From the sequence record OP870147.1: a stretch of 64,000 nucleotides of DNA; one strand, given 5' to 3'. Origin of the DNA: Escherichia phage vB_Eco_F31. A program made the translations under genes and the position numbers. Numbering within the stretch: position 1 is the first letter of the stretch; the number at the start of each line of letters is the position of its first letter. Below the pieces are notes generated by a model. That model was not told the DNA's origin. It did no database searches and saw only the letters and a program-made list of their open reading frames with translations. Of this stretch, positions 1 to 64,000 are shown one piece after another.

Positions 1-992
1 ACACGATACACGTCGATAATGTTATAAGAAATATATCGTTGGTGATTGCTTTCACGAAGCTTAGAAATAGGGCCGTCATATTTCAGTTTACCAACGTTCA
101 ATTCAAATTCTGAAATGTAATCCAGAGAATACGACGGTTGATTGGTAAAAGAGAATTTTTTGTAAAGGTCAATGTAATCAAGAACAGAGATACCGAACAA
201 TGTAATGATTTCACGAGAACCATACATGTTTTCGATAACTTTAACACGAGTTTTACGATGTGGTGATAAACGTTTCGCAGTAGATTCGCCAAAAATATTC
301 TTGATTCGGTTATACACATACGGAATATCAAATGACTCAACGTTCCATCCAGTCAAAATGACAGGAGTTTTCTGTTGCCAGAAGTTGAGATATTCCATCA
401 ATAATTCTTTTTCATTATCAAACGGCATATAAACGATTTTGTCGATAATTTCGGATGGAACTTCATCACCACCTTGTTCTTGAAGCTTAGCAGCGATTTC
501 AATAGACCATTCTTCCACATTACCATATGGAGAATTCAATAGATCAAATACGTAGAACCTGTCGTCAATTGAGTCATAATGGGTGATAGCATCAATCGGA
601 TGTTTTGCTTGTGACGGCTCAGGGAACCCGTCCGGAGATGTTACTTCGATGTCGAAGTTAGCCACACGAATTTTTGTATGGTCGTATTTGATTTCATAGT
701 TATAAGTGTCAGACAAATACGCCAATTTGAAATCGTCCATGCCAAGTGCTTCAAGCCCGATATCTTCCATGCGTTTAATCCATTGGGAGGCATCACGCAT
801 ATTAGCGAACAACTTACGAGTACACGGTTTACCGTAGATATCGAAATATTTCGTAGCCTGACTTTCTGGACAATGAGCAAACAGTGATGGTTTATATTCT
901 ACTTCACGAGTACGTTCACGGCCATTAGAATCGATGTAACGTTCAAAAATTGAATCACCAATCTGTTCAACCGTTAAGTAAAATTCTTTCAT
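1..992 (-). CDS. 43: DNA polymerase gp43, N-terminal ~330 codons (gene runs off the window start)
   Basis: Open minus frame from ATG 992..990 to window edge; translation MKEFYLTVEQIGDSIFERYIDSNGRERTREVEY matches T4-family (RB69-type) polymerase N-terminus from memory; SD AAGGAAA upstream. Confidence 0.93.
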   Translation of the reverse strand, partial: MKEFYLTVEQIGDSIFERYIDSNGRERTREVEYKPSLFAHCPESQATKYFDIYGKPCTRKLFANMRDASQWIKRMEDIGLEALGMDDFKLAYLSDTYNYEIKYDHTKIRVANFDIEVTSPDGFPEPSQAKHPIDAITHYDSIDDRFYVFDLLNSPYGNVEEWSIEIAAKLQEQGGDEVPSEIIDKIVYMPFDNEKELLMEYLNFWQQKTPVILTGWNVESFDIPYVYNRIKNIFGESTAKRLSPHRKTRVKVIENMYGSREIITLFGISVLDYIDLYKKFSFTNQPSYSLDYISEFELNVGKLKYDGPISKLRESNHQRYISYNIIDVYR

Positions 993-1051
993 TTAATTTC
1001 CTTTAGACGAGTTATTGTCTTTTGTTTGTTGATGAACTTATTATACTCCAA

Positions 1052-1069
1052 ATGGGACCGAAGTCCCAT
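1052..1069 (-). promoter_or_regulatory. C(UUCG)G hairpin in the regA-43 intercistronic region
   Basis: ATGGGAC-TTCG-GTCCCAT on minus strand, followed by TATAAT (1045..1040) and SD of gene 43. Confidence 0.5.
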
Positions 1070-1073
1070 TGCT

Positions 1074-1442
1074 TTAATTACCAATTGTATATTTTGCTTT
1101 CAAAGTCCAGTCATCTTTCTGTTTAAAAGAGATAACACGGAAGTTATTAGTCAGGCCAAACAGATCTTCACGAGCAGAGTCTTCAATAACAATCAATCCC
1201 CAGTCTTCAAGCAACTGAGCAATCGAATCACGTCGTTGATAGTCTTCACCATCAATATCAACTTGACGCCCGTCCATACGCAACATTTCTTTAAAGTGGA
1301 CGATGTAATATTTACCTTGCTTTTGGAGGATATGACAGGACTGATAAAGAACTTTATCCTTGTTATTAGCGATGCCCATACGGGTCAGAGTCTCTTTGAC
1401 TTTAAGAAAATCTTCAGGGTTCTTCAATTTAATTTCGATCAT
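1074..1442 (-). CDS. regA: translational repressor RegA
   Basis: 122 aa from ATG 1442 (MIEIKLKNPEDFLKVKETLTRMGIANNKDKVLYQSCHIL...), T4 RegA-like; position between 62 and 43. Confidence 0.9.
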   Translation of the reverse strand: MIEIKLKNPEDFLKVKETLTRMGIANNKDKVLYQSCHILQKQGKYYIVHFKEMLRMDGRQVDIDGEDYQRRDSIAQLLEDWGLIVIEDSAREDLFGLTNNFRVISFKQKDDWTLKAKYTIGN

Positions 1443-1444
1443 TT

Positions 1445-2008
1445 TTACCATTCCAATGCTAATTTTTTAAATTGTTTTTGTTCTTTCACATTTTTTGTAA
1501 CTTCTTTGAGAAACTCATCAGTGACCATGGCCTTCAGTTCTTTAAGGACTATTGGCAGCTTGTTATTTTTTTCAAGGAGCCGCTTATACTCGGTAGCATC
1601 ATTCATGTTGATTGTGTAATGTTTCATCAACAATTTGATAACTAGTAACTCTGAAGTGTCTTCAACCAGTTTAGCCCATTTAGAGAATCGTCGGCCACGC
1701 GGAATGGCGGCCATCATGTAGTTGAAGTGTGCTTCATCACTTAATTCAGAACCGACTAAGTTCATCATGTAAACAGCTGGCATACATTCCGGGAACTGTG
1801 ATAATGAGTTCTCAACCATAAATTTTGAGTAGTCAACCTGAGCAATTGACATAGATTTCTTTTCATTAATAGCATTAATGATTTTAAAGAATTCATTCTC
1901 AGGTTTTTCTTTAAACATGTCAGCACATTTTTGAATCGCATCAGCGTCGTTAGACTTCCATGCAATTTGGTGCTCGTTAAGTTGGACGTCATCATCAAAT
2001 AAGTTCAT
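1445..2008 (-). CDS. 62: clamp loader small subunit gp62
   Basis: 187 aa, T4 gp62 size and sequence pattern; directly downstream of gene 44. Confidence 0.9.
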
Positions 2009-2009
2009 A

Positions 2010-2972
2010 TTATTTCCAAGTCAGTTCGCAGGTCAGTTGAAGAAGCATATACATAACATGTAATTCAATATTACTTGCTAATCCATGAAACTTATTATTT
2101 TCGCCTGCAATTTCATAAAGCGAAATAATACTTTTACCAGGTGCAACTTGGTCATAACATTCTGAAACTAATTTATCGATGAACCATGAATAATCTGCGG
2201 CATATTTTGGAGCTAATGCACGAAGCTGTTTGATATCTTTGTTCTTCATTGCTTCGATAACATCAGAGACTGTGCCACGGTCATTAGTTACGATAGACAG
2301 AATACCTGCATCAAGAACACCTTTAGACGAGTACTGGTCTAATTGGCCAATTGTACGACGAAAGTCCGGGAAGTTCTTTTTAACCAGAGCTGCAACAACT
2401 TTCATATCAGCGATTTCGATATTTTCATTCTTACAGATTTCAACCATACGATGAATCATTTTCTTCATCATCGAGATTTTATCTTCTTCGGTTGGACGTC
2501 CGAATTCGATAACTCGACAACGACTACGTAACGGTTCGATAATTCCATCGATGTTGTTAGCAGTAATAACAATAGAGCAGTTACTAGAGAATTCTTCCAT
2601 AAACGTACGAAGGTGACGTTGTGATTCGGCGAGGCCACTACGGTCAAATTCATCAATAACAATAACTTTCGGCTTGCCTTCCATTGAGACTGAACGAGCA
2701 AATGCAGTTAACGGACCGCGTACAAAATCAATTTTACAATCAGAACCGTTGACGAACATCATTTCGGCGTTGATATCGTTACATAATGCTTTTGCCACGG
2801 TTGTTTTACCGGTGCCAGGAGAAGGAGAGTGCAAAATAATATGAGGAAGTTTTCCTTTAGATACTAAAGACTTGAATGTTTCATGGTCATACGCAGGCAG
2901 AATACATTCGTCAATGGAAGAAGGACGATATTTCTGTTCTAGAATGTGTTCTTTGGAATTGATAGTAATCAT
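2010..2972 (-). CDS. 44: clamp loader ATPase gp44
   Basis: 320 aa, Walker [11 protein letters not shown], Walker B VIVIDEFD; [17 protein letters not shown]... as T4 gp44. Confidence 0.95.
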
Positions 2973-2997
2973 GTAATTTTCCTCATTATCATTAAAC

Positions 2998-3015
2998 TGG
3001 AGGATTTCTCCTCCA
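2998..3015 (-). promoter_or_regulatory. intercistronic hairpin between genes 45 and 44
   Basis: TGGAGGA-GAAA-TCCTCCA, GNRA loop. Confidence 0.45.
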
Positions 3016-3047
3016 TAATCGTACTACATTAAACGTAAAGCTTTGAC

Positions 3048-3734
3048 TTAGAAGTCGTGAGTAGAATCGGCTTCCATCGCAATAACATAACTTACTTGAG
3101 AGCTTTCAAACTTAGCTGCAACTTTATCACCAGCTCCCCACAACATTACTTTATAGTTACCTGGCTGAATTTTCATATTAGCCATATTGATTACGAAGTT
3201 AAAGTTGTTAGAACCATCATAATCGGTAAGAGTCAAAGAATACTTAGGACGAGTCAAGCCAGAATCTTCAACTTTATTGTAACCGTTGATAACAATTTTA
3301 CCATCTTTATTTGTAATAGCAATTGTATCAATCTGAAGACCACGTGAAACTCGAAGCAATTGTTGAAGGTCTTCAGCTTTAATTTCAGTAATCACAGAAG
3401 CCACTGGGAATTGAATTGGCTTATTAGGAAAAACAATGGTGCTCTTGTCAGCGGCAGGCCAATAAACTGTGGAACGTGTATCTGCAATTTTAATGTTGCC
3501 ATCAGTGTGCATTGAAATTTCAGCATCATCAGACACTAGACTCAAAATGCTTAAGAAGCTATTCAAATCATAAAGTGCTACGTCAAAATCAATTTCATCA
3601 GAGATATTTGCTTCCGCATAAGTGGTGCCATTAACTGCACGAGTCATAATAAATTTACCTTGACTCAGCAGAATGCCGGAGTTAATAGAGGCAAAGTTTT
3701 TCAGAATAGCGATAGTATCTTTAGACAGTTTCAT
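3048..3734 (-). CDS. 45: sliding clamp gp45
   Basis: 228 aa from ATG 3734 (MKLSKDTIAILKNFASINSG...), T4 gp45-like; track start is TTG 5 codons upstream. Confidence 0.93.
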   Translation of the reverse strand: MKLSKDTIAILKNFASINSGILLSQGKFIMTRAVNGTTYAEANISDEIDFDVALYDLNSFLSILSLVSDDAEISMHTDGNIKIADTRSTVYWPAADKSTIVFPNKPIQFPVASVITEIKAEDLQQLLRVSRGLQIDTIAITNKDGKIVINGYNKVEDSGLTRPKYSLTLTDYDGSNNFNFVINMANMKIQPGNYKVMLWGAGDKVAAKFESSQVSYVIAMEADSTHDF

Positions 3735-3776
3735 TTTATTTCCTTTCAAGACAATTCAAAGTTTATAACAAATTTA

Positions 3777-4193
3777 TTATGCAGCAACCATCTGCTTTTT
3801 AATAGCTTCAGGCAGTGATTCAATATATTCTGGAATTTTAGAAGCAACAATTTCACCAGCTGCAATTAGTTGTTCGTCGGCATCAACACAGTAGAAATCT
3901 TCCAGACGCTCAGAACCGTCTTTATCAAGAACGATTTTTCCGCCAGCTTCAATAGAATCTTTATAGTGCTTACGCATCAGATGAATCCACATATCAGATA
4001 CATCGTTATCAATAAAACCATAAATCATAAAACGAGTTTCTTGTGGAAGAGATTGAAGCTTTTTAGCACTTGCGTCATCACAATGCAGGACCCATGCTTT
4101 ACGAACACGATTATGGTTATGTGGGTTAGCGTCAGTACGGATAGAAGTAACTTTCAGATCAGCAGCAGTGAAACCTTTAGCAGTAGTAAACAT
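3777..4193 (-). CDS. rpbA: RNA polymerase binding protein RpbA (by synteny)
   Basis: 138-aa ORF between 45 and 46 as in T4; sequence not independently recognised. Confidence 0.5.
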   Translation of the reverse strand: MFTTAKGFTAADLKVTSIRTDANPHNHNRVRKAWVLHCDDASAKKLQSLPQETRFMIYGFIDNDVSDMWIHLMRKHYKDSIEAGGKIVLDKDGSERLEDFYCVDADEQLIAAGEIVASKIPEYIESLPEAIKKQMVAA

Positions 4194-4205
4194 ATTATTT
4201 CTCTC

Positions 4206-4406
4206 TTATTCGTAGAAGTCGGTAACTGTCCATGCGGAATTGCGATTAGACATTATTTTATTATACTCATCTTTAAAAGCAGATTTGAGCATTTGTTCAG
4301 TAACAATATGTTCTTCACCTGAAAACGTATTGGTCAAAACATATTTTTTAATTTCAGGGACAACGAGAAGATGTTGACCAGTTGAATACTCCATGTTGTT
4401 CTCCAT
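4206..4406 (-). CDS. hypothetical protein
   Basis: 66-aa ORF, ATG 4406, in operon between 46 and rpbA. Confidence 0.5.
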   Translation of the reverse strand: MENNMEYSTGQHLLVVPEIKKYVLTNTFSGEEHIVTEQMLKSAFKDEYNKIMSNRNSAWTVTDFYE

Positions 4407-4422
4407 TTAATTTGATGTGGTC

Positions 4423-4447
4423 ATTATAACCACATCGTGTTAAAGCG
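4423..4447 (-). promoter_or_regulatory. candidate MotA-dependent middle promoter
   Basis: Minus strand CGCTTTA (MotA-box variant) + 12 nt + TATAAT; -10 sits in loop of 8-bp hairpin 4414..4436. Confidence 0.4.
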
Positions 4448-4448
4448 T

Positions 4449-6137
4449 TTATGAAACAGTCATTACCGTAAATCGTCCAACTTTGCTCATCTGAAGATGT
4501 TGTCCATAACGTTGAGGGTCATGGTCTCGATGAGAGATAATGAACACATTAGTATTTTGTAAACTTCCAAGAATGGTATCTATAGCCTTAACAGCTTCAG
4601 AATCTACAGCGCCGTCAAAAACCTCATCAAGAATCAGAGTGTTGATTTTAACACCAGAGACCTTTTCAGCAATATCTCGCCATGTAAACAACAATGCGAT
4701 ATCGATACGTGCCTTTTCACCTTGACTAAATGAAGCATAACTAAAATCTTCACGACCACGTGATTTTATAGATTCATTGAATTCTTCATCAATAGAAAAC
4801 ACGTAATCAGCTTCCATGATTTTAAGATAATGGTTAATCTGCTTATTGAACAAAGGCACGTATTTTTTAATGATAGCACCTTTAATACCAGAATCTTTTA
4901 ACATATCTGTGATAATACCACGATGGTATTTTTCAAGAACGATATCCGATTTTGTTTTAATGATTTTATCAAGTTCTTTTTGAAGCAAAGCTATCTCATC
5001 GGCATGGTCGATAAATTCCGCCGAGGCTTGTTCTATTGCAGCTTTAACTTTCTTAGCTTTATCAATAGTGGCAATCATTGCTTGTTTCTTGGTACGAATA
5101 TCAGATGCAAGGTCCTGTTTAGTCTTAACATTAGCTCTATATTCGTCCACTAGGACACTCAGATTATCTCTGTGACAGGTAAGTTGCTCGAATGAGTGAT
5201 TACATTCATGAAGCTTATCGGTAATCTTAGAGACAATAGGATCACCCTGGTGCAACTGTGATGCACAAGTAGGACATGTACCACCATCATGATACATCTT
5301 AATAACTTTGTTATATGAGTCGATTTTAGATTTAATCAAGAATGCTTCTTGTCCGATCTTGTTGAATGCCTCAGTAGGGTCTTCATCAAGAACGATATTA
5401 AGTAGTCGCTCATTAGCTTCTTCGATTTCTGCTTTTAATGAACGAGCTTCTTTGGCTAGGTCGTCATACATATTCTGTAGACGCGCTACATTATCACCAG
5501 ATAATTTCTTTTGACGTTCGATATTCTCGTTATAAATCTTAATTTGTTGGATAACACCATCTTTCTTGGCATCGAGAACTTGTCCCTGGGAATTAAGTTC
5601 TCGAACTTGAGACTTATTGATTTTATCCATTTCGGCGAGTGTGCCGACTTCTAAAAGGTCTTCGACAAGTTTTCTACGAGCAGGGGTGCTAAGAGCCATG
5701 AAAGGGGTATACCCTGCCGTCCCAAGCACAACGATTTGTTTAAAAGACGCGTATGACATTCCGATGCTACGTTCAAATTCTTCTTGGAAGTCACGACTGC
5801 TGGCAGATTCATCGAGACGAACACCGTCAACGGAGATTTCGAAAATATTGGGCTTTTGGCCGCGTCTAATGAAGTATTTTTTATCATCGAATTCCATCCA
5901 AAGCTCAACTAAGAGCTCTTTCTTGTTCGTGCTATTAATGATTTGTCCTTTCTTAACATCACGAAATGGTTTACCGAAAAGTCCGAAAGTAATGGCTTCT
6001 AACATCGTAGATTTACCACCACCATTTTTACCAGTGATTAATGTCTTTTGGACTTTATCTAATTGGATATCAATAGGATTCCCACCTACCGACATGATGT
6101 TTTGATAACGAACACGATTTAATTTAAATGATTTCAT
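4449..6137 (-). CDS. 46: recombination endonuclease subunit gp46 (SbcC/Rad50-like)
   Basis: 562 aa, Walker A GKNGGGKST near N-terminus, long coiled-coil, C-terminal LILDEVFDG signature. Confidence 0.93.
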   Translation of the reverse strand: MKSFKLNRVRYQNIMSVGGNPIDIQLDKVQKTLITGKNGGGKSTMLEAITFGLFGKPFRDVKKGQIINSTNKKELLVELWMEFDDKKYFIRRGQKPNIFEISVDGVRLDESASSRDFQEEFERSIGMSYASFKQIVVLGTAGYTPFMALSTPARRKLVEDLLEVGTLAEMDKINKSQVRELNSQGQVLDAKKDGVIQQIKIYNENIERQKKLSGDNVARLQNMYDDLAKEARSLKAEIEEANERLLNIVLDEDPTEAFNKIGQEAFLIKSKIDSYNKVIKMYHDGGTCPTCASQLHQGDPIVSKITDKLHECNHSFEQLTCHRDNLSVLVDEYRANVKTKQDLASDIRTKKQAMIATIDKAKKVKAAIEQASAEFIDHADEIALLQKELDKIIKTKSDIVLEKYHRGIITDMLKDSGIKGAIIKKYVPLFNKQINHYLKIMEADYVFSIDEEFNESIKSRGREDFSYASFSQGEKARIDIALLFTWRDIAEKVSGVKINTLILDEVFDGAVDSEAVKAIDTILGSLQNTNVFIISHRDHDPQRYGQHLQMSKVGRFTVMTVS

Positions 6138-6382
6138 ATGTATTCTCTTCGAATGAAGTCCTCTACATATTTTAACATGTCATCCCTATCAGCAAAATAT
6201 TCATCTAGTTCTGCATACATAACAACACCTGGCGCGTACTCACAGGTAACATACATTGTTCCAAAGAAACGAGGAGTTGATTCCTCGTAATTCTCAGTCC
6301 ATTCAACGATACCAATATAACCGTCACCAATACTAAATTCATGACGATGGATTTCATAATCAGTCTTCGTCATTATACGCAT
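6134..6382 (-). CDS. hypothetical protein
   Basis: 82-aa ORF; stop overlaps gene 46 ATG (ATGA). Confidence 0.5.
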   Translation of the reverse strand: MRIMTKTDYEIHRHEFSIGDGYIGIVEWTENYEESTPRFFGTMYVTCEYAPGVVMYAELDEYFADRDDMLKYVEDFIRREYI

Positions 6383-6617
6383 CCTTGATACATGCTTCAG
6401 CCATTTTAAGAATAGAACCAGGAGTATCGTTGTCCATTATATTAAAGCTAAATTCAATAGCCCAGTCAGTGCAGACATGAACTGCTTTAACTTCATTGCC
6501 TTCAACGCGTAATGGCTCAATCCAATACTTGATAGTGTTCTCGAATCCATCGTCATCTTTAACGTCCATTTCAACTTCAAGCCTGAGACCAGCATTGTTA
6601 AATTCATCTAAAGTCAT
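6360..6617 (-). CDS. hypothetical protein
   Basis: 85-aa ORF between 47 and 46. Confidence 0.5.
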   Translation of the reverse strand: MTLDEFNNAGLRLEVEMDVKDDDGFENTIKYWIEPLRVEGNEVKAVHVCTDWAIEFSFNIMDNDTPGSILKMAEACIKDAYNDED

Positions 6618-7633
6618 TGTGTTGCCTCAATATAAAGTTCGTTGGAATATTTGACCAGCGCTTCTCTGTCTTCGTCTGAGATATCTGGAATAGCGTCAAT
6701 ATATTCTTTAATGATATCTTGAAGTGATTTAATCTCGATTTCCTGGTCGTCATCAGATTCAACACTGTTATCAACTTTAGAAACCATACGAAGAGAGTGA
6801 ACTACTTTTTCAAGTTCAGATTCAAACTTAGTCAACTCAGAATCGATTTCTGATACTATAACACGTACGGCTAGATTAGTATAATCAGAATAATTGATTT
6901 TGCCTTTAAACGGATAAGTGATTCGTCGATGCCATGTTGTTTCATTAGGAATAAATTCCATACGTTCAACATCAGTGTCAAATACCCAGAATCCTCGAGG
7001 GTCGTTCTCATCGCCTGCAGTAAGGGTCCATGGTGTCCCAATATATTTGACGTTAGCAGCTTCAGAGATTGTGTGGAAGTGGCCGGACCAGACTTGTTTA
7101 TAAGTCTTTAAGAAATCAGGTTCAAGCCCATGAGACTTCATTCCTTTATAGAAATAAAAGCCGTTCAGTTCCCAGTGCCCAACACAATACGCTGCAGAAG
7201 AAGTCTTGATGTGCTCTAAGATTTCACCTGTATTTTCTTCACACATCCATGGAACGATATCAATCAGACATCCGTCAAAATCTACAGTAGTCGGATGCTC
7301 GTAAATAGTAAAGTTTTCAAATTGAGTTAACAATTCAGAAACAGTGTTAGGTGTTATTGTATTCTTAAACGCCATGTCATGGTTTCCTATCGTGACATGA
7401 ACGTGAATACCTGCTTTAGAAATCATATCAACGATTTCACGATTGAATTCCATTGTACGATGTGTTATTGCTTTACGAACGTCGAACCAATCACCGTACT
7501 GAATCCAAGTTTTAATCCCGTGTTTCTTAGAGTATTCAATTGCTTGTTGAATACCATCACGTTGAATATCTTGAACCCATGGGTCGTCTTGTTTGACTCC
7601 GATATGGAAGTCGCCTAAGTGCAAAATTTTCAT
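6614..7633 (-). CDS. 47: recombination endonuclease subunit gp47 (Mre11/SbcD-like)
   Basis: 339 aa, metallophosphoesterase motifs LHLGDFH, GNHD, GHWE. Confidence 0.93.
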   Translation of the reverse strand: MKILHLGDFHIGVKQDDPWVQDIQRDGIQQAIEYSKKHGIKTWIQYGDWFDVRKAITHRTMEFNREIVDMISKAGIHVHVTIGNHDMAFKNTITPNTVSELLTQFENFTIYEHPTTVDFDGCLIDIVPWMCEENTGEILEHIKTSSAAYCVGHWELNGFYFYKGMKSHGLEPDFLKTYKQVWSGHFHTISEAANVKYIGTPWTLTAGDENDPRGFWVFDTDVERMEFIPNETTWHRRITYPFKGKINYSDYTNLAVRVIVSEIDSELTKFESELEKVVHSLRMVSKVDNSVESDDDQEIEIKSLQDIIKEYIDAIPDISDEDREALVKYSNELYIEATQ

Positions 7634-7656
7634 ATTATTTCCTCATTAGTTAATTC

Positions 7657-7682
7657 ATTCTATCATCCGTTTATAAAGCAAA
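7657..7682 (-). promoter_or_regulatory. MotA-dependent middle promoter for genes 47-46
   Basis: Perfect MotA box TTTGCTTTA + 11 nt + TAGAAT; SD GAGGAAA and ATG 7633 downstream. Confidence 0.55.
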
Positions 7683-7704
7683 AAAGGAACTCCGAAGAGT
7701 TCCT
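7680..7704 (-). terminator. rho-independent terminator
   Basis: 8-bp stem AGGAACTC/GAGTTCCT with UUCG loop followed by T5 on minus strand. Confidence 0.75.
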
Positions 7705-7876
7705 ATCCACATAGTACACCGTACAGAGGCTCATTTGAACTTTTAAATCGAATGGGCTTGTACGTAATAGTTCCTTCGGCTTTAGCTTTATCATAAGACT
7801 CTTTAAAACGTCTCATTCTTTCTGCTTTGCCTTTACGGATTTTATCGAAATTTTCAGAAGTCGGGATGTTCGTCAT
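7703..7876 (-). CDS. hypothetical small basic protein (57 aa)
   Basis: ATG 7876, SD GAGGTG; below track length cutoff; stop lies in terminator stem. Confidence 0.3.
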   Translation of the reverse strand: MTNIPTSENFDKIRKGKAERMRRFKESYDKAKAEGTITYKPIRFKSSNEPLYGVLCG

Positions 7877-7915
7877 GCATAAGCACCTCTCAGAAAATAC
7901 CTAAATCGATTTCTC

Positions 7916-8137
7916 TCATCGTTTCCACCATTTCTTAACTTGAAATGAATCGACCCACACGAGTTGTTTTGGGTCTGCCTTTACAATAGGCGGACAAATT
8001 TCTGTAATAGAACCGTCGTGATATTCCTTTTCAGAAATTTTAACACAAAGAGGACCTCCCAATTTAAGGGTGAACCCTGCGTTCAGCTTCAGACGTTTAA
8101 ACTTTGTTTGAACTAGCGCCATTAATGATGTCCTCAA
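7916..8137 (-). CDS. hypothetical protein
   Basis: 73-aa ORF; start uncertain. Confidence 0.4.
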   Translation of the reverse strand: MRTSLMALVQTKFKRLKLNAGFTLKLGGPLCVKISEKEYHDGSITEICPPIVKADPKQLVWVDSFQVKKWWKR

Positions 8138-8420
8138 TAGCCTGACGAGTAGTAACCCACTGGATTTTAATTAACTTGTCATTGTATGGTTGTCGTAGAA
8201 TATCCCGAGATTTCTTAATAGCATATTCGTAAGCTTCGAAGTTGTTTTGAATTGCTGCTTCTTGAGCATGAGCATAAAGACGGTTTAGTTCAAAACGATT
8301 CTTTTTAAGAATCTTTTCGGATTTTTTACGTGCTTCAGCTTCATTTTTCTTTTGGATTTCTTGTAGCATTTTAGCTACTGCATCTTCTGCTTCTTTATTT
8401 TCAATAATCTCGGTAGTCAT
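8097..8420 (-). CDS. hypothetical protein
   Basis: 107-aa ORF. Confidence 0.5.
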   Translation of the reverse strand: MTTEIIENKEAEDAVAKMLQEIQKKNEAEARKKSEKILKKNRFELNRLYAHAQEAAIQNNFEAYEYAIKKSRDILRQPYNDKLIKIQWVTTRQAIEDIINGASSNKV

Positions 8421-8421
8421 A

Positions 8422-8637
8422 TTATCTCATTAAATTAAAATAAAAACGTCCATCCTCTTCAATACAGAACTCATATTCAACTGGAGTCCCGTTTATCGAA
8501 AATGACACGTCATGTGGGTTCAAAGGGTCGATGTCAAAATTAATTTTAAATTCACGACCCAACAGTTTTACCAAATAAGGGATTGCTTCGTCAAAAGGTT
8601 CTTCTAAGTAGTTAGAGATGTCAATTGTCATCCTCAT
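8422..8637 (-). CDS. hypothetical protein
   Basis: Track ORF 8422..8715 overlaps gp55 3' end; likely internal ATG start. Confidence 0.45.
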
Positions 8638-9178
8638 ATAAAAAATCCAAACTAGGCGAATCGCTAACAACTTCCTTCTTTTCAGCCCCAGGAGCTTTAT
8701 AAGCGGATTCTTCATAATGCGTCATTTTATCGTAGATGTCTTGAATAAACGTTTCATCTACCAACGCTACCATATCATCGTCATGACTGTCGTAGACATT
8801 ATGAACGAAGTAACTATATTTCTTTGCAACTTCCTTACGTTCTTTTTTGATACGTTGGACAAAAGCATTAAAACAAGCTCGAGTTATGTATGCATGTGGG
8901 TTATTGTACTTAGTTTCGTCGAAATTATGAAGTCCCTTAATAGAGGCTTCAATCCCATCTGCAATCATCTCCTGCTTCCAAGACTGGGTATATCCTGAAA
9001 AGTTGAAACGTTTGGACAGGCCTTCGGCGATAAGCATAATTGCTAAACCGATGGTATCATTCTGACGAATAATTTTGTTTGGGTCTTTATTATTTAAGAG
9101 CTCCTTTTTCCACTCGATTATAGCAGCGAGAAGCTCTTTGTTATTCACATAGTTATTTTTAGGTTTTTGTTCAGTCAT
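8621..9178 (-). CDS. 55: late-transcription sigma factor gp55
   Basis: 185 aa from ATG 9178 ([28 protein letters not shown]...), close to T4 gp55 from memory; SD AAGAGG. Confidence 0.93.
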
Positions 9179-9199
9179 AAGTACCTCTTGGCTCAATTC

Positions 9200-9243
9200 A
9201 TAGGTCTATTATATCATAATATTTAGAGACCTATCTTAAAGCA
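9200..9243 (-). promoter_or_regulatory. promoter/stem-loop cassette upstream of gene 55
   Basis: 8-bp inverted repeat ATAGGTCT/AGACCTAT encloses TATAAT; MotA-like TGCTTTA at 9237..9243. Confidence 0.4.
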
Positions 9244-9250
9244 CGAGATA

Positions 9251-9520
9251 CTATCGGAGCAAACAATAAGCCTGAAACACTTTTTCCATTAAACGTTTGA
9301 ACTCATGGATATCGATATAAAGCTCAGTAAGACCGGCATTATAAAGAAAATCTAAAAAGTTCTCATGTGTTTCGTTATAGTCGCCTTCGTTTAATTGAGA
9401 TACATGAGTTTCCCAAAAACCAACACCTTTAACGAATGGAAAATACGTGACTTTCATGTATTCGTCAACATAAAATTCGCCCAGCTTTTCTTCAGTTATA
9501 CTGATTCGAGTTAATTTCAT
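9251..9520 (-). CDS. hypothetical protein
   Basis: 89-aa ORF. Confidence 0.5.
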   Translation of the reverse strand: MKLTRISITEEKLGEFYVDEYMKVTYFPFVKGVGFWETHVSQLNEGDYNETHENFLDFLYNAGLTELYIDIHEFKRLMEKVFQAYCLLR

Positions 9521-9744
9521 TCTAGTTCCTTTGCTGCTTCAAGAGCAGCATCCAACGAATCAAATTGGTCAACGAAATCAATATTCAACGCATCGTCAAC
9601 CGTAGCATATAACCACCATTGTTTGAATTCGTATTCTAGGATAAATCCAGGCCCTTCAATCTGAGGAAGACCTAGACTATTTGTACCAACTTCGTAACCA
9701 GCTAGACGCAGGTCATTAATCAAAGTTTCTGTTAATACGCTCAT
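9517..9744 (-). CDS. hypothetical protein
   Basis: 75-aa acidic ORF. Confidence 0.5.
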   Translation of the reverse strand: MSVLTETLINDLRLAGYEVGTNSLGLPQIEGPGFILEYEFKQWWLYATVDDALNIDFVDQFDSLDAALEAAKELE

Positions 9745-10073
9745 TTTACCGCCTTAACAATTTTAAGGTCAACGAATTTTTTCTTACGTTGATTTTTCAT
9801 ACGACGGATAGTCTTTTCAGAGATTTCATGTTTCTGATAAGCTTTAGATTCAACACCAAATGCAGCAACGTCAAATTCAGAAAGAATATATTGTACTAGA
9901 ATTTCACGAATAGAATTACGTCCAATTTTCTGGTCGTGTTTTTGCATGATTTCATAAAGACGGAATTCCCACGCATCAAGAACTTGAGGAGTAACAATAT
10001 TGCCAGATTCCAGAAGAGCAACAACTTTATCGAAAGCGAAAGAATTAACTACGTTTTTGATTTTAGTAGACAT
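9741..10073 (-). CDS. hypothetical protein
   Basis: Start moved to ATG 10073 (MSTKIKNVV..., SD GAGGAA); track start lies inside the promoter cassette. Confidence 0.5.
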   Translation of the reverse strand: MSTKIKNVVNSFAFDKVVALLESGNIVTPQVLDAWEFRLYEIMQKHDQKIGRNSIREILVQYILSEFDVAAFGVESKAYQKHEISEKTIRRMKNQRKKKFVDLKIVKAVK

Positions 10074-10110
10074 ATTATTTTCCTCGGTTATTTTATTATC
10101 CAACGAGAGA

Positions 10111-10139
10111 ATTATACTCATCTCTCAAGAGTTTGTATA
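10111..10139 (-). promoter_or_regulatory. early promoter / stem-loop cassette
   Basis: TATACA-N17-TATAAT; inverted repeat GAGAGA/TCTCTC brackets the -10; near-copy at 40648. Confidence 0.6.
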
Positions 10140-10379
10140 CTATTTTTTAAGCATGAAAAGTAAGTAATTTGTATCACGTGGAGTAATATCAACACCCATA
10201 TCAAAGATGCCTTTATAGATTGGGTATTTGTTTTCGGTTGTATCGAAGCTGAAACTATTTCCATCACAACTAACAGTAATAGCATCTGTTAAAATGTCAT
10301 ACTCAATCCTAACAATTGAATCCCCAATTTTAACGTCGAGGTGTTTTTTGAATTTGATAAAATCTAATTCTTGGGCCAT
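10140..10379 (-). CDS. hypothetical protein
   Basis: 79-aa ORF downstream of promoter cassette. Confidence 0.5.
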   Translation of the reverse strand: MAQELDFIKFKKHLDVKIGDSIVRIEYDILTDAITVSCDGNSFSFDTTENKYPIYKGIFDMGVDITPRDTNYLLFMLKK

Positions 10380-10410
10380 GATATTTTCCTCATTTTAAGA
10401 CGATAGGAAG

Positions 10411-10439
10411 ATAATAACATGTCTTCCTATCGTTGTACA
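10411..10439 (-). promoter_or_regulatory. early promoter / stem-loop cassette
   Basis: TGTACA-N17-TATTAT; perfect 9-bp repeat GATAGGAAG/CTTCCTATC brackets the -10. Confidence 0.6.
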
Positions 10440-10442
10440 TTA

Positions 10443-10655
10443 TTAACCGAACTTTTTAGCGCCTTTCCAGCCTTCGTACATAACTGCACAAGTCAGTAGT
10501 ACAGCGTGCTGGCATTCTTTGTATTTGTAAATCCAGAACCAGCGTAAAAAGTCTTCATCCTCGACACCATTGAGTTTCATGTTGGCAAAGAATTCGGCCC
10601 GTTCTTCACGAAGCTTTTGCGATAACATAGATTCAGGATTCATTTTATATTCCAT
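10443..10655 (-). CDS. hypothetical protein
   Basis: 70-aa ORF. Confidence 0.5.
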   Translation of the reverse strand: MEYKMNPESMLSQKLREERAEFFANMKLNGVEDEDFLRWFWIYKYKECQHAVLLTCAVMYEGWKGAKKFG

Positions 10656-10867
10656 GCCCCATTTTCATCGATGAACTTAATCCAGTCATTTACAGACCAT
10701 TTAGTTGTATCACCCTTTGGATTAACATTTAAAGTATATAATCCCTGCTTAAAAAGCATTCGTTTGATATTCATAATTTCCTCAACTGTAACGATAACAT
10801 TCGTTAGCTTTACGTTTGGCTTCAGTATGAGAAGTATTATAATCATACTCTTCTTTACTGTAAACAT
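10640..10867 (-). CDS. hypothetical protein
   Basis: 75-aa ORF. Confidence 0.45.
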   Translation of the reverse strand: MFTVKKSMIIILLILKPNVKLTNVIVTVEEIMNIKRMLFKQGLYTLNVNPKGDTTKWSVNDWIKFIDENGAWNIK

Positions 10868-11075
10868 CTTTTTTCAACTTACGAACTTCTTTGCGGAGTT
10901 GTCGATTCATTTCGTTCTTGACTTCAGAATCAACGCCTTTCATACGTTTCCATTTATCTGAGCGGAAGATGTTTTCAACCATGTCTTTGTGGCTAACACC
11001 GTCAGGAGCTTTACGCTTACCAAAATAGTCGTAATCGCGAACTTTCAAATCTTTACGACGATATGTTTTACCCAT
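10782..11075 (-). CDS. hypothetical basic protein
   Basis: Lys/Arg-rich; start placed at internal ATG (MGKTYRRKDLK). Confidence 0.45.
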   Translation of the reverse strand: MGKTYRRKDLKVRDYDYFGKRKAPDGVSHKDMVENIFRSDKWKRMKGVDSEVKNEMNRQLRKEVRKLKKDVYSKEEYDYNTSHTEAKRKANECYRYS

Positions 11076-11082
11076 AAGTACC

Positions 11083-11331
11083 TCAGAGGTTGATTGATAC
11101 AACGCGTTTGATAAAATTCACTTCACTTACTGAAAGGTCTTTAAGACCGATTGATTCTAAACGCTGATTAAGCGTCAACATCGGGATATAATCCCAATGA
11201 GTTTTATTTGCTTGATAAGTACGAACGCCATTAGCAATTTCAACATGCAAATCGGAAATGGTAACGAATACCGGTCGCTCGTCATTAACTTTAAGGGTTA
11301 GAACAACTTTCTTTGAATCTAAACTAATCAT
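11083..11331 (-). CDS. hypothetical protein
   Basis: 82-aa ORF. Confidence 0.5.
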   Translation of the reverse strand: MISLDSKKVVLTLKVNDERPVFVTISDLHVEIANGVRTYQANKTHWDYIPMLTLNQRLESIGLKDLSVSEVNFIKRVVSINL

Positions 11332-11510
11332 GGCTTAATTTCCTTCGCAATTGAACAGAAGATACTACGGTCACAAAGCATTTCACCAATTTCTGGATAT
11401 TTGATTGAACGGTACCAAACATCCAGGCTTGAAACTCTGGTTATCTGTACGGCATTACCATTGACAGAATAGTACTGGTCAACCTTAATTTCTTTATCTT
11501 CAATTGTCAT
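11328..11510 (-). CDS. hypothetical protein
   Basis: Start placed at ATG 11510 (MTIEDKEIKV...), SD GAGGAAAA, promoter upstream. Confidence 0.45.
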   Translation of the reverse strand: MTIEDKEIKVDQYYSVNGNAVQITRVSSLDVWYRSIKYPEIGEMLCDRSIFCSIAKEIKP

Positions 11511-11538
11511 TTTGTTTTCCTCTATAGCAGATGGTTTA

Positions 11539-11566
11539 ATCTTAACATATCTATCGAGGATGTAAA
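11539..11566 (-). promoter_or_regulatory. early promoter
   Basis: TTTACA-N16-TAAGAT upstream of SD and ATG 11510. Confidence 0.45.
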
Positions 11567-11660
11567 CTGTTTTATGAAAAATATTTTTGATTTGAGAGGG
11601 GCACAAGGAGATAGTGAAGTGAAGATTCCAATGGATTATATTAGAAATGAGATAAAGAAG

Positions 11661-11677
11661 ACCAGGCGGCACCTGGT
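11661..11677 (-). promoter_or_regulatory. GC-rich hairpin at nrdH stop
   Basis: ACCAGG-CGGCA-CCTGGT followed by T-rich tract on minus strand. Confidence 0.4.
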
Positions 11678-12000
11678 CAATCTTCTATGATATCAGAGTC
11701 ATATCCTAATGAAATCAAGGACTTTTTAAACTCTGCAATATTCTTTTGTTTCTTATCATTTAAAAATATGACAGGATAACGAATATTAAGTGAAGTGAAT
11801 CCTGCACGTTTAGCAAGAGATACGATTAAAGGACGGTCATATTCAATCTTACCATTATTAGTGAGGACTTTATAAAATGTATAAGGAGCATTGAGCTCCT
11901 TTAAAAGTTTTGTAACAGCATAACATCCTGGACAACGTCCTACTTCTTCAGGGATGCCATAGATTTCAATCTTGTTCTTTAAGTTCGAGTTTTGTTCCAC
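11677..12000 (-). CDS. nrdH: glutaredoxin-like NrdH
   Basis: CPGCYAV redox motif after KIEIYG; probable GTG start 12000 with SD AAGGAA; upstream part of track ORF is out-of-frame overlap. Confidence 0.7.
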   Translation of the reverse strand: MEQNSNLKNKIEIYGIPEEVGRCPGCYAVTKLLKELNAPYTFYKVLTNNGKIEYDRPLIVSLAKRAGFTSLNIRYPVIFLNDKKQKNIAEFKKSLISLGYDSDIIED

Positions 12001-12283
12001 GAGAAATAATTCCTTGGTAAGCCCAATAAGGAGGATTAACAGAATCCTCACCAGAGTTTTCTTCAGGAAAATAAACCTGGATAACAAATCCAGACTCATC
12101 AAAGGTAAAATAAACCGTAGGCAGTTCACCTAACAAATCGGCACGAGCGTTGATTTCTTCGAGGTCTTGTTCACGTCCAGCCCAAAAACTAGGATTTAGA
12201 TTACATTCGTAAAAATAATAGTCATTACCGAACATATCAAACCCCTTCCAACTCTCTACCACATACCGCTCAAAACTAATCAT
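11966..12283 (-). CDS. hypothetical protein
   Basis: 105-aa acidic ORF ending where the glutaredoxin domain begins. Confidence 0.5.
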   Translation of the reverse strand: MISFERYVVESWKGFDMFGNDYYFYECNLNPSFWAGREQDLEEINARADLLGELPTVYFTFDESGFVIQVYFPEENSGEDSVNPPYWAYQGIISRGTKLELKEQD

Positions 12284-12285
12284 AA

Positions 12286-12501
12286 TTAAGCCTTTTTATC
12301 AAGAACAGAATTCAGTTTATTAGTAATTTTGTCCAAACGTTCATTGAATTCGCTGGAGGATAAACCCTTTTCTGGAGAAATTAAACTAATCACGAAAAAT
12401 ACACCAGTAAAAGGAATAAGAAAAATAGCTCCAACTGCCATAAACAAAAAGAACGTTACAGTTGTAAGAAAATCAGCTAAACCTTTACGAAATTTGTACA
12501 T
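12286..12501 (-). CDS. hypothetical membrane protein
   Basis: 71 aa, one hydrophobic helix. Confidence 0.5.
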   Translation of the reverse strand: MYKFRKGLADFLTTVTFFLFMAVGAIFLIPFTGVFFVISLISPEKGLSSSEFNERLDKITNKLNSVLDKKA

Positions 12502-12611
12502 ATTTACCCTTAATTAACTAAGCATTGATAATCATTAAACTATATTGCGAATAAAATTCTGGACCAAAACGAAAAATCATATCATTTATAGTATCCATAA
12601 TGTAATTCAAT

Positions 12612-13082
12612 TTAATCATGTTTCCACACCCCATCGGTATTTGACCAAAGTCGCTGATTATCTGATCCTCGCCACAGCTTTTTAGTCGGAAGATTTTTCT
12701 CATACTTCCCATCAATAATAACATCAACATATTTAAGCATTTCTAGTTGTTTAATATCTTCAAACTTATATCCTGTCCACAACCAAATGCTTTTATTGGG
12801 ATAAAGATTTTTTACTGTTTGAGCAATGCAATGAATAACATCTCGGTTATCAGGATAGAGAGGGTCACCTCCGGTTATAGTTAATCCTTCTATATAATCA
12901 TTATTCAAACATTCAATTAATTGTTCTAGTGTTTCACCAGTGAATGGAACACCATTTCTAGCATTCCATGTTGATTTATTATAACACCCTTCGCATTTAT
13001 GCAAACAACCCGTAACGAAAAGAACGACCCTGCATCCGGGGCCGTTCACAAAATCGCAAGGATAAAATCTATCATAATTCAT
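12612..13082 (-). CDS. nrdG: anaerobic ribonucleotide reductase activating protein NrdG
   Basis: Radical-SAM CLHKCEGC motif; directly downstream of nrdD. Confidence 0.9.
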   Translation of the reverse strand: MNYDRFYPCDFVNGPGCRVVLFVTGCLHKCEGCYNKSTWNARNGVPFTGETLEQLIECLNNDYIEGLTITGGDPLYPDNRDVIHCIAQTVKNLYPNKSIWLWTGYKFEDIKQLEMLKYVDVIIDGKYEKNLPTKKLWRGSDNQRLWSNTDGVWKHD

Positions 13083-14896
13083 TGGTGTTTAACCCTATGC
13101 ATGATTTCTTTATTTTTACCGAGATTAAATCCGCGTTCGTTCGGATTTCCCAAATAACCGCATGTTCTTCTTATGGTGTTCATCTTTTTAGGATCAGTTT
13201 CTCCGCAAACTGAACAAACAAATCCGTTTTCAGTAGGAGTCATTTCATGGGTACTTCCACATGTAAAACATTTATCTACTGGCATATTAACACCAAAATA
13301 ATCTAAATGTTGTGCAGCATAATCCCAGACGGCCTCAAGTCCCTTTAAATTGTTTTTCATATCTGGAAGTTCAACATAAGAAATGTGACCACCTGTCGCA
13401 ATGAAATGATATGGCGCTTCACGAGAAATCTTTTCAAACGGAGTAATATTTTCTTCTACTGAAACGTGGAAACTGTTAGTGTACCAGCCTTTATCGGTAA
13501 CATCCTTTACACTTCCATATTTTTCTGTATCGAGTTTACAGAAGCGATAACAAAGGTTTTCAGCAGGAGTCGAATATAAACTAAAAGCAAATCCAGTTCT
13601 TTCAGACCACTGTTTAAGATGAGCATTCATTTTAGTTAAAATTTCTTGCCCAATATCACGACCAACAAGAATATTCAATTCGTGAATACCAATGTATCCT
13701 AAAGACACTGAACTTCTACCGTTTTTAAATAACTCAATTATGTCGTCATCAGGTTTAAGACGAACCCCGAATGCACCTTCTTGGTAAAGAATAGGAGCAA
13801 CAGTCGCTTTAACTCCTTTTAAGGAACTAATTCTACACATCAAAGCTTCAAAACACAGGTCCATTCGTTCGTTAAATAGCTCAACAAATTTCTGTTCATT
13901 GAACTGTGTTCCAATATAAGAATCTAACGCAATACGAGGAAGATTCAGTGTTACAACACCAAGATTATTACGTCCATCAAGAATTTCATTACCAGTCGAA
14001 TCTTTCCATACGCTCAAGAAACTACGGCAACCCATTGGAGAAACTGGAACTGAAGAACCGGTAATAGCTTTATTATTCTTAACCGAAATAATGTCAGGAT
14101 ACATTCTTTTGCTTGCACATTCTAACGCAAGTTGTTTAATATCATAGTTTGGATCATCTTTATAAAGATTAACACCTTCTTCAACAAACATAACAAGTTT
14201 AGGAAAAATAGGAGTTATTCCATCACGACCAAGACCTTTAATGCGGTTTTTAAGAATTGCCTTCTGAATCATTCGTTCAGTCCAGTCAGTTCCCGTACCA
14301 AATGTAATTGTTACAAAAGGCGTTTGTCCGTTTGAACTAAAGAGAGTATTTACTTCGTATTCATAAGCTTGGAATGCGTCATAGACATCTTTTTCTGTTT
14401 TAGATTGAGCATAATTCAACGCATCAGCGATTTGCCATTTTTCTGCATCTTCAACATGTTTAGCGTATGTGCGTTTAACATAAGGAGAAAGAACTTTATC
14501 TACATTCGCAAATGTAGTTCCGCCATACTGGTGTGAAGCAACTTGTGCGGTAATTTGTGCCATAATTGCAGTAGCAACACCAATAGATTTAGGCGTTTCA
14601 ATTTGAGCATTGCCTAATTTAAATCCATTCTCAAGCATCCCCTTTAAATCGACTAAACAGCAATTGGTAAACGGAAGAGCAGGAGAATAATCAATATCAT
14701 GCATGTGAATGATTCCGCTTTCATGCGCATTCATAATAAAAGACGGGACCATATTTTTGGCAATGTGCTTAGACACAATACCAGCCATAAGGTCCCGTTG
14801 AGTTGGAAAAACACGAGAATCTTTATTAGCATTCTCGTTCAAAAGATCTTTATTAGTTTTATAAATTAATCCTTCAATTTCTTTTTCAATTTTCAT
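13079..14896 (-). CDS. nrdD: anaerobic ribonucleoside-triphosphate reductase NrdD
   Basis: 605 aa, C-terminal glycyl-radical motif RRTCGYLG and Cys-rich zinc site; uninterrupted (no intron). Confidence 0.95.
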   Translation of the reverse strand: MKIEKEIEGLIYKTNKDLLNENANKDSRVFPTQRDLMAGIVSKHIAKNMVPSFIMNAHESGIIHMHDIDYSPALPFTNCCLVDLKGMLENGFKLGNAQIETPKSIGVATAIMAQITAQVASHQYGGTTFANVDKVLSPYVKRTYAKHVEDAEKWQIADALNYAQSKTEKDVYDAFQAYEYEVNTLFSSNGQTPFVTITFGTGTDWTERMIQKAILKNRIKGLGRDGITPIFPKLVMFVEEGVNLYKDDPNYDIKQLALECASKRMYPDIISVKNNKAITGSSVPVSPMGCRSFLSVWKDSTGNEILDGRNNLGVVTLNLPRIALDSYIGTQFNEQKFVELFNERMDLCFEALMCRISSLKGVKATVAPILYQEGAFGVRLKPDDDIIELFKNGRSSVSLGYIGIHELNILVGRDIGQEILTKMNAHLKQWSERTGFAFSLYSTPAENLCYRFCKLDTEKYGSVKDVTDKGWYTNSFHVSVEENITPFEKISREAPYHFIATGGHISYVELPDMKNNLKGLEAVWDYAAQHLDYFGVNMPVDKCFTCGSTHEMTPTENGFVCSVCGETDPKKMNTIRRTCGYLGNPNERGFNLGKNKEIMHRVKHQ

Positions 14897-15366
14897 TTTA
14901 AACTCTTTCTAAGCTGCTTTTTGAATGAAGCTATTAATTGTGTTTTAGTATCAGATTCATTATATTCAAATCCTCTTTGAAGCATCTCGGACATCATTTC
15001 CTCTTTACCTAGTCTTGAGAACTCTTTAGTTTTGTCTGGAACAAAATTAGGATGGATATTATTATCAGAATAATCTTGTTTCAAATAAGCAAGAAGAGAT
15101 TCAAGCCATTCGAGGTAATCAACGTTTTGACCTTTAAGACCAGAACGGTTGAACTTATGCTTCATTTGGCCTTCTGCTGCGTTGCACAGATTACAGAGTA
15201 ACCCACGAACTTTACCGGCTTTTGGCCCGCTTAATTCGTGGTCGTGGTCAAGATGGTTACCTTGAACATCAGGGTCTAATTCACGGTGGCAAATTGGACA
15301 CTTACCATTCTGTGCATCATAAAATTTTTGTTTTTCTTCTTTATATTTTGCGCCTGATAATAACAT
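14893..15366 (-). CDS. 49: recombination endonuclease VII gp49
   Basis: 157 aa; MLLSGAKYKEEKQKFYDAQNGKCPICHREL...HLDHDHELSG close to T4 endo VII from memory. Confidence 0.93.
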   Translation of the reverse strand: MLLSGAKYKEEKQKFYDAQNGKCPICHRELDPDVQGNHLDHDHELSGPKAGKVRGLLCNLCNAAEGQMKHKFNRSGLKGQNVDYLEWLESLLAYLKQDYSDNNIHPNFVPDKTKEFSRLGKEEMMSEMLQRGFEYNESDTKTQLIASFKKQLRKSLK

Positions 15367-15371
15367 GATAA

Positions 15372-15396
15372 ACCCTTACCTTAAATAGATAAGGGT
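15372..15396 (-). promoter_or_regulatory. hairpin sequestering gene 49 SD
   Basis: 7-bp repeat ACCCTTA/TAAGGGT; downstream arm is the SD for ATG 15366; AATAAATA late-promoter-like element just upstream. Confidence 0.5.
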
Positions 15397-15401
15397 ATTT
15401 A

Positions 15402-15827
15402 TTAACTTAAACGTCTTTCTAAATATTCAATGTATTCTGCGGCTGCTTGCATCAGGTTACCTTCATAGCCGTCGTTATTTTCTTGTCCGGCTAATTTAGC
15501 TAATGCATAAGAAATTCGTTCACCTTCGAATTCACCAAGTTTACTACCTAGCACATCTGCAATATCAGCCGAATCAATTTCTTCGAGTTCATCTATTGAA
15601 TGTGATTCCCAGAAGCACCAAAGAGAAGTATCACGGTCATAGATGCAAAGTTTCTCACCAGTGTTCAACATCACTTCAATAATGCCATGGTCGCCATAAC
15701 CATCTTCGGTCGTAGTACCAATTACCTTGATGATTGTATCTTTCTTTAATTCAGGAAACTTAACTTGCAGTTCTTCGTCGTCTTTAACAATCTTGAACCA
15801 CTTACCACGTGTGTCGGAAATATTCAT
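15402..15827 (-). CDS. hypothetical protein (at the T4 pin position)
   Basis: Start placed at internal ATG (MNISDTRGKW...); not recognised by sequence. Confidence 0.45.
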   Translation of the reverse strand: MNISDTRGKWFKIVKDDEELQVKFPELKKDTIIKVIGTTTEDGYGDHGIIEVMLNTGEKLCIYDRDTSLWCFWESHSIDELEEIDSADIADVLGSKLGEFEGERISYALAKLAGQENNDGYEGNLMQAAAEYIEYLERRLS

Positions 15828-15828
15828 A

Positions 15829-15999
15829 TCAATATTCTCTATAAAAGTTACGATGAGAACGTTTAGCTTTGCGAAGCTGACGTTTAGTAGGACGAACTGT
15901 AAATGGTTGTCCAGAGAAAAAAATCGGATCGGTTTTAATAAGCAAATACCAATCATGCTTGCCATTTTTTAATAAACGGTACAATAATTTAACTTGCAT
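15829..15999 (-). CDS. hypothetical small basic protein
   Basis: ATG 15999 with SD GGAAGAG; promoter upstream. Confidence 0.4.
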   Translation of the reverse strand: MQVKLLYRLLKNGKHDWYLLIKTDPIFFSGQPFTVRPTKRQLRKAKRSHRNFYREY

Positions 16000-16048
16000 A
16001 ATAATCTCTTCCCATCTCCATATCAATTAATTCATTTATTGAAGGTTC

Positions 16049-16077
16049 ATCATAACACGTTTCTTCGTCGTTGTAAA
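16049..16077 (-). promoter_or_regulatory. early promoter
   Basis: TTTACA-N17-TATGAT. Confidence 0.5.
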
Positions 16078-16127
16078 CTGTTTCGACGTCTGGCTCGACT
16101 GTCTCCCATCGAGCCGAATACCATGGC

Positions 16128-16484
16128 TTAACCCCGGAGTTTATTGAGCTCTTCATAATCAATCCAGGATTCTAGCCCTGACGGCAGGTCACATTCAATG
16201 TTCCACAGAAGCTCTTCAATGGCTTGCAGGCGATTATATTCTTCAACGGTAATGGTAACCATTGGTGCAACCGGTTCTGCCTTTTTAACCATCATGTCGT
16301 TCATCAGGACGTAAAGGTCATCACGAACGACAGTGTCGTTCCATCCCCATGATTTGGCTTCGTAAGCTAATGATGAAGGGAGCACATTTAAAACTTCAAT
16401 AATAGTTGGAGCATCAGGACCAAGTTCATTGGCACAAACTTCGTATACATCTTGGAAATCTTTAAGATTTAATGAATATGTCAT
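16128..16484 (-). CDS. hypothetical protein
   Basis: 118-aa ORF. Confidence 0.5.
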   Translation of the reverse strand: MTYSLNLKDFQDVYEVCANELGPDAPTIIEVLNVLPSSLAYEAKSWGWNDTVVRDDLYVLMNDMMVKKAEPVAPMVTITVEEYNRLQAIEELLWNIECDLPSGLESWIDYEELNKLRG

Positions 16485-16502
16485 TTAAAATTTTCTCGCA
16501 GG

Positions 16503-16799
16503 TTATTGTTCTACCCATGAACAAGAGACTTCAAAATCAGGACCACCGTATTCCCAGTGATATTCACCAACAGGAATCCAGTCACCGTGCTCGTTTTCTT
16601 CATAGTCCTCAGGCTCAAGGCCAACGAATCGCCATTGGACACCGATGATTCGATTACCCATCATTACTCGAAATTCGCCCCATGGATTATCGATAGCATA
16701 CTGAATATCGTTCTTGGCACGAGAGCACATTTCTTGATATAATAAAGCTTCTAATTCACCCTGGTCATAAGGGCCAGGGAAAGTTAAATCAATACTCAT
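16503..16799 (-). CDS. hypothetical protein
   Basis: 98-aa acidic ORF. Confidence 0.5.
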   Translation of the reverse strand: MSIDLTFPGPYDQGELEALLYQEMCSRAKNDIQYAIDNPWGEFRVMMGNRIIGVQWRFVGLEPEDYEENEHGDWIPVGEYHWEYGGPDFEVSCSWVEQ

Positions 16800-17059
16800 T
16801 TAAAATATTCTCGTAGTTGGTCAAATCCACCAATGTGACTTCCGTCAGGAGCAAACACCTGAGGCATAGTCAATCCAACTTGTGATTCACGTCCAAGCTT
16901 AACCAGAAGCTCAGCAATTTTCTCATCATCAAAAACACCTTTTTCTGGCATAACGTTAATGAATTCGAATGGTTGTTTCTTAACAGTCAGCAATCGTTTC
17001 GCATTATCACAATAAATGCATTTATGAATAGTAGAGTCATACCCGTACACTTTAAACAT
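16796..17059 (-). CDS. nrdC: thioredoxin/glutaredoxin NrdC
   Basis: MFKVYGYDSTIHKCIYCDNAKRLL..., CxxC motif, near-identical to T4 NrdC from memory. Confidence 0.9.
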   Translation of the reverse strand: MFKVYGYDSTIHKCIYCDNAKRLLTVKKQPFEFINVMPEKGVFDDEKIAELLVKLGRESQVGLTMPQVFAPDGSHIGGFDQLREYFK

Positions 17060-17465
17060 TATTTTTCCTTTCATCGATTAAATATGCAATGCCAAATACA
17101 ATACATGTAATAAAACCTGTGATACAGATAGAAACCAACAATACTGTACCAAAGAACCAAATCAAGTTATCTTTGGTAGTTTGTTTGATATCCATCTCAC
17201 GAATTTCTATAGCTATCGTATCACCTTTATTCAGAAGCGTATAAAACGATGGCGATACACGCCTGTCAAAAACTCGTCCTTGCTCATCTTTATAGACTGC
17301 AATAAATTCTAATTTAGAATATTTTCCTGTAGATTGGCCTGAGATTAATTCCACTACCTCCACAGGAATTACTTTAGTTTCCATGTAAGTATTCTGGCTG
17401 TTCCAAATGAATGGAATAATAGCAAAAACTAAAGCTGTGATAAAACAACGAAGGCTATATCTCAT
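17052..17465 (-). CDS. hypothetical membrane protein
   Basis: 137 aa, N- and C-terminal hydrophobic helices. Confidence 0.55.
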   Translation of the reverse strand: MRYSLRCFITALVFAIIPFIWNSQNTYMETKVIPVEVVELISGQSTGKYSKLEFIAVYKDEQGRVFDRRVSPSFYTLLNKGDTIAIEIREMDIKQTTKDNLIWFFGTVLLVSICITGFITCIVFGIAYLIDERKNNV

Positions 17466-17770
17466 TATAATGTTCTCTCAAATTTGTGGAAGCATTTACG
17501 GCATTTCAATTTCAAGTTATCAGTTGTCCAGTTAACCAGTTGGACTTGGATAGTTCCACATTCCGGGCATGGATGTTTTGCTGCCGATTTGGCAGCATTT
17601 TCACGTCGTTCAACCATTTTCATTATTTCGTTCCATGCCGGAGGAACAAACTCTTCTTCACCGTGGATTTTATCTCGCTGAACAAATTCAATCTTTGAAC
17701 TATCGTCAATAAACTTAACCAAGCCATGATTAGTGCTCATATCAATATCCTCTAAAAGACGTAGTTTCAT
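17465..17770 (-). CDS. hypothetical zinc-ribbon protein
   Basis: CPECG...CRKC pair of CxxC motifs. Confidence 0.5.
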   Translation of the reverse strand: MKLRLLEDIDMSTNHGLVKFIDDSSKIEFVQRDKIHGEEEFVPPAWNEIMKMVERRENAAKSAAKHPCPECGTIQVQLVNWTTDNLKLKCRKCFHKFERTL

Positions 17771-18720
17771 TATAACACCTCAATGGCATTTCGTAAACCA
17801 TCCGCTTTCGCATTCAGAGCTTTTAACGATTTAGTTTGTTCTGCAATCTGGGCTTCGACTTCTTTCAGACGAGATTTGAGATATTCGCGTTCTTCTCTTA
17901 AGTTATCAACCTTTTCTGCTTTAGGCTCTTTAATAGGCTTAGGCTTATACTCGTTAGGGTTCTTCAACTTAATTTGAATGCGAGAACTGTATAACATTGA
18001 ACCATTATCTTCGGTTTCATCATACATTTCTACCACGTCCATGATTCTTAACATCATGCGAAGTTTATAAGACAGCGAACGAATGGTTTTATTGTGCTTC
18101 TTAATTTCTTCAGCTTTCATGGTGCCGAGATTACGTGAGTAATAATAAGGAACCTGAATATCAATTGATAATGATGCGGTACCATTACCGGTTGGTTTGA
18201 ACACTGCAGTAACCCAATCTTTAGCATGAACTGTATTTGTACGATCATCGCCGCCTGTGAATAATTTACGAGAATGTTTAAAAAGCATATTCACTTGGTT
18301 ATTGAATTCACAAGCAAATTTATCAGCAAATTTAGTTTCAGGAATGGTAGTTAACCAATCAGCCAAATGAGTCTTTTTAACATCATTAACAATAGTGAAT
18401 TCAACCAAATCGGTTTTAGATGTCACAGTTTTAATAAAGCTCGGCTTCATAAAGTTTTTAATGTTATCGCGAGCTACAGTAGAAGATAATAAACGAGAAC
18501 GTTTGAACCATTGAAGCAGTGTCCCTAATGAATGAGAATATGCATTTTGAGTATCTTTACAGATATGATTTTCTTGGCCTATGTATGTACCAAAATCTCG
18601 AAGAATACCACTTACTACATCTCGGTGTGGAACATCAAATCCTAGTGCACCAGAAGCACGTTGGGCATGAACGTTAGCGATAAGACCTGCAAAGTATTCA
18701 ATGTAATGTGAACGTGTCAT
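17770..18720 (-). CDS. hypothetical protein with C-terminal coiled coil
   Basis: 316 aa; heptad-like C-terminus; own promoter cassette upstream. Confidence 0.6.
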   Translation of the reverse strand: MTRSHYIEYFAGLIANVHAQRASGALGFDVPHRDVVSGILRDFGTYIGQENHICKDTQNAYSHSLGTLLQWFKRSRLLSSTVARDNIKNFMKPSFIKTVTSKTDLVEFTIVNDVKKTHLADWLTTIPETKFADKFACEFNNQVNMLFKHSRKLFTGGDDRTNTVHAKDWVTAVFKPTGNGTASLSIDIQVPYYYSRNLGTMKAEEIKKHNKTIRSLSYKLRMMLRIMDVVEMYDETEDNGSMLYSSRIQIKLKNPNEYKPKPIKEPKAEKVDNLREEREYLKSRLKEVEAQIAEQTKSLKALNAKADGLRNAIEVL

Positions 18721-18748
18721 AATATTTTCCTCTCGTTAAGATAAATTC

Positions 18749-18777
18749 ATTATACTCCAACCATCCTTGGTTGTAAA
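18749..18777 (-). promoter_or_regulatory. early promoter / stem-loop cassette
   Basis: TTTACA-N17-TATAAT with hairpin CAACCA-TCCT-TGGTTG in the spacer; 29-nt core identical to 19769 copy. Confidence 0.65.
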
Positions 18778-18782
18778 CTATT

Positions 18783-19742
18783 TTATGATTTTAATGCATT
18801 CATTGCGTTAAAAAGTTTAGAATACTGCAACTGGAGATTCGTTACAACACTTTGAGCATCACGAAGCTTAGCTTGTGCTTTGTCAAGTTCAACAGACAGT
18901 TGGTCCATAGTGGCCTTGATTTGATTGTAATGGTAATCTTCGGCCGGAAGAAGGTCATTAGAAACATTTAGTTTTACTGCAGACAGTTTGCACACATTTG
19001 GCAAACCTTTAAACATTGATTTAGCCGAAGTAGAATAAGCACTTAGGACTTCGGCTTGTTCAATTGGGGTCCCAGTAAGCGATGCTTCAAACAATGCATT
19101 TTCCTTTTTAAGATTTTGATAGTATTCAGAGTCTTTGTGCCACCATGGCGCAGGAACCTTTTTACCAATAGATACACGAGCCTGGATAGCGATATTGCCC
19201 TTATTCTTGATAGGGTCGATAATATTAAGCTCACGAGAATAAATTGCTTTAATCTGGTGAATATTATCACCTAACACTTCCAACGCTTGGTGGAATACAC
19301 GAGCAACGTTATCATTCTTAGGTTTATACGTGAGAGTGAACTCGTTCTCACTGATAACCATGATTTCCAACTTATCGTAAGTATATTTCAAATGTTTCAT
19401 GTTAATTGCTTGAGGACGAATACGAGAAGCAATGGCCATCAGATTGTTAAGGTTATTCCGGAACTGCTTAGCGAAATATTGTCCTTCACCGCCAATACAA
19501 AAATTACGAAGTTTCTGTTTGGCCAATAAACGGCTGAACTCACCATTTTTAATGAACTCTTTAACGGGTGTGTTAGTAACGCATTCAAATTTAGTAAACT
19601 TACGAGAATTAATCCCATAATACGAACAGATTTCCTCAATCTCTTCAGGAGTCTTTACAGGCATACGGATAGGATTAGGTCCTGGAGTATATGCGTTCGA
19701 GGTAAATTCTTTGATAAGTTCTTTACGTGTAATAAAAGCCAT
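18783..19742 (-). CDS. hypothetical protein with C-terminal coiled coil
   Basis: 319 aa; own promoter cassette upstream. Confidence 0.6.
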   Translation of the reverse strand: MAFITRKELIKEFTSNAYTPGPNPIRMPVKTPEEIEEICSYYGINSRKFTKFECVTNTPVKEFIKNGEFSRLLAKQKLRNFCIGGEGQYFAKQFRNNLNNLMAIASRIRPQAINMKHLKYTYDKLEIMVISENEFTLTYKPKNDNVARVFHQALEVLGDNIHQIKAIYSRELNIIDPIKNKGNIAIQARVSIGKKVPAPWWHKDSEYYQNLKKENALFEASLTGTPIEQAEVLSAYSTSAKSMFKGLPNVCKLSAVKLNVSNDLLPAEDYHYNQIKATMDQLSVELDKAQAKLRDAQSVVTNLQLQYSKLFNAMNALKS

Positions 19743-19768
19743 TTTATATTCCTCATGTTGAAAAATTT

Positions 19769-19797
19769 ATTATACTCCAACCATCCTTGGTTGTACA
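19769..19797 (-). promoter_or_regulatory. early promoter / stem-loop cassette
   Basis: TGTACA-N17-TATAAT; same core ttattatactccaaccatccttggttgta. Confidence 0.65.
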
Positions 19798-20793
19798 TCA
19801 TTCCTTAAGAAGTTTTACTACCTGAATAAGATTAGCTCGTTCTGTTTTATTTTTACCGTTTAAGCCTGCTAATCGTGAGATTTCATCGTCAGTCTGTTGA
19901 ATAGTTACATTAAGTTCGTTAATCAAAGCTTCAAAGTATTTGATTTGCTCAGCATGTTTTGATTCAAATTTCTGAACCGGAATAACGTCTTGGTTTAGTT
20001 CATCAATAAGGTCTTTAAGAGCATCTTCTTGGTTGATATCATATTCAACTTCTTTTATTTCTTCAATGAGCTCGTCTTTATATCTAACGTCTTTTAGTCC
20101 TGGTGCTGGTCCTGAAATCTCTTCTTTAAGAGTACAAACATATCCAATACGGTATCCAATGCCGTCTCGCTTGATATCAACTTCGTCGATAAATCCACAA
20201 TGTTTAAGCCCGGAGCCGATTATGTCAAAATATCCTTGACGTCGTCCTTCAAACGTTACACGAACTACTAAGACAGTTTTACCTGCAACCTTTTGAAGCT
20301 CACATTTATAAAAGTCAGTTGAACCTGAATAACGTGGATGAGTTTTAAAGTTCATCTGACGATCTAGGCCCATTTGTAAGCGTGCTGTTACGGCCATAAA
20401 ACGTGTTTGGTTCTCGTTAAGATGAGCAACAATCCATTTCAAAGGCATTTTACACTGTTCACGACCGAACAAATCAGTACGTCCTAGATTACGCAGGATG
20501 TTGTTAGAGTTAATCATCGACAGAACGTTAAGTTTATTCAGCGCGCTGAAGATTCCATCAGCCATTGATTTTCCATAACCTTTACACGCTTTAATAAGTG
20601 CTCGCGGCAGATTAGTATAGATTTCAGACGGCATATGAAAATCAAATTTACTAGTCAGTAATTGATGAACTTGGATAGCAATTTGCTCATAATTAAGTGC
20701 TCTGCGATCGTTATGGTCTTTAAACCACACTTTAATCTGTGAAGCACATAAACCGTTAATTTCATGTTTTACCGCATCAGATGTAATGCTCAT
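19798..20793 (-). CDS. hypothetical protein with C-terminal coiled coil
   Basis: 331 aa. Confidence 0.6.
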   Translation of the reverse strand: MSITSDAVKHEINGLCASQIKVWFKDHNDRRALNYEQIAIQVHQLLTSKFDFHMPSEIYTNLPRALIKACKGYGKSMADGIFSALNKLNVLSMINSNNILRNLGRTDLFGREQCKMPLKWIVAHLNENQTRFMAVTARLQMGLDRQMNFKTHPRYSGSTDFYKCELQKVAGKTVLVVRVTFEGRRQGYFDIIGSGLKHCGFIDEVDIKRDGIGYRIGYVCTLKEEISGPAPGLKDVRYKDELIEEIKEVEYDINQEDALKDLIDELNQDVIPVQKFESKHAEQIKYFEALINELNVTIQQTDDEISRLAGLNGKNKTERANLIQVVKLLKE

Positions 20794-20828
20794 AACTATT
20801 TCCTCAGATTGAATTGGAACTCAAAACC

Positions 20829-20854
20829 ATTATAACCCGTCCTTGGGTAAAGCG
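20829..20854 (-). promoter_or_regulatory. candidate middle promoter
   Basis: CATAAACGCTTTA + 13 nt + TATAAT, same 13-mer as at 4435..4447. Confidence 0.4.
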
Positions 20855-20855
20855 T

Positions 20856-21383
20856 TTATGCGTGAACCGTCTTTAAACGTTCTTCAAATTTCCGAAGAGT
20901 ACTAATACGTTCTGCTTTCTGTTTTGTATAGTTTGCAATACGTTCTGAAGTGAGAGCGTATCGTTCGTTTACTGTTTCTTTCATGAAGTCAGGGATTTCA
21001 CGAGAAGCTTTAATTTCATCAAACTTATCGAGTACTGCCTGGTCTTCAGCAATTAAATTTTCGTACATCTCGATATCTTTCTTGATGAAGTCGATATCTT
21101 CCTGGGTTACTTTGGATAAACGAGATGCTTTATCCTTTTTGTACTGCTCGTTAGTTTCACGAGACCAGAATAATGTACGTTTTTTGTTAGTGTTTTTGTA
21201 GACTTCCACAATTCCAACTGAATCGATGATAACAATCCAATTCCAGCGAGATTTGAAAATCTGACCTCCGTCCACGGTAATCTCGTTACCATAAGCAACG
21301 TCATTAAAGAACTTGCTTTGTGCTTCAGATTTAAATTTACCGTCGTTATAATTTACCAGGTTGAAAATATCTTTAGCGTTCAT
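20856..21383 (-). CDS. hypothetical protein
   Basis: 175-aa ORF. Confidence 0.55.
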   Translation of the reverse strand: MNAKDIFNLVNYNDGKFKSEAQSKFFNDVAYGNEITVDGGQIFKSRWNWIVIIDSVGIVEVYKNTNKKRTLFWSRETNEQYKKDKASRLSKVTQEDIDFIKKDIEMYENLIAEDQAVLDKFDEIKASREIPDFMKETVNERYALTSERIANYTKQKAERISTLRKFEERLKTVHA

Positions 21384-21410
21384 GTTTTACCTCCAGTAGT
21401 TGATAGGTCT

Positions 21411-21438
21411 ATAATAACATAACCATAGACCTTGTAAA
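21411..21438 (-). promoter_or_regulatory. early promoter / stem-loop cassette
   Basis: TTTACA-N16-TATTAT; AGGTCT/AGACCT repeat brackets the -10. Confidence 0.55.
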
Positions 21439-21441
21439 CAA

Positions 21442-21729
21442 CTAAAAGAAACTTTTTTCGGTATTTTTTCCACTGAACCAAACAGACTTCGGGATTTTTT
21501 GTAATTTTTCAGATTTAAGTTTCTCTTCTTGTTCTTTCTTATATACACCCTTGTCGTACTGGAGCATCTCTATGGCATTCTTTTGCAAACGATCTAAGGT
21601 AATTAAGGCTTTAGTTTTTCCTTTCAAGGAAGAGTCCTGGCGAACCTCCTCACTATATTGCATCGTAGAACTAACCATACGATGAGCATACAGTTCGACT
21701 GCGGCTTTAATTTTTTGCATAAAATCCAT
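21442..21729 (-). CDS. hypothetical protein
   Basis: 95-aa ORF. Confidence 0.5.
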   Translation of the reverse strand: MDFMQKIKAAVELYAHRMVSSTMQYSEEVRQDSSLKGKTKALITLDRLQKNAIEMLQYDKGVYKKEQEEKLKSEKLQKIPKSVWFSGKNTEKSFF

Positions 21730-21866
21730 AACATATCCTCTTTGATTTGTACATCATTATTTTAAATATTTCTATGCCCTCAGTAGGTTCCTGGTGTCCT
21801 TCTTTGAGTTAAGCCATATGATTATTCATCTTTATGGCTTTTGTTACCTCAGAACTTCCTATAAGC

Positions 21867-22868
21867 TTATTTCAGTAAAGTTACTTCAGAGATTTCTTCC
21901 CAACCATCTTTATCAGTTGAAATAAAATCTGCTACATAAAGAGCCGTACGTAATGATACATTGCGAAGACGAGATACATTAGCCTTCATCCAGGACAATG
22001 CTTTGTACGTTTCTGCATCCGTCAGGCCACGTTTCTGCATCATGTCAGTAGATAATATTACATCTTCAACTCGAACCATAATCTCTTCATTAGAGTGTAC
22101 TCCAAGGTCGAGATACACTGAACGAGATACTAAAGCTTGAAGGTGTGGAGCAAGTTTCGAACCCCGTTCTAACTCTTTATCGATATCAACGTTTGTAATG
22201 AAAACGATAGTACCTTCAAACTCAAATTCTTTATCAATACCCTTATCCTCGAGATAAGATGACGCAGTGCTCCAACAAACTTTGCGTTTATCGCCGGTAT
22301 CTAATGCTGCTTTAAGAAGGTTCAAGATGTCCATATCTGAGAATACGTCAACGTCGTCGATTAAGAGAACGCTGTCTGCGTCACGGTTGAGCCAAAGTTG
22401 TTCGTAAAGGCCAATACCAGAGATTTTACCATTAATGCTTTTGTATTTGATGAAACCATTATCATTAGCGTTATTAAGTGCTTTATCCAGAGAATACGTC
22501 TTACCAATACCGGCTGCACCTGAAATAATGAGTGAACGAATTTTGCCATCGATAATGCCATTCGTCATCATGTTCATTACTTTAAAGCGTTTGTTGATAC
22601 GAGTTTTCATATTTTCAGTGCTTTCAACAACTGCAACTGGCGATGTCTCAACTCCTTCCATTACGATGTCTGATTTGAAGACCCATACTCCACGTTCAGA
22701 GCCATCAATCATAACGAAAATTTTACCATCACCTAAGTGGGAACATTCAGGATTAAGCTTTGCCGGGAACCAGGTCTTTGTGGCAACATAAGAACCAGAG
22801 ATTTCGTTATTACGATAGATACCTTTTTTGATTTGAACGTTGAACATTTTATTCTCCAATTTACTCAT
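21867..22868 (-). CDS. P-loop NTPase (AAA-like ATPase)
   Basis: Walker A GAAGIGKT, Walker B LLIDDVD, sensor-like FITN. Confidence 0.65.
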   Translation of the reverse strand: MSKLENKMFNVQIKKGIYRNNEISGSYVATKTWFPAKLNPECSHLGDGKIFVMIDGSERGVWVFKSDIVMEGVETSPVAVVESTENMKTRINKRFKVMNMMTNGIIDGKIRSLIISGAAGIGKTYSLDKALNNANDNGFIKYKSINGKISGIGLYEQLWLNRDADSVLLIDDVDVFSDMDILNLLKAALDTGDKRKVCWSTASSYLEDKGIDKEFEFEGTIVFITNVDIDKELERGSKLAPHLQALVSRSVYLDLGVHSNEEIMVRVEDVILSTDMMQKRGLTDAETYKALSWMKANVSRLRNVSLRTALYVADFISTDKDGWEEISEVTLLK

Positions 22869-22885
22869 TTCGTTTCGATAGGTCT

Positions 22886-22913
22886 ATAATAACATATCCT
22901 AAAAGCATGTACA
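22886..22913 (-). promoter_or_regulatory. early promoter
   Basis: TGTACA-N16-TATTAT upstream of ATPase gene. Confidence 0.5.
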
Positions 22914-22939
22914 CTACTTTTTTAAAAATATTTTAACCC

Positions 22940-22961
22940 CCTAAAGGGACCCGAAGGTCCC
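22940..22961 (-). terminator. C(UUCG)G hairpin, terminator-like
   Basis: GGGACC-TTCG-GGTCCC on minus strand immediately after stop at 22967, then TTTAGGGGGTT. Confidence 0.5.
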
Positions 22962-22966
22962 CGCAT

Positions 22967-23233
22967 TTACTTATCGCACTTAGCAACATAATTAGGCATA
23001 TCACAGAATACAGAGCGAGTAACTACTCGTCCCTTTGACCATGCTTCAGTTGCTTGTCCGGCCGTGCTATTAATATAGCTTGATTTGATATTCTCAATAC
23101 CCTGAGAATGCGATGCATTTACCGAACCGTTGGAAGGTGCAGAAGACTGGTTACCACCAGCTCCTGCACCTGTGGTAGCACCAACAGAGAATGCCATCAT
23201 TACTGCGAATAAACCAATTACTAATTTTTTCAT
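22967..23233 (-). CDS. hypothetical secreted protein
   Basis: Signal peptide MKKLVIGLFAVMMAFSVGA then Gly/Ser-rich region. Confidence 0.55.
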   Translation of the reverse strand: MKKLVIGLFAVMMAFSVGATTGAGAGGNQSSAPSNGSVNASHSQGIENIKSSYINSTAGQATEAWSKGRVVTRSVFCDMPNYVAKCDK

Positions 23234-23264
23234 ATTTACCTCAAGTTAAGAGTTATTTATCTAC

Positions 23265-24254
23265 TTATTTATAGTAAGAATTATGATTTTCGAGATAGAC
23301 TTGCTCAAGGAAATCATCCCAGAAACTCATATCTACTTTTTGTTGCATACCGTTCTTAGCGGCTTGTTCTGATGCTTGTTCTACCTGGTCAACAATGTCT
23401 TCCAGGAATTCTTGTACAGTTTTAAACGTATGTTTACCAAGCTTAACATCGAGAATAAATGGAGCATCCTGAAGTGGGTAAACCAGGTCGCCGGTTTTGT
23501 AAATTTCCAATAATTGAAGTCCACCGCGACATGCATGACTCAATGCTTTCCAGTCAATACCTTCGTTAGCTTCTGCCTTACGAGCACGTTCGCCATAGTT
23601 CTCTTCCAGTTTAACCAGGATGGCATTGAACTCTTTATTGGTTAACGTATCTTGGAATTTACGGTCTAACAGATTATAGAATGTTTGCTTACCTGTTTTC
23701 TCGTTTTCGGTTTCAACCCACGAAGCAAATTCACCTACAGGCAGAACATTCTTCATATGTGATAAACGAATTACTGCACCATTATCAAAGTATTGTCCCC
23801 ATTCATTAGAACGTTTAAGGGCTTGACGAAGAACAGCCAGTCGAGAACCCTTGACACCGTATTTAGAAGCTTGCTTACGGACATACCCCAAATAAGATTT
23901 CATGTTAGTGGTATAGAAACGAGACCTGTTATCTTGAATATACTTCCACACGTCAGGCAAATCAGATTTAACCACTAGACTTGGTGGAGTGTGAAGCATA
24001 TCTAATGCGACAGTTTCACCATCCGCAGCTAGTTTAAAGAAATATTTGAGACTGTACAACTCATGATCCACATCGTCTTTTGTGTTCTTAGAAGATGTGT
24101 TATTCGTGTTCTTGCTCATGTGTTCTTTAACGTTACCGGTCAAGATATCACGAGCATGAGGGACATAAATTTCTTTAAAATCGACGTCAGATTCAGGAGT
24201 AGACGTTCCATAAAGGTGGCTACCAAAGTAGCCTTTCATAATTGTTTTCATCAT
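23265..24254 (-). CDS. nucleotidyltransferase-fold protein (Pol-beta/MNT type)
   Basis: GSHLYGTSTPESDVDF fits GSx(n)DxD signature; 329 aa. Confidence 0.55.
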   Translation of the reverse strand: MMKTIMKGYFGSHLYGTSTPESDVDFKEIYVPHARDILTGNVKEHMSKNTNNTSSKNTKDDVDHELYSLKYFFKLAADGETVALDMLHTPPSLVVKSDLPDVWKYIQDNRSRFYTTNMKSYLGYVRKQASKYGVKGSRLAVLRQALKRSNEWGQYFDNGAVIRLSHMKNVLPVGEFASWVETENEKTGKQTFYNLLDRKFQDTLTNKEFNAILVKLEENYGERARKAEANEGIDWKALSHACRGGLQLLEIYKTGDLVYPLQDAPFILDVKLGKHTFKTVQEFLEDIVDQVEQASEQAAKNGMQQKVDMSFWDDFLEQVYLENHNSYYK

Positions 24255-24724
24255 TTAGCCTTATATTCAAGAGTAGGACAGATTTTTTCTTTACGAGCTT
24301 TAAGGTATTCGCCTATTAATGATTTCTTACGTTCAATAGGCTCAAGTCCATTTTTAATTCGTTCTTGGTTTTGCGCAATGAGCTCAATTTCTTTATAATA
24401 TTTTCTGTCGTTATATTTGTCTAACAACCAAGACGGACCAATTACCAACCCGGTAGCAATAAAAGCCATGACTGCTACAATTAAAATGCCTACACCAATT
24501 GAGGCCGGAACTAATGTCCATAGACTGTTAAAAACAAAGAATTTAGTTAAAATTTCCTGGCCAATGATTGTGACTGCTGCTAAAATCGCAAATCCAATAA
24601 TTGAAACAGCCAATACCGGGATTAACGTTTTCCAAAAATAAGCACACAACGTTTTCGGACGATTCCATGTACTATTGAACGCGGCATAAATTTTAAAGTG
24701 CCAAGAGTTTTCATTGATAATCAT
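24251..24724 (-). CDS. hypothetical membrane protein
   Basis: Multiple hydrophobic helices. Confidence 0.55.
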   Translation of the reverse strand: MIINENSWHFKIYAAFNSTWNRPKTLCAYFWKTLIPVLAVSIIGFAILAAVTIIGQEILTKFFVFNSLWTLVPASIGVGILIVAVMAFIATGLVIGPSWLLDKYNDRKYYKEIELIAQNQERIKNGLEPIERKKSLIGEYLKARKEKICPTLEYKAK

Positions 24725-24733
24725 AATAATTCC

Positions 24734-25264
24734 TTATTTCAAAGTTGGGATAATAGAATCGAGATAAGCTTTAAGAGCAACTGTTTCATCTTTGTCTAAT
24801 GTAATGATATGTTGACGAAGGTCATCAATTTGGCGAATAACTACGACATCACCGTCTTCATAAGAAGGATTAACGCCTAGGACTGTTGTATAGTCAGGGC
24901 GGTCCTGATTTGTAATAAAAGCATTACGGCATTTAGCCCATTGAAGTTTGGCCTTTTTGGCAGTTTCAGATTCTATGAATTCTTTCACCTTAGTGACGAA
25001 TGTTTTCCAATTATTGATAGAAAGGCATTCATCTTCTGTTTCGATATTAACCCCACTATAAAGACCGTGATAAAAACGAACTTGAAGGTCTTCATCAATG
25101 TTAATTACAGATGCATGGCCGGGCGGATTGAGTTTCAAAATCTTGTCCAGTTCCATAGGAAGAATAGTAACAGCATCATCTTCTTGTGTCAGAACGTAAG
25201 CATAACCACGTTTTTCGATACATAAATCGCCAAACAACTCGGTTGTTTCAATTACAGTTTTCAT
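24734..25264 (-). CDS. hypothetical protein
   Basis: Start moved to ATG 25264 (MKTVIETTEL...). Confidence 0.55.
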   Translation of the reverse strand: MKTVIETTELFGDLCIEKRGYAYVLTQEDDAVTILPMELDKILKLNPPGHASVINIDEDLQVRFYHGLYSGVNIETEDECLSINNWKTFVTKVKEFIESETAKKAKLQWAKCRNAFITNQDRPDYTTVLGVNPSYEDGDVVVIRQIDDLRQHIITLDKDETVALKAYLDSIIPTLK

Positions 25265-25265
25265 A

Positions 25266-25445
25266 TTATTCACCAATTAAAGTTTCAACAAAATTCACCA
25301 AATCATTCAGACAAGCATCAACCTGATTTTCATAAAAGTCTTCGTTATCATTTACTGCATGATAAGCTACATCATTCAAATCTGAATCGGCTTCACGTAA
25401 GTTACGGATAAGTTCCATCAATTTATTAGCTTGTTCACGGGTCAT
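25266..25445 (-). CDS. hypothetical small acidic protein (59 aa)
   Basis: ATG 25445 overlaps stop of an upstream ~36-aa ORF (ATGA coupling); below track cutoff. Confidence 0.35.
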   Translation of the reverse strand: MTREQANKLMELIRNLREADSDLNDVAYHAVNDNEDFYENQVDACLNDLVNFVETLIGE

Positions 25446-25580
25446 TTTACCATACTCGTTTCAATAAGATTCACTATGCCGTTTACCATGTTATAAGTAA
25501 ACATCGGATAATTGTATTGTACTACAACATAAGCGATAAGCAAAAGTTTCATTTTGTTCTCCGTTTGTTTTGATAGGACT

Positions 25581-25609
25581 ACTATAACATAGTCCTACCA
25601 AGATGTAAA
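25581..25609 (-). promoter_or_regulatory. early promoter / stem-loop cassette
   Basis: TTTACA-N17-TATAGT; TAGGACT/AGTCCTA brackets the -10. Confidence 0.6.
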
Positions 25610-25843
25610 CTACCGATTGTGTTTTAAATGTTGATAAAGTTCTTCAACTTGTTTTGGGTCCAAAACAATTAAGTCATTTTCTTGACGAAGATAAATCCAT
25701 CCCTTATCCCCAGGGCCATTTTTACAAAACATCACCACCGTATCATCATCTTCAGCGCTTTCAGGTAAAAGTTCAAGTACACCGTCTTCAGATTTTCCAG
25801 TATAATCGTAAAGCATAATATCCTCACATAATCTCGTTAACAT
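25610..25843 (-). CDS. hypothetical protein
   Basis: 77-aa acidic ORF. Confidence 0.5.
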   Translation of the reverse strand: MLTRLCEDIMLYDYTGKSEDGVLELLPESAEDDDTVVMFCKNGPGDKGWIYLRQENDLIVLDPKQVEELYQHLKHNR

Positions 25844-26003
25844 ACATTTGCAATTCGGTGTGGGCTTCGGCCATCTTTTTCATAGCTCTGTTAATGTCGA
25901 TGTCTCCATCTTCGCAACCATGAGCATTTTCCCAATCAGATACCGCATTAGCGTACTCTTCAATCAAAAACATTAACTTAGAAATTTTTTCTTTACGTGT
26001 CAT
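25824..26003 (-). CDS. hypothetical protein (rI.-1 position)
   Basis: Start moved to ATG 26003 (MTRKEKISKL...), SD GAGGAG. Confidence 0.5.
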   Translation of the reverse strand: MTRKEKISKLMFLIEEYANAVSDWENAHGCEDGDIDINRAMKKMAEAHTELQMYVNEIM

Positions 26004-26030
26004 AACGTTCTCCTCTAGTAAGTAAGGACT

Positions 26031-26058
26031 ACTATAACACAACCTGAGGAGAAGTAAA
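26031..26058 (-). promoter_or_regulatory. early promoter inside SD-sequestering inverted repeat
   Basis: TTTACT-N16-TATAGT; repeat CTCCTC (26010..26015) / GAGGAG (26046..26051) pairs the SD of ATG 26003. Confidence 0.55.
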
Positions 26059-26070
26059 CTGATAGATGCC

Positions 26071-26099
26071 AAAAAAAGCCCCAACCATAAGGAAGGGGC
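26071..26099 (-). terminator. rho-independent terminator (GCCCC...GGGGC cassette) after rI
   Basis: Minus strand GCCCCTTCC-TTAT-GGTTGGGGC followed by T7; 8 nt after stop at 26107. Confidence 0.7.
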
Positions 26100-26106
26100 T
26101 AGTAAA

Positions 26107-26409
26107 TTAGATAGATGTAGGCTCTAATTTTATTTTCATGAACTCGGCAAATTGTCTGGCAGTTTTTATGCCTTGTTCATGACATTCAAATGCATCATCA
26201 CAGGGGCTATTTTTGTAATGCTTTGCCATATACTTATAGAATTTTTCAGAATTCTCGACATTTTGAATTTCAAACAAAGTATATACATTTTTAATCCCTG
26301 ATTCCATAAAGTTATCAAAATATGGGTCGATATATGCAGTGCCAACAATAGGAGTTGTTACTGCAAAAAACCCCAGCATCACCATGACGGCTATCGCTCT
26401 TAAGGCCAT
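26107..26409 (-). CDS. rI: lysis-inhibition regulator RI (antiholin)
   Basis: 100 aa, N-terminal signal-anchor; MALRAIAVMVMLGF...DPYFDNFMESGI resembles T4 RI from memory; adjacent to tk. Confidence 0.85.
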   Translation of the reverse strand: MALRAIAVMVMLGFFAVTTPIVGTAYIDPYFDNFMESGIKNVYTLFEIQNVENSEKFYKYMAKHYKNSPCDDAFECHEQGIKTARQFAEFMKIKLEPTSI

Positions 26410-26421
26410 ATAGGCCTCCTG

Positions 26422-26634
26422 TTAATTTTGGCCAGTATTTATTTTTCGCCTTTGGACGGCCTTAACATCTGCGAGGTATTTTTCCAGCTTGCGCTTGCGT
26501 GTATAATCAGCTTTAGAACCAGTTTGACGGATATCCTCGTTTAAATGAGAAATAGAATGTCCTAATTCTCTTCGGATTTCATCCAATTGGGTTACAGTAA
26601 GATTACGAAGTTGTCTTTCGTTTAATTGCTGCAT
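26422..26634 (-). CDS. hypothetical protein (rI.1 position)
   Basis: 70-aa basic ORF. Confidence 0.55.
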
Positions 26635-26661
26635 ATATACCTCTTGGTTAGATATTAGTAT

Positions 26662-27243
26662 TTATAACAACCCTGTCAAATCGTTCCAATGCTTCCGGCA
26701 TAATGACACATATCTATCGGTATCACCAATTTCAATTTGACTGCCATCTGTAATTGGAAGTCCGTCTTCCGTGACTCTAGCTACCATTGTGGCCTTTTTA
26801 CCACAATGACAGACACCTTTAAGTTCAACAAGCTTATCGGCAATAGCCATTAATGCTTGAGAACCTTCAAATAGATTACCTTTAAAATCTGTTCGTAGTC
26901 CATATGCCATTACCGGCACATTGTATACGTCAACAATACGACTAAGTTGATACACCTTTTCAGTAGTTAAGAACTGAGCTTCATCAACAAATACACAGTG
27001 AATATCCTTTTGTGCTGCAGCCCATTTATAGAATTCAAAGATATCCATGTCTTTTGTAATTATATTGGCGTCCTGTCGAATACCAATACGAGAGACTATT
27101 TCACCTTTTGAATCGCGAGTATCAATAGCCGGTTTAAGAACTAATACACCCATGCCACGTTCTTTATAGTTATGTGCGGCAGTAAGTAATGAAGCAGACT
27201 TACCAGCGTTCATAGCGGCATAGGTAAAAATTAAACTAGCCAT
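26662..27243 (-). CDS. tk: thymidine kinase
   Basis: Walker A AAMNAGKS; C-terminal zinc site CHCGKK...CRKH. Confidence 0.95.
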   Translation of the reverse strand: MASLIFTYAAMNAGKSASLLTAAHNYKERGMGVLVLKPAIDTRDSKGEIVSRIGIRQDANIITKDMDIFEFYKWAAAQKDIHCVFVDEAQFLTTEKVYQLSRIVDVYNVPVMAYGLRTDFKGNLFEGSQALMAIADKLVELKGVCHCGKKATMVARVTEDGLPITDGSQIEIGDTDRYVSLCRKHWNDLTGLL

Positions 27244-27252
27244 AAGAGTCCC

Positions 27253-27435
27253 TTATAGTGAATTCACGTAGTCAATGAGTTCTTGTTCTTTCCTGTCAAA
27301 TGATTCCAACAATGCTTGATATTCTTCGTCCGTCAAAGGAGCATATTCATCATACGCATTGGTGGCTGCTTGCTCATCCAATAGGTCATGGATAAGTTCA
27401 AACAGTTTAGTTTTCTCTTCTTTAGTCAATTTCAT
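27253..27435 (-). CDS. hypothetical protein
   Basis: 60-aa acidic ORF. Confidence 0.45.
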   Translation of the reverse strand: MKLTKEEKTKLFELIHDLLDEQAATNAYDEYAPLTDEEYQALLESFDRKEQELIDYVNSL

Positions 27436-27659
27436 TTAGGTTCACCTTCTTTAACGAAATCTGGGTAAGGGTAAAATCCTGAGTAAAACCCTTCACCTTT
27501 ATGATTGCTACAACCTTTGTTCGAACAGTAACACCAATAATCAAAATCACAAGCCATTTCGTCATTGCATAAAGCAAAAACTACAGGCCATTCGCATTTT
27601 TCGCATTTAGCACCTGTAAGAATTTTTGTTTGACTCATAGCCATGTCACCTTTAAGCAA
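27432..27659 (-). CDS. hypothetical Cys-rich protein
   Basis: Several Cys pairs (CEKCEW, CSNKGC). Confidence 0.5.
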   Translation of the reverse strand: MLKGDMAMSQTKILTGAKCEKCEWPVVFALCNDEMACDFDYWCYCSNKGCSNHKGEGFYSGFYPYPDFVKEGEPK

Positions 27660-27862
27660 TATTCTTCTACATGTTGTTTACGGCCTTTCTTATCAATAAA
27701 GGTATATTCAACGAATGTTCCGATGTAGTCTTTATCTACATCATGTGGACTATTAATTGGACATTTAGTACGACAAATGCGTTCCCATTGACGAATAATT
27801 ACTGCCTTATTCTTTGGATCGTATGGATGTGGATAATGTGTATTCATAATAACGGTTCCCAA
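27635..27862 (-). CDS. hypothetical protein
   Basis: 75-aa ORF. Confidence 0.5.
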   Translation of the reverse strand: MGTVIMNTHYPHPYDPKNKAVIIRQWERICRTKCPINSPHDVDKDYIGTFVEYTFIDKKGRKQHVEEYCLKVTWL

Positions 27863-28341
27863 TCAACAATCACAATTTCTAGTTTAGTAGAATACGTATC
27901 TAAAATCTCTTCGATGACATCCCAGTTTCCACCACCAATACCTGCACCAATTCTTGGCATATAAATTACAGGCTTTATTATCTTATTCTTTCCGAATTCA
28001 TTTAATTCTATTATACAATTCATTAAAGCAGAGTACTCAAAATTAGGTCCCGGCTCAAACTGTGTATAAAGATTAAAGCAATAAGCTTTATGGGTCTTAA
28101 AATATTTTTCATAAACCGAATAAGTCCCGAGTTTAGACTTGTCTCCGAATTCGGTTTGAAGTTTATCGGCTTCTAAAATTTTTGGATAAGCCTTTGCTAA
28201 TTGGCCTGCTACACCGGCGCCCATTGTATGAAAACAATTACACCCATGAGCAATATTATTACCTTTAGAAAACAGGGCGACAATATCGCCCTTGATATAG
28301 TTTTTAATCACTTGCTGCAAGTCCTCTATTATAAGAGTCAA
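27844..28341 (-). CDS. macro-domain-like protein (possible ADP-ribose binding/hydrolysis)
   Basis: KGDIV...NIAHGCNCFHTMGAGVAGQ and PRIGAGIGGG resemble macro-domain Gly-rich motifs. Confidence 0.55.
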   Translation of the reverse strand: MTLIIEDLQQVIKNYIKGDIVALFSKGNNIAHGCNCFHTMGAGVAGQLAKAYPKILEADKLQTEFGDKSKLGTYSVYEKYFKTHKAYCFNLYTQFEPGPNFEYSALMNCIIELNEFGKNKIIKPVIYMPRIGAGIGGGNWDVIEEILDTYSTKLEIVIVDWEPLL

Positions 28342-28651
28342 CTAGACGGTCTACCATAGAATTGCATGCTGCCTTATCTTTAGGTTCCGCCACCGAGCAT
28401 TCTAATATTTGCCATTTTTTATAGTATCTTTTAATTAAGGTAGACGCCTTGAACCTACTAGACGCCCCATCTTTTTCTCCGTCTTTATACGCATATAACA
28501 ATTTTTGTGAAAAATCTACTTTACACTCTTGACTTTTACCACAGTAATCAGACGCCGTTCTGTTTGTATACTCCGTTACATCAGTATATGTAGTATTAGC
28601 AAGAGCGTTAAATGAAACCAAGCTAACTATTAAAGCCAACATTTTGGTCAT
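28304..28651 (-). CDS. hypothetical secreted protein
   Basis: Signal peptide MTKMLALIVSLVSFNALA; 4 Cys. Confidence 0.55.
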   Translation of the reverse strand: MTKMLALIVSLVSFNALANTTYTDVTEYTNRTASDYCGKSQECKVDFSQKLLYAYKDGEKDGASSRFKASTLIKRYYKKWQILECSVAEPKDKAACNSMVDRLVDSYNRGLAASD

Positions 28652-29190
28652 TCTTTTATTTCCAGTAGTTTATTTGATTTAAGGTAATTAGCCTTTTCTA
28701 GGACTTCAGAAGCATATTTACTTCCAGCACTTGTCTTCCATCCCGCATTATATGAGGATATAGCTTTTCTTATATCCCCGTTATGTATATTTAACCAATA
28801 AGAAAATTCGATATAAGCCCATCTGGCTGAATTAGACCGCTTAGATAGCATTTTCTTAATTTGGGCATCAGTCATATTATAACCAAGCTGGTTAATTCTT
28901 GCCCTCATTGTTGGTAGATAATTTTGGAACATTCCATACGCATGGTGACCTTTCTTATCTTTAAGATTAATACCGGCAGATGATTCCTGCCATAGTATTG
29001 CGGCCATTATGTATCCAAGTCCTTTCTTATGCATATTTTCATGCGTTTTAAATTTTCCGTCCTTAGAAAACTGTTCCCCAAACTGATAAGCATAATTCAA
29101 GTTATCGAGTTGGACATTACTAAAAGTATGCTCGGAGCTATGTGCTGATAACGAAAGAGCAAATAGACCAGCGAGTAGTGCTTTTCTCAT
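28648..29190 (-). CDS. secreted lytic transglycosylase-like protein (SLT domain)
   Basis: Signal peptide; SLT motifs LWQESSAG, YGMFQ, SYNAGW. Confidence 0.6.
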   Translation of the reverse strand: MRKALLAGLFALSLSAHSSEHTFSNVQLDNLNYAYQFGEQFSKDGKFKTHENMHKKGLGYIMAAILWQESSAGINLKDKKGHHAYGMFQNYLPTMRARINQLGYNMTDAQIKKMLSKRSNSARWAYIEFSYWLNIHNGDIRKAISSYNAGWKTSAGSKYASEVLEKANYLKSNKLLEIKE

Positions 29191-29198
29191 GTTTACCT

Positions 29199-29657
29199 CT
29201 AGATTTTAATCACTGCTTTAGAAGCTTTTCCTGGTAGTCGTTTACTGTTAATAATAGCCATTCTACATTGAAGAGTCTTCATTTTGAATGCCGGATTTTC
29301 GCGACAAACTGTAAGTCCTAACCAAAGATTTCCGTCAGTTATTTCTAAACGGCCTGGACGATACTCGACACCTTCGACAAAATCTTCATCAACATCTGGA
29401 CGTGCCGGCATTGATAAAAATTCTGCAACTTCTTTAACGTGATTTTTTACTTTATGAAATAATTCAAAAACGTAATTCTCATCTATTTCTCTCTGGATGG
29501 CACGATCTAAGAGATGTTGAGAATACTTGATATGAAAGCCTGGTAGTCCAAGAGACTTTGCAGCATCTTTTATACCGGCATTTATTTTGCGGAACTCCGT
29601 TTCAAAGATTCGACGGAGTTTATTACGGCGGATAAAAACTTCCGAATTGATAGTCAT
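29199..29657 (-). CDS. regB: endoribonuclease RegB
   Basis: 152 aa; MTINSEVFIRRNKLRR...QHLLDRAIQREIDE...GRLEITDGNLWLG close to T4 RegB from memory. Confidence 0.92.
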   Translation of the reverse strand: MTINSEVFIRRNKLRRIFETEFRKINAGIKDAAKSLGLPGFHIKYSQHLLDRAIQREIDENYVFELFHKVKNHVKEVAEFLSMPARPDVDEDFVEGVEYRPGRLEITDGNLWLGLTVCRENPAFKMKTLQCRMAIINSKRLPGKASKAVIKI

Positions 29658-29685
29658 TTTGATTTCTCCTCTAGTTGACAGGTCT

Positions 29686-29713
29686 ATAGTAACACAACTA
29701 GAGGAGAAGTAAA
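29686..29713 (-). promoter_or_regulatory. early promoter inside 13-bp SD-sequestering hairpin (regB)
   Basis: TTTACT-N16-TACTAT; perfect repeat TCTCCTCTAGTTG (29665..29677) / CAACTAGAGGAGA (29695..29707); one arm contains regB SD. Confidence 0.6.
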
Positions 29714-29718
29714 CTACT

Positions 29719-29934
29719 TTATTGATAAAATGGAGTTAAAGCCCAAGATTCTTTAGATACCATATTGGCGAAATGCCTCATCTCTTCGATTTGGCGACGA
29801 CGCTGGTCAGCATAGTCTTCTTCGCCTTCTTCCTTACAATCTTCAAGGTCTTCTTCAAGATACTTTAAGTATTCACTACAAATTTTGTTGACCTTTTCTT
29901 GAAAGTCCAATAACCCAGTAATAGTAGAAGCCAT
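29719..29934 (-). CDS. hypothetical protein
   Basis: 71-aa acidic ORF. Confidence 0.5.
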   Translation of the reverse strand: MASTITGLLDFQEKVNKICSEYLKYLEEDLEDCKEEGEEDYADQRRRQIEEMRHFANMVSKESWALTPFYQ

Positions 29935-30200
29935 TAGTATTTTTCCTCAGGTCGAAATACTGCACGACATGCCCACATGCTGGCTTCTTTTAGATGTTGC
30001 TTAGCATACTTAAGAGCCTGTACTGCATCCATATCTTCTTTGGTTTGTTGCTCTGTTTCATTTTCTTTCAAGATATATGCTTCTTCAATCAGAGCATCAA
30101 ACAACAATCCAAGACGGACTTCTGCATCTTTAATAGCGTTCACTTTACCGATTTTATCGTCGGTATGTGGCTTGTAGCCTTTGATGTCTTCAATCGACAT
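29934..30200 (-). CDS. hypothetical protein
   Basis: Start placed at ATG 30200 (MSIEDIKGYK...), SD GAGGA. Confidence 0.45.
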   Translation of the reverse strand: MSIEDIKGYKPHTDDKIGKVNAIKDAEVRLGLLFDALIEEAYILKENETEQQTKEDMDAVQALKYAKQHLKEASMWACRAVFRPEEKY

Positions 30201-30414
30201 AAGGAATTTCCTCATCGGTGGCAAGGTCATATTCGACCAATTGGATAGGCTCATTAATACCATATCCACGTACAGTGATATCAGTTGTCGGATAGTTTCC
30301 AGTAATATCACCCATTCTAAATGCTTCAGTGAATGATTGCTCGCCTGAGCAACTAAACCAGGCGGCAAAACATTTTAAAACACCTTCAGACCCTTCTATA
30401 ATCAATTTAGCCAT
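30190..30414 (-). CDS. hypothetical protein
   Basis: 74-aa ORF; ATG overlaps stop of grcA-like gene. Confidence 0.45.
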   Translation of the reverse strand: MAKLIIEGSEGVLKCFAAWFSCSGEQSFTEAFRMGDITGNYPTTDITVRGYGINEPIQLVEYDLATDEEIPYVD

Positions 30415-30777
30415 TATAGACTCTCAGTAAAGGTACGAGCGATAACGTCGCGCTGCTGTTCCGGAGTCAGAGAGTTAAAGCGAACTGCATAACCGGATAC
30501 ACGGATGGTCAACTGCGGATATTTTTCTGGATGCTTAACTGCATCTTCCAGAGTTTCACGACGCAGAACATTAACGTTCAGGTGTTGACCACCTTCAATT
30601 TTAACTTTAGGGTTGATGTTCAATTTCAATTTCACGGGCATTCAAACCGTAGAAAATTTCCGGGTCTACAATAGCGTCTTCTTTAAAAGTCTTAGAGACA
30701 ATAATCCGGGCTTGAGTACCGTCTTCAAAATAAATAGTGCCTTTGTGTGTGCCTTCAAGAATTTGATATGCTTTCAT
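30414..30777 (-). pseudogene. grcA: grcA/yfiD-like glycyl-radical cofactor gene, split by a 1-nt frameshift
   Basis: N-part ATG 30777 to stop 30607 (56 aa); C-part 30641..30414 in the +1 frame ends [33 protein letters not shown]; the two parts align colinearly to GrcA across the shift. Confidence 0.6.
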
Positions 30778-30783
30778 ATAACC

Positions 30784-31092
30784 TCAATTAGAAAATAAAT
30801 TTATCCAAGTTTTTTCTTTAATCAAAAATGGGTCGGAATTAAACGCCATTAAACTTTGAGTGATTAATCCCTTAAATGGCCCATCAATAAATTCCATTTT
30901 GAAATGTGGAATACTAGTCATCAACCGTGCATTAGGAGCAGTACAAAGAACCTGCTGCCCTGCGAACGGACCTTTAGTCAAACGGTATCGTTTAGGTTTA
31001 AAATGGTAAATCTCGTAATTTTCTACAAGGGCCCTTTTATTGCATACTAGGCTGTTATAACAATATTCAAAAACTTCAATATTGGTCATCAT
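30784..31092 (-). CDS. hypothetical protein
   Basis: 102-aa ORF. Confidence 0.5.
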   Translation of the reverse strand: MMTNIEVFEYCYNSLVCNKRALVENYEIYHFKPKRYRLTKGPFAGQQVLCTAPNARLMTSIPHFKMEFIDGPFKGLITQSLMAFNSDPFLIKEKTWINLFSN

Positions 31093-31628
31093 TGCATTCC
31101 AATCACAAAAAATTGAGGACGAGCATTACCGCCAATGCAATATTTGCTTTTGCAACAGTGTTGGACTGTTTTAATATGTACATTGTAAATCTTATCCATA
31201 TCAGGAGCTTTAATAGGCTCGTCAATTATATACAGAATACGAGAAAGCGTTAATCCACGGAATTTAGAACCTTCATTGCCAATAAAACTACGAACAGAAT
31301 CAGTAAATAAACGGAATCGAATATCGTCGCTAGAATAACGAGAAAATTCTTTTTCAATGTTGCCAGCAGAAATTTTAGCATAAGCTGAAGTATTAGAAAG
31401 AACAATAACCGTTCCACCATCATACAGCCAATTAGCAGCAAAGTTAGTCACAGCAATTGATTTACCTGATTGTCGGCCACCGTCTAAACGAAGTGTACAG
31501 TACTGCTTGAGTACGTCTTCAAATGGTGGGACATAACCGTTCTTACAAATTTCTTCTACTCTAGCATCAGAATGGTGTGTAAAAGCATTCATCAGGGATA
31601 GATAAGGTCCAGTTAAAAATGTTCTCAT
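31089..31628 (-). CDS. small P-loop NTPase
   Basis: Walker A DGGRQSGKS, Walker B ILYIIDEP; start placed at ATG 31628. Confidence 0.55.
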   Translation of the reverse strand: MRTFLTGPYLSLMNAFTHHSDARVEEICKNGYVPPFEDVLKQYCTLRLDGGRQSGKSIAVTNFAANWLYDGGTVIVLSNTSAYAKISAGNIEKEFSRYSSDDIRFRLFTDSVRSFIGNEGSKFRGLTLSRILYIIDEPIKAPDMDKIYNVHIKTVQHCCKSKYCIGGNARPQFFVIGMQ

Positions 31629-31664
31629 ATTATTTCTCTTAAGGTTTGGGCCATTCCGTGGCAC

Positions 31665-31693
31665 ATGTTAGGTCCTTCGACTCGCTATGTAAA
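31665..31693 (-). promoter_or_regulatory. early promoter
   Basis: TTTACA-N17-TAACAT in the 173-bp GC-richer non-coding gap 31629..31801. Confidence 0.45.
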
Positions 31694-31801
31694 CCCATTA
31701 CCGCACTTGGGCTCGACCTTATTACAGGTTGGAAAAGGTACATCACTCAGAGGACTCGACGTTCATGAGGAGAGGTTGCGTTTCCCTTTATTAGGCAAGA
31801 A

Positions 31802-32131
31802 TTATACTCTAGGCTTTTGAGCTTGTTTGGTATTGGATTCCCATGCGGCTTTGGTAATTTTGTTAGCGGCATAACCAAAGGCATTAGATAGAACACCTTT
31901 AGAGTTGAATACATCCAATCCAATAAGTACACCGGCTGTGTTAAATTTAGGAGCAAAGTACGCATTAGTTTTAGAAAGAGCTTTTTTCAATTCAGGGTCT
32001 TGAACCAAGCCATCAAAAACGCCTTTACTATTTACTTTGTATGTTACTTTGGGATTTTTACCTTCTTCGATAGCAGCTTTCTGTTCCGCAGATAATGTAA
32101 CTTCAGTGATAAACTCCTGATATGTTTTCAT
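31802..32131 (-). CDS. internal protein (capsid-targeted)
   Basis: N-terminal capsid targeting sequence MKTYQEFITE. Confidence 0.75.
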   Translation of the reverse strand: MKTYQEFITEVTLSAEQKAAIEEGKNPKVTYKVNSKGVFDGLVQDPELKKALSKTNAYFAPKFNTAGVLIGLDVFNSKGVLSNAFGYAANKITKAAWESNTKQAQKPRV

Positions 32132-32156
32132 TTTGTTCCTATTGTTTTAATTTATG

Positions 32157-32471
32157 TTATTCTTTAGGGAAGTTTTTAGAGTATGCATCATAAAGTTTAT
32201 TACCAATACGACGGAAGACTTTAGCTGCAAAACGGTTTTCAGGGTTTTTAATCATGATTTGCATCATGTAAGTTCCTGCATCCGAAAGAGCTTCTTCATA
32301 GTACCCATTAATTTCTTTAAGAGTCCTACGTTTACCACCAGGACCATCAACAGTAATTTTCCATTTACCTGTAGAAGTGCGGCTCGGTGGCTCAACTTGT
32401 TCAATCCAAATATAACCACCTTCAACGCGTTGGTTGGCGGATTCTGCAATAAATTCTTTATACGTTTTCAT
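32157..32471 (-). CDS. internal protein (capsid-targeted)
   Basis: CTS MKTYKEFIAE. Confidence 0.75.
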   Translation of the reverse strand: MKTYKEFIAESANQRVEGGYIWIEQVEPPSRTSTGKWKITVDGPGGKRRTLKEINGYYEEALSDAGTYMMQIMIKNPENRFAAKVFRRIGNKLYDAYSKNFPKE

Positions 32472-32535
32472 TTTTTGTTTCCTTGTTTGTTTTGATAGAG
32501 TAATTATACCATATTAATACTTAAGCGTAAACAAT

Positions 32536-32796
32536 TTAAGCTTTACCGCCAGAAATAATTCCGAAGTTGTTAAAATCGTATCCAATATCGTCAACATCCA
32601 CTTTAGGACTTGCTACAACATAAGCAATTTCACTACGTTTTGCATAGGTGTTGATTTCTTTACCATCGCCACCTAAGAAAGAATACCCATTACGTTTTAA
32701 TGAGCCAAAGTCTTCGGCATCACCAATGAAAGCTTTAACTTTAAATTTAGGACATTTGGCATCTGCTTCAATGATAAATTCTTGATACATTTTCAT
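32536..32796 (-). CDS. internal protein (capsid-targeted)
   Basis: CTS MKMYQEFIIE. Confidence 0.7.
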   Translation of the reverse strand: MKMYQEFIIEADAKCPKFKVKAFIGDAEDFGSLKRNGYSFLGGDGKEINTYAKRSEIAYVVASPKVDVDDIGYDFNNFGIISGGKA

Positions 32797-32802
32797 TTTT
32801 CC

Positions 32803-33216
32803 TTAGTAAATTGATTTACCATAGTATTTGTACCAAGTCGGACGTTGAGCAATTTTTTCATCTAAGCGTGCTTGACTTATCGCAATGGACGCTTCGGACG
32901 GGACATAATTATTACGAAATTCGGCAGGGATGTCGGAAATATCCTGGACAGTCGTGTCCTTGATTTTGAAACCACGTTTCAAACATTCGGCTATTAGCTC
33001 GATTTGACGTAAACGTAAAAATTCGAGTTTGTCGTAAAAGAATGTTACGTGACCTGTGCCTAAGATAAATGTTGGAGAGATTTTAAAATCTTTTACACGT
33101 TTACCATTCTGAACATGTTTACGGACTGCACCAAATACGCGTGGTAATTCACGATACTCAGCCATAAGATGTTGGTCGGACAGTTCAGAAACAAGTGTTA
33201 AATTGATACGAGTCAT
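32803..33216 (-). CDS. denV: endonuclease V (pyrimidine dimer glycosylase) DenV
   Basis: From ATG 33216: [34 protein letters not shown]..., close to T4 DenV from memory. Confidence 0.92.
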
Positions 33217-33243
33217 AATTTCCTCCAAGTAGTTGATAGATGT

Positions 33244-33272
33244 ATAGTATCAAAGTCCTTGGAGGAAGTAAA
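33244..33272 (-). promoter_or_regulatory. early promoter inside SD-sequestering hairpin (denV)
   Basis: TTTACT-N17-TACTAT; 9-bp repeat TCCTCCAAG/CTTGGAGGA; one arm is denV SD. Confidence 0.6.
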
Positions 33273-33274
33273 CA

Positions 33275-33556
33275 CTATTTTTCTGAAGCGCCTGAAATAT
33301 ATTTTTCAAGACGTTGTTTCATTAGCGAGCCGTTCTTAGCGATTTCTTCTGGTTTATCGCACATACGCAACAAGGCTTCAAGCTTAGCGATATCGCTGGT
33401 ACGTTCAAATTTGCGAGTATCTATCTTACTAGCAAGTTCAGAAATACGTGCTAATAGACTTTCGGCTTCAACCAAAGCTGCACCTAGCTTAGTTGCAAAT
33501 GTGTCAGTAGCTTCGTTAAGAATAGATTCTGATAAAAATTCACTATATGTTTTCAT
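33275..33556 (-). CDS. internal protein (capsid-targeted)
   Basis: [13 protein letters not shown] from internal ATG. Confidence 0.7.
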
Positions 33557-34041
33557 ATATACGCTTTCCAAGTTCCTGTTTTAAATGTTGAGATTACGCG
33601 TTTCGCGCGATTAGGTGTCTGACGATACCATTTAGATTGGGCTAGATTTACTGCCGCTTCATCCCAACGTTTCTGTTGAAGCATACGAAGAGAATTAGTA
33701 AAACCGGCGACGCCTGATACACCCATTTGGAAGACCATATTGACCAATGCACACCGACGAACTGCATCTAAAGAATCATATACCGGTTTAAGTTTAGCAT
33801 TACCCAAGATTCCGCGGACGGCTTTATCAACGTCTTCATTAAATAGCTTTTCAGCCTCATCAAGGGTAATTGTACCGTTGCATTTACGTCCGATCATTCT
33901 GTCAAGTTCAGCTTTAGCTACGGCTAAAGACGGATTCTTTGTTACTAAATGGCCAATGCCAATCGTCCAAAAACCTTCAGTGTCTTTGTATAAAGTCAGT
34001 CTAAGACCTTCGTCATTACGAAGCATTTCAAATATATTCAT
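33553..34041 (-). CDS. e: lysozyme (endolysin)
   Basis: From ATG 34041: [32 protein letters not shown]..., T4 lysozyme-like. Confidence 0.95.
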
Positions 34042-34043
34042 AA

Positions 34044-34067
34044 TACCTCCCACGTTTATAGGAGGTA
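34044..34067 (-). promoter_or_regulatory. hairpin sequestering the lysozyme (e) SD
   Basis: 7-bp repeat TACCTCC/GGAGGTA with TATAAACGTG in loop; TATAAGTA and AATAAATA late-promoter-like elements adjacent. Confidence 0.55.
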
Positions 34068-34075
34068 TTTATTAC

Positions 34076-34534
34076 TTATAGGAGTGTAGTGAGCACCTTA
34101 TATAATGATTTGCCCATTACATATTCCCATTGAGAAGGTTTAATTAAAGCGAATGCATCAAATTCAGGAATCTGTCGTCCGTCTGGGAATGTATGATAGG
34201 AATTACAAACACTGTTTCTGAATTGCTCGTGCTCTACAGGGATGGTATATAGGAACAGATGAATATTCTTATTGTCTGAGTAATGATGTTCACCTAGGTC
34301 TTTCAGGAAGGCAGGGTCGTATTGTGTAAACCCAGTTTCTTCTTCGCATTCACGAATAGCGGCTTCAATAGGAGATTCGCCAGGTTCGACACGGCCTTTA
34401 GGAATATCCCACCTATGAGCTAATGCACCTTTAGAACGAGAACCAGTTACACGCCCCATGAATAATTCTTTATCTTCGGTAAGGAAAATAATACCGGCTG
34501 ATAGTTCTTTCACTTTATTTTTCTTACTCATCAT
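34076..34534 (-). CDS. nudE: Nudix hydrolase NudE
   Basis: Nudix box GRVEPGESPIEAAIRECEEETG; downstream of e as in T4. Confidence 0.9.
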   Translation of the reverse strand: MMSKKNKVKELSAGIIFLTEDKELFMGRVTGSRSKGALAHRWDIPKGRVEPGESPIEAAIRECEEETGFTQYDPAFLKDLGEHHYSDNKNIHLFLYTIPVEHEQFRNSVCNSYHTFPDGRQIPEFDAFALIKPSQWEYVMGKSLYKVLTTLL

Positions 34535-34775
34535 CTCGGTCCCATGATTTGGCCATTAATTCGGACATAAATTCTTCAATGCGCGTTTCTTTAGATGGAC
34601 TTTCACTATTAGAGACCGCAAGTTTGTAATCTGCAATAGGACAGAACATATCAAGGTCCATATTAAGGTCGTCTTTGATTTTTTCTTCTGACACATCTTT
34701 ATCGTATGTGTACAGATAACTATCACATGATTCTGATTTAATGTAAATTGCTATACTCATCTCAAATTCCTGCAT
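34524..34775 (-). CDS. hypothetical protein
   Basis: 83-aa acidic ORF; probable start at ATG overlapping upstream stop. Confidence 0.5.
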   Translation of the reverse strand: MQEFEMSIAIYIKSESCDSYLYTYDKDVSEEKIKDDLNMDLDMFCPIADYKLAVSNSESPSKETRIEEFMSELMAKSWDRDDE

Positions 34776-35248
34776 TCGGTAATAAAACGTTCAACTTCAT
34801 TATTCTTGGCCTTTATCTTGTCTTTACGTTCCTGTAAACTACTTTTAACAAGATTAATAATGATGCCTACAGTACCGCCGCCAATGATGCCGCCAACAAC
34901 ACTTATGATAATAGATGCTAATAAGATAGCAATAATATCAACAAAACCGAAAGAACTCACCTTAGTACTAAAAAACCATACCGACGGTACAAATATAATC
35001 CATCCTGTTATCCATTGGCACTTATTGAAAAACTTTTCAAGCTCAGCTTGAGTTGTTCGTATTACTTCATCGATAGGTTGATATCCATTAATGTATCTGT
35101 TCACGATAATACCTGCTGGCTGGTCGATTTTAAATTCTTGGCAAATATGTTTCACTAAGTAGGATGGACATCCTGTCCAATCTACTGAATAGTACGAAAT
35201 ACCTTCATTGCCGTCGTCAATATTAGACCAATATGTTTTGTTAATCAT
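34757..35248 (-). CDS. hypothetical membrane protein, C-terminal ERFITECR module
   Basis: Hydrophobic helices; C-terminus shares xFIxECR motif with four other ORFs. Confidence 0.55.
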   Translation of the reverse strand: MINKTYWSNIDDGNEGISYYSVDWTGCPSYLVKHICQEFKIDQPAGIIVNRYINGYQPIDEVIRTTQAELEKFFNKCQWITGWIIFVPSVWFFSTKVSSFGFVDIIAILLASIIISVVGGIIGGGTVGIIINLVKSSLQERKDKIKAKNNEVERFITECRNLR

Positions 35249-35934
35249 TACCAGCCTTCCATAGGGAATTCCAGATAAACTTGGGCATTGACACGAATTT
35301 CATTGGTAATCTTTTTAACTCGGTCTGTATTACGAGATACACGTCCGAACCAACGCCATCCGTTACTAATTGCACGAGAACCAGTGTGCCATGTTTGCCA
35401 ATCAAACTGAAGAAGAGTACGATCTGGAGCTTCCCATTTCTCTAGTTCACCTTTTTCAATTTTTTCGAGGACTTCTTTGTGCCACTGGCGATAGATAAGT
35501 TCGCCATCAGGAATCTGACTGAACTCTGCAGTTCCTGTTGCAAAATGAGTAGGACACACGTCAGCGTTAACAAGACCAAGAATATGTTCAGAATGGTAAC
35601 GAGGGTTGTCATAGTCAGGTTGTCCTGCAGTAATAAAGTGTTGACCAACTGGAATATCAGGGCGAGGAACATCGTCATGGTGGTATCCAGGAATAGCAGG
35701 ATACCAACCAGGCATCAGCATATGGACTCGTGAATCAAATACAACATGTTGATTAGTCCAATCAATTGGGAGATTGGCAATAAAGCTACGAGTGATTGAG
35801 CCACCATTATCCCAAGCAAAACCCAAATCACAATTAAAGAACATTGGTTCATTTTTGATTCGGTCATTTTGTACGTTATGTGCAAAACTACCAACTGCAC
35901 GAGCTTGACTATTAAAAGTTTTAGAACTATTCAT
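35248..35934 (-). CDS. hypothetical protein (His/Asp-rich, possible metal binding)
   Basis: 228 aa, PGYHHDD and YHSEH clusters; not assigned. Confidence 0.55.
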   Translation of the reverse strand: MNSSKTFNSQARAVGSFAHNVQNDRIKNEPMFFNCDLGFAWDNGGSITRSFIANLPIDWTNQHVVFDSRVHMLMPGWYPAIPGYHHDDVPRPDIPVGQHFITAGQPDYDNPRYHSEHILGLVNADVCPTHFATGTAEFSQIPDGELIYRQWHKEVLEKIEKGELEKWEAPDRTLLQFDWQTWHTGSRAISNGWRWFGRVSRNTDRVKKITNEIRVNAQVYLEFPMEGW

Positions 35935-35935
35935 A

Positions 35936-36241
35936 TTATTTTCCTCGACATTCTTTAATGAAATTTTCTAGATTGGTAGATTCAATAGCTTTTTTACGAG
36001 CTTCTGCATGTTCTTCTTCAGACAATTTACATTTATAATTAACCCAGACATTATGGTCGAAACTAGTCGTGGCATATAATAACAATGCTCCAACGAATAG
36101 CAAAAACGGCGATAAGAATACAAAACCAGGAACACCATCCATATCGTAAGCCTTTTGTAATACTGCAACAGAAAGAGCTGCGTAAAAAGGTGATGCAAAT
36201 ATTGTTAAAAGACCAATTCGGTTGGTTTCGCCTAATTTCAT
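35936..36241 (-). CDS. hypothetical membrane protein, C-terminal ENFIKECR module
   Basis: Two hydrophobic helices; C-terminus LENFIKECRGK. Confidence 0.5.
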   Translation of the reverse strand: MKLGETNRIGLLTIFASPFYAALSVAVLQKAYDMDGVPGFVFLSPFLLFVGALLLYATTSFDHNVWVNYKCKLSEEEHAEARKKAIESTNLENFIKECRGK

Positions 36242-36269
36242 AATATTCTCCTCATGTTTTAATAGGACT

Positions 36270-36298
36270 ACTATAATATAGCCCTATCAGTTTGTACA
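36270..36298 (-). promoter_or_regulatory. early promoter / stem-loop cassette
   Basis: TGTACA-N17-TATAGT; TAGGACT/AGCCCTA brackets the -10. Confidence 0.55.
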
Positions 36299-36299
36299 C

Positions 36300-36500
36300 T
36301 TATTTTGACATTTCTTCGATGTCACGACGATACCCATCACGAACTTCACGAAGAGCTTCAAGGCCACACATAGGCTCGATACCAGTAATGTGAACTTGAT
36401 TAATCTGATACTCTACATCTTCTAACTGAGCGAAAACATAACGACGTTCTGCTGCACAACCAGGTTTAGCTTTACCGAAACGTTTATTCAAAGTAGTCAT
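36300..36500 (-). CDS. hypothetical protein
   Basis: Start placed at ATG 36500 (MTTLNKRF...). Confidence 0.5.
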   Translation of the reverse strand: MTTLNKRFGKAKPGCAAERRYVFAQLEDVEYQINQVHITGIEPMCGLEALREVRDGYRRDIEEMSK

Positions 36501-36538
36501 TTTTATATCTCCATTCACTCATTTGTTTTGATAGGTCT

Positions 36539-36567
36539 ATAGTATCAACAACTACAGACCTTGTAAA
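36539..36567 (-). promoter_or_regulatory. early promoter / stem-loop cassette
   Basis: TTTACA-N17-TACTAT; AGGTCT/AGACCT brackets the -10. Confidence 0.6.
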
Positions 36568-36580
36568 CTGTTTTGTGAAA

Positions 36581-37537
36581 TTATTTGAAAGGTTTTACCA
36601 TATGAAAGTTTTGTTTGAAACGCTTGACGTAATCGTCGTGTCCTAAGCTTTGGTACATACTTACTACTTTGCTATAATTTTCCCAAGCGAACTCACGGAA
36701 CCATCCTGATGTGATTGATGTACAGACCTTTTCAAGGGCCATCATAAAACTATCACGTGGATGGATTTTAAAGTCGTTAGGAATCTGTGAACGTTCAAGA
36801 GCTAATACACAAGCTTCTTCATATACACCGGCTAATTTAACCATTTCTGGTAACGATTCGAACTTCTCGCGTGAGGTCATGACTTCAGAACCGTCTTTCA
36901 TATAAAACTTATAAGCAGGCTGGTCAGTTAGTGCAATGGCTTCATGGATAGTATCATGGTCATACGTATAGATGTCATCTTTAAAGAACGCACTTTTAGA
37001 AGTGTCAAGAACTGGGTGAGCATAATTCAAGGTTTCTTTCTGGCGTTTCAGCATAATTTCAGTAAGTTCATCGTTCAGTGTAACACCTTTACCACGAAGA
37101 TACTGAATATGGTTCATAGTCTTTAAAAAGAATGGATTATTTTTCTTGAAACGATGAGACATCTTAATTGCAAGACATATCTCAGGAGTTGCCCAGTAAA
37201 ACCCGTTCAAACGGTCTTTAGTCAAATTTTTCTTGGAGTATTTTAAAAGGTCATAAGAAGACGTGAAATCTTCAGGAGTGAGTTCACCGACTAGTTCGCG
37301 AACGTTAGTGATAGCCGGAACGATGTATGCTTCAAAATGAGTTTCGCGTCCATTATGGAAGCATTTGAAAACTTGGACATCAGGGTTATCTTGGTGAACA
37401 TATACACCCATCATTTGATTTTTGAATGCATTCCAAGAACCTTGGTCCGCAATAAAGTCCCAGTCACTATTTTTAATAGCGCTAGAATCAATAAGACCGT
37501 GATAGTGAAGTGCACGAGAACCAATAACTAACATCAT
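36581..37537 (-). CDS. hypothetical protein
   Basis: 318-aa ORF, no motif recognised. Confidence 0.6.
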   Translation of the reverse strand: MMLVIGSRALHYHGLIDSSAIKNSDWDFIADQGSWNAFKNQMMGVYVHQDNPDVQVFKCFHNGRETHFEAYIVPAITNVRELVGELTPEDFTSSYDLLKYSKKNLTKDRLNGFYWATPEICLAIKMSHRFKKNNPFFLKTMNHIQYLRGKGVTLNDELTEIMLKRQKETLNYAHPVLDTSKSAFFKDDIYTYDHDTIHEAIALTDQPAYKFYMKDGSEVMTSREKFESLPEMVKLAGVYEEACVLALERSQIPNDFKIHPRDSFMMALEKVCTSITSGWFREFAWENYSKVVSMYQSLGHDDYVKRFKQNFHMVKPFK

Positions 37538-37565
37538 AATATTTTCCTCGGATTAATTCATTAAC

Positions 37566-37817
37566 TTAAATTTCACGACATGCGATATTATATTCATCCC
37601 AGAGGTCATCATGTGAAGCCTCTACCAATGGAACGATTGTACCGTTTATGTCTTCATTATAAGGGCAAATTGTACAGTGCGCATCTTCGAATCGGATGCC
37701 TTTGTGTTCAGATTTTTTATAACGCATATCGAATATCTTTGCAAACTTTTCACGAGTAATGGTTTTACCAACCACTTTGGTTCCGATACTTTCGTAATAA
37801 ATCATTGTGGACTCCAT
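37566..37817 (-). CDS. hypothetical protein
   Basis: 83-aa ORF. Confidence 0.5.
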   Translation of the reverse strand: MESTMIYYESIGTKVVGKTITREKFAKIFDMRYKKSEHKGIRFEDAHCTICPYNEDINGTIVPLVEASHDDLWDEYNIACREI

Positions 37818-37833
37818 TTGTTTTGATAGGACT

Positions 37834-37862
37834 ACTATAACATAGCCCTATCTTGTTGTAAA
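37834..37862 (-). promoter_or_regulatory. early promoter / stem-loop cassette
   Basis: TTTACA-N17-TATAGT; GATAGGACT/AGCCCTATC brackets the -10. Confidence 0.6.
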
Positions 37863-37867
37863 CTGTT

Positions 37868-38065
37868 TTAGCAAGAATAACTAGATGATACCCAGCCTTG
37901 AACAGTGATATTATTGTGGGATAATGAGATCGCGTCCTGGAGATTCAGACCTGCGTTATCTTCAATCCATAATGTAACTTCTTCGCGTTCTTCTGTTGCA
38001 ATTTGGAACAGGTTTTCCAGAGCAGCTACTGCCGTACGTACAGCACAATCTAATTCACGAGACAT
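37868..38065 (-). CDS. hypothetical protein, GWVSSS-C family
   Basis: C-terminus QGWVSSSYSC shared with two upstream paralogs. Confidence 0.55.
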   Translation of the reverse strand: MSRELDCAVRTAVAALENLFQIATEEREEVTLWIEDNAGLNLQDAISLSHNNITVQGWVSSSYSC

Positions 38066-38074
38066 ATTGTTTCC

Positions 38075-38347
38075 TTAGCAAGTGTGAGAAGATGCGACCC
38101 AACCACCGGTTTCGAGGCTCAGGTTGTAGTCGTATTGGTAAACGTCAGCCCATTCAGCATAGCCGTTTTTTGTACAACGTTCAAGATCGGCTTTAAGATG
38201 TCCGGGTGAATGATAGGTTCCACCCATACCATAAGCTGGGTACAAGTTGAATGTTGTGTTTTGTTTATCAGCAATTTCTTTGGCAGCCTCAATAGCTGCA
38301 TAGATTTTTGCTACAGCTTCAGCCAGTTCGGTTTGTTCTTTAGACAT
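38075..38347 (-). CDS. hypothetical protein, GWVSSS-C family
   Basis: C-terminus GGWVASSHTC. Confidence 0.55.
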   Translation of the reverse strand: MSKEQTELAEAVAKIYAAIEAAKEIADKQNTTFNLYPAYGMGGTYHSPGHLKADLERCTKNGYAEWADVYQYDYNLSLETGGWVASSHTC

Positions 38348-38356
38348 AATGATTCC

Positions 38357-38662
38357 TTAGCACAACGCAGAAGACGAAACCCAAGCACCTTCAGTAATAA
38401 CGTATCCATTACCTTCACGCTTAACATCGCCGCCATTATTTTCAATTTCATCTTTCATCCACTGGGATACGATTTCACCCTTAGGATAATAAGTACGACC
38501 GCTACCATAATCACCTACAGAAAATGATACGGCATATTGGTCTGCGATCTTTGTTGCTTCTTCTTCGATACGTTCAGCTTGATTCAGAAGTTTATAAATT
38601 GCATCTGAAGCGGATTTGGCATCATTAAACTCTGGTACTTTAATTTCAATAATCTTACTCAT
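38357..38662 (-). CDS. hypothetical protein, GWVSSS-C family
   Basis: C-terminus GAWVSSSALC. Confidence 0.55.
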   Translation of the reverse strand: MSKIIEIKVPEFNDAKSASDAIYKLLNQAERIEEEATKIADQYAVSFSVGDYGSGRTYYPKGEIVSQWMKDEIENNGGDVKREGNGYVITEGAWVSSSALC

Positions 38663-39018
38663 TTTCTACATTCCTTAATAAAGTTTTCGATTGTTTCATT
38701 TTCACGTTTAGCTAGGAGTTCATTATAACTAATCATTTGAGAAGCGTAAACCTTTTTATTTTTCTTGTTATGGTTTATAAAATCGTAGTAAAAATAGACT
38801 ACAGTACAAAAGGATGCGATAGATGCAAAGGCTTGGGTATACCGTAAGTCCTGCCATTGGTCTGTGAATCCACCAGTGTTACCTATAAATCCTAACACAA
38901 CTCCGTCAATAAGAAATCCAACTAATCCAAAGGCAAATCCCATGCCAATACTCATAATAAAAATTAGAATGTTCTCACCAAGAGAAGGCCATACGGTTAA
39001 GAGTTGAGGCTTTTGCAT
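38659..39018 (-). CDS. hypothetical membrane protein, C-terminal ENFIKECR module
   Basis: Hydrophobic helices; C-terminus IENFIKECRK. Confidence 0.5.
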   Translation of the reverse strand: MQKPQLLTVWPSLGENILIFIMSIGMGFAFGLVGFLIDGVVLGFIGNTGGFTDQWQDLRYTQAFASIASFCTVVYFYYDFINHNKKNKKVYASQMISYNELLAKRENETIENFIKECRK

Positions 39019-39422
39019 CTTATTTCCTTAACGAATTCCATAGCTTCTTCATATTCATACTTTTTAACAGCTTCATCATACTGAGCTTGGGCTTTTGCGC
39101 ACTGAACTTTCCACTCACGAACTCGAGCTCTGTGATGACGGCCTTGGTGCCAATATCCTGCCCAATTAATAGGCATTAATAAAAACGGTACAATAAGTGG
39201 TGCGACGAACATTAATGAAAACGCTGCATCAGACGATATAACTTTATTGGAATCTAAAACAGCTCCTATAATCATAAAGATTAAAAATGCTAAAGCTAAA
39301 ATAGGACCAAATAGTACTTCGTTTGGGATTAATTTACGTTTGTATTCGTATGCCCAGGGCTTAATTGGCATGTACAGGGTTGGCTTTGACATATTCTCTA
39401 CATTCCATAATAAATTGCTCAA
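38997..39422 (-). CDS. hypothetical membrane protein
   Basis: Hydrophobic helices; C-terminus EFVKEIRCK variant; start uncertain. Confidence 0.5.
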   Translation of the reverse strand: MSNLLWNVENMSKPTLYMPIKPWAYEYKRKLIPNEVLFGPILALAFLIFMIIGAVLDSNKVISSDAAFSLMFVAPLIVPFLLMPINWAGYWHQGRHHRARVREWKVQCAKAQAQYDEAVKKYEYEEAMEFVKEIRCKSLNS

Positions 39423-39984
39423 GGATTAAATTGTTAGTGAAATTAGGACTAACAACCATAGTTTCATAAAGCGCATCAATAGCACTTAAAGCATCAACTC
39501 TCTTAAGCAAAGGCTTGCCTTCATACATAGTTTCAGAATCGACGATTAAAGTGAAGTAGTATTTTTTATTATTGACCAGAACTTCTGTATCAATATAAAA
39601 CATGTTAGACCTCAGAAGCTTATCTCTAAAACCATAATAATCTTCAGAGCGTTCGCTGATATATTCCCATTCGGTGTTTAAACAACAAACAGACCACGTA
39701 GGAGCAACGAAATCAGTGAATCTAATATCATGGTCTGCAACTAGTTTAGCAATAGCTCCGATATCATGAATCATAATACCTGGGGCTAATAAAGATTTTC
39801 TGCTATGGCTAGCCGTTTTCTCGGTGGTCTCATAAGAAGACGACCAGTACCATTTACGTCCAGTTGCAACATATCGTAATGAATCAACTAAAGACGTAGG
39901 TGGATTTACCTTATCTCGGAACTCTTCGAACATTGAGTCAATATCATTATTTTGGTTTCGCATGTTAACTCCTTTATTATCCAA
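39361..39984 (-). CDS. hypothetical protein
   Basis: 207 aa; near-C-terminal EQFIMECREY; start uncertain. Confidence 0.5.
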   Translation of the reverse strand: MDNKGVNMRNQNNDIDSMFEEFRDKVNPPTSLVDSLRYVATGRKWYWSSSYETTEKTASHSRKSLLAPGIMIHDIGAIAKLVADHDIRFTDFVAPTWSVCCLNTEWEYISERSEDYYGFRDKLLRSNMFYIDTEVLVNNKKYYFTLIVDSETMYEGKPLLKRVDALSAIDALYETMVVSPNFTNNLILEQFIMECREYVKANPVHAN

Positions 39985-40012
39985 AAGGAGGACCGGAGTC
40001 CTCCGTATTATT

Positions 40013-40606
40013 TTATTTCAAAGAGTTAATATATTCTTGTACATCAGCAGAAGTGGTTTCGACACCAGCTGGAGTGCCATTGAACGTTTCAACACGAGTT
40101 AGAGTGTCTTCGATATCAACCTTAGTCAGTGCAGCGATTTCAATTACATCATCGGCCGTAGAGATACCAAGGGCATTAGCTGCTCGAGTTTCACGAATGT
40201 ATTCGAGTTTGATTGCCAGATTCTGCCGAGCATCATCAAGTTCAACCACCTTACGAGCAATTTCAATTCGCATAGCGGCATACCCGTCAGCTTTTGTATT
40301 AAGTTGTTCGGCAGTTCGACGATACAGAAGACCAAGCTTAGCATGCATAGTAACATCTTGTCCTTCGGCCAGGAGCTTACGAATTTCACGTTCCTTAGAA
40401 GCGGCTTGCTTGTTCTTTTCATTAACAAGTTCGCGAATACGTTTTTCTTCATTAATAGATTTAACAGAAGCCGTTTTTAGTTCTTTGATTTGGGTAATCA
40501 ACTTATCTGCAGCTGCGTTATACTGTTCTTCGACAGTCAGATTTTTAGCCATAGCAGTACCCAGTTTAGTGCGGATGAATTCAACAAGTTTCTTCAGTGT
40601 GTTCAT
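40013..40606 (-). CDS. hypothetical coiled-coil protein
   Basis: Start placed at ATG 40606 ([10 protein letters not shown]...). Confidence 0.55.
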
Positions 40607-40647
40607 ATTATTACCTTTCAATTGGTGGTTTATTATCCAACGAGAGC

Positions 40648-40676
40648 ATTATACTCTGCTCTCAAGAGTTTGTAAA
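40648..40676 (-). promoter_or_regulatory. early promoter / stem-loop cassette
   Basis: TTTACA-N17-TATAAT; repeat GAGAGC/GCTCTC brackets the -10; near-copy of 10111 cassette with compensatory changes. Confidence 0.6.
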
Positions 40677-40904
40677 TTATTTTTTAATCAAATTGACATA
40701 AAACTTGGCGTCTTCAGGGTGCATGCCTTCGCAGTATTCTTCAACCATGAACTTCTTAACAGCTTCATAAGGACCACTCAGATTAAGCTCAGTTGTCCAG
40801 AACTTGGAATCTTGGACTGAATCGATACGAACTTCAGGGTGGCGGTTGCGAATAACTTCTTCGGTGTATTCATAATCAACGACATCAATACTAACTTTAG
40901 CCAT
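40677..40904 (-). CDS. hypothetical protein
   Basis: 75-aa ORF. Confidence 0.5.
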   Translation of the reverse strand: MAKVSIDVVDYEYTEEVIRNRHPEVRIDSVQDSKFWTTELNLSGPYEAVKKFMVEEYCEGMHPEDAKFYVNLIKK

Positions 40905-40931
40905 TTTGTTTTCCTCTTGATTTGATGTGAT

Positions 40932-40960
40932 TACTATAACATAAACTTACTTAGATGTAA
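40932..40960 (-). promoter_or_regulatory. early promoter
   Basis: TTTACA-N17-TATAGT upstream of ATG 40904. Confidence 0.55.
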
Positions 40961-41145
40961 ATTATTTCAACGTCACCTTTAGCTGCTTTATAACCTTCAG
41001 CCCAAGATACAACAGAGTTTTTATCTGAGGATTCAAATTCAGGCATTGGACTTTCACCAATATTCACACAGTATGTTTCTTCATTTTCATCGAACCAAAT
41101 AATTAAAGTAGTCATTTTGTTTACTCCTCTGTTGTTGATAAACCC

Positions 41146-41174
41146 ATAGTATCACCATCCTTGGTGCTTGTACA
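41146..41174 (-). promoter_or_regulatory. early promoter / stem-loop cassette
   Basis: TGTACA-N17-TACTAT with hairpin CACCA-TCCT-TGGTG in spacer (diverged copy of 18749 type). Confidence 0.5.
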
Positions 41175-41183
41175 TCATTATTT

Positions 41184-41489
41184 TTAATTTTTCCAACTTA
41201 ACAACTTGTAGTGTCCTTCATTCATACGTGGTTTATCCCAAGAAATACTAATATATGATTCACCGTCAATAGAAGTCGCCGGGTTTTTCTCTACCGTAAG
41301 ACCTTCACTTTCCAGCCATTCAATAGTATTTGAGCATAAATCAGAAGAACACCTCATCGGGAACCGGCAAGATTTTTCACCTTTAGCCGCAGTGTTATAC
41401 ATCTTTTCTAAAATACGCTTTTGCACGTTTTTAAAAATAGTTTCAGCAGATTCTTCAGATTTTTTATTCAGTTCAGTGTAAAGACTCAT
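41184..41489 (-). CDS. hypothetical protein
   Basis: 101-aa ORF. Confidence 0.5.
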   Translation of the reverse strand: MSLYTELNKKSEESAETIFKNVQKRILEKMYNTAAKGEKSCRFPMRCSSDLCSNTIEWLESEGLTVEKNPATSIDGESYISISWDKPRMNEGHYKLLSWKN

Positions 41490-41517
41490 AATATTCTCCT
41501 CTGTGGTTGATAAGTCT

Positions 41518-41545
41518 ATAGTATCATGTCCTTAGAAGAAGTAAA
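41518..41545 (-). promoter_or_regulatory. early promoter
   Basis: TTTACT-N16-TACTAT upstream of ATG 41489. Confidence 0.5.
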
Positions 41546-41579
41546 CATCTTTATGAAATATTTTTATGCCCTAGATGCC

Positions 41580-41606
41580 AAAAAGCCCCAACCATAAGGA
41601 AGGGGC
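41580..41606 (-). terminator. rho-independent terminator (GCCCC...GGGGC cassette)
   Basis: Same hairpin as 26071 copy followed by T5; 6 nt after stop at 41613. Confidence 0.7.
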
Positions 41607-41612
41607 ATTCTA

Positions 41613-42077
41613 TTATTTAATTTGTTTAGCAGACCAGATACGGTCTTTAATAAGTTTTTGGATATCTTCAACATACTCAAGGCTATGAGCGTGAGGATTA
41701 TCTTTGAAGCTATGTGCTCGTGCCAGTTTCTGTCCTTCTGTTTTGATTACTAAAAGCTCTTTAAGAATTGCTTCATACTTAGAAATAATTCCTTTGGCGA
41801 TATTTTTTTCTTGAGCTGCTTTAGGGTCCGCTTTTGGCGCAGGTGCTTTACCTGTAGCTTTCTGGAACAATTCACCTGATGCAGCTAGGCTTTTAAAAAC
41901 TCGGCTAACAGTATTAGCATTAGTAAAACCTTCGGCTTTAAAATCTCTAATAAAACGGAAACGTTCTTCATCAGAGGCGTCTTTGTAAGAATATTTACCT
42001 GCTTGAATTGCTGCAATCGCAGCGGCTTTTACATCTGAACTAGATTGTTCAGTCAAAAATTCAGCGTATGATTTCAT
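41613..42077 (-). CDS. internal protein (capsid-targeted; ipI-like position)
   Basis: CTS MKSYAEFLTE; terminator downstream. Confidence 0.7.
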   Translation of the reverse strand: MKSYAEFLTEQSSSDVKAAAIAAIQAGKYSYKDASDEERFRFIRDFKAEGFTNANTVSRVFKSLAASGELFQKATGKAPAPKADPKAAQEKNIAKGIISKYEAILKELLVIKTEGQKLARAHSFKDNPHAHSLEYVEDIQKLIKDRIWSAKQIK

Positions 42078-42122
42078 GTTGCTTTTCCTAAATTAATTAA
42101 CTTATCTATTTATTATTATGCC

Positions 42123-42149
42123 AAAAAGCCCCAACCTTTCGGAAGGGGC
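42123..42149 (-). terminator. rho-independent terminator (GCCCC...GGGGC cassette, GAAA loop)
   Basis: Minus strand GCCCCTTCC-GAAA-GGTTGGGGC followed by T5; closes the tRNA/RNA locus. Confidence 0.7.
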
Positions 42150-42201
42150 TATGCCTTGCGGCAACCTTGTCGGGGTTCCACCTGCTAAGGCAAGTGTTTG
42201 T

Positions 42202-42293
42202 ACGAAACGCCGGGATTTGAACCCGGTTATTAAGCAGTTGACGCTACTCAATATTTTTAAAAGGCCATATCTCGACCATATCCGAACGTTCCG
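42202..42293 (-). ncRNA. tRNA-like element (acceptor stem plus canonical T-arm, no canonical D or anticodon arm)
   Basis: Minus strand 5' CGGAACG pairs with CGTTTCG 3'; T-arm CCGGG-TTCAAAT-CCCGG at 42210..42226; no CCA encoded. Confidence 0.3.
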
Positions 42294-42637
42294 TCAAAAA
42301 CGCTACTCGGCTTACGGCAAAGATATTTCCTCGAATCGATAATTCGGTGCGCCGTTTCTGCTGTGATGTAAGGGGATATTAAAAAATCGTAAAGATTTAT
42401 TAAGACCAGTCCTTACTCAGGGAACATCAGTCCGACGACTTACCGGTAGCGACCCGGCTTCTTATTTTGGCATATCATCAATTTGCTCTCGACGCCGACG
42501 CCATAGATTAATAGCTTCATTAACACATTCGGCGTTTGGTATATGACGGCAATAATATAATGATTCGCGTTTCTGGAACCGATGTTGCAACGGGATTTCG
42601 TTTAAAAGGTCTTTACGGTCAAAGTATTCAAAACTAG

Positions 42638-42805
42638 TTAACCCGGAACGGTTTTAAGAAACTTCCAATGTCCGAATTCATTTTTAAAATAAACATAATC
42701 AGCATGTTGATATAATGAATTAATTAACCTATCGGAAATAACTGTTTCACGTTCGTTAAAATAAAACGTTAAATCATGAACTACCAGATACACATTGCCT
42801 TTCAT
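42638..42805 (-). CDS. hypothetical protein
   Basis: Start placed at ATG 42805 (MKGNVYLVVHDL...), SD GAGGAAAA, just downstream of tRNA-Arg. Confidence 0.45.
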   Translation of the reverse strand: MKGNVYLVVHDLTFYFNERETVISDRLINSLYQHADYVYFKNEFGHWKFLKTVPG

Positions 42806-42823
42806 ATTTTCCTCACTTGAAGT

Positions 42824-42900
<77 letters not shown>

Positions 42901-42903
42901 GAT

Positions 42904-42978
42904 TGGTGACCCTGGCTGGTTTCGATCCAGCTACCTATCAGTTATGAGCTGACAGCTCTCCCATTGAGCTACAGGGCC
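42904..42978 (-). tRNA. tRNA with CAU anticodon (Met, or Ile2 if lysidine-modified)
   Basis: 75 nt with CCA; acceptor GGCCCTG/CAGGGTC, anticodon loop CTCATAA, T-arm GCTGG/CCAGC; 3 nt from tRNA-Arg. Confidence 0.85.
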
Positions 42979-43040
42979 TTAATAACTTTCTATTATGAAA
43001 GGCACTTTAGAGCACCTTTGGTAATAGAGGGTATGAATTA

Positions 43041-43067
43041 ATAATAACACATAATTCTTAAAGCAAA
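43041..43067 (-). promoter_or_regulatory. MotA-dependent middle promoter for the tRNA cluster
   Basis: Perfect MotA box TTTGCTTTA + 12 nt + TATTAT, ~63 nt upstream of tRNA 5' end. Confidence 0.55.
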
Positions 43068-43573
43068 TCAATCATTTTAACAGTCGGCAAAACGATTTCT
43101 TCTTCAATATAAGCAAATTCAACACATTCAACTACACGCAAGAAATCATAATCATAATATTCAGAAGCATGGCCAAGAATATCAATGAGACCTTCTGATA
43201 CTAAATATCCATTCTCATGGAACAGGTCAAATATACGTGATTCATCTTCTTCAGATTTATTACCGAGGTCGACTTCAATATCAAAGACCTTTTTAATGAA
43301 TTCTGGATAAAGCTGGTCTGAGAACAGTCCTTCAACCAAGTATTCATAGATTAAAAGCGAGCAATCACTGAATGGTGTATTACCACAGTAACGTTCAGCT
43401 TTAGTGCTAGAATGACGACTCTTAAATTTCTTCAAGAGATATTTAAACTGTTGGAGCTCATGCTCTTCTACACCAAATAATGTTTTGGTTTTATAGTTAT
43501 CGCCGTCATTTTCCCAAGTAGTGACATCAATTACGTAACCTTTAGGAATTGTACTGCCTAAACAAATATTCAT
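43058..43573 (-). CDS. hypothetical protein
   Basis: 171-aa acidic ORF. Confidence 0.55.
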   Translation of the reverse strand: MNICLGSTIPKGYVIDVTTWENDGDNYKTKTLFGVEEHELQQFKYLLKKFKSRHSSTKAERYCGNTPFSDCSLLIYEYLVEGLFSDQLYPEFIKKVFDIEVDLGNKSEEDESRIFDLFHENGYLVSEGLIDILGHASEYYDYDFLRVVECVEFAYIEEEIVLPTVKMIDLL

Positions 43574-43577
43574 TTAC

Positions 43578-43868
43578 TCACCGTACCATATTAATGTAAT
43601 TATATTCAATGCAACGTAATTTCAAAGGATTCTTGAAAATATCATATTCAAGAGGGCCTTTTTCTGTTTCAATAAAGAAATCAAAGTTAACTGTGTTAAA
43701 TTTATCGTCTTCACAGAGTAATTTAACCTGTGAAGACGAACGGTCGATATAAACCTTTTCAACCTCAAAGTTAGTCAGAATACCGTAGTCATCGACTAGT
43801 GCTTTAGCTGCACGTCGGTCGCTTTCATATCCATTCTCAATGGACGATACTTTAGCATAAAGAATCAT
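43578..43868 (-). CDS. hypothetical protein
   Basis: 96-aa ORF. Confidence 0.5.
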   Translation of the reverse strand: MILYAKVSSIENGYESDRRAAKALVDDYGILTNFEVEKVYIDRSSSQVKLLCEDDKFNTVNFDFFIETEKGPLEYDIFKNPLKLRCIEYNYINMVR

Positions 43869-44245
43869 GAATGTTCCACCATTTCAAAGGTATGAGCATC
43901 AACAATATGATACCAGTCAAAATTTTCTTCTGCGTTTTTATAAATTTCGCGAAGAGCTTCAACAGTTTTTCCTGTAGCAACAAGGTCGTCAATACCACCA
44001 AGAGGATAACAGTCATAACCAGCAAACAGAAGAAAATTAATAGTTTCTGTAGGTTCTGGATGCAGAACACCGTTATCGTCTACCACTTCAAAGAAAGTGT
44101 AAGAAGGAGTACAAGTTTTAATCCAAGCCCATGCTTGAGCCGCTGAATCAAATGGTCTGCGTATCAAACGACAATCAGGGTCTTTAGAAGGATTTGCTTC
44201 AAAATCAGCATATACATGATATTTCATTTTACTCACCTTTTGCAA
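43865..44245 (-). CDS. hypothetical protein
   Basis: 126-aa ORF. Confidence 0.5.
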   Translation of the reverse strand: MQKVSKMKYHVYADFEANPSKDPDCRLIRRPFDSAAQAWAWIKTCTPSYTFFEVVDDNGVLHPEPTETINFLLFAGYDCYPLGGIDDLVATGKTVEALREIYKNAEENFDWYHIVDAHTFEMVEHS

Positions 44246-44435
44246 TTTTATCCATAACGATAGCGATTAAGCTGATTAGAAATGCTACTACCAATGAGAT
44301 AGAGTTTTCAGTTGTTGTCAGTAGTCCACAAATGAATCCTACAAACATCGAAAAACTAAAAGCCATTGAAGCAATTACTACAGCAACATTACGAATCAGT
44401 TCAGCGCGTTTCATTTTATTTCTCCATTTACTCAT
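44229..44435 (-). CDS. hypothetical membrane protein
   Basis: 68 aa, two hydrophobic helices. Confidence 0.5.
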   Translation of the reverse strand: MSKWRNKMKRAELIRNVAVVIASMAFSFSMFVGFICGLLTTTENSISLVVAFLISLIAIVMDKIAKGE

Positions 44436-44451
44436 TTGTTTTGATAGGACT

Positions 44452-44480
44452 ACTATAACATAGTCCTATCTGCATGTAAA
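44452..44480 (-). promoter_or_regulatory. early promoter / stem-loop cassette
   Basis: TTTACA-N17-TATAGT; perfect 9-bp repeat GATAGGACT/AGTCCTATC brackets the -10. Confidence 0.65.
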
Positions 44481-44484
44481 CTAC

Positions 44485-44772
44485 TTACAGAAGAGTTTTT
44501 GCAATAATTTTAAGCTGAGCTACAGAAATATGCTTAGCTTTAAACAGTGCAGTCTCTTCAGCCGGAGAGATAACAATAGTAGCGCCATCTTTCTTAGCGG
44601 ACCACCCATCCCCTAAGTAAACAGTACCTTTTACTTCTTCGCCGTCAACCAGACTAATCATTGGTTTACCCTCGCGTCCTTTATTTGCTTTAATAACTTC
44701 GGAAGTAAGGGTTGCTTCGGTCAGAGTAGAAACGTTAGCAAAAGGTGATATAAATTCTTTATAGGATTTCAT
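44485..44772 (-). CDS. internal protein (capsid-targeted)
   Basis: CTS-like MKSYKEFIS...LTE. Confidence 0.65.
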   Translation of the reverse strand: MKSYKEFISPFANVSTLTEATLTSEVIKANKGREGKPMISLVDGEEVKGTVYLGDGWSAKKDGATIVISPAEETALFKAKHISVAQLKIIAKTLL

Positions 44773-44806
44773 TTTATTTCCTTGAGGTTGTTTATTTGAT
44801 AGGACG

Positions 44807-44835
44807 ATAGTATCACACCAACATCCTTATGTAAA
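44807..44835 (-). promoter_or_regulatory. early promoter
   Basis: TTTACA-N17-TACTAT upstream of internal-protein gene. Confidence 0.55.
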
Positions 44836-44849
44836 CTGTTTTGTGAAAA

Positions 44850-45535
<686 letters not shown>

Positions 45536-45539
45536 TTTA

Positions 45540-46274
45540 TTACCTTAAGATTGTTTCAATTTTAGAATAAAGCTCTTCTAAAGAGCCGTCGTTTGTAATA
45601 ACTAAATCGCCTTCTTCAATAGGCAACCCAGCTTCTGTAATATGTTTATCGGTGGATTCCGTACCAGAGCGAACCACATGAATAACTGTAGCACCCATCG
45701 CTCTAGCGGTTTCCATTTCATGGACTTGACGTGTATCGGTTACGACATAGTAATCGAAATCACTTCCAATATAATCCATATAGTTTAATGCAAAAAGCTT
45801 AACCCAATACATACGGTCAAATAAATTAACGACAACATCCGTACCGAGGGCTTGCATAAGACGGCGGATTGACCATGTGTCGTTGATATTATTTATAGCT
45901 TCACGCAGGGCTTCATATGGTTTAATATCTAGATACGAATATCCACCTTCTAACGATGATAATACTTTAACATTATTAATTGGTAAATATTGACTTTGCA
46001 AATAAATTAGCGCTTCTTCCAATAATTCAATAACATCCAACTTATTGAGATTTAATGGTGTTTCACGGTCATATCCAATGCCTTCAAAGTATTCGTATTT
46101 CAACTCTGTGAATACATCAGGATTTTCAGCACGCCTACGTCCCCAGGCTATTGCTAAAGCGTCTTTAATTGGATACGCTAATTGGTATTTTACGGATTTA
46201 AAGTTTGAATTGATGTAATCAGCAGTAGTGTCTTTACCGCTACGTTTGATGCCACTTAAAAAGATTAGCTCCAT
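45540..46274 (-). CDS. 1: deoxynucleoside monophosphate kinase gp1
   Basis: 244 aa; P-loop SGIKRSGKDT; MELIFLSGIKRSGKDTTADYI... as T4 gp1. Confidence 0.93.
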   Translation of the reverse strand: MELIFLSGIKRSGKDTTADYINSNFKSVKYQLAYPIKDALAIAWGRRRAENPDVFTELKYEYFEGIGYDRETPLNLNKLDVIELLEEALIYLQSQYLPINNVKVLSSLEGGYSYLDIKPYEALREAINNINDTWSIRRLMQALGTDVVVNLFDRMYWVKLFALNYMDYIGSDFDYYVVTDTRQVHEMETARAMGATVIHVVRSGTESTDKHITEAGLPIEEGDLVITNDGSLEELYSKIETILR

Positions 46275-46301
46275 AGGTTTTCCTCATATAATTTATGAGT
46301 G

Positions 46302-46330
46302 ATTATAACATACGGAGCTAGAAGCGATTA
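46302..46330 (-). promoter_or_regulatory. candidate promoter for gene 1 inside start-codon-sequestering repeat
   Basis: TATAAT at 46307..46302 preceded 12 nt upstream by CGCTTC; 7-bp repeat TAGCTCC (46266..46272) / GGAGCTA (46314..46320) pairs the first codons of gene 1. Confidence 0.4.
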
Positions 46331-46912
46331 ACGCAAGGAAGGGTGTCTAGAAATGGATTTAGATTCGGCGGCCTGACGTGGTTGTTGAGATACAATGACT
46401 TCGCCATCTTTTTCTATCGTCATATACGCATAGTGAATAGTTGCTACGCACGTAACGGCAGGGTCAGAGTCTTCAGTGTAACTAAATTCAATTTCACTCA
46501 AATCAGAAATCCATGGTTTATAGAAATTTGCCGTCAAAACTACTTCAGTCTTATTGTTGTTTAAAATGTGCAAAGTAACAAACTCAGGACCATCGGAGTG
46601 GGCCGTATTATGTCCGGTTATATAGTTATTAGTGCTGAGCATCCATTTATACATGTTCATCCAGGACGTCATGTCTTCATCAACTATAAATCGTACAATA
46701 AAAGGGTCATATTCAAATGTGGTGCCTGCACGCATTGCACGCCCTAGCCCCATTGTGCCTGTCACCGTTTCAACAACAGGAATTCTCACACCTGGCAGTG
46801 GAGCCGTTTGGGCGTTGAGCACAAAACCTGAAGTTCGTGTACTATCCGGGATATCCACAACAAAGTTTGTTATATTTGTTTGGTTAAAAATCTGTCTCGT
46901 TGGACGAGTCAT
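46328..46912 (-). CDS. 3: tail completion / sheath stabiliser gp3 (by synteny)
   Basis: Start placed at ATG 46912; position between gene 2 and gene 1. Confidence 0.7.
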   Translation of the reverse strand: MTRPTRQIFNQTNITNFVVDIPDSTRTSGFVLNAQTAPLPGVRIPVVETVTGTMGLGRAMRAGTTFEYDPFIVRFIVDEDMTSWMNMYKWMLSTNNYITGHNTAHSDGPEFVTLHILNNNKTEVVLTANFYKPWISDLSEIEFSYTEDSDPAVTCVATIHYAYMTIEKDGEVIVSQQPRQAAESKSISRHPSLR

Positions 46913-47014
46913 AAGCACCTCAAAAACGCTTTAATAAAAATGCAGTATAATGGTTTTAGGTCTCTTCCATTAATCCGGTTCAACAGAATATCAGAAGAAC
47001 GGAAGAGAATAGAA

Positions 47015-47836
47015 TTAAGATTTCCAAACAGTATTCGCAGAGAAACGTTTTCCTTTTGACATAAACTGCTGAGTAGGTAACATGATTATGTTAGCCCAGT
47101 CTTTAGGAGCTATTTCTGTTATTGTTCCTCTAATGTGGCCTGGCAGGTATGCTTTAATCATTTTGTCAGCACCTTGAAATCCTTTCACCTTGCTCCAGTC
47201 TATCTTCAACTTTGTGTTATTAGTAATAGTAGTTGTGCTAGCATATTGCTTCAGCAATTCTTCAAGAAACTGTTGACGTGCTTTAGGCGGGATATAGTGC
47301 AAGTTTAACCCATACATCAAATTATGTTTACCTAATCCTAAATAAATAATCAAAGGATATCTGTCCCAATACGGCAGAGTATCTTTATGTTTAGCATCAT
47401 ACACGTAAGTATAAATTTTGCCTGGCGTAGGCTTGACTACTTTATGGCCTTTTACACTTTTCTTAATTGTTTCAACAAACCACTTAGATGATTTGTTGTT
47501 TACTGCTGCGCCTTCATTTCTAATCTTTTCTCGTATTGAACTGCGAAACGAGTTTATCATCAGAAGTTGACGTTCTTGCTTATTGAGTTTATTTTTAGGT
47601 TTAGATTCAAGCGTTTCAATTTTCTGTGCAGTCTTAATAGATGATGCATATCTAGACATTGCCGATGTAAACGACGAGTATTTTATTCCTTTTGATTCTG
47701 CAAATGCTTTTGCAGTGATTCCTTTCTCTTTAGCTTTCTTGTATTCTAATCCTATCTCAATCCATTTTCTTTCATTCATAGACTGAGCAATCTTAGGGGC
47801 TTGTACGCCTTCAGATATAATTTGGAATATGCTCAT
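47015..47836 (-). CDS. 2: DNA end protector gp2 (by synteny and size)
   Basis: 273 aa basic protein between 4 and 3. Confidence 0.75.
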
Positions 47837-47838
47837 AA

Positions 47839-48288
47839 TTACCCCTTGTATCCGAGTTTTCTAAGACCATCTTCGGTTAGAACTCGAAATTTTATATTTC
47901 TCTTTTCAGCAACAGCTGAGGCAGCTTTCCATTTGTCACAGTTCACAGACCACGTGTAGATTTCATTCATATAACGTTTCTTAGCCGCAGTTGTAAGATT
48001 CACTGGTTTAATAGGTGGCTGAGTTTCTTTCTTTGGTTTTATTTCTACAAAAAACTCTTGGCCTGATGCATCTTTCATCCATATGTCCATATAGTATCGA
48101 CGTTTCTTACCTTCAGCATTACAAAAATATGGAATTACTGCTGTTTCACTACCCCATGCAATAATTTCTGGATTTTTATCCAACCATTCGAAAAAGAATT
48201 TTTCCCAGTTTGAACGATACGTTATTTTGGTATGGTCTCCACGGTATTTTTTTAAATTTTTTGGGACCCATTTACCAGAGTAGGCCAT
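47839..48288 (-). CDS. 4: head completion protein gp4
   Basis: 149 aa from ATG 48288 ([19 protein letters not shown]...); late promoter and SD AAGGAGGA upstream. Confidence 0.85.
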
Positions 48289-48299
48289 GTTGTCCTCCT

Positions 48300-48307
48300 T
48301 ATAAATA
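48300..48307 (+). promoter_or_regulatory. late promoter for gene 53
   Basis: Exact TATAAATA, 43 nt upstream of gene 53 start. Confidence 0.65.
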
Positions 48308-48314
48308 GTATTAT

Positions 48315-48322
48315 TATTTATA
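48315..48322 (-). promoter_or_regulatory. late promoter for gene 4 (divergent)
   Basis: Exact TATAAATA on minus strand, 27 nt upstream of ATG 48288. Confidence 0.65.
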
Positions 48323-48349
48323 CCAATTTCATATTGGAAGGAGACTATC

Positions 48350-48925
48350 TTGTTATTTACATTCTTCGACCCAATAGGATATAGTGCTAAAACAGTTAAT
48401 AAGAATGCACCTACTATTCCTATGACAGACATATTTCGTAACTATAAAGAGTACTTTAAGCGTGTGGCTGCCAATTATAGATTACGTTCTTATTATATTA
48501 AAGGCTCTCCACGTCCTGAAGAACTAGCTAATATCATTTATGGCAACCCGCAATTATACTGGGTTCTTTTGATGTGCAACGATAACTACGACCCGTATTA
48601 TGGTTGGATTACATCTCAGGAAGCAGCGTATCAAGCTTCTATTCAGAAATATGCTAATGCCGGTGGAGACCAAATTCTTTACCATATTAACGAGAACCGT
48701 GAGAAATTTTACAATTTAGTTTCATATCCAGACGAGCCTTTAGTGTGGTACGATAAAGGTGATGAAGCTCGTAAGTATCCGCAATATAAAGGACCTTTAG
48801 CTGCAGTAGATACTTATGAAGCGGCAGTATTAGATAATGAAAAACTTCGTAAAATAAAAATTGTTGCAAAAGAAGATATAAACTCGTTTATTACTGATTT
48901 GATTCGTGAGATGGAGATTGCATAA
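48350..48925 (+). CDS. 53: baseplate wedge protein gp53
   Basis: 191 aa, TTG start 8 nt after SD GGAAGGAG; late promoter upstream; first plus-strand gene. Confidence 0.8.
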   Translation: MLFTFFDPIGYSAKTVNKNAPTIPMTDIFRNYKEYFKRVAANYRLRSYYIKGSPRPEELANIIYGNPQLYWVLLMCNDNYDPYYGWITSQEAAYQASIQKYANAGGDQILYHINENREKFYNLVSYPDEPLVWYDKGDEARKYPQYKGPLAAVDTYEAAVLDNEKLRKIKIVAKEDINSFITDLIREMEIA

Positions 48926-50658
48926 TGGAAATGATTAGCAGTAGCCTTAATTGGTTCGTGGGTGTTGTCGAGGACAGAATGGACCCATTAAAACAAGGGC
49001 GAGTTCGAGTGCGAGTGGTTGGACTTCATCCCGCACAGAGAGTACAAGGCGATGTGCAGGGTATTCCTACAGAAAAACTTCCATGGATGACTGTTATTCA
49101 ACCTATTACGTCTGCATCAATGTCAGGTATTGGTGGTTCTGTTACAGGTCCTGTTGAAGGAACTCGAGTATATGGTCATTTCTTAGACAAATGGAAAACA
49201 AACGGGATTGTACTTGGTACATATGGTGGAATTGTACGTGAAAAGCCTAATAGACTTGAAGGTTTTTCAGACCCGACAGGTCAGTATCCGCGACGTTTAG
49301 GTAATGATACGAACGTATTAAACCAAGGTGGTGAAGCTGGTTATTATTCAAACTCTAACGTAATTCAAGATAACAACTTGGATTATGGTATAAACCCAGA
49401 CGATACAGATTTAGCAAATATTCCAGAAGATGATGACCCTAATTTTACAATAACAGAAATGTTACGTCGTGACGAAGGTCTTCGTGATAAAGTGTATTGG
49501 GACCATCTCGGATATCCTACCGTAGGTATTGGACACCTTATAGTAATGGAAAAAACCCGAGATATGTCTCGAATTAATAAATTGTTATCCGATCAAGTAG
49601 GGCGTGAAGTAACAGGAAATCCAGGGACTATTACATTAGAAGAAGCAACAGCGTTATTTGAGAAAGACCTTGCTAAGATGCAGAAAGACATTCGTTCTAA
49701 TTCTAAAGTAGGTCCTGTTTATGCTAAAATGAACAGGTCTCGTCAAATGGCATTAGAAAACATGTGCTTCCAAATGGGTGTTGGTGGTGTAGCAAAATTC
49801 AATACTATGCTTAAAGCAATGGCCACAGGTGATTGGAAAACTGCATACAAATCTGGACGCGATTCGTTATGGTTCCAACAGACTAAAGGACGCGCTTCAC
49901 GTGTAACAACAATTATTTTAACTGGTAACATGGAATCATATGGCGTTCCTGTTAAAACACCACCTTCACCAGGAGTTGGTGCCGATTTAGTTACTAGAAA
50001 TACCGATCCAGAAGACCCTGCTGGTCCTCCTGTTCCATTAGATTCACGTATCCTTTTTAAAGAACCGGAATCAAGTTATCGTGGTGAGTATCCATACGTT
50101 CATGCTATGGAAACAGAAAGTGGTCATATCCAAGAATTTGACGATACTCCAGGTAATGAACGTTATCGCTTAGTTCATCCAACAGGGTCATATGAGGAAG
50201 TTTCTCCATCCGGGCGTCGTACTCGTAAAACTGTAGAAGACCTTTTTGACATCACTAATGGTGATGGGAACTTCTTGATTTCTGGCGATAAGCTTGTTAA
50301 CGTTGGTGCTAATGAAATATATTATAACATGGCAGACCGCCTCCATCAAATAGACGGCAATGACACAATCTTTATTCGTGGTAACCAATCTAAAACTGTT
50401 GAAGGCGATGGAACTCTTTACGTTAAGGGTAATATCAAAATAGTTGTTGACGGAAATGCAGATATTCTTGTTAAAGGCGATGCTAAAACTCAGGTCGAAG
50501 GGAATCATGATTACACCGTCAACGGAAACGTTAAATGGACTGTTAATGGTAATGTTGATATGACTGTTGCCGGGGATTGGGCAGAAACAATGTCTACAAT
50601 GAGCTCAGTAGCTTCAGGACAATACACTGTTGACGGATCTCGTATTGATATTGGGTAA
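48925..50658 (+). CDS. 5: baseplate hub and tail lysozyme gp5
   Basis: 577 aa; internal lysozyme domain (DEGLRDKVYWDHLGYPTVGIGHL) and C-terminal VxGxxxxxVxG beta-helix repeats. Confidence 0.93.
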   Translation: MEMISSSLNWFVGVVEDRMDPLKQGRVRVRVVGLHPAQRVQGDVQGIPTEKLPWMTVIQPITSASMSGIGGSVTGPVEGTRVYGHFLDKWKTNGIVLGTYGGIVREKPNRLEGFSDPTGQYPRRLGNDTNVLNQGGEAGYYSNSNVIQDNNLDYGINPDDTDLANIPEDDDPNFTITEMLRRDEGLRDKVYWDHLGYPTVGIGHLIVMEKTRDMSRINKLLSDQVGREVTGNPGTITLEEATALFEKDLAKMQKDIRSNSKVGPVYAKMNRSRQMALENMCFQMGVGGVAKFNTMLKAMATGDWKTAYKSGRDSLWFQQTKGRASRVTTIILTGNMESYGVPVKTPPSPGVGADLVTRNTDPEDPAGPPVPLDSRILFKEPESSYRGEYPYVHAMETESGHIQEFDDTPGNERYRLVHPTGSYEEVSPSGRRTRKTVEDLFDITNGDGNFLISGDKLVNVGANEIYYNMADRLHQIDGNDTIFIRGNQSKTVEGDGTLYVKGNIKIVVDGNADILVKGDAKTQVEGNHDYTVNGNVKWTVNGNVDMTVAGDWAETMSTMSSVASGQYTVDGSRIDIG

Positions 50659-50661
50659 TAT

Positions 50662-51177
50662 ATGGCACAAATACTTCCTTTAAATACCGACTTAGGAGAA
50701 GACATGGAAGGGGCGTCAATAGACGCCCTTTTTACTCCACAGTTAGAAACAACCGAAACTTTAGTGTCAATAAATATAACAGATTATGAACCGACACAAG
50801 GCATTACGGTAGATGGTAATCGTTTATATGGAACATATGAAAGTGTGTTTAGCTTTTCTTCGGACGCATTGAAATACCGATTAAATGATGATTTTGAAAC
50901 CGCATCTTCATGGGATGATTTACCAAAAGATGAGTCTACACAGTTATATTTGTGGAGAGCTCCTCAGAATCTTCGTAAAGTGTTTAGTTATACGGTTGAA
51001 ATGATTTATAACTACCAAGAAGAAAGTTCATCAGGCGGTTCTAGAAGTGACTCTGGTACAGAACCTCCACCGGCTCCAGTACAAAAAACTCTTACTAAGG
51101 TTTATACAAAAACTATAGTAGGAAATTGGAGCAAATGGGCTCATCAATTACGAAACTATGTTTATATGAGGCCGTGA
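50662..51177 (+). CDS. hypothetical protein (5.1 position)
   Basis: 171-aa ORF between 5 and 5.4. Confidence 0.6.
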
Positions 51178-51179
51178 AA

Positions 51180-51473
51180 ATGTCTGGCTTAAGTTACGAC
51201 AAGTGCGTTACAACAGGTCATGAAGCATGGCCTCCTACTGTAATAAATGCTTCCCAATCTAAAGTGTTCACCGGCGGTATTCCTGTTCTTGTGGCAGGAG
51301 ACCAAATAACACCTCATACAGAAATTAAAAAACCATACGAGACTCATGGAGGTGTTACTGAACCTCGTACATCTAAAGTATACGTCACCGGTAAAAAGGC
51401 CGTTCAAATGGCTGACCCAATTTCATGCGGGGATACTGTTTCTCAGGCCTCGTCAAAAGTCTTTATCAAATAG
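51180..51473 (+). CDS. 5.4: PAAR-like baseplate spike tip protein gp5.4
   Basis: 97 aa from ATG 51180; small Gly/Val-rich protein at T4 5.4 position. Confidence 0.7.
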
Positions 51474-51481
51474 GAATTAAA

Positions 51482-53455
51482 ATGGCAAACACTCCTGTAA
51501 ATTATCAGTTAGTCAGAACAGCGAATGCTATTCCCGAGATTTTTATCGGGGGCACATTTGCCGAAATAAAACAAAACATTATCGAATGGCTCAATGGACA
51601 GAATGAATTTCTTGATTATGATTTTGAAGGTTCACGCTTAAACGTATTGTGTGACCTTTTAGCATATAACACTCTTTACATCCAACAGTTCAGTAATAGT
51701 GCAGTGTATGAAAGTTTTATGCGTACTGCAAACTTGCGTAGTTCTGTTGTACAAGCGGCTCAAGATAACGGATATCTGCCTTCATCTAAATCAGCAGCAC
51801 AAACAGAAATTATGCTCACATGTACGGATGCATTAAATAGAAACTATATCACCATTCCACGTGGCACTCGTTTCTTAGCATACGCTAAAGATACTTCTGT
51901 TAACCCGTATAACTTTGTTTCTACTGAAGATGTCATTGTAGTTAAAGACAAAAATAACCAATATTTTCCACGTCTTCGATTAGCTCAAGGACGTATTGTT
52001 CGCACTGAATTAACATTTGATAGATTAAAACCTATCATTATTCGTGATAAGAATATTGACCGTAATTTGGTTAAGTTGTATGTTGACGGAGCAGAATGGA
52101 TTAACTGGACCCGTAAGTCGATGGTTCACGCTGGTTCTACGTCAACAATCTATTATATGCGTGAAACAGTTGATGGGAACACAGAATTTTATTTTGGTGA
52201 AGGCGAAATCTCTATTAACACATCAGAAGGTGCGTTAACATCTAACTATATTGGTGGCCTTAAACCTGTTCAGGGTTCTAAAATCGTAATTGAGTATATT
52301 TCTACTAATGGTGCAGATGCTAACGGTGCTGTAGGATTTTCTTATGCTGATACATTAGCTAATATCACGGTAATCGATATTAATGAGAACCCTAGCAATA
52401 ACCCAGACTTTGTCGGGGCCGATGGTGGCGGTGACCCTGAAGATATTGAACGTATTCGAGAATTAGGCACAATTAAACGCGAAACTCAACAACGTTGTGT
52501 AACCGCTTCCGACTATGACACATTCGTCTCTGAGCGGTTTGGTTCTATTATTCAAGCGGTTCAAACATTCACAGATTCATCTAAACCAGGGTACGCATAT
52601 ATTGCTGCTAAGCCTAAATCTGGATTGTATTTGACTTCTGTTCAACGCGACGACATCAAAAACTATTTAAATGATTATAACTTAGGGACTATTACACCTG
52701 TTGTTATTTCGCCCGACTATTTGTTTATCAAAATGAATATCAAAGTTACATACGCGTTGAATAAACTTCAAGAATCAGAGCAATACCTTGAAGGACAGAT
52801 TATTAATAAGATAGACCGTTATTATATTGAAGATGTAGAAATTTTTAACTCATCGTTTGCAAAATCTAAAATGCTAACTTATGTCGATGATGCAGATATT
52901 TCTATTATTGGTTCTTCAGCTACTATTCAAATGGTTCGCGAAGTACAAAACTTCTATAAAACGCCTGAGGCCGGTATTAAATACAATAATCAGATTAAAG
53001 ATAGATCGATGGAATCTAATATATTCTCGTTTGATTCGCACAGACCTAATCCAGAAAATGCAAACGAAACTATTAAATACGGTGTTCGCATAGTATCTTC
53101 TGACCGTAATGACCGTGGCATAGGTCAAGTTATTATTGGTCCATTTGCAGACGGTGATGTTGTTGAAAACGAAAATATACAACCTTATACAGGTAATGAT
53201 TTTAATAAACTTACTGTTACTGACGGACGAAACAAATACTATTCAATTGGTGAAGTGAATTATCCTGCCGATTCGATTTATTGGAACATTGCTAAAATTG
53301 ACCTCACTTCAGACCGTTTTGAAGTTCAAACAATTGAACTTTATTCCGACCCTGCAGATGATATTATTTTTACAAAGGATGGTTCTTTAATCGTATTCGA
53401 AAATGACTTACGTCCTCAGTACTTAACTATAGATTTGGAGCCTATTTCACAATGA
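51482..53455 (+). CDS. 6: baseplate wedge protein gp6
   Basis: 657 aa from ATG 51482 (MANTPVNYQL...); T4 order and size. Confidence 0.85.
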   Translation: MANTPVNYQLVRTANAIPEIFIGGTFAEIKQNIIEWLNGQNEFLDYDFEGSRLNVLCDLLAYNTLYIQQFSNSAVYESFMRTANLRSSVVQAAQDNGYLPSSKSAAQTEIMLTCTDALNRNYITIPRGTRFLAYAKDTSVNPYNFVSTEDVIVVKDKNNQYFPRLRLAQGRIVRTELTFDRLKPIIIRDKNIDRNLVKLYVDGAEWINWTRKSMVHAGSTSTIYYMRETVDGNTEFYFGEGEISINTSEGALTSNYIGGLKPVQGSKIVIEYISTNGADANGAVGFSYADTLANITVIDINENPSNNPDFVGADGGGDPEDIERIRELGTIKRETQQRCVTASDYDTFVSERFGSIIQAVQTFTDSSKPGYAYIAAKPKSGLYLTSVQRDDIKNYLNDYNLGTITPVVISPDYLFIKMNIKVTYALNKLQESEQYLEGQIINKIDRYYIEDVEIFNSSFAKSKMLTYVDDADISIIGSSATIQMVREVQNFYKTPEAGIKYNNQIKDRSMESNIFSFDSHRPNPENANETIKYGVRIVSSDRNDRGIGQVIIGPFADGDVVENENIQPYTGNDFNKLTVTDGRNKYYSIGEVNYPADSIYWNIAKIDLTSDRFEVQTIELYSDPADDIIFTKDGSLIVFENDLRPQYLTIDLEPISQ

Positions 53456-56400
53456 CAGTAAAAGCGCCAGCAGTCACAAGTCTCAGAATATCCAAGTTGT
53501 CCGCTAACCAAGTTCAAATACGCTGGGATGACGTTGGTGCTAATTTCTACTATTTCGTAGAAATCGCTGAGACTAAAACGGCAGACGGGGAAATTATTCC
53601 CCCTGCCAGCTACAGATGGATAAATTTAGGATATACTCCTAATAGCAACTGGTTCGAAAATAGTTTAGACCCATTAACTTCTTATATTATTCGTGTATCA
53701 ACTGCAGCCGAAGGCTTCGAGAGATCTGATTGGGTATATACCGAAATATTTGAATCATTTCAGACTAACGCGTATACATTTCAACATATGATTGAAATGC
53801 AATTGGCTAACACTTTTATTAGAGAAAAATTTACAAATAACAACATGGCTTATGTTGATTTTAATAACGACACTATAATGGCAGCTCTAATGAATGAATC
53901 GTTCCAATTTAGCCCTGCTTATGCGGATATTTCATCTATTAAAAATTTCATTATTGGCGAAAATGAGTATCATGAAATTCAAGGTTCGATTCAACAGGTG
54001 TGTCATGATATAAACCGTGTTTATTTGATGGAATCCGAAGGAATTCTTTATTTGTTTGAACGGTATCAGCCTGTGGTTAAAGTCTCTAATGATAAGGGAC
54101 AAACCTGGAAATCGGTTAAATTGTTTAATGACCGTGTAGGGTATCCTGTATCAAGAACAGTGTATTACCAGACAGATTACACCACGTATGTTCTTGGGTA
54201 TGATAAATTATTTTACGGCCGTAAATCAACTGACGTTCGTTGGTCTGCTGATGATGTGAGATTTAGTTCTCAAGATATAACATTTGCTAAAATTGGTGAC
54301 CAGTTAAATTTAGGATACGATGTAGAAATATTTGGTAACTACGCATCATTACCTGCTAACGTATCACGTATTGCAGAAGCTATCGTTTGCAATGACGATT
54401 ATGTATACGTTGCTGCTCGAGATAAAGTTCGTTTTATTAAAACTAGTAATGCCCCTATTGATTCAGACCCGTTATCTCCGACATATTCCGAACGTTTGTT
54501 TGAACAAGAAACATTTAACATCACAGGTAACCCTAAGGCAGTTTGCTATAAAATGGATTCTGTCGGTGGTAAAATATTTGCACTGATTATCGGTGAAGTT
54601 GTTAATCTTAATGATGACCCGAGGACCACTCCTATTGTTGATTCTGCTGATAAGGGTGTTTACGTTCTAGACCATGATGCTGGCACATTTAAACGTGTGT
54701 TTGGTAATACTGAAGAAGAACGTCGTCGTATTGAACCTGGGTACACCAGTATGTCTACTGATGGTGTTGAGTTATCTATATCATCTAGTAATTTTAAATT
54801 TTTAGAATCTGATATTGTTGATGACCCAAAAACACAAATCAAGTACGGTTTAATCGGTGCTGTTAAATATGAGTATCCTCGCGAATGGTTGGCTGATAAA
54901 CATTATCATATGATGGCATTTATTTCAACTGAAGACTCTCAATGGGAATCGTTCACTCCCCAACCAATGGAATACTATGCTGAGCCATTCTTTAGTTATT
55001 CTAGAAAGTCTGGTACTCGTTGTTGGATTAATAACTCAGACAAAGCCGTTGTAATTTATTCTGATTTACTTTACACTAAGGTTATTGAGAATCATCCACT
55101 TAGTTCTTCAGACCGTGAAGTTCATGAATATTGGAAGGACGGTGACTGTACAATAGTGATGCCTAACGTAGATTTCACCGGATTTAAAAAATATGCATCC
55201 GGCATGATTTTCTATAAATCATCAGGTGAGATTATTTCTTATTATGATTTTAGTTATCGTGTTAGAGATAATGTTTCTATAATTTGGAAGCCTACTAATA
55301 TATTCTTAACAGCATCGTTACAAAACCAAGAAAAAGATACCACATGGACTCCTGTAGAAGAGAACGGCATTACGGACCCAGATTTACGACCATTGCTCAC
55401 TACAATGATGCCGGAGTCTTATCTTTTAGATAATACAAACTTCGAAGCATTCTGCGAGGCTTATATTCAGTATCTTTCTGACGGTTATGGGACTCATTAT
55501 AACAACCTTTTAAATCTTATTAAAAATCAATATCCGCGCGAAGAACATGCGTGGGAATACTTATGGTCTGAGATTTATAAACGAAACATTTACTTAAACG
55601 CCGAAAAACGCGATTTAGTGTCTCGTTTCTTTGAATCAAGAAGTTATGACTTCTATTCAACTAAAGGAACTGAAGCATCATATAAATTCTTGTTTAAAGT
55701 GCTTTATAACGAAGATGTTGAAATTGAAATTGAATCTAGTTCCGGGACCGAATATGATATCATCATTGAATCTGATTCGTTGACAGAAGATTTGGTCGGA
55801 CAAACCATATACACCGCGACAGGACGTTGTAATGTGACGTATATCGAGAGAAGTTACTCTAAAGGTAAATTACAATGGACTGTAACAATTCACAACCTCT
55901 TAGGACGTTTAATCCAAGGTCAAGAAGTTAAAGCTGAAAGACTCCCGGGTTTTGAAGGTGAAATTGTTCGTGGTATTAAAGGTAAAGAGCTTTCTCAGAA
56001 CAACATCGATTACATAAATCGTGGTAGAGCATACTATGTAATGAAGATTAAATCTAAACTTCCATCATCTCGTTGGAAATCAGACGTATTACGTTTTGTT
56101 CATCCGGTTGGATTTGGATTTATCGCAATTACCCTTCTCACAATGTTTATTAACACCGGATTAACACTTAAACATGTTGAAACCATTATTAATAAATACA
56201 AAAACTATAAGTGGGATTCTGGATTACCGACTAAATATGCAGACCGAGTGGCTAAATTAGACCCACAAGGAAATGTTGAGTTTGACCCTATTACAGGTAA
56301 AGCGATATATGAAATAGGCCCTATGGCTGGTCAAGATTATCCATTGCCTGAAGATTATAACGCTGAAAACAATAACTCCATATTTCAAGGTCAACTTCCA

Positions 56401-56550
56401 TCGGAACGACGTAAACTGATGAGCCCATTATTTGATGCGTCCGGAACAACATTCTCTAGATTTAGAGATTTGGTTGAACAACGGTTAATCGATAATGTAG
56501 GAAATCCAAGAGACCCCGTGAATCCACCGCAGGTTAAATTAGATGAATGA
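53452..56550 (+). CDS. 7: baseplate wedge initiator gp7
   Basis: 1032 aa, same length as T4 gp7. Confidence 0.85.
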   Translation: MTVKAPAVTSLRISKLSANQVQIRWDDVGANFYYFVEIAETKTADGEIIPPASYRWINLGYTPNSNWFENSLDPLTSYIIRVSTAAEGFERSDWVYTEIFESFQTNAYTFQHMIEMQLANTFIREKFTNNNMAYVDFNNDTIMAALMNESFQFSPAYADISSIKNFIIGENEYHEIQGSIQQVCHDINRVYLMESEGILYLFERYQPVVKVSNDKGQTWKSVKLFNDRVGYPVSRTVYYQTDYTTYVLGYDKLFYGRKSTDVRWSADDVRFSSQDITFAKIGDQLNLGYDVEIFGNYASLPANVSRIAEAIVCNDDYVYVAARDKVRFIKTSNAPIDSDPLSPTYSERLFEQETFNITGNPKAVCYKMDSVGGKIFALIIGEVVNLNDDPRTTPIVDSADKGVYVLDHDAGTFKRVFGNTEEERRRIEPGYTSMSTDGVELSISSSNFKFLESDIVDDPKTQIKYGLIGAVKYEYPREWLADKHYHMMAFISTEDSQWESFTPQPMEYYAEPFFSYSRKSGTRCWINNSDKAVVIYSDLLYTKVIENHPLSSSDREVHEYWKDGDCTIVMPNVDFTGFKKYASGMIFYKSSGEIISYYDFSYRVRDNVSIIWKPTNIFLTASLQNQEKDTTWTPVEENGITDPDLRPLLTTMMPESYLLDNTNFEAFCEAYIQYLSDGYGTHYNNLLNLIKNQYPREEHAWEYLWSEIYKRNIYLNAEKRDLVSRFFESRSYDFYSTKGTEASYKFLFKVLYNEDVEIEIESSSGTEYDIIIESDSLTEDLVGQTIYTATGRCNVTYIERSYSKGKLQWTVTIHNLLGRLIQGQEVKAERLPGFEGEIVRGIKGKELSQNNIDYINRGRAYYVMKIKSKLPSSRWKSDVLRFVHPVGFGFIAITLLTMFINTGLTLKHVETIINKYKNYKWDSGLPTKYADRVAKLDPQGNVEFDPITGKAIYEIGPMAGQDYPLPEDYNAENNNSIFQGQLPSERRKLMSPLFDASGTTFSRFRDLVEQRLIDNVGNPRDPVNPPQVKLDE

Positions 56551-57577
56551 TTCAAGTGTTATCTATCGTGCAATAGTTACATCAAAATTTAGAACAGAAA
56601 AAATGCTGAATTTTTATAATTCAGTTGGGGATGGAGATGATAAGAACTCCATTTATATTACGTTCGGACGTTCAGAGCCTTGGGCGTCAAATGAAAATGA
56701 GGTGGGCTTCGCCCCACCTTATCCTACAGATTCTGTTCTTGGTGTTACTGATATGTGGACCCATATGATGGGTACCGTTAAAGTTTTACCTTCAATGTTA
56801 GATTCTGTTATTCCTAGGCGTGATTGGGGAGATGTGCGATATCCGGACCCTTACACGTTTAGAATTAACGATATAGTCGCGTGTAATACTGCTCCGTACA
56901 ACGCGACAGAAGTTGGAGCTGGTTGGTTAATTTACCGTTGTTTAGACGTCCCTGACGTAGGGCTCTGTTCAATAGAATCTTTAGATAATAAAGATGAATG
57001 TCTTAAATTGGGTGGTAAATGGACTCCGTCTGTTCGTTCTATGTCTCCTCCTGAAGGCAGAGGCGATGCTAATGGGGTTATCGAAACCGGTGATGGATAT
57101 ATTTGGGAATATCTTTATGAGATTCCTGCCGATGTGTCAATTAACCGTTGCACTAATGAATACCTTGTAGTTCCATGGCCGGAAGAAATTAAAGAAGACC
57201 CAACCCGTTGGGGATATGAAAATAACTTAACTTGGCAACAAGATGACTATGGCTTGATTTACCGTGTTAAAGCCAATACGATGCGGTTTAAAGCATATTT
57301 TGATTCGGTTTATTTCCCTGAGGCAGCTTTGCCTGGTAACAAGGGTTTTAGACAGATATCAATTATCGCAAACCCGTTAGAAGCTAAGAAAAATCCAAAT
57401 GACCCTAATGTTAAAGCAGAAAAGGATTATTACGACCCTAGAGACTTGCAACGTCATTCTGGTGAAATGATTTATATGGAAAACCGACCACCTGTTATTA
57501 TGGCAATGGACCAAACAGAAGAAATTAACATTTTGTTTATGTTTTCCCAACCCGTTGGGGATATGAAAATAACTTAA
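56543..57577 (+). CDS. 8: baseplate wedge protein gp8 with aberrant 10-residue C-terminal tail
   Basis: 344 aa; frame runs from duplication copy 1 into copy 2 out of frame, adding SQPVGDMKIT after ...INILFMF. Confidence 0.85.
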   Translation: MNDSSVIYRAIVTSKFRTEKMLNFYNSVGDGDDKNSIYITFGRSEPWASNENEVGFAPPYPTDSVLGVTDMWTHMMGTVKVLPSMLDSVIPRRDWGDVRYPDPYTFRINDIVACNTAPYNATEVGAGWLIYRCLDVPDVGLCSIESLDNKDECLKLGGKWTPSVRSMSPPEGRGDANGVIETGDGYIWEYLYEIPADVSINRCTNEYLVVPWPEEIKEDPTRWGYENNLTWQQDDYGLIYRVKANTMRFKAYFDSVYFPEAALPGNKGFRQISIIANPLEAKKNPNDPNVKAEKDYYDPRDLQRHSGEMIYMENRPPVIMAMDQTEEINILFMFSQPVGDMKIT

Positions 57578-57892
57578 CTTGGCAACAAGATGACTATGGC
57601 TTGATTTACCGTGTTAAAGCCAATACGATGCGGTTTAAAGCATATTTTGATTCGGTTTATTTCCCTGAGGCAGCTTTGCCTGGTAACAAGGGTTTTAGAC
57701 AGATATCAATTATCGCAAACCCGTTAGAAGCTAAGAAAAATCCAAATGACCCTAATGTTAAAGCAGAAAAGGATTATTACGACCCTAGAGACTTGCAACG
57801 TCATTCTGGTGAAATGATTTATATGGAAAACCGACCACCTGTTATTATGGCAATGGACCAAACAGAAGAAATTAACATTTTGTTTATGTTTT
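57199..57892 (+). repeat. perfect tandem direct duplication, 2 x 347 bp
   Basis: 57199..57545 and 57546..57892 are identical on inspection; flanking bases differ so boundaries are exact. Confidence 0.9.
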
Positions 57893-57894
57893 AA
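57601..57894 (+). pseudogene. duplicated 3' fragment of gene 8
   Basis: 97-aa TTG-initiated ORF identical to gp8 residues ~238-334, ending at the original stop. Confidence 0.7.
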
Positions 57895-57897
57895 TTA

Positions 57898-57921
57898 GGG
57901 AGCCTTCGGGCTCCCATTTTT
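57898..57921 (+). terminator. rho-independent terminator after gene 8 region
   Basis: GGGAGCC-TTCG-GGCTCCC followed by ATTTTTG. Confidence 0.75.
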
Positions 57922-57926
57922 GTATC

Positions 57927-57934
57927 TATAAATA
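57927..57934 (+). promoter_or_regulatory. late promoter for gene 9
   Basis: Exact TATAAATA 33 nt upstream of ATG 57967. Confidence 0.65.
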
Positions 57935-57966
57935 GAATATAATATCGGACAACAAAAGGCAGAATT

Positions 57967-58839
57967 ATGGCATTTTTTAAGCAAACTCCTAAACAATTAA
58001 TCGATACCGGCGAAATTGGTAATGCCTCAACAGGTGATATCTTATTCGACGGTGGTAATAAAATAAATGACGATATCAACGCTATTTACAATGCATTTGG
58101 CGATCAACGTAAAATGGCCGTAGCAGATGGAACCGGACCTACAGGTCAAACTATTCATGCCACAGGATATTATCAAAAAGGAAAGGCGGTCGATTATCAA
58201 ACTCCTATTAAACCAGGCACCATGCATGATATTGATGCTTCTGATGGCGGTGTGATTGTTATTATTGACCGTCCTGAATTAGGTGACTCTGTAGAATTCA
58301 TAAACTCTAATGGGTCTATTTCTGTTAACAATCCTTTAAGTATCCAAGTAACCGATGGTTCGATTAAAGGTGTTCTTAATAATCTTGTTATTTCCACCCC
58401 TTATACCCATGTTGTTCTTCGTTGTGTTGAACTTAATGGACCAACTTCAGTATGGAATTATTCTACTGATAGCATGTTTGGGCAGAAAGAATCTCCTGTC
58501 GATGGGACTTGGAGTCTTACAGGAAACACAGTTTCTATTCCTCTGTTTTATCGCACGGATTATAACATGGCTAAATTGCTTGTTACATGCCAATCCGCTG
58601 ACGGTAGAAAAATAAAAACATGCGAAATAAATATTCTAATAGATACAATTAACTCAGAAGTTCTTTCTACCGAATTTGCAGTAATGCGAGTTGGTAATGT
58701 AGATGAAACCGACGAGATTGCTAATATTAGCTTTAGTATTATTAACAACTTTGCTACTATGACGATTACATCCGATATTATTGGATTACGTTCAGCAGTT
58801 AAAATTATCTCAACTCAGAAAATTGGGGTCGCTCAATAA
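57967..58839 (+). CDS. 9: baseplate wedge tail-fibre connector gp9
   Basis: 290 aa; late promoter TATAAATA at 57927. Confidence 0.85.
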   Translation: MAFFKQTPKQLIDTGEIGNASTGDILFDGGNKINDDINAIYNAFGDQRKMAVADGTGPTGQTIHATGYYQKGKAVDYQTPIKPGTMHDIDASDGGVIVIIDRPELGDSVEFINSNGSISVNNPLSIQVTDGSIKGVLNNLVISTPYTHVVLRCVELNGPTSVWNYSTDSMFGQKESPVDGTWSLTGNTVSIPLFYRTDYNMAKLLVTCQSADGRKIKTCEINILIDTINSEVLSTEFAVMRVGNVDETDEIANISFSIINNFATMTITSDIIGLRSAVKIISTQKIGVAQ

Positions 58840-60644
58840 TGAAACAAAATATTAAAATTGGTAACGTCGTTGATGACGGACAAGGCGATTACCTTCGTCG
58901 AGGTGGTGAAAAAATAAATGAGAACTTTGACGAAATCTATTATGAATTAGGTGATGGTGAAGTTCCTTACGCCGCTGGTGCGTGGAAGACTTATGATGCG
59001 GCTGATGGTCTTAATCTTAAGGCCGCTTGGGGTAAATCTTATGCAATTAATACTACTTCTGGACGAGTTTCGGTAAATCTTCCTAAAGGGACAATTGCAG
59101 ACTATAATAAAGTTATTCGTGCTCGTGACGTATTTGCAACTTGGAACATTAACCCTGTTACTTTAATTCCGGCAAACGGAGATACGATTAAAGGTTCTTC
59201 ATCTCCGGTAGAAATTAACGTTCAGTTCTCTGATTTAGAATTAGTTTATTGTGCTCCTGGACGTTGGGAATACATCAAGAACAAACAAATTGATAAAATA
59301 GTTAGCTCTGACATTAGTAATGTTGCTCGTAGAGAATATCTGGTTGAAACCCAAGGTCAGACCGATTTCATGGATGTTTTTAACGGGACCTCTTATAATG
59401 TTAACAACATTCGCGTAAAACATCGTGGCAACGAATTGTACTATGGTGATGTATTCAGTGATAATAGTGATTTTGGTTCTCCAGGCGCTAATCCTGGTGA
59501 ACTGGTTGCACTCGATGGATTTAATATTAGATTACGCCAACCGTGTAATGTTGGGGACACTGTACAAATTGAGACATTCCTAGATGGTGTTTCTCAGTGG
59601 CGTAGTTCATATACTCGTCGCCAAGTTCGCATTTTAGATAGTAAATTGACTGCTAAAAAGTCTATTGACGGAAGTATTTACGTCACTGATTTGAGTACGT
59701 TCCGGTCTATTCCATTTACAGCATTTGGTATTAATCCTACGGAACCACCTAACCCGAATTCGTTAGAAGTTCGCTTCAATGGTATTCTCCAAGAATTAGC
59801 TGGTACTGTTGGAACTCCTATTTTCCGTTGTGAAGGTGTGGATGCTGATTCTGAAGAGTCATGCGCTAATCTCGGTGGGACGTGGACTCAATCGTATACA
59901 GATTATGCGATTGAATATACTGATAATATCCCTAGCGCAATTCTGTTTGACCGTCAATTTGAAGACCAAGACATTATTACCATCACATGGTTTAATAACG
60001 ATTTAGGAACTCTTCTTGAAATGGAAGAAATCCTTGATGTCGCTGATGAGAAATATGTTTCTCAAGGGTCTAACATTGAAATTACTGGTGACGTTGCATT
60101 AACCGATTTCGATAAAATTGGATGGCCTAATGTAGAACCTGTTCCTAAGTATGAACGTGAATTCTCGACTATCTCGGCAATATTTGATACAATTTATCCT
60201 GTCGGGACTATTTACGAAAATGCGGTTAACCCTAATAATCCGGCAACTTATTTAGGTTTTGGTTTGTGGAAAATTTGGGGACAAGGCAAAGTATTAGCAG
60301 GTTGGAATGACGACGCGTCGGATCCTAATTTTGCATTAAATAATAATGACCTTGACGTCAATGGTAACCCTACTCATACCGCAGGTGGTACCGTTGGTGT
60401 AACAACCGTCACATTAGAAAATGCTGATTTACCGGCTACACAAACCGATGAAAAGGTTCTTATTTCTGATGATAATGGTACAGTAATTATAGGCGGTTGC
60501 CAATATGACCCGGATGAAGAAGGTCCTATTTACACTAAATATCGTGAAGACCATGCAAAGACTAACGGATCTCATGTTCCAGCGCGTTCTATAACTAATA
60601 TTCAGCCATCTATAACTGTATACCGTTGGGTAAGGATTGCATAA
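58839..60644 (+). CDS. 10: baseplate wedge / tail pin gp10
   Basis: 601 aa, T4 order and size. Confidence 0.85.
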
Positions 60645-61303
60645 TGACTGTACTTAATACAAAGGCGGGAGTTATTTCCCGTCATGCTGATTTTTTGAAT
60701 TACAGAAAAAATCCAGCTCAAATTGATGTTTTAAACAACCAAGCTGTAGGTTCCGTGACTATTTCTCAGTTAGCTCGCGGTTTTTATGATGCTAACGTAG
60801 AATCTGCAATAAATGATGTCCATAATATGGCACGAGCTGATATTGGTACTGTTGTCACAAACACTTCAGGAGTATCGCCTGAAGGTACAGCACAAGTTGA
60901 TTATTGGACTTTTTCTGGTGATGTTCTCGACGATACTTTGGCCCCTGGAACGCCGGTCGTTATTAACGTATTTGGACTTGCTGTTAAAGCAACAATCGGT
61001 ATGACTGATAACGAATTAACGGCACAAGTTCGTATAGCTTTACAAGAAGCCATTGCTAATCAAATCGCTATTTCTTCTTATAAAGACCATCCGTCTGAAG
61101 GTAATAAACTTCAGGTGACATATTTAGATAACCAACGTCATGTGTTGCCAACATATGCTTCGTTTGGTGTAACAATTTCGCAAGAAATTTTGTCTGAAGC
61201 AAAATCCGGATACGGAACATGGAATTTATTGGGTGCCCAAACGGTTACTCTTGATAACCATGATACTCCTACCGTTTTCTACCACTTTGTGAGAGCCTCA
61301 TGA
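60644..61303 (+). CDS. 11: baseplate wedge / tail pin gp11
   Basis: 219 aa from ATG 60644 ([17 protein letters not shown]...), overlapping gene 10 stop. Confidence 0.85.
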
Positions 61304-62883
61304 GTAATAACAATACATACCAACACGTTTCAAATGAATCTATTTACGTTGAATTCGACCCTACGGGGTCGAATTTTCCAGACACAGTCACTAATGTCCA
61401 AGCCGCATTAGCTGCCATTTCTCCTTCAGGTGTTAATGGCGTACCGGAAGCAACAACTACTACACCTGGAATTATTCAAATAGCCACTCCACAAGAAGTT
61501 ATTGATGGATTAGATAATAGTAAAGCTGTTACTCCGGCATCACTGAATGCTCGTCTACAATATCCTAATGCAACCGAAACTCAATATGGTTTAACTCGTT
61601 ATGCTACTGAAGATGAAGCAGTAGCCGGAGTAATTGATGCATCGTCAATTACTCCGCTTAAATTGAATCAAAAAATAGACAATGTATTCCAGACAAAAGT
61701 ATCAACAGAAGCAACAAATGGTGTAATTAAAATTTCAACTTCTGCTGCGGCATTAGCTGGTTCTGACGATACAACGGCAATGACCCCGTTAAAAACACAA
61801 CAATTAGCAATTAAACTTATTTCACAAATTGCTCCAAATAATAGTGACGCCACCGAATCTATTACAGGTGTTGTTCGTTTAGCTACAGTTGCACAAGCAC
61901 AACAAGGCACCCTGCGTGAAGGCTATGCAATTTCACCTTATACCTTTATGAATTCAGTAGCATCAGAAACTAATAAAGGTGTCGTTAAACTAGGGACACA
62001 GACTGAAGTAAATAGTAACAACTCTTCAGTTGTAGTGACCGGCGCAACATTAAACGGGCGTGGGGCTACAACTTCTTTACGTGGAGTTGTTCGTTTAACT
62101 ACACAAGCGGGTAGCCAATCAGGTGGTGATGGTTCTTCTGCCCTTGCTTGGAATGCTGATGTTATCCACCAACGAGGTGGTCAAACTATTAATGGCACTC
62201 TTCGCATTAATAATACGTTGACGGTTGGTTCTGGTGGTGCTAATATAACGGGTAATGTCAATATGACCGGTGGTTATATTCAAGGCAATCGTATTGTGAC
62301 TCAAAATGAATTAGACCGAATTCTTCCAGTTGGCGCTATTACAATGTGGGCTGCAGATAGTTTGCCGAGTTCGGACTGGCGTTTCTGTCACGGTGGGACA
62401 GTTTCTGCTTCAGAATGTCCGGTATATGCTTCCAGAATTGGGACACGATATGGTGGTAGTTCTTCTAACCCAGGCTTGCCCGATATGCGTGGATTATTTG
62501 TTCGCGGCTCAGGTCGTGGTAACCATTTAACTAACCCTAATGTTAATGGTAATGACCAATTCGGTAAGCCTCGTCTGGCGGTAGGTTGTACCGGTGGATA
62601 TGTTGGTGAGGTGCAAAAACAACAGATGTCATATCATAAGCATGCTGGCGGTTTTGGTGAACATGACGATGCAGGAGCATTCGGTAATACTCGTCGTTCA
62701 AACTTTGTTGGTACTCGTAAAGGACTTGACTGGGATAACCGTTCGTATTTTACTAACGATGGATATGAAATTGATCCAGCGTCTCAGCGTAACTCTAAAT
62801 ATACCCTGAATCGTCCAGAATTAATTGGAAATGAAACTCGCCCATGGAATATTTCTTTAAACTATATCATTAAGGTAAAATAA
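61300..62883 (+). CDS. 12: short tail fibre gp12
   Basis: 527 aa, same length as T4 gp12; Gly/Thr/Ser-rich repeats. Confidence 0.88.
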
Positions 62884-64000
62884 TGACTGATATAACTCTG
62901 GTAGATTTACCATATGTTGACGGCCCACCAGACGCGGGTCAGAGTCGTATTGAATGGATTAAAAACGATGAAGAAATAACAGGTGCTGACACAAAATACG
63001 GTTCTGAAGGTGTAATGAACCGTCCTATTGTTGAAGTTCAACGTAACGTAGAAGCGTTAGATGTTAATATTAAAACTATAGCATCTTCTTTGAATACGGC
63101 CAATGAAGATATCAAAGCTATTCAAGGTATTTTAGATGTTTCTGGGGATGTTGATGCTCTTGCACAGATAGGCCAGAACACCCAAGATATCGATGTCATT
63201 AAAGTCACAGTTCAAACCCATGCCAGTGAATTGAATGATTTGAATGAACATATTGATGCGAATACTGACGATATTGGTGTTTATAATCAGGAAACAGATT
63301 CAGTTTATAGAACGGTTCGTAACGACCTGCTTTGGATTAAAAATGAATTAGGACAATATACCGGTCAAGATATTAATGGGGTTCCTACTCCAGGAAATGA
63401 TAGCACTGGTATGAAACGCCGTATTATGACTAATAGCTCCGTAATTGTTGACCACGGTGTTCGATTAACTGATTTGGAAACTAAATTTGCTGATTCTGAC
63501 GTCGGCTCTTTAACTGTTGAAGTTGAACACTTGCGCGAAGAAATGGGGCCTCGCACTTCTTTCACTACTCCAGTGTTTAGTCGTCTTTCCGGTATTGATT
63601 TAACTTTGTCGCGTCAAAATGCTGACTTGGATGGCATTAAACAGTCTATTGGGTATCCTAATACGACTTCTATTATTACTACAACTAATGCGAATAGTTC
63701 AGCAATAAACGACATTAATCTTGAGCTCAATCAATCTGGTGGTATTAAACCTCGTTTGACTACAGTAGAAACTGCCATTGGCGCCGATGATTTGCCTACT
63801 ACAATCCAAGGACGTATTAAACTCAATACTGATGCTATCGGAGCATTGAATACTGTTGTCGGCTCTGATTCTTCGTCAGGATTGCGTTTTAATGTGTCAT
63901 GGTTAAATAACGTAGTTGGTGTTGACGCTTCAGGTGGGAAACCGGAACCAGACGGCTCTTTGCTTTATCGTACTCGAGAGCTTGAAGGAACTATCGGTGG
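62883..64000 (+). CDS. wac: fibritin (whisker) Wac, N-terminal ~372 codons (runs off window end)
   Basis: ATG 62883 overlaps gene 12 stop; [43 protein letters not shown]... as T4 fibritin. Confidence 0.88.
   Translation, partial: MTDITLVDLPYVDGPPDAGQSRIEWIKNDEEITGADTKYGSEGVMNRPIVEVQRNVEALDVNIKTIASSLNTANEDIKAIQGILDVSGDVDALAQIGQNTQDIDVIKVTVQTHASELNDLNEHIDANTDDIGVYNQETDSVYRTVRNDLLWIKNELGQYTGQDINGVPTPGNDSTGMKRRIMTNSSVIVDHGVRLTDLETKFADSDVGSLTVEVEHLREEMGPRTSFTTPVFSRLSGIDLTLSRQNADLDGIKQSIGYPNTTSIITTTNANSSAINDINLELNQSGGIKPRLTTVETAIGADDLPTTIQGRIKLNTDAIGALNTVVGSDSSSGLRFNVSWLNNVVGVDASGGKPEPDGSLLYRTRELEGTIG

Follow-up and report, generated by a model that had tools for sequence, protein, structure and literature searches.

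Three small genes that lie side by side in a T4-type phage encode proteins with nearly the same last residues, each with a cysteine directly before the stop codon, and the question raised by this locus is what such a shared C-terminal end is for. The stretch of DNA that was analysed, hereafter the window, comprises 64,000 nucleotides of Escherichia phage vB_Eco_F31 (OP870147.1) and represents an RB69-like T4-type phage of the genus Mosigvirus. Over the 1.7 kb around the array, identity to Escherichia phage APCEc01 amounts to 99.4%, and close matches to this region were found in more than 130 records.

All three genes are on the minus strand, where ORF3 comes first. ORF3 (38357..38662; 101 aa, pI 4.6) is a homologue of RB69ORF139c and matches the profile of phrog_899 (E=1.3e-22), as does ORF2 (38075..38347; 90 aa, YGMGGTY subtype; E=5e-19). 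ORF1 (37868..38065; 65 aa) is a homologue of RB69ORF136c and matches phrog_4882 (E=1e-36). The RB69 counterparts of the three ORFs are RB69ORF136c to 139c, and they are called hypothetical in every record. The proteins begin with MSKIIEIKVP (ORF3), MSKEQTELAE (ORF2) and MSRELDCAV (ORF1), and their pI values lie between 4.2 and 5.0. The three adjacent reading frames of 65, 90 and 101 aa exist as originally predicted, and so do their ends: EGAWVSSSALC with its stop at 38357..38389 on the minus strand for ORF3, TGGWVASSHTC at 38075..38107 (minus) for ORF2 and VQGWVSSSYSC at 37868..37900 (minus) for ORF1. The stop codon is TAA in each case and follows the terminal Cys directly (TGC-TAA, or Cys plus TAA). 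This residue is the sole Cys of ORF3, and in the orthologues of ORF1, which keep the tail as GW[VQ]SSSxxC, both Cys7 and Cys65 are invariant. A common TAAGGAA-N5-ATG junction had also been noticed, and it was confirmed on the coding strand at both the ORF3-to-ORF2 boundary (TAA GGAATCATT ATG; 38345..38359, minus) and the ORF2-to-ORF1 boundary (TAA GGAAACAAT ATG; 38063..38077, minus). Both read TGC-TAA-GGAA-N5-ATG and contain an AAGGAA Shine-Dalgarno sequence, such that the stop codon runs into the ribosome-binding site.

The uniqueness of the motif was examined in the 978 stop-to-stop segments of at least 30 aa from all six frames of the whole window. Only 28 of these end in Cys, and W-x-[SA]-S-S-x-x-C is present in ORF1, ORF2 and ORF3 only, three segments which are adjacent and co-oriented. 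A chance origin of the shared tail is excluded. The codons of the tail vary, with Val encoded by GTT, GTC or GTA and Ser by TCG, TCA, TCT or AGT. Since synonymous codons differ among the three tails and Ser is encoded by both TCN and AGT, selection acts on the protein.

The N-terminal regions of the three proteins had been proposed to be diverged. This description does not suit ORF2 and ORF3, which align over 73 residues with 30% identity (E=2e-6); it does suit ORF1, whose direct match to the other two is confined to the tail. Comparison of the ORF1 family with the main family by hhalign aligned the last 17 residues only (probability 66%), and nothing significant was obtained when the tails were removed. 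When the last 12 residues were cut from all tail-bearing ORFs, tail-less ORF1-type proteins matched an ORF2-type protein of a Yersinia phage (E=7.6e-5) over the N-terminal helix and the first strand (MSRELDCAVRTAKAALENLFQ..ENVDIY versus MSELDEAVKAIRAAINKAIEI..ATFDIY). Single-linkage clustering of the tail-less bodies placed 158 of 210 unique tail-bearing ORFs in one cluster. Because of this one intermediate link, we take ORF1 to be a paralogue as well, probably a shortened one that has no YG-x-GG-TY loop and has kept the tail. ORF1, ORF2 and ORF3 are tandem paralogues of one large phage-restricted family.

Word-indexed searches retrieved 57 relatives of these proteins, and an exhaustive profile (HMM) search of 1.84 billion representatives with a cut-off of E<=1e-3 retrieved 203 representative clusters. 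Nearly all of them are 75–120 aa long, with a median of 90 aa, and in the alignments the C-terminal end of the profile coincides with that of the protein. Two long profile matches, P0115 and P0134, are repeat proteins and were set aside as false positives. Conservation of the motif outside the array had been named as the check on the original prediction, and it was found: among 192 sequences, 176 end exactly in Cys, eight carry one extra residue and eight are truncated or frameshifted. In the 176 with the exact end, counted from position −9, there is Gly in 128, any residue, Trp in 175 and Val, Ile, Leu or Met in 130, followed by Ser in 117, Ala in 47 or Pro in 9, Ser in 175, Ser in 173, two variable residues and Cys in 176. 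The spacing from Trp to Cys is 7 in 175 of the 176, and the terminal Cys is the only Cys in 85 of them. The tail consensus of the family is G-x-W-Φ-[S/A/P]-S-S-x-x-C followed by the stop, to which ORF1, ORF2 and ORF3 all conform. Upstream of it the family has an N-terminal helix ending in ..AE-x-IAD, a strand G-x-x-F-x-F and a loop (D/A)YG-x-G-x-TYYP-x-G, and then a variable acidic linker; the mean net charge is −8.4. Judged from these alignments, no feature of the family is more conserved than the tail. Scans of the three ORFs against Pfam, NCBIfam and PADLOC gave sub-threshold noise only, and no Pfam domain was found in the family members. Sequence and profile searches of the PDB with the small family returned no match, nor was there a match by fold, and literature searches for the ORFs, DUFs, PHROGs or motif yielded nothing relevant.

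The distribution of the family was examined at the DNA level. A tblastn search with ORF3 found relatives in 391 phage records, with hosts that include Escherichia, Aeromonas, Enterobacter, Klebsiella, Serratia, Yersinia and Citrobacter. The YGMGGTY DNA pattern was used to scan one genome each of 185,579 bacterial and archaeal species, and all 103 matches were due to chance, with neither a family member nor DUF7275, the domain family of a neighbouring gene described below, among them. Among viral contigs, 43 of the 73 matches to the same pattern are family members. On this evidence, the family appears to be restricted to phages.

The structure of the tail was assessed from an AF2 model of ORF3, in which the protein is predicted with a pLDDT of 91.5 to be a compact α+β domain. 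In this model A-W-V-S forms the last beta strand (residues 93–96) and S-S-A-L the turn that caps it (97–100). The tail would thus be part of the fold, and this, together with the paralogy of the proteins, speaks against the view of it as a flexible tag attached to unrelated bodies. As the tail is within the fold as its last strand and cap, a purely structural role would also explain its conservation. The small proteins do not show the β-grasp fold and C-terminal Gly-Gly of ThiS/MoaD/ubiquitin-like carriers, nor do they show fold similarity to a known acidic DNA mimic of the Ocr/ArdA type.

A candidate partner is encoded about 330 bp downstream of ORF1 on the same strand, by a gene for a 318-aa protein with DUF7277 and DUF7275 domains (36581..37537, minus; phrog_2141). 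The association between the two families was analysed in both directions. In the forward direction, 43 viral loci were retrieved through the YGMGGTY motif of the small proteins, and the DUF7275 gene was present in all 33 that have an informative flank. One copy of the small gene was found in 18 of the 43 loci, two in 16, three in eight and six in one. In the reverse direction, loci were retrieved through an unrelated motif of DUF7275, GWFRE[FY]AWE, and 54 of them had at least 1.5 kb of upstream sequence. An HMM-detected family member is nearby on the same strand in 44 of these 54 loci (81%), and either an HMM match or a W-x-x-S-x(0-3)-C tail in 50 (93%). The tail genes in the reverse test typically lie 1–900 bp upstream, in up to five or six copies. 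The small genes often abut or overlap the enzyme gene, and the spacing is −12 to +14 bp in many loci. When all genes within 4 kb were clustered for 63 DUF7275 clades (60% identity), the tail family was found beside 37 clades and the next most frequent neighbour, a DnaB-like helicase, beside seven; apart from the tail family, no neighbour is widely shared among the 63 clades. One to six tail genes and a DUF7277-DUF7275 gene constitute a conserved two-component module, in which the tail genes are usually immediately upstream of the DUF7275 gene and on the same strand.

This module spans Straboviridae, Phapecoctavirus, Otagovirus, Menderavirus and jumbo-phage contigs of ~370 kb, and other gene order is not conserved across these groups. 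Modules contain three tail genes in Phapecoctavirus tuntematon, four in Otagovirus PHB09 and two or three in Acinetobacter phage Acj9; in Menderavirus Marzo, the small genes are downstream of the DUF7275 gene. A distant family member (P0052) is found on a 371-kb jumbo-phage contig, where two tandem family genes, ending in GGWVASSQTC and GRWMGSSDFC, precede a DUF7275 gene. Phages of Gordonia and Streptomyces, Vibrio phage K460 and phage DSS3_PM1 encode distant DUF7275-only proteins with no tail proteins nearby. In all, homologues of DUF7275 were found in 734 phage records, all of them annotated as hypothetical.

What the partner protein may do is suggested by its N-terminal domain. The protein matches phrog_2141 (1e-149), DUF7275 (2e-79) and DUF7277 (1.5e-27). 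Alignment of diverse members leaves just four invariant columns in the N-domain, G6, S7, D25 and D27, in a pattern h-h-I-G-S-x-A-L ... D-h-D-h-h; a later hydrophobic strand carries Glu69, which is conserved at 90% or more. Polymerase-β-type nucleotidyltransferases carry hG[GS], then 9–18 residues, D-h-[DE]-h and a third carboxylate on a later strand. This signature is reportedly due to Holm and Sander (1995), Aravind and Koonin (1999) and Kuchta et al. (2009). The partner shows the same sequence signature with G6, S7, D25, D27 and E69, in the form hG-S, 10–18 residues, D-h-D and a later Glu, and on this short motif DUF7277 is probably a nucleotidyltransferase of the polymerase-β type. One member of the partner cluster is named "Nucleotidyltransferase" in UniRef, and the partner has a weak match to the DUF6036 nucleotidyltransferase family (E=0.068). 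Profile searches with the partner and its N-domain against PDB sequences and Pfam identified no significant nucleotidyltransferase relative, scans of the array and its neighbours against Pfam, NCBIfam and PADLOC returned DUF7275 and DUF7277 only for the partner, and a single-sequence AF2 model of the partner reached a pLDDT of 39, too low for use. T4 NrdC.11, an annotated nucleotidyltransferase, was considered and is unrelated to the partner. The C-domain is helical and rich in His, Asp, Glu, Lys and Arg, with K125, H128, K139, T140, R165, H194, D195, H198, E240, E241, E248, R249, K270, R281 and E286 invariant and C272 conserved at 90% or more.

The surroundings of the array bear on when its genes may be expressed and whether they are co-transcribed with that of the partner. 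Annotated relatives have this region flanked by the lysozyme-side genes (e, nudE, e.2) on one side and by e.3, e.4 and e.5 on the other, and all of its genes are on one strand. In the window, the e.3 homologue (38659..39018, minus; 119 aa, a predicted membrane protein) is directly upstream of ORF3, and its stop codon overlaps the ATG of ORF3 (ATGA), indicating that ORF3 to ORF1 continue the e.4-e.3 gene string. The genes e.3, ORF3, ORF2 and ORF1 thus form a tightly coupled string with e.4 just upstream of it. From gene order and promoter-like motifs, we infer that the array belongs to the early/middle gene region of T4-type phages. A promoter-like site on the minus strand, TTTACA-17-TATAGT (37834..37862; a consensus match only), is just past the stop codon of ORF1 and ahead of an 83-aa ORF (37566..37817, minus; phrog_3723) and the DUF7275 gene. 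The 83-aa ORF belongs to a separate family without the Cys tail, and as it is confined to close relatives it is probably outside the conserved module. In T4, e.2 abuts e.3, and the array therefore represents an insertion relative to T4; a scan of T4 nucleotides 1–78,000 found no member of the tail family and no DUF7275. RB69 and mar005P1 carry truncated family copies, so single copies are dispensable.

We propose, tentatively and at somewhat less than even confidence, that the tail engages the enzyme, either as an acceptor of modification or as a docking or regulatory element. Given their exclusive and tight linkage, the small proteins would work together with the DUF7277-DUF7275 enzyme. Since the tail is kept in all subfamilies while the bodies diverge, the Trp-Ser-Ser-Cys tail may be the site at which the enzyme makes contact or finds its acceptor. 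Two Ser hydroxyls and a terminal thiol beside a putative nucleotidyltransferase make covalent modification of a tail Ser or Cys, for example by O-nucleotidylylation, the most economical guess and the form of engagement that would be most likely. Nearly as likely, the tail could be a docking strand and the small proteins regulatory or targeting subunits of the enzyme. The variable acidic bodies and the variation in copy number suggest that the small proteins may be a diversified set of effectors or decoys from the early/middle region, aimed at host components. The earlier view of the tail as a signal for recognition or modification thereby gains indirect support from the near-obligate adjacency of the enzyme gene; its analogy with capsid targeting, discussed below, does not. 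Against engagement of the enzyme by the tail stands the arrangement in this window, where the 83-aa ORF and a promoter-like site come between the array and the gene of the enzyme. The position of the tail inside the modelled fold, the reversed gene order in Marzo, the distant DUF7275-only proteins that have no tail proteins nearby and the truncated copies in RB69 and mar005P1 also count against it.

A more specific version of this proposal, to which we assign a low probability, is that the partner is a new protein-modifying enzyme acting on the W-x-S-S-x-x-Cys of the small proteins encoded with it. In one example, a tail Ser would undergo nucleotidylylation and then elimination, after which attack by the last residue, Cys, would close a lanthionine-like thioether ring on the folded protein; in another, a stable Ser- or Cys-linked nucleotide would be the product. 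The S-S-x-x-C spacing, the invariance of H128, H194, D195 and H198, the conservation of C272 and the synteny are compatible with such an enzyme.

Several alternatives to engagement of the enzyme by the tail were considered. The one that survives best, although we regard it as rather unlikely, is that the small proteins act on their own, as early inhibitors or decoys of host proteins (anti-defence proteins or mimics of nucleic acids, for example), with a tail that is structural and no contact with the DUF7275 protein. The Cys would then be for oligomerisation, metal binding or the plugging of a target site, and the DUF7275 gene would belong to the same host-takeover pathway. The strongly acidic nature of the small proteins, seen in both the mean net charge of the family and the low pI of the three ORFs, and their location in the early/middle region are in line with this, as are the variable copy number and occasional pseudogenisation typical of accessory genes in an arms race. 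It is also favored by the AF2 placement of the tail inside the fold and by the possibility that the array and the enzyme gene are separate transcription units here.

A relationship similar to that of toxin and antitoxin is less probable still. Here, the enzyme would be a nucleotidyltransferase that is directed at the host and potentially self-harming, and the small proteins would inhibit or time it, with the tail blocking the active site. The arrangement of a small acidic gene upstream of a larger enzyme gene, often overlapping it and spaced by −12 to +14 bp in many loci, does resemble that of type II/IV pairs. However, two to six diverged inhibitor paralogues for one enzyme would be unusual, and no similarity to known toxin-antitoxin or defence families was detected. 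Bacteria and archaea are rich in such pairs, yet the motif scan of their genomes did not find the module, and the 83-aa ORF and promoter-like site intervene between the genes in this window. That the tail serves as a signal for virion or capsid targeting or for proteolytic processing, with the proteins packaged like internal proteins, can draw on the presence of ipI, ipII and an Ip10-like gene within a few kb of the array in this hyperplastic region, but is hardly credible, because the internal proteins of this phage lineage start with MKTY[KQ]EFI..E and ORF1–3 do not, because ORF1–3 are acidic and T4 internal proteins mostly basic, because ORF1–3 belong to the e.3 gene string in the inferred early/middle region, because the same partner pairing occurs in unrelated phage groups with different capsids, and because the AF2 model predicts the tail as folded, not as a free peptide.

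The engagement of the enzyme by the tail, which we tentatively favor, would have consequences beyond this locus. Hundreds of large virulent phages that infect Proteobacteria have the module among their early/middle accessory genes; its carriers include jumbo phages, Phapecoctavirus, Otagovirus and Menderavirus, and T4-type phages whose hosts are Escherichia, Klebsiella, Enterobacter, Aeromonas or Acinetobacter. All copies are annotated as hypothetical, and the absence of the module from the e.2/e.3 junction and the first 78 kb of T4 may explain why it has lacked study. If the enzyme modifies the tail or is steered by it, the module would represent a new mechanism of protein tagging or effector diversification in host takeover by phages, and two DUFs and at least two PHROGs would gain a function at once. 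Were the partner indeed a protein-modifying enzyme, this would be a phage-specific system of post-translational modification that makes diversified early effectors. If the tail is not engaged by the enzyme, the small proteins would still represent a large class of acidic early proteins with a novel structure, and would be candidates for anti-defence functions.

The tail and the pairing match no described system, a statement that is based on the absence of a match and not on a demonstrated mechanism. The proteins are direct members of phrog_899, phrog_4882, phrog_2141, DUF7277 and DUF7275, which are catalogue entries only, and no searchable source records the terminal-Cys tail or treats the two families as a pair. 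T4 IPI, IPII and IPIII resemble the small proteins in their size, in their location in the same hyperplastic region and in having a short terminal motif on diverged sequences. The small proteins, however, carry their motif at the C-terminus instead of the N-terminus, lack the capsid-targeting sequence and are acidic, and the tail family extends far beyond T4-type capsids. The Ser-Ser-x-x-Cys spacing is that of lanthionine rings, and AviCys peptides are marked by a Cys at their end. The precursors of lanthipeptide and AviCys RiPPs are thus similar in a C-terminal Ser-Ser-x-x-Cys with Cys last, but here the "core" would be inside a confidently folded domain of 65–175 aa instead of a leader-core peptide, and no LanB, LanM, LanKC, LanD or radical-SAM gene was found nearby in the window or in related loci, in which DUF7275 is the one neighbour that is conserved. 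Type II/IV toxin-antitoxin pairs with nucleotidyltransferase toxins include MenT, AbiEii and MNT-HEPN. The module shares with MenAT and AbiE a small upstream gene that is tightly spaced to a larger putative nucleotidyltransferase, and differs from them in having several small paralogues and in its absence from the bacterial and archaeal scan; searches of Pfam, NCBIfam and PADLOC gave no homology of either partner to MenAT, AbiE or MNT-HEPN. In GlnD-PII, in CitX/MdcG with the acyl carrier proteins of citrate lyase or malonate decarboxylase and in MntA-HepT, a nucleotide or nucleotide-derived group is put on a Tyr or Ser of the partner. The present module has no detected sequence or fold relationship to these systems, and it is set apart by the C-terminal W-x-S-S-x-x-C as the would-be acceptor, by arrays of 2–6 paralogues and by its restriction to phages. 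What it has in common with them is the arrangement itself, in which an enzyme with G-S...D-x-D is encoded beside acidic proteins of ~100 aa with invariant hydroxyls.

The acidic linker of some members of the terminal-Cys family holds additional internal copies of the tail motif, for example DRWESSSEGWESSSEGWVSSSSQC and DWQSSSCYGE...VWHSSSC, and one subfamily carries a shorter tail that reads ...DGSIWQ[SP]SSC. These observations come from protein P0055 and from the genes at L079 2353-2631 (phage tuntematon) and L008 3136-3480. Hence a protein can contain more than one W-x-S-S-(x)-C unit, and the unit is not confined to the end of the chain. In the ORF1 orthologues (set A3; ORF1 at 37868-38065, minus strand), Cys7, which lies within MSRELDC, is invariant in addition to the terminal Cys65. 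With two such residues, this subfamily alone could form a disulfide within the chain or bind a metal through a two-Cys site.

In the reference phage RB69, and in certain other strains, ORF3 (38357-38662, minus strand) or ORF2 (38075-38347, minus strand) is present as a frameshifted or truncated copy without the Cys tail. The proteins concerned are P0002 (RB69ORF139c, 71 aa), P0049 (phage mar005P1, 75 aa) and P0006. Since some strains carry such broken copies, individual paralogues of the array are dispensable in culture.

We found a promoter-like site, TTTACA-17-TATAGT, directly after the ORF1 stop (37834-37862, minus strand), which is a match to consensus only. It is overlapped by an inverted repeat, GATAGGGCTA...TAGTCCTATC, that is labelled as a terminator in one related record. 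In this phage, therefore, the array and the downstream DUF7275 gene (36581-37537, minus strand) may be transcribed as separate units.

Upstream of the array, the homologue of e.4 (38997-39422, minus strand; also L001 7598-7972) looks like a small membrane protein, and it had no match in NCBIfam; in Shigella phage JK36 it is annotated as a sulfurtransferase. Further upstream, some 4 kb from the array, there are only two tRNA genes, Arg-TCT and Met-CAT (42824-42978, minus strand). The corresponding position in JK36, a close relative, holds ten, so the tRNA cluster varies among these phages. In other phages, NAD-salvage genes (nicotinamide phosphoribosyltransferase and PRPP synthetase) recur close to DUF7275 genes, as do RNA-repair or tRNA genes (Rnl1 with PNK, Rnl2 with a metallophosphatase, and tRNA arrays). 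The loci are those of Acinetobacter phage Acj9 (L081), Vibrio phage K460 (L086), a jumbo contig (L003), DSS3_PM1 (L083) and Gordonia phage Smoothie (L085). Such neighbours might point to a function connected with nucleotides or tRNA, or might simply reflect the clustering of accessory genes.

The N-terminus of ORF2, MSKEQTELAE-A, loosely resembles the targeting sequence of T4-type internal proteins, MKTYQEFIAE-A. This is probably a chance resemblance, as the likeness is not conserved across the terminal-Cys family and the stretch coincides with the start of the family helix. The family profile also weakly matched T4 Tk.1 (62 aa; gene tk.1, L279 10346-10549; E=0.0012) via ...FEISSEYGDAETYY...; this protein lacks the Cys tail and may be either noise or a remote, tail-less relative.

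Follow-up and report, generated by a model that had tools for sequence, protein, structure and literature searches.

What occupies the interval between the tRNA genes and the downstream terminator in the genome of Escherichia phage vB_Eco_F31? We analyzed a 64,000-nt stretch of this genome (record OP870147.1), hereafter the window, in which an initial annotation, made from the letters alone, had marked 42123..42637 as an ORF-free locus with a tRNA-like element and had put forward stable small RNAs like T4 rnaC and rnaD as candidates. The locus therefore raises the questions of whether these RNAs are encoded here, which part of the interval is free of protein genes, how the tRNA-like element is built and what such an RNA may do in the infected cell.

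The locus is orthologous to the rnaD-rnaC region of T4

When 751 bases around the locus were compared with phage sequences, more than 800 T-even phage records matched, and the best matches (95-97% identity) were Mosigvirus (RB69-like) phages. The window comes from a T-even phage of the RB69-like (Mosigvirus) group. The minus strand is the coding direction of the genes around the locus, with two tRNA genes preceding it (Table 1). Besides this tRNA-Met and tRNA-Arg, neither ARAGORN nor Rfam made a call, and the RNA strand of 42123..42637 was empty even at E ≤ 10; chance Rfam matches at E ≤ 10 were seen on the opposite strand, for instance to isrK with 16 bits.

Identity to T4 is high throughout the locus. 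Positions 42467..42118 align with T4 rnaD, rnaC and the terminator at 92.6% identity in a gap-poor alignment, with 136/139 identical positions in rnaC (97.8%, no gaps; nhmmer E = 3e-38), 106/120 in rnaD (88.3%) and 72/78 in trailer and terminator (92.3%). In the 5 kb that contain the locus, the flanking protein-coding DNA (57B to trna.2) shows only 72% identity to T4 and the tRNA genes of the two phages are barely alignable. With rnaC at 98% versus flanks at 72%, the cassette must therefore either be under unusually strong constraint or have been exchanged between phages. In KT184309 (phage ATK47, Mosigvirus) a feature designated 'rnaC; small stable RNA; species 1 RNA' corresponds exactly to window 42339..42201, and rnaC or rnaD features are annotated in ATK47, ATK48, RB5, Aplg8 and T4. 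The proposed stable RNAs thus proved to be direct orthologs of T4 rnaC and rnaD. Their suggested placement was likewise borne out: the tRNA cluster ends in rnaD (species 2 RNA), rnaC (species 1 RNA), a 3' trailer and an intrinsic terminator, in this order on the minus strand, and the T4 reference annotation lists rnaD and then rnaC directly after tRNA-Arg.

Genes for species 1 and species 2 RNA were known in phage T4, and sequenced as RNAs, in the 1970s. The find is real and already known, the RB69-like locus being on record in GenBank. RNA-seq has revealed RNAC and RNAD in T4; the same 2022 study detected RNAC on northern blots with a probe that begins at the same TCGATTCGAGG as rnaC does here (PMC9697503). 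We consider it very probable that 42465..42123 on the minus strand is an RB69-type version of the T4 rnaD-rnaC cassette, reached by readthrough from the tRNA operon, containing a tRNA-like rnaC and processed by RNase P.

Differences between the two phages are few in rnaC and more extensive in rnaD. T4 rnaC (T4s001, NC_000866 70908..71046) has the same length, neighbours and predicted fold as the window copy, which carries C for U in arm I, giving G-C instead of G.U, U.G instead of U-A in arm II and a T loop UUCAAAU instead of UUCGAAU. T4 rnaD (T4s002) shares with the window copy a conserved 5' stretch of 50 nt, a conserved 3' stretch of 25 nt and the place directly upstream of rnaC, whereas the long arms of the two differ in their apical part. 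T4 rnaD begins one base after the CCA of tRNA-Arg; in the window, a homolog of RB69ORF150c stands between tRNA-Arg and rnaD, so that instead of abutting a tRNA the rnaD 5' end overlaps a stop codon, its first bases coinciding with that of ORF150c (42464..42462).

The terminator that had been read at 42123..42149 was confirmed by folding, as a predicted hairpin at 42150..42127 followed by a U run that reaches 42123. A simple terminator scan missed it because of its loop rule of 3-8 nt, and a terminator feature is annotated at this place in SA79RD and G29.

Table 1 Features of the rnaD-rnaC locus and its surroundings, in window coordinates.
Feature	Coordinates	Strand	Basis or remarks
tRNA-Met(CAU)	42978..42904	-	ARAGORN and Rfam; upstream of the cassette, same transcription direction
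tRNA-Arg(UCU)	42900..42824	-	ARAGORN and Rfam; upstream of the cassette, same transcription direction
RB69ORF150c homolog (phrog_3355)	42805..42462	-	frameshifted; premature stop 42640..42638
rnaD (species 2 RNA) ortholog, 120 nt	42465..42346	-	106/120 vs T4
Spacer GAAUUA between rnaD and rnaC, 6 nt	42345..42340	-	alignment to T4 annotation
rnaC (species 1 RNA) ortholog, 139 nt	42339..42201	-	T4 identity, ATK47 feature, fold
S1, 5' strand of acceptor-like stem, CGAUUCG, nt 2-8	42338..42332	-	pairs with 42209..42203
Arm I, nt 9-78, long irregular hairpin replacing the D arm	42331..42262	-	helices 95.7-100% paired
A/U-rich single-stranded linker UUUAAAAA	42261..42254	-	between arms I and II
Arm II, nt 87-112, 9-10-bp stem, 6-nt loop CGUCAA	42253..42228	-	97.1% paired
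T arm CCGGG-UUCAAAU-CCCGG	42226..42210	-	99.4% paired
S3, 3' strand of acceptor-like stem, CGUUUCG	42209..42203	-	tail U-A at 42202, 42201
3' trailer, 50 nt, conserved	42200..42151	-	hairpins 42196..42179, 42177..42163, 42162..42153
Intrinsic terminator	42150..42123	-	AGCCCC..CC-GAAA-GG..GGGGCU, then UUUUU; fold prediction

A frameshifted gene extends into the interval

About 490 nt had initially been described as lacking a credible ORF. This description is correct for 42461..42123 (~340 nt), but not for 42637..42462, about a third of the interval, which belongs to a frameshifted RB69ORF150c that is intact in five relatives. In these phages (RB69, ATK47, SA79RD, mobillu and WFL6982) the gene has 345 nt, encodes 115 aa and follows directly on tRNA-Arg. 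The window copy starts at 42805 and has AAAA instead of AAAAA at 42655..42652; this A5-to-A4 deletion shifts the frame, which therefore stops at 42638. The 3' half of the gene lies out of frame at 42462..42637, its remnant being a 42-codon ORF at 42590..42462. Since this 3' half reaches 42462, the true non-coding part comprises 42461..42123, approximately 340 nt. The frameshift may be real or a homopolymer sequencing error. Pfam gave no match for ORF150c and its neighbours, and PHROG returned only families of unknown function.

rnaC folds into a four-armed, tRNA-shaped RNA

For a comparative analysis of the fold, rnaC homologs were collected from GenBank phages, IMG/VR and metagenomes, yielding 31 distinct sequences in a first set and 41 in a later one, of Tequatro-, Mosig-, Kagamiyama-, Karam-, Winkler-, Kanagawa- and Marfavirus type; the set of 31 comes from six or more genera. 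The 3' end of rnaC at 42201 was taken from the T4 and ATK47 annotations. Unguided RNAalifold prediction on the 31 homologs returned a four-arm fold in which the RNA's own ends form the acceptor, with compensatory changes in 25/39 predicted pairs. With a 7-position acceptor helix (41 pairs), the fold is paired to 93.9% compared with ~40% in slid controls, and 25 of its 41 pairs show double changes; none of 500 shuffles reached the observed values. The single-sequence minimum free energy structure of the window rnaC is the same fold (-50.2 kcal/mol, z = -4.2). With this z-score and more than 800 phage records carrying it, the conserved rnaC element is far beyond chance.

Double changes affect 15/20 pairs of arm I and 8/9 pairs of arm II. 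In the T arm, 17 sequences have G-C and 13 have U-A as the middle pair. The linker between arms I and II contains an A run whose length differs by 1 nt among phages, and a single unpaired A separates arm II from the T arm. The acceptor-like stem contains two U.U oppositions that never vary; at its third pair, 15 of the 31 sequences have A-U and 16 have G-C. It is noteworthy that this is the only covarying pair of the stem and that the 15/16 split tracks phylogeny. Beyond the U-A tail, the genome reads on CAA.

Several elements that had been recognized from the sequence by hand reappear in this fold. The T arm CCGGG-TTCAAAT-CCCGG lies at 42226..42210 with CGTTTCG (42209..42203) directly after it, and the hairpin with a 6-nt loop is arm II (loop CGUCAA, 42243..42238). 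The interior was correctly said to lack canonical D and anticodon arms, a 70-nt hairpin and the 6-nt-loop hairpin being found in their place.

The acceptor stem was assigned differently in the initial annotation, which had described a 92-nt tRNA-like element (42293..42202) closed by CGGAACG/CGTTTCG, with an RNase P cut at 42293 releasing it. Both strands exist where they had been placed, and they can form 7 pairs, one of them G.U, in the window as well as in every sequence of T4 or RB69 type; nearly the same stem, shifted by one base, is accepted by ARAGORN in phages G29 and 55. This stem shows zero compensatory changes, however, and its third pair becomes an unpaired A.C in 14/31 homologs, while the CGGAACG strand is not conserved in Kanagawa-, Marfa- and some Karamvirus-type homologs. 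CGGAACG (42293..42287) instead forms the 3' side of the apical helix of arm I, where it is 99.5% paired within the local hairpin and 5/6 pairs are compensatory. Its complementarity to CGUUUCG is probably owed to the resemblance between CGUUUCG and its local partner, CGUUUU. The annotated T4 rnaC moreover has 139 nt and starts 46 nt upstream of 42293. We therefore regard the 92-nt element as very unlikely, and the tRNA-like unit as the entire 139-nt RNA (42339..42201). A G3.U70 pair (alanine identity), which had been considered for the CGGAACG stem, was dropped once covariation showed that this stem is not real.

rnaC is thus a four-armed, tRNA-shaped RNA that combines an acceptor-T minihelix with two non-canonical arms, and it is no tRNA. 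The decoding half of a tRNA is missing, D and anticodon arms being replaced by the 70-nt hairpin and the hairpin with the 6-nt loop.

The apical loops of arms I and II are complementary

At their tips, arms I and II carry the loops UUGACG (42297..42292) and CGUCAA (42243..42238), respectively, which are exact reverse complements of each other. Complementarity between the two loops is kept in 41/41 distinct sequences, including the Marfavirus-like clade, in which the loops read UUGGCG/CGCCAA and thereby exhibit one double change. Given this complete conservation together with the double change, arms I and II probably engage in a loop-loop kissing interaction, with a covariation signal that amounts to one evolutionary event in a single clade.

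rnaC differs from tRNA, tmRNA and Y RNA, and its frames are not conserved

An ordinary tRNA mis-folded by hand had been named as an alternative, and the covariance-model check suggested for it was run: neither Rfam RF00005 nor ARAGORN found a tRNA in 42123..42637, in line with the view that this is not an ordinary tRNA. An explicit tRNA assignment is nevertheless present in vB_EcoM_G29 and 55, where the locus is annotated as tRNA-Lys(UUU), which would make it an ordinary or slightly degenerate tRNA with a long variable arm. ARAGORN indeed reports a 94-nt tRNA-Lys(ttt) on these two copies because their linker A run is 1 nt shorter, and the shortened linker yields a loop CUUUUAA as in E. coli tRNA-Lys. 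Against this stands the failure of ARAGORN and RF00005 to make a call on the window, T4, EcS1 or Karamvirus copies. When the cloverleaf was tested on the alignment, its anticodon stem was paired in 57% of cells, with two pairs that never form, its acceptor stem lacked covariation, and the 'anticodon' UUU was UUA or UUG, or shifted, in other genera. The 94-nt tRNA-Lys(ttt) was rejected as an artefact on the strength of this alignment test, and a lysine tRNA at this locus is extremely improbable.

Likeness to canonical tRNAs (RF00005) is confined to the overall plan of rnaC. A T arm with a UUCRAAU loop adjoins the 3' strand of a 7-position terminal stem, the layout has four arms, and the gene is placed in tRNA arrays with tRNA-like spacing. 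Unlike a canonical tRNA, rnaC has no D arm and no 7-nt anticodon loop, measures 139 nt, contains two U.U oppositions in its acceptor stem and ends in a U-ACA rather than an N-CCA tail.

By analogy only, rnaC also resembles tmRNA and other non-tRNA substrates of RNase P, in which the paired ends form an acceptor-T minihelix with extra structure inserted. In contrast to tmRNA, rnaC has neither G3.U70 (pair 3:70 is A-U or G-C) nor a tag reading frame, and no CCA is encoded in its UACA tail except in the Marfavirus-like clade. A tmRNA has a length of ~360 nt, far above the 139 nt of rnaC. ARAGORN and Rfam made no tmRNA call at the locus. The YrlA/Y RNA model (RF02553) gave only a weak match (16.6 bits versus a gathering score of 69), which fell on the two real tRNAs and not on rnaC, and the rnaC/rnaD cassette matched no Rfam family at gathering score or at E ≤ 10.

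Many GenBank records carry 'hypothetical protein' CDSs here, which would have the interval code for small proteins. Two mechanically called ORFs (49 and 74 aa) overlap rnaC, and in several records 1-4 hypothetical proteins are annotated at the locus. The stop-free frames are not conserved, however, a 79-codon frame of the window being reduced to 36-45 codons or absent in many close homologs, and 1-nt indels occur inside the rnaC/rnaD region. These CDSs are therefore not credible; substitutions, in addition, track base-pairing rather than codons, and we see next to no chance that the interval encodes small proteins.

rnaC and rnaD are separable modules

rnaD comprises a 5' hairpin that is conserved (CCGG-GUCGCUA-CCGG), a helix in which GUCGUCG pairs with CGGCG-AC to close the structure, and a long arm whose tip is hypervariable. 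The 5' and 3' parts of the RNA are invariant, with at least three versions of the long-arm tip among T-even phages, and the consensus fold comprises 22 pairs, of which 4 show double changes. The 5' end at 42465 is a provisional assignment transferred from T4 and is uncertain in the window because ORF150c, not tRNA-Arg, precedes it. Inspection by eye for pairing between rnaD and the trailer or between rnaD and rnaC gave only 5-nt matches, which are broken by an insertion in one homolog.

Neither rnaD nor the trailer occurs without the other, and the interval between them is a constant 145 nt in 22/23 sequences. This also applies to Dhakavirus IME08, which lacks rnaC: here rnaD is joined directly to the trailer and the 145-nt rnaC unit is precisely absent. 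rnaC without rnaD is conversely found in EcS1 and in Karam-, Winkler-, Kanagawa- and Marfavirus-type phages. In such loci with mapped tRNA genes (EcS1, Karamvirus, Winklervirus), rnaC is positioned between tRNA genes with tRNA-like spacers; A/U-rich spacers of 4-6 nt, like the one that separates rnaD and rnaC, follow the tRNA CCA end upstream of rnaC in EcS1 and Karamvirus. Since rnaD and trailer exist without rnaC in IME08, and rnaC without rnaD elsewhere, the two RNAs are independent modules. In the Marfavirus-like clade, rnaC has an encoded U-CCA-A at its 3' end.

No homolog was matched by blastn in 5,426 complete E. coli genomes of the host species. A distant search, in which pattern scans of IMG/VR, JGI metagenomes and GTDB genomes were followed by a covariance model, returned only T4-like contigs of enterobacterial phages. 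A looser IMG/VR pattern extracted 113 stretches, among which 11 further loci bear homologs; the rest fail the HMM, as expected for chance. One 31-bit match in a retrieved locus (L076) turned out to be an ordinary tRNA-Gln/Asn pair.

Transcription and processing by analogy to T4

The late promoter motif TATAAATA does not occur within 3 kb of the locus. The best promoter-like site is situated at 44480..44452 (TTTACA-17-TATAGT with TG), and no terminator was found between this site and 42150. The rnaD-rnaC cassette would thus be transcribed by read-through from upstream, as the 3' end of the tRNA operon. In T4, a single tRNA-cluster transcript of ~1.75 kb, with its end beyond the species I RNA gene, is the precursor of the eight tRNAs and the species I and II RNAs (PMC2330249).

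Transcript ends and RNase P processing are carried over here from T4. RNase P would recognise the acceptor-T minihelix of rnaC. Since the tRNA-like unit is the whole 139-nt RNA, its expected RNase P site would be 42340/42339; the minihelix formed by the rnaC ends, together with the T4 5' end and the 2022 northern probe at UCGAUUCGAGG, points to this same position. We infer that RNase P cuts at approximately 42340/42339 and not at 42293. Such a cut would make the 5' end of rnaC and free rnaD, from which ~6 nt (the spacer GAAUUA) would then have to be trimmed. The 3' end of rnaC, ..CGUUUCG-UA, might arise via cleavage of the trailer and subsequent exonucleolytic trimming. Precursors of the T4 species 1 and 2 RNAs reportedly accumulate in RNase P-deficient hosts, according to T4 literature of the 1970s-80s.

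A possible role of rnaC as a tRNA mimic

The function of rnaC and rnaD was listed as unknown in a 2010 review (PMC3014915), and likewise in the 2022 omics study (PMC9697503). The literature examined gave no function for either RNA. In 2025, a T4-like phage adapted to E. coli ECOR34 was described to have acquired the same rnaD SNP in all lines (PMC12685909). This convergent SNP on ECOR34 hints at a host-dependent role.

Both RNAs could be stable left-overs of the tRNA operon that have no role in trans and act in cis only, as processing punctuation, in 3' protection or in termination. T4 mutants deleted for the tRNA region can grow on laboratory hosts, which counts in favor of such a reading, as does the position of the cassette at the operon 3' end in T4 and RB69 types. 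It would also agree with the fact that no target or partner is known for rnaC or rnaD (2010 review, PMC3014915). A role in cis only is difficult to reconcile, however, with 98% conservation of rnaC next to 72% in the flanks and with a fold kept through many compensatory changes across genera. It likewise conflicts with rnaC as a module amid tRNA arrays without rnaD or a terminator, the persistence of rnaD and trailer without rnaC in IME08, and a convergent adaptive SNP in rnaD. We hence consider a purely cis-acting cassette unlikely.

As a tentative proposal, rnaC may imitate a tRNA without decoding and thereby keep a tRNA-binding protein of the host or the phage occupied late in infection; we give this some chance of being correct, well short of even. 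The acceptor-T minihelix would present rnaC to a protein that recognises tRNAs, with the kissing-loop core replacing the decoding half. Its target could be a host nuclease or sensor directed at tRNA, for instance one that serves in defence, or a tRNA-processing enzyme such as RNase P or the CCA-adding enzyme. Compatible with a mimic are the movement of rnaC between phage genera as an independent, tRNA-sized module and the convergent SNP that the linked RNA rnaD acquires during host adaptation; the U-CCA copy of the Marfavirus-like clade, which might be charged or CCA-repaired, would fit as well. A decoy function is a guess, because nothing in the data indicates a particular protein partner.

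The discovery value is small, as annotations of the genes already exist for T4 and some RB69-like genomes, and there is some practical value: in most of the more than 800 related GenBank records the cassette is unannotated or hidden under 'hypothetical protein' CDSs or the spurious 94-nt 'tRNA-Lys'. Functional tests of these abundant, strongly conserved RNAs can start from the acceptor stem that the two ends of rnaC form, the covariation in arms I and II, the matching hexaloops and the finding that rnaC and rnaD also occur apart. If the tRNA mimic holds true, rnaC would be a decoy or anti-defence RNA of these phages.

Architecture and 3′ end of rnaC

In all 41 distinct homologs, the hairpin loops of rnaC (species 1 RNA), UUGACG and CGUCAA in the window, are exact reverse complements of each other. 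The paired variant UUGGCG/CGCCAA occurs in one clade, the Marfavirus-like homologs. This invariable complementarity, together with the paired change in one clade, suggests that the two loops form a kissing-loop pseudoknot. The same Marfavirus-like clade combines the double loop change with an encoded CCA: at the rnaC 3′ end its members (L021, L022, L038, L040, L131, and L147) encode ...CGUUCCG-U-CCA-A, and every rnaC homolog outside it carries U-ACA-A. Judged by sequence, the U-CCA is a genuine discriminator plus CCA.

In phages G29 and 55, a 94-nt tRNA-Lys(ttt), both annotated and called by ARAGORN, covers the 3′ two thirds of rnaC. The call arises because the A run of the linker, the A/U-rich single strand between the two non-canonical hairpins, is one base shorter there. 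Covariation rules out this tRNA-Lys, which is thus a mis-annotation.

Coordinates of the features discussed
Feature	Record	Position	Strand
Best sigma-70-like site	window	44480..44452	-
ORF150c homolog	window	42805..42462	-
A run with 1-nt deletion	window	42652..42655	
Premature stop	window	42638	
rnaD long-arm tip	window	~42410..42370	
rnaC loop UUGACG	window	42297..42292	-
rnaC loop CGUCAA	window	42243..42238	-
154-aa ORF	window	42077..41613	
Second terminator copy	window	41606..41580	-
GTTTAC..TATAGA-type sites	window	~41545, ~41170	
tRNA-Lys(ttt) call	L017 (MK327940, G29)	673..766	
tRNA-Lys(ttt) call	L018 (OQ599310, 55)	673..766	

Surroundings of the cassette

The RB69ORF150c homolog (phrog_3355), 115 aa long in relatives and intact in five close ones, carries A4 instead of A5 on the minus strand of the window, and this 1-nt deletion causes its premature stop. 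The gene could be a real pseudogene or the product of a homopolymer sequencing error. Among sigma-70-like sites that precede the tRNA/rnaD/rnaC block, the best reads TTTACA-17-TATAGT with a TG upstream (10/12 matches), and similar GTTTAC..TATAGA-type sites follow each downstream terminator. The terminator motif GCCCCUUCC..GGUUGGGGCUUUUU recurs after the 154-aa ORF; this second copy shares 83% identity with the terminator region of T4 rnaC and accounts for the “2 places per record” in the BLAST tables.

Modularity of rnaD and rnaC

Among T-even phages, both ends of rnaD (species 2 RNA) are invariant, in contrast to the long-arm tip (alignment columns ~55–98), of which there are three or more unrelated forms. 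Compared with the window cassette (42465..42123), the locus of Dhakavirus IME08 (NC_014260; locus L006, 1203..1400) precisely lacks the 145-nt rnaC unit, rnaD running straight into trailer and terminator. Conversely, EcS1, Karam-, Winkler-, Kanagawa-, and Marfavirus-type phages carry rnaC without rnaD or trailer, and in EcS1, Karamvirus, and Winklervirus it is situated within tRNA arrays. From these comparisons, rnaC behaves as an independent tRNA-sized module.

The window tRNA-Arg(UCU) did not align with its T4 counterpart (window 42824..42978 compared); tRNA-Met alone aligned with T4, partially, to a CAU-anticodon tRNA. The adjoining rnaD-rnaC cassette is 88–98% identical to that of T4, and flanking ORFs are 72% identical. 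By these alignments, the cassette and the tRNAs of the window have different histories.

Follow-up and report, generated by a model that had tools for sequence, protein, structure and literature searches.

Gene 8 of this phage raises the question of whether the perfect tandem repeat read over its 3′ end belongs to the phage DNA or was introduced when the record was put together. In the window (the whole stretch of DNA that was analysed, 64,000 nucleotides of the Escherichia phage vB_Eco_F31 record OP870147.1), positions 57199–57545 and 57546–57892 are the same letter for letter: direct string comparison of the two 347-mers gave 347 matches out of 347, in agreement with the sequence-only reading that had first pointed to the repeat. 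Tandem Repeats Finder returned the same array (57199–57892, period 347, 2.0 copies, 100% matches, 0 indels, score 1388), and this was the only tandem array found in the whole 64-kb window. A perfect repeat of 347 bp cannot have arisen by chance. The identity ends exactly with the unit, with 0 further bases shared on the left and 0 on the right as judged by direct string comparison. The junction at 57545/57546 reads ...TTTATGTTTT/CCCAACCCGTTGGGG... and, followed onward from the start of copy 2, ...TTTATGTTTT/CCCAACCC...; microhomology at this junction is 0 bp.

Table 1. Positions of the duplicated unit, of gene 8 and its neighbours, and of a truncated reading frame elsewhere in the window.
Feature	Position	Strand	Description
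Truncated 71-aa ORF	42638–42853	minus	TTTT > TTT deletion relative to MM02
Gene 7, baseplate wedge, 1032 aa	53452–56550	+	ORF; Pfam Gp7 families on homologues of identical length; MM02 annotation, baseplate wedge subunit
Gene 8 as read, 344 aa	56543–57577	+	Native gp8 1–334 plus out-of-frame SQPVGDMKIT
Copy 1 of the 347-bp unit	57199–57545	+	From third base of codon 219 to the T of the native stop codon
Palindrome CCCAAC-CC-GTTGGG (CCCAACCCGTTGGG) at the left breakpoint	57199–57212, repeated at 57546–57559	+	Single-stranded DNA hairpin, −3.7 kcal/mol, z −2.0
Junction, proposed former contig end / contig start	57545–57546	.	0 bp microhomology; absent from the collections searched
Frameshifted tail SQPVGDMKIT and new stop codon	Codons 57545–57574, TAA 57575–57577	+	Out-of-frame reading into copy 2
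Copy 2 of the 347-bp unit	57546–57892	+	100% identical to copy 1
97-aa TTG ORF inside copy 2	57601–57894	+	Intact 3′ fragment of gene 8; PF09215 profile positions 241–337
Gene 8 terminator hairpin GGGAGCC-TTCG-GGCTCCC, then T-run	57898–57915	+	−8.7 kcal/mol, z −4.7; terminator in the MM02 annotation
TATAAATA motif	57927–57934	+	33 nt upstream of the gene 9 ATG
Gene 9, long-tail-fibre connector, 290 aa, intact	57967–58839	+	ORF and homology

The left breakpoint falls on the third base of gene 8 codon 219, while the right breakpoint cuts the native stop codon as T/AA, so that the unit ends one base inside TAA. The anatomy proposed earlier stands, with the minor correction that this end lies inside the stop codon and not at the last sense codon. 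The unit carries the 3′ third of gene 8 only, from codon 219 to the stop, and includes neither a promoter nor a ribosome-binding site. Since the period is not divisible by 3 (347 = 3 × 115 + 2), the gene 8 frame runs from copy 1 into copy 2 out of register, confirming the predicted 344-aa reading frame, which ends ...FMFSQPVGDMKIT. Copy 2, read in its own frame, encodes gp8 residues 220–334 (57547–57891) followed by the native TAA, again as had been proposed. The assignment to gene 8 itself is firm: residues 1–334 align to residues 1–334 of T4 gp8 (PDB 1n7z, 334 aa; phmmer against PDB, E 7.2e-216), and the product matches Pfam PF09215 (E 4e-183) over residues 10–334. The likeness to T4 gp8 is thus collinear from the first residue to the last, but the window ORF goes on at its C-terminus for 10 residues that the homologues lack. 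When the sequence is collapsed to one copy the frame terminates at F334; with two copies it overruns F334 by these 10 residues.

The flanks of the duplication are those of an ordinary gene 8 locus. Upstream, the end of gene 7 overlaps the start of gene 8. Downstream, the normal terminator and the gene 9 promoter motif follow copy 2 as the earlier reading had stated, and the gp8–gp9 spacer on this side is the same as in relatives. We take TATAAATA to be the T4-type late-promoter consensus; counts over the window show no enrichment of this motif (6 occurrences against 7.5 expected), and its assignment here is by position only. Expression of gene 9 should be independent of the duplication. As a separate observation on these neighbouring genes, two 54-nt stretches, one close to the 5′ end of gene 9 (58051–58104) and one close to that of gene 10 (58902–58955), are 70% identical, which is consistent with a shared N-terminal domain (PF07880) and an ancient duplication of the two genes.

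We inspected the sequence upstream of the 97-aa TTG ORF, whose existence the earlier reading had correctly reported, and found no Shine-Dalgarno-like sequence; therefore no separate product is expected from it. Separate expression of this ORF, or of the copy 2 fragment as a whole, was rejected on the grounds that it has neither a promoter nor a Shine-Dalgarno-like sequence and that the same internal codons occur in every wild-type gene 8.

The comparison with gene 8 of close relatives that the sequence-only reading had called for gave a uniform answer. The window is a Mosigvirus (T4-like, Straboviridae) genome, about 98–99% identical to many deposited coliphages. Among the best 40 phage records, all 40 span 1,654 bp for a 2,001-bp query, that is, 347 bp less. 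We also compared ten independent contigs from NCBI, ENA and Logan (L001–L010), each with an identical gp9. All ten encode a 334-aa gp8 and have the same gp8–gp9 spacer, and with a single copy left in the window every one of them can be aligned to it without gaps over 8,873 bp, with 66–167 mismatches. Against MM02, the closest annotated genome, the alignment splits into two HSPs that meet at 57545/57546 and share 347 bp of the subject. A 120-mer taken across the junction matched 115 phage records, only as two swapped halves. Junction patterns, one of them degenerate at the polymorphic positions, were absent from IMG/VR and from JGI metagenome contigs, and the junction was not found in complete E. 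coli genomes or in PLSDB plasmids. As far as the compared sequences go, gene 8 is thus present in a single copy in every relative examined (more than 100 close relatives). Searching the literature for tandem duplication in Mosigvirus gave no result.

The 347-bp unit differs from those of the relatives at 1–7 positions, and no phage record identical to it over its full length was found. The T at unit position 248 is a private allele, and it is present in both copies (57446 and 57793); this very genome therefore served as the template for the second copy. k-mers covering two private markers of the window, its 57446 SNP and the GGG frameshift in vs.6 described below, were absent from IMG/VR and JGI metagenome contigs. 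Look-ups of the 344-aa gp8 and of gp7 found no recorded protein identical to either. Several segments elsewhere in the window (14838–14891, 16133–16795, 29726–29928, 31668–32441 and 41192–41228) gave no megablast alignment to MM02; they look like the mosaic replacement patches that are typical of T4-like accessory regions.

The added residues fall at a position that is nearly fixed across the family. All 120 best homologues (57–88% identity, from phages of many host genera) end at the F334 column, 119 of them with Phe, and none has an extra residue. A distant set (25–60% identity, 270–606 aa) was drawn from an exhaustive search of 1.84 billion representatives, with a homologue counted if the match reaches the C-terminal region. 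Here 37 of 39 end exactly at the F334 position and the other two overshoot it by 1 and 3 residues, so that close and distant homologues together end at this position in 157 of 159 cases. In an AlphaFold2 model (mean pLDDT 85), residues 325–333 are predicted with confidence as a terminal β-strand closed by F334, whereas the model leaves the added tail disordered, with residues 337–344 below pLDDT 50. gp8 is an essential wedge protein; the pathway in which it assembles follows a strict order, and it is also a chaperone of gp6 (PMC3004832). Given the fixed C-terminus, the strand closed by F334 and the essential, ordered role of gp8, a 10-residue tail is unlikely to be neutral or harmless.

This constraint bears on the two ways in which the duplication could be physically real. 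The first is that it is kept by selection, the extended gp8 or the spare 3′ fragment being advantageous (for instance for baseplate stability) or the fragment serving as raw material for a new gene. What speaks for it is the arrangement in the record, in which all flanking signals are intact. However, the arrangement is unique to this one sequence, the zero divergence between the copies gives it no evolutionary age, the 3′ fragment has neither a ribosome-binding site nor a promoter, and the gp8 C-terminus is under strong purifying constraint. We regard selective retention as very improbable.

The second is a genuine, very recent and homology-independent tandem duplication in the phage stock. 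Two sister DNA molecules with breaks near the two hairpins would have been joined illegitimately, and the product would have become fixed when the stock passed through a plaque-purification bottleneck. On this reading gp8 in the virion would have a disordered 10-residue tail, nothing would be expressed from the copy 2 fragment, and gene 9 would still be transcribed normally from the late promoter in front of it. The sequence as read does show both copies, and the private allele at unit position 248 in each is in keeping with a second copy templated from this genome. Since the native gp8 sequence is whole and the tail is predicted to be disordered, function might survive; against this, a C-terminus fixed in 157 of 159 homologues argues that such a tail would be costly.

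T4 readily makes tandem amplifications, and an extra 347 bp would lie well inside its terminal redundancy of about 3 kb (PMC9391042). The characterised events have a recognisable form: microhomology, typically of 6–10 bp, lies at the boundaries, and one copy of it is left between the repeats (Srikant et al. 2022, PMC9391042). The window shares with the T4 dmd–tifA amplifications (PMC9391042; Hp17 amplifications cited there) a head-to-tail repeat and unit boundaries unique to the clone. It differs from them in the remaining features: the T4 amplifications have 6–10 bp of microhomology, cover a whole gene with its promoter, reach several copies under selection and are accompanied by compensating deletions, whereas in the window the microhomology is 0 bp and two copies are present, each confined to the last third of an essential gene. 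As the unit holds neither a complete gene nor a promoter, a dosage benefit is not apparent. The absence of junction homology also led us to reject replication slippage or copy-choice, for which both the + and the − strand nascent 3′ ends were considered; neither has complementarity at the acceptor site.

The persistence of the repeat would likewise be hard to reconcile with a real event. T4-type phages have very active homologous recombination, and perfect direct repeats are good substrates for it, as established T4 genetics shows. A perfect 347-bp repeat should therefore collapse unless selected, and the arrangement has never been seen in the more than 100 close relatives or in any collection searched.

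The sequence structure at the breakpoints could point towards a physical event. The left breakpoint is the exact 5′ base of the palindrome CCCAACCCGTTGGG, and the gene 8 terminator hairpin begins 5 nt past the right breakpoint. As background, 1.7% of positions coincide with the base of a perfect hairpin whose stem has at least 5 bp, and 9.6% are 0–5 nt away from such a hairpin. The joint chance of both breakpoints being near hairpins is about 0.2–0.9%, depending on how leniently this is defined. The figure is a post hoc one, and of the two hairpins the left one is weak. Its palindrome is free of mismatches only in the window and in two of the ten contigs (L004 and L009); the other eight are mismatched at unit position 4. 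The coincidence is compatible with structure-directed breakage, and it could reflect either this, in a real event, or a bias in read ends or terminus calling, in an artefact. Overall, that this is a Mosigvirus isolate caught just after a hairpin-bounded, homology-independent duplication, with gp8 ending in Phe plus 10 residues, appears unlikely to us, if not negligibly so.

A further variation in terminator structure was seen among the relatives. The gene 8 terminator of L009 (MN850590.1, phage moha) has an identical stem with a reverse-complemented tetraloop (GGGAGCC-CGAA-GGCTCCC), whereas the window and the nine other relatives have -TTCG-; this is a loop inversion of the kind made by intra-palindrome template switching.

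From the anatomy of the repeat, its uniqueness, the missing junction homology and the constraint on the gp8 C-terminus we infer an assembly history. The likely explanation is that the second copy is an untrimmed overlap between the start and the end of a contig, left during assembly or finishing and absent from the phage. T4-like genomes are circularly permuted, and an assembler therefore yields a linear contig with overlapping ends. For this genome the two ends of such a contig would have overlapped by 347 bp. If the contig was then circularised and re-opened elsewhere with the overlap left untrimmed, the contig end ...TTTATGTTTT would have been pasted to the contig start CCCAACCC..., and the outcome would be a perfect two-copy tandem repeat inside gene 8. 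In a variant of this route, a terminus-calling step would have mistaken the 347 bp for a direct terminal repeat and placed a copy at each end, after which the sequence was rotated. In the true genome there would be one copy, followed by the usual terminator and gene 9 promoter, and its gp8 is most probably an ordinary 334-aa protein.

Artefacts of this class are well documented. Contigs may run past 100% of a phage genome (PMC8785237), artificial overlaps at the ends have to be trimmed off and a permuted genome is opened anew at a gene of choice (PMC5923482), and circularisation by different assemblers commonly goes wrong by leaving the start–end overlap, tens to thousands of bases long, in duplicate (PMC6966772). 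The window shares with these cases (PMC6966772, PMC8785237, PMC5923482) two adjacent, perfect copies, an arbitrary site, boundaries without sequence homology and the restoration of a canonical, colinear genome on removal of one copy. Its genome type also fits, headful-packaged, permuted T4-like genomes being ones that give overlapping contig ends and are routinely re-opened. The absence of microhomology is the pattern that two arbitrary contig ends would give. Two differences remain. The duplication is internal and not at the sequence ends, so that a rotation or joining step has to be assumed. In addition, the period does not equal a known assembler k-mer, a comparison that applies to de Bruijn assemblers only. 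The usual de Bruijn k-mer overlaps are, for example, 127 or 55, and 347 bp is atypical. This counts in favour of a genuine duplication; the artefact would require an overlap-layout, long-read or terminus-calling route. The SPAdes overlap signature is 127 bp (PMC5923482), whereas overlap-layout and long-read assemblers give overlaps of arbitrary length (PMC6966772). A true terminal feature, in the form of a short direct repeat fixed at the ends of a non-permuted genome, was rejected: the genome is of the T4 type, the MM02 locus having T4-type terminase genes, and the relatives are colinear across the site.

Two other sites in the window bear on the quality of the consensus. A private GG > GGG insertion at 30610 (30607–30612) splits the homologue of T4 vs.6 (the 120-aa CDS MM02_00119) into 75-aa and 56-aa ORFs (30414–30641 and 30607–30777, minus strand). 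The insertion is present in none of 569 matching phage records, the best of which differ by that base alone; it is probably a consensus error, or else marks a fresh pseudogene. Likewise, a private TTTT > TTT deletion at 42652 (42650–42655) truncates a 114-aa hypothetical ORF (MM02_00148) to 71 aa, and is present in none of 121 matching phage records, the best again differing by that base alone. Both of these private homopolymer indels break small ORFs that are conserved in relatives, which suggests an imperfect consensus. A generally poor assembly was also considered and can be held only in part, the two ORF-breaking indels standing beside unbroken essential genes: comparison with MM02 revealed no frameshifted essential gene in the rest of the window.

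The window also contains dispersed repeat families of about 40–90 nt in the early-gene region (at 25564–25613, 32486–32535, 36253–36302, 36522–36571, 37817–37866, 40916–40965 and 44435–44484, together with families D3–D7). On the minus strand these appear as GTTTAC...TATA(A/G)T, resembling T-even early promoters, and often include a small palindrome (AGGACTA...TAGTCCT).

The sequence-only reading had left open a recent duplication, a passage-derived lesion and an assembly artefact. The present results narrow these towards the artefact because microhomology is missing at the junction, gp8 homologues stop at an invariant C-terminus, the arrangement is absent from relatives and collections, and the window has private homopolymer anomalies. 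An untrimmed contig overlap is favoured also because there are exactly two 100% identical copies forming the sole array of the window, because one copy restores colinearity with the relatives, because a real repeat would be expected to collapse and because this class of artefact is so well documented. Against it, the hairpins beside both breakpoints are not predicted by random contig ends and could point to a physical DNA event, and the window is otherwise clean, so the assembly is not generally poor. Given the evidence for an artefact, a virion carrying gp8 with an altered C-terminus, which the earlier reading had raised, becomes the less likely branch.

Neither outcome opens a long-standing question. 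If the second copy is an artefact, its importance is curatorial: the record mis-annotates an essential baseplate gene as encoding a 344-aa gp8, contains a spurious second ‘baseplate wedge’ fragment and overstates the genome length by 347 bp, and a correction is due. A real duplication would amount to a modest curiosity: in this phage family the known duplications make use of microhomology, and this one would have none. The virion gp8 would then end in the C-terminal peptide ...ILFMFSQPVGDMK, and the phage would test how strictly the invariant gp8 C-terminus is required. It would exemplify illegitimate recombination directed by DNA structure in a T4-type phage, as well as a fixed protein terminus that tolerates more change than expected.
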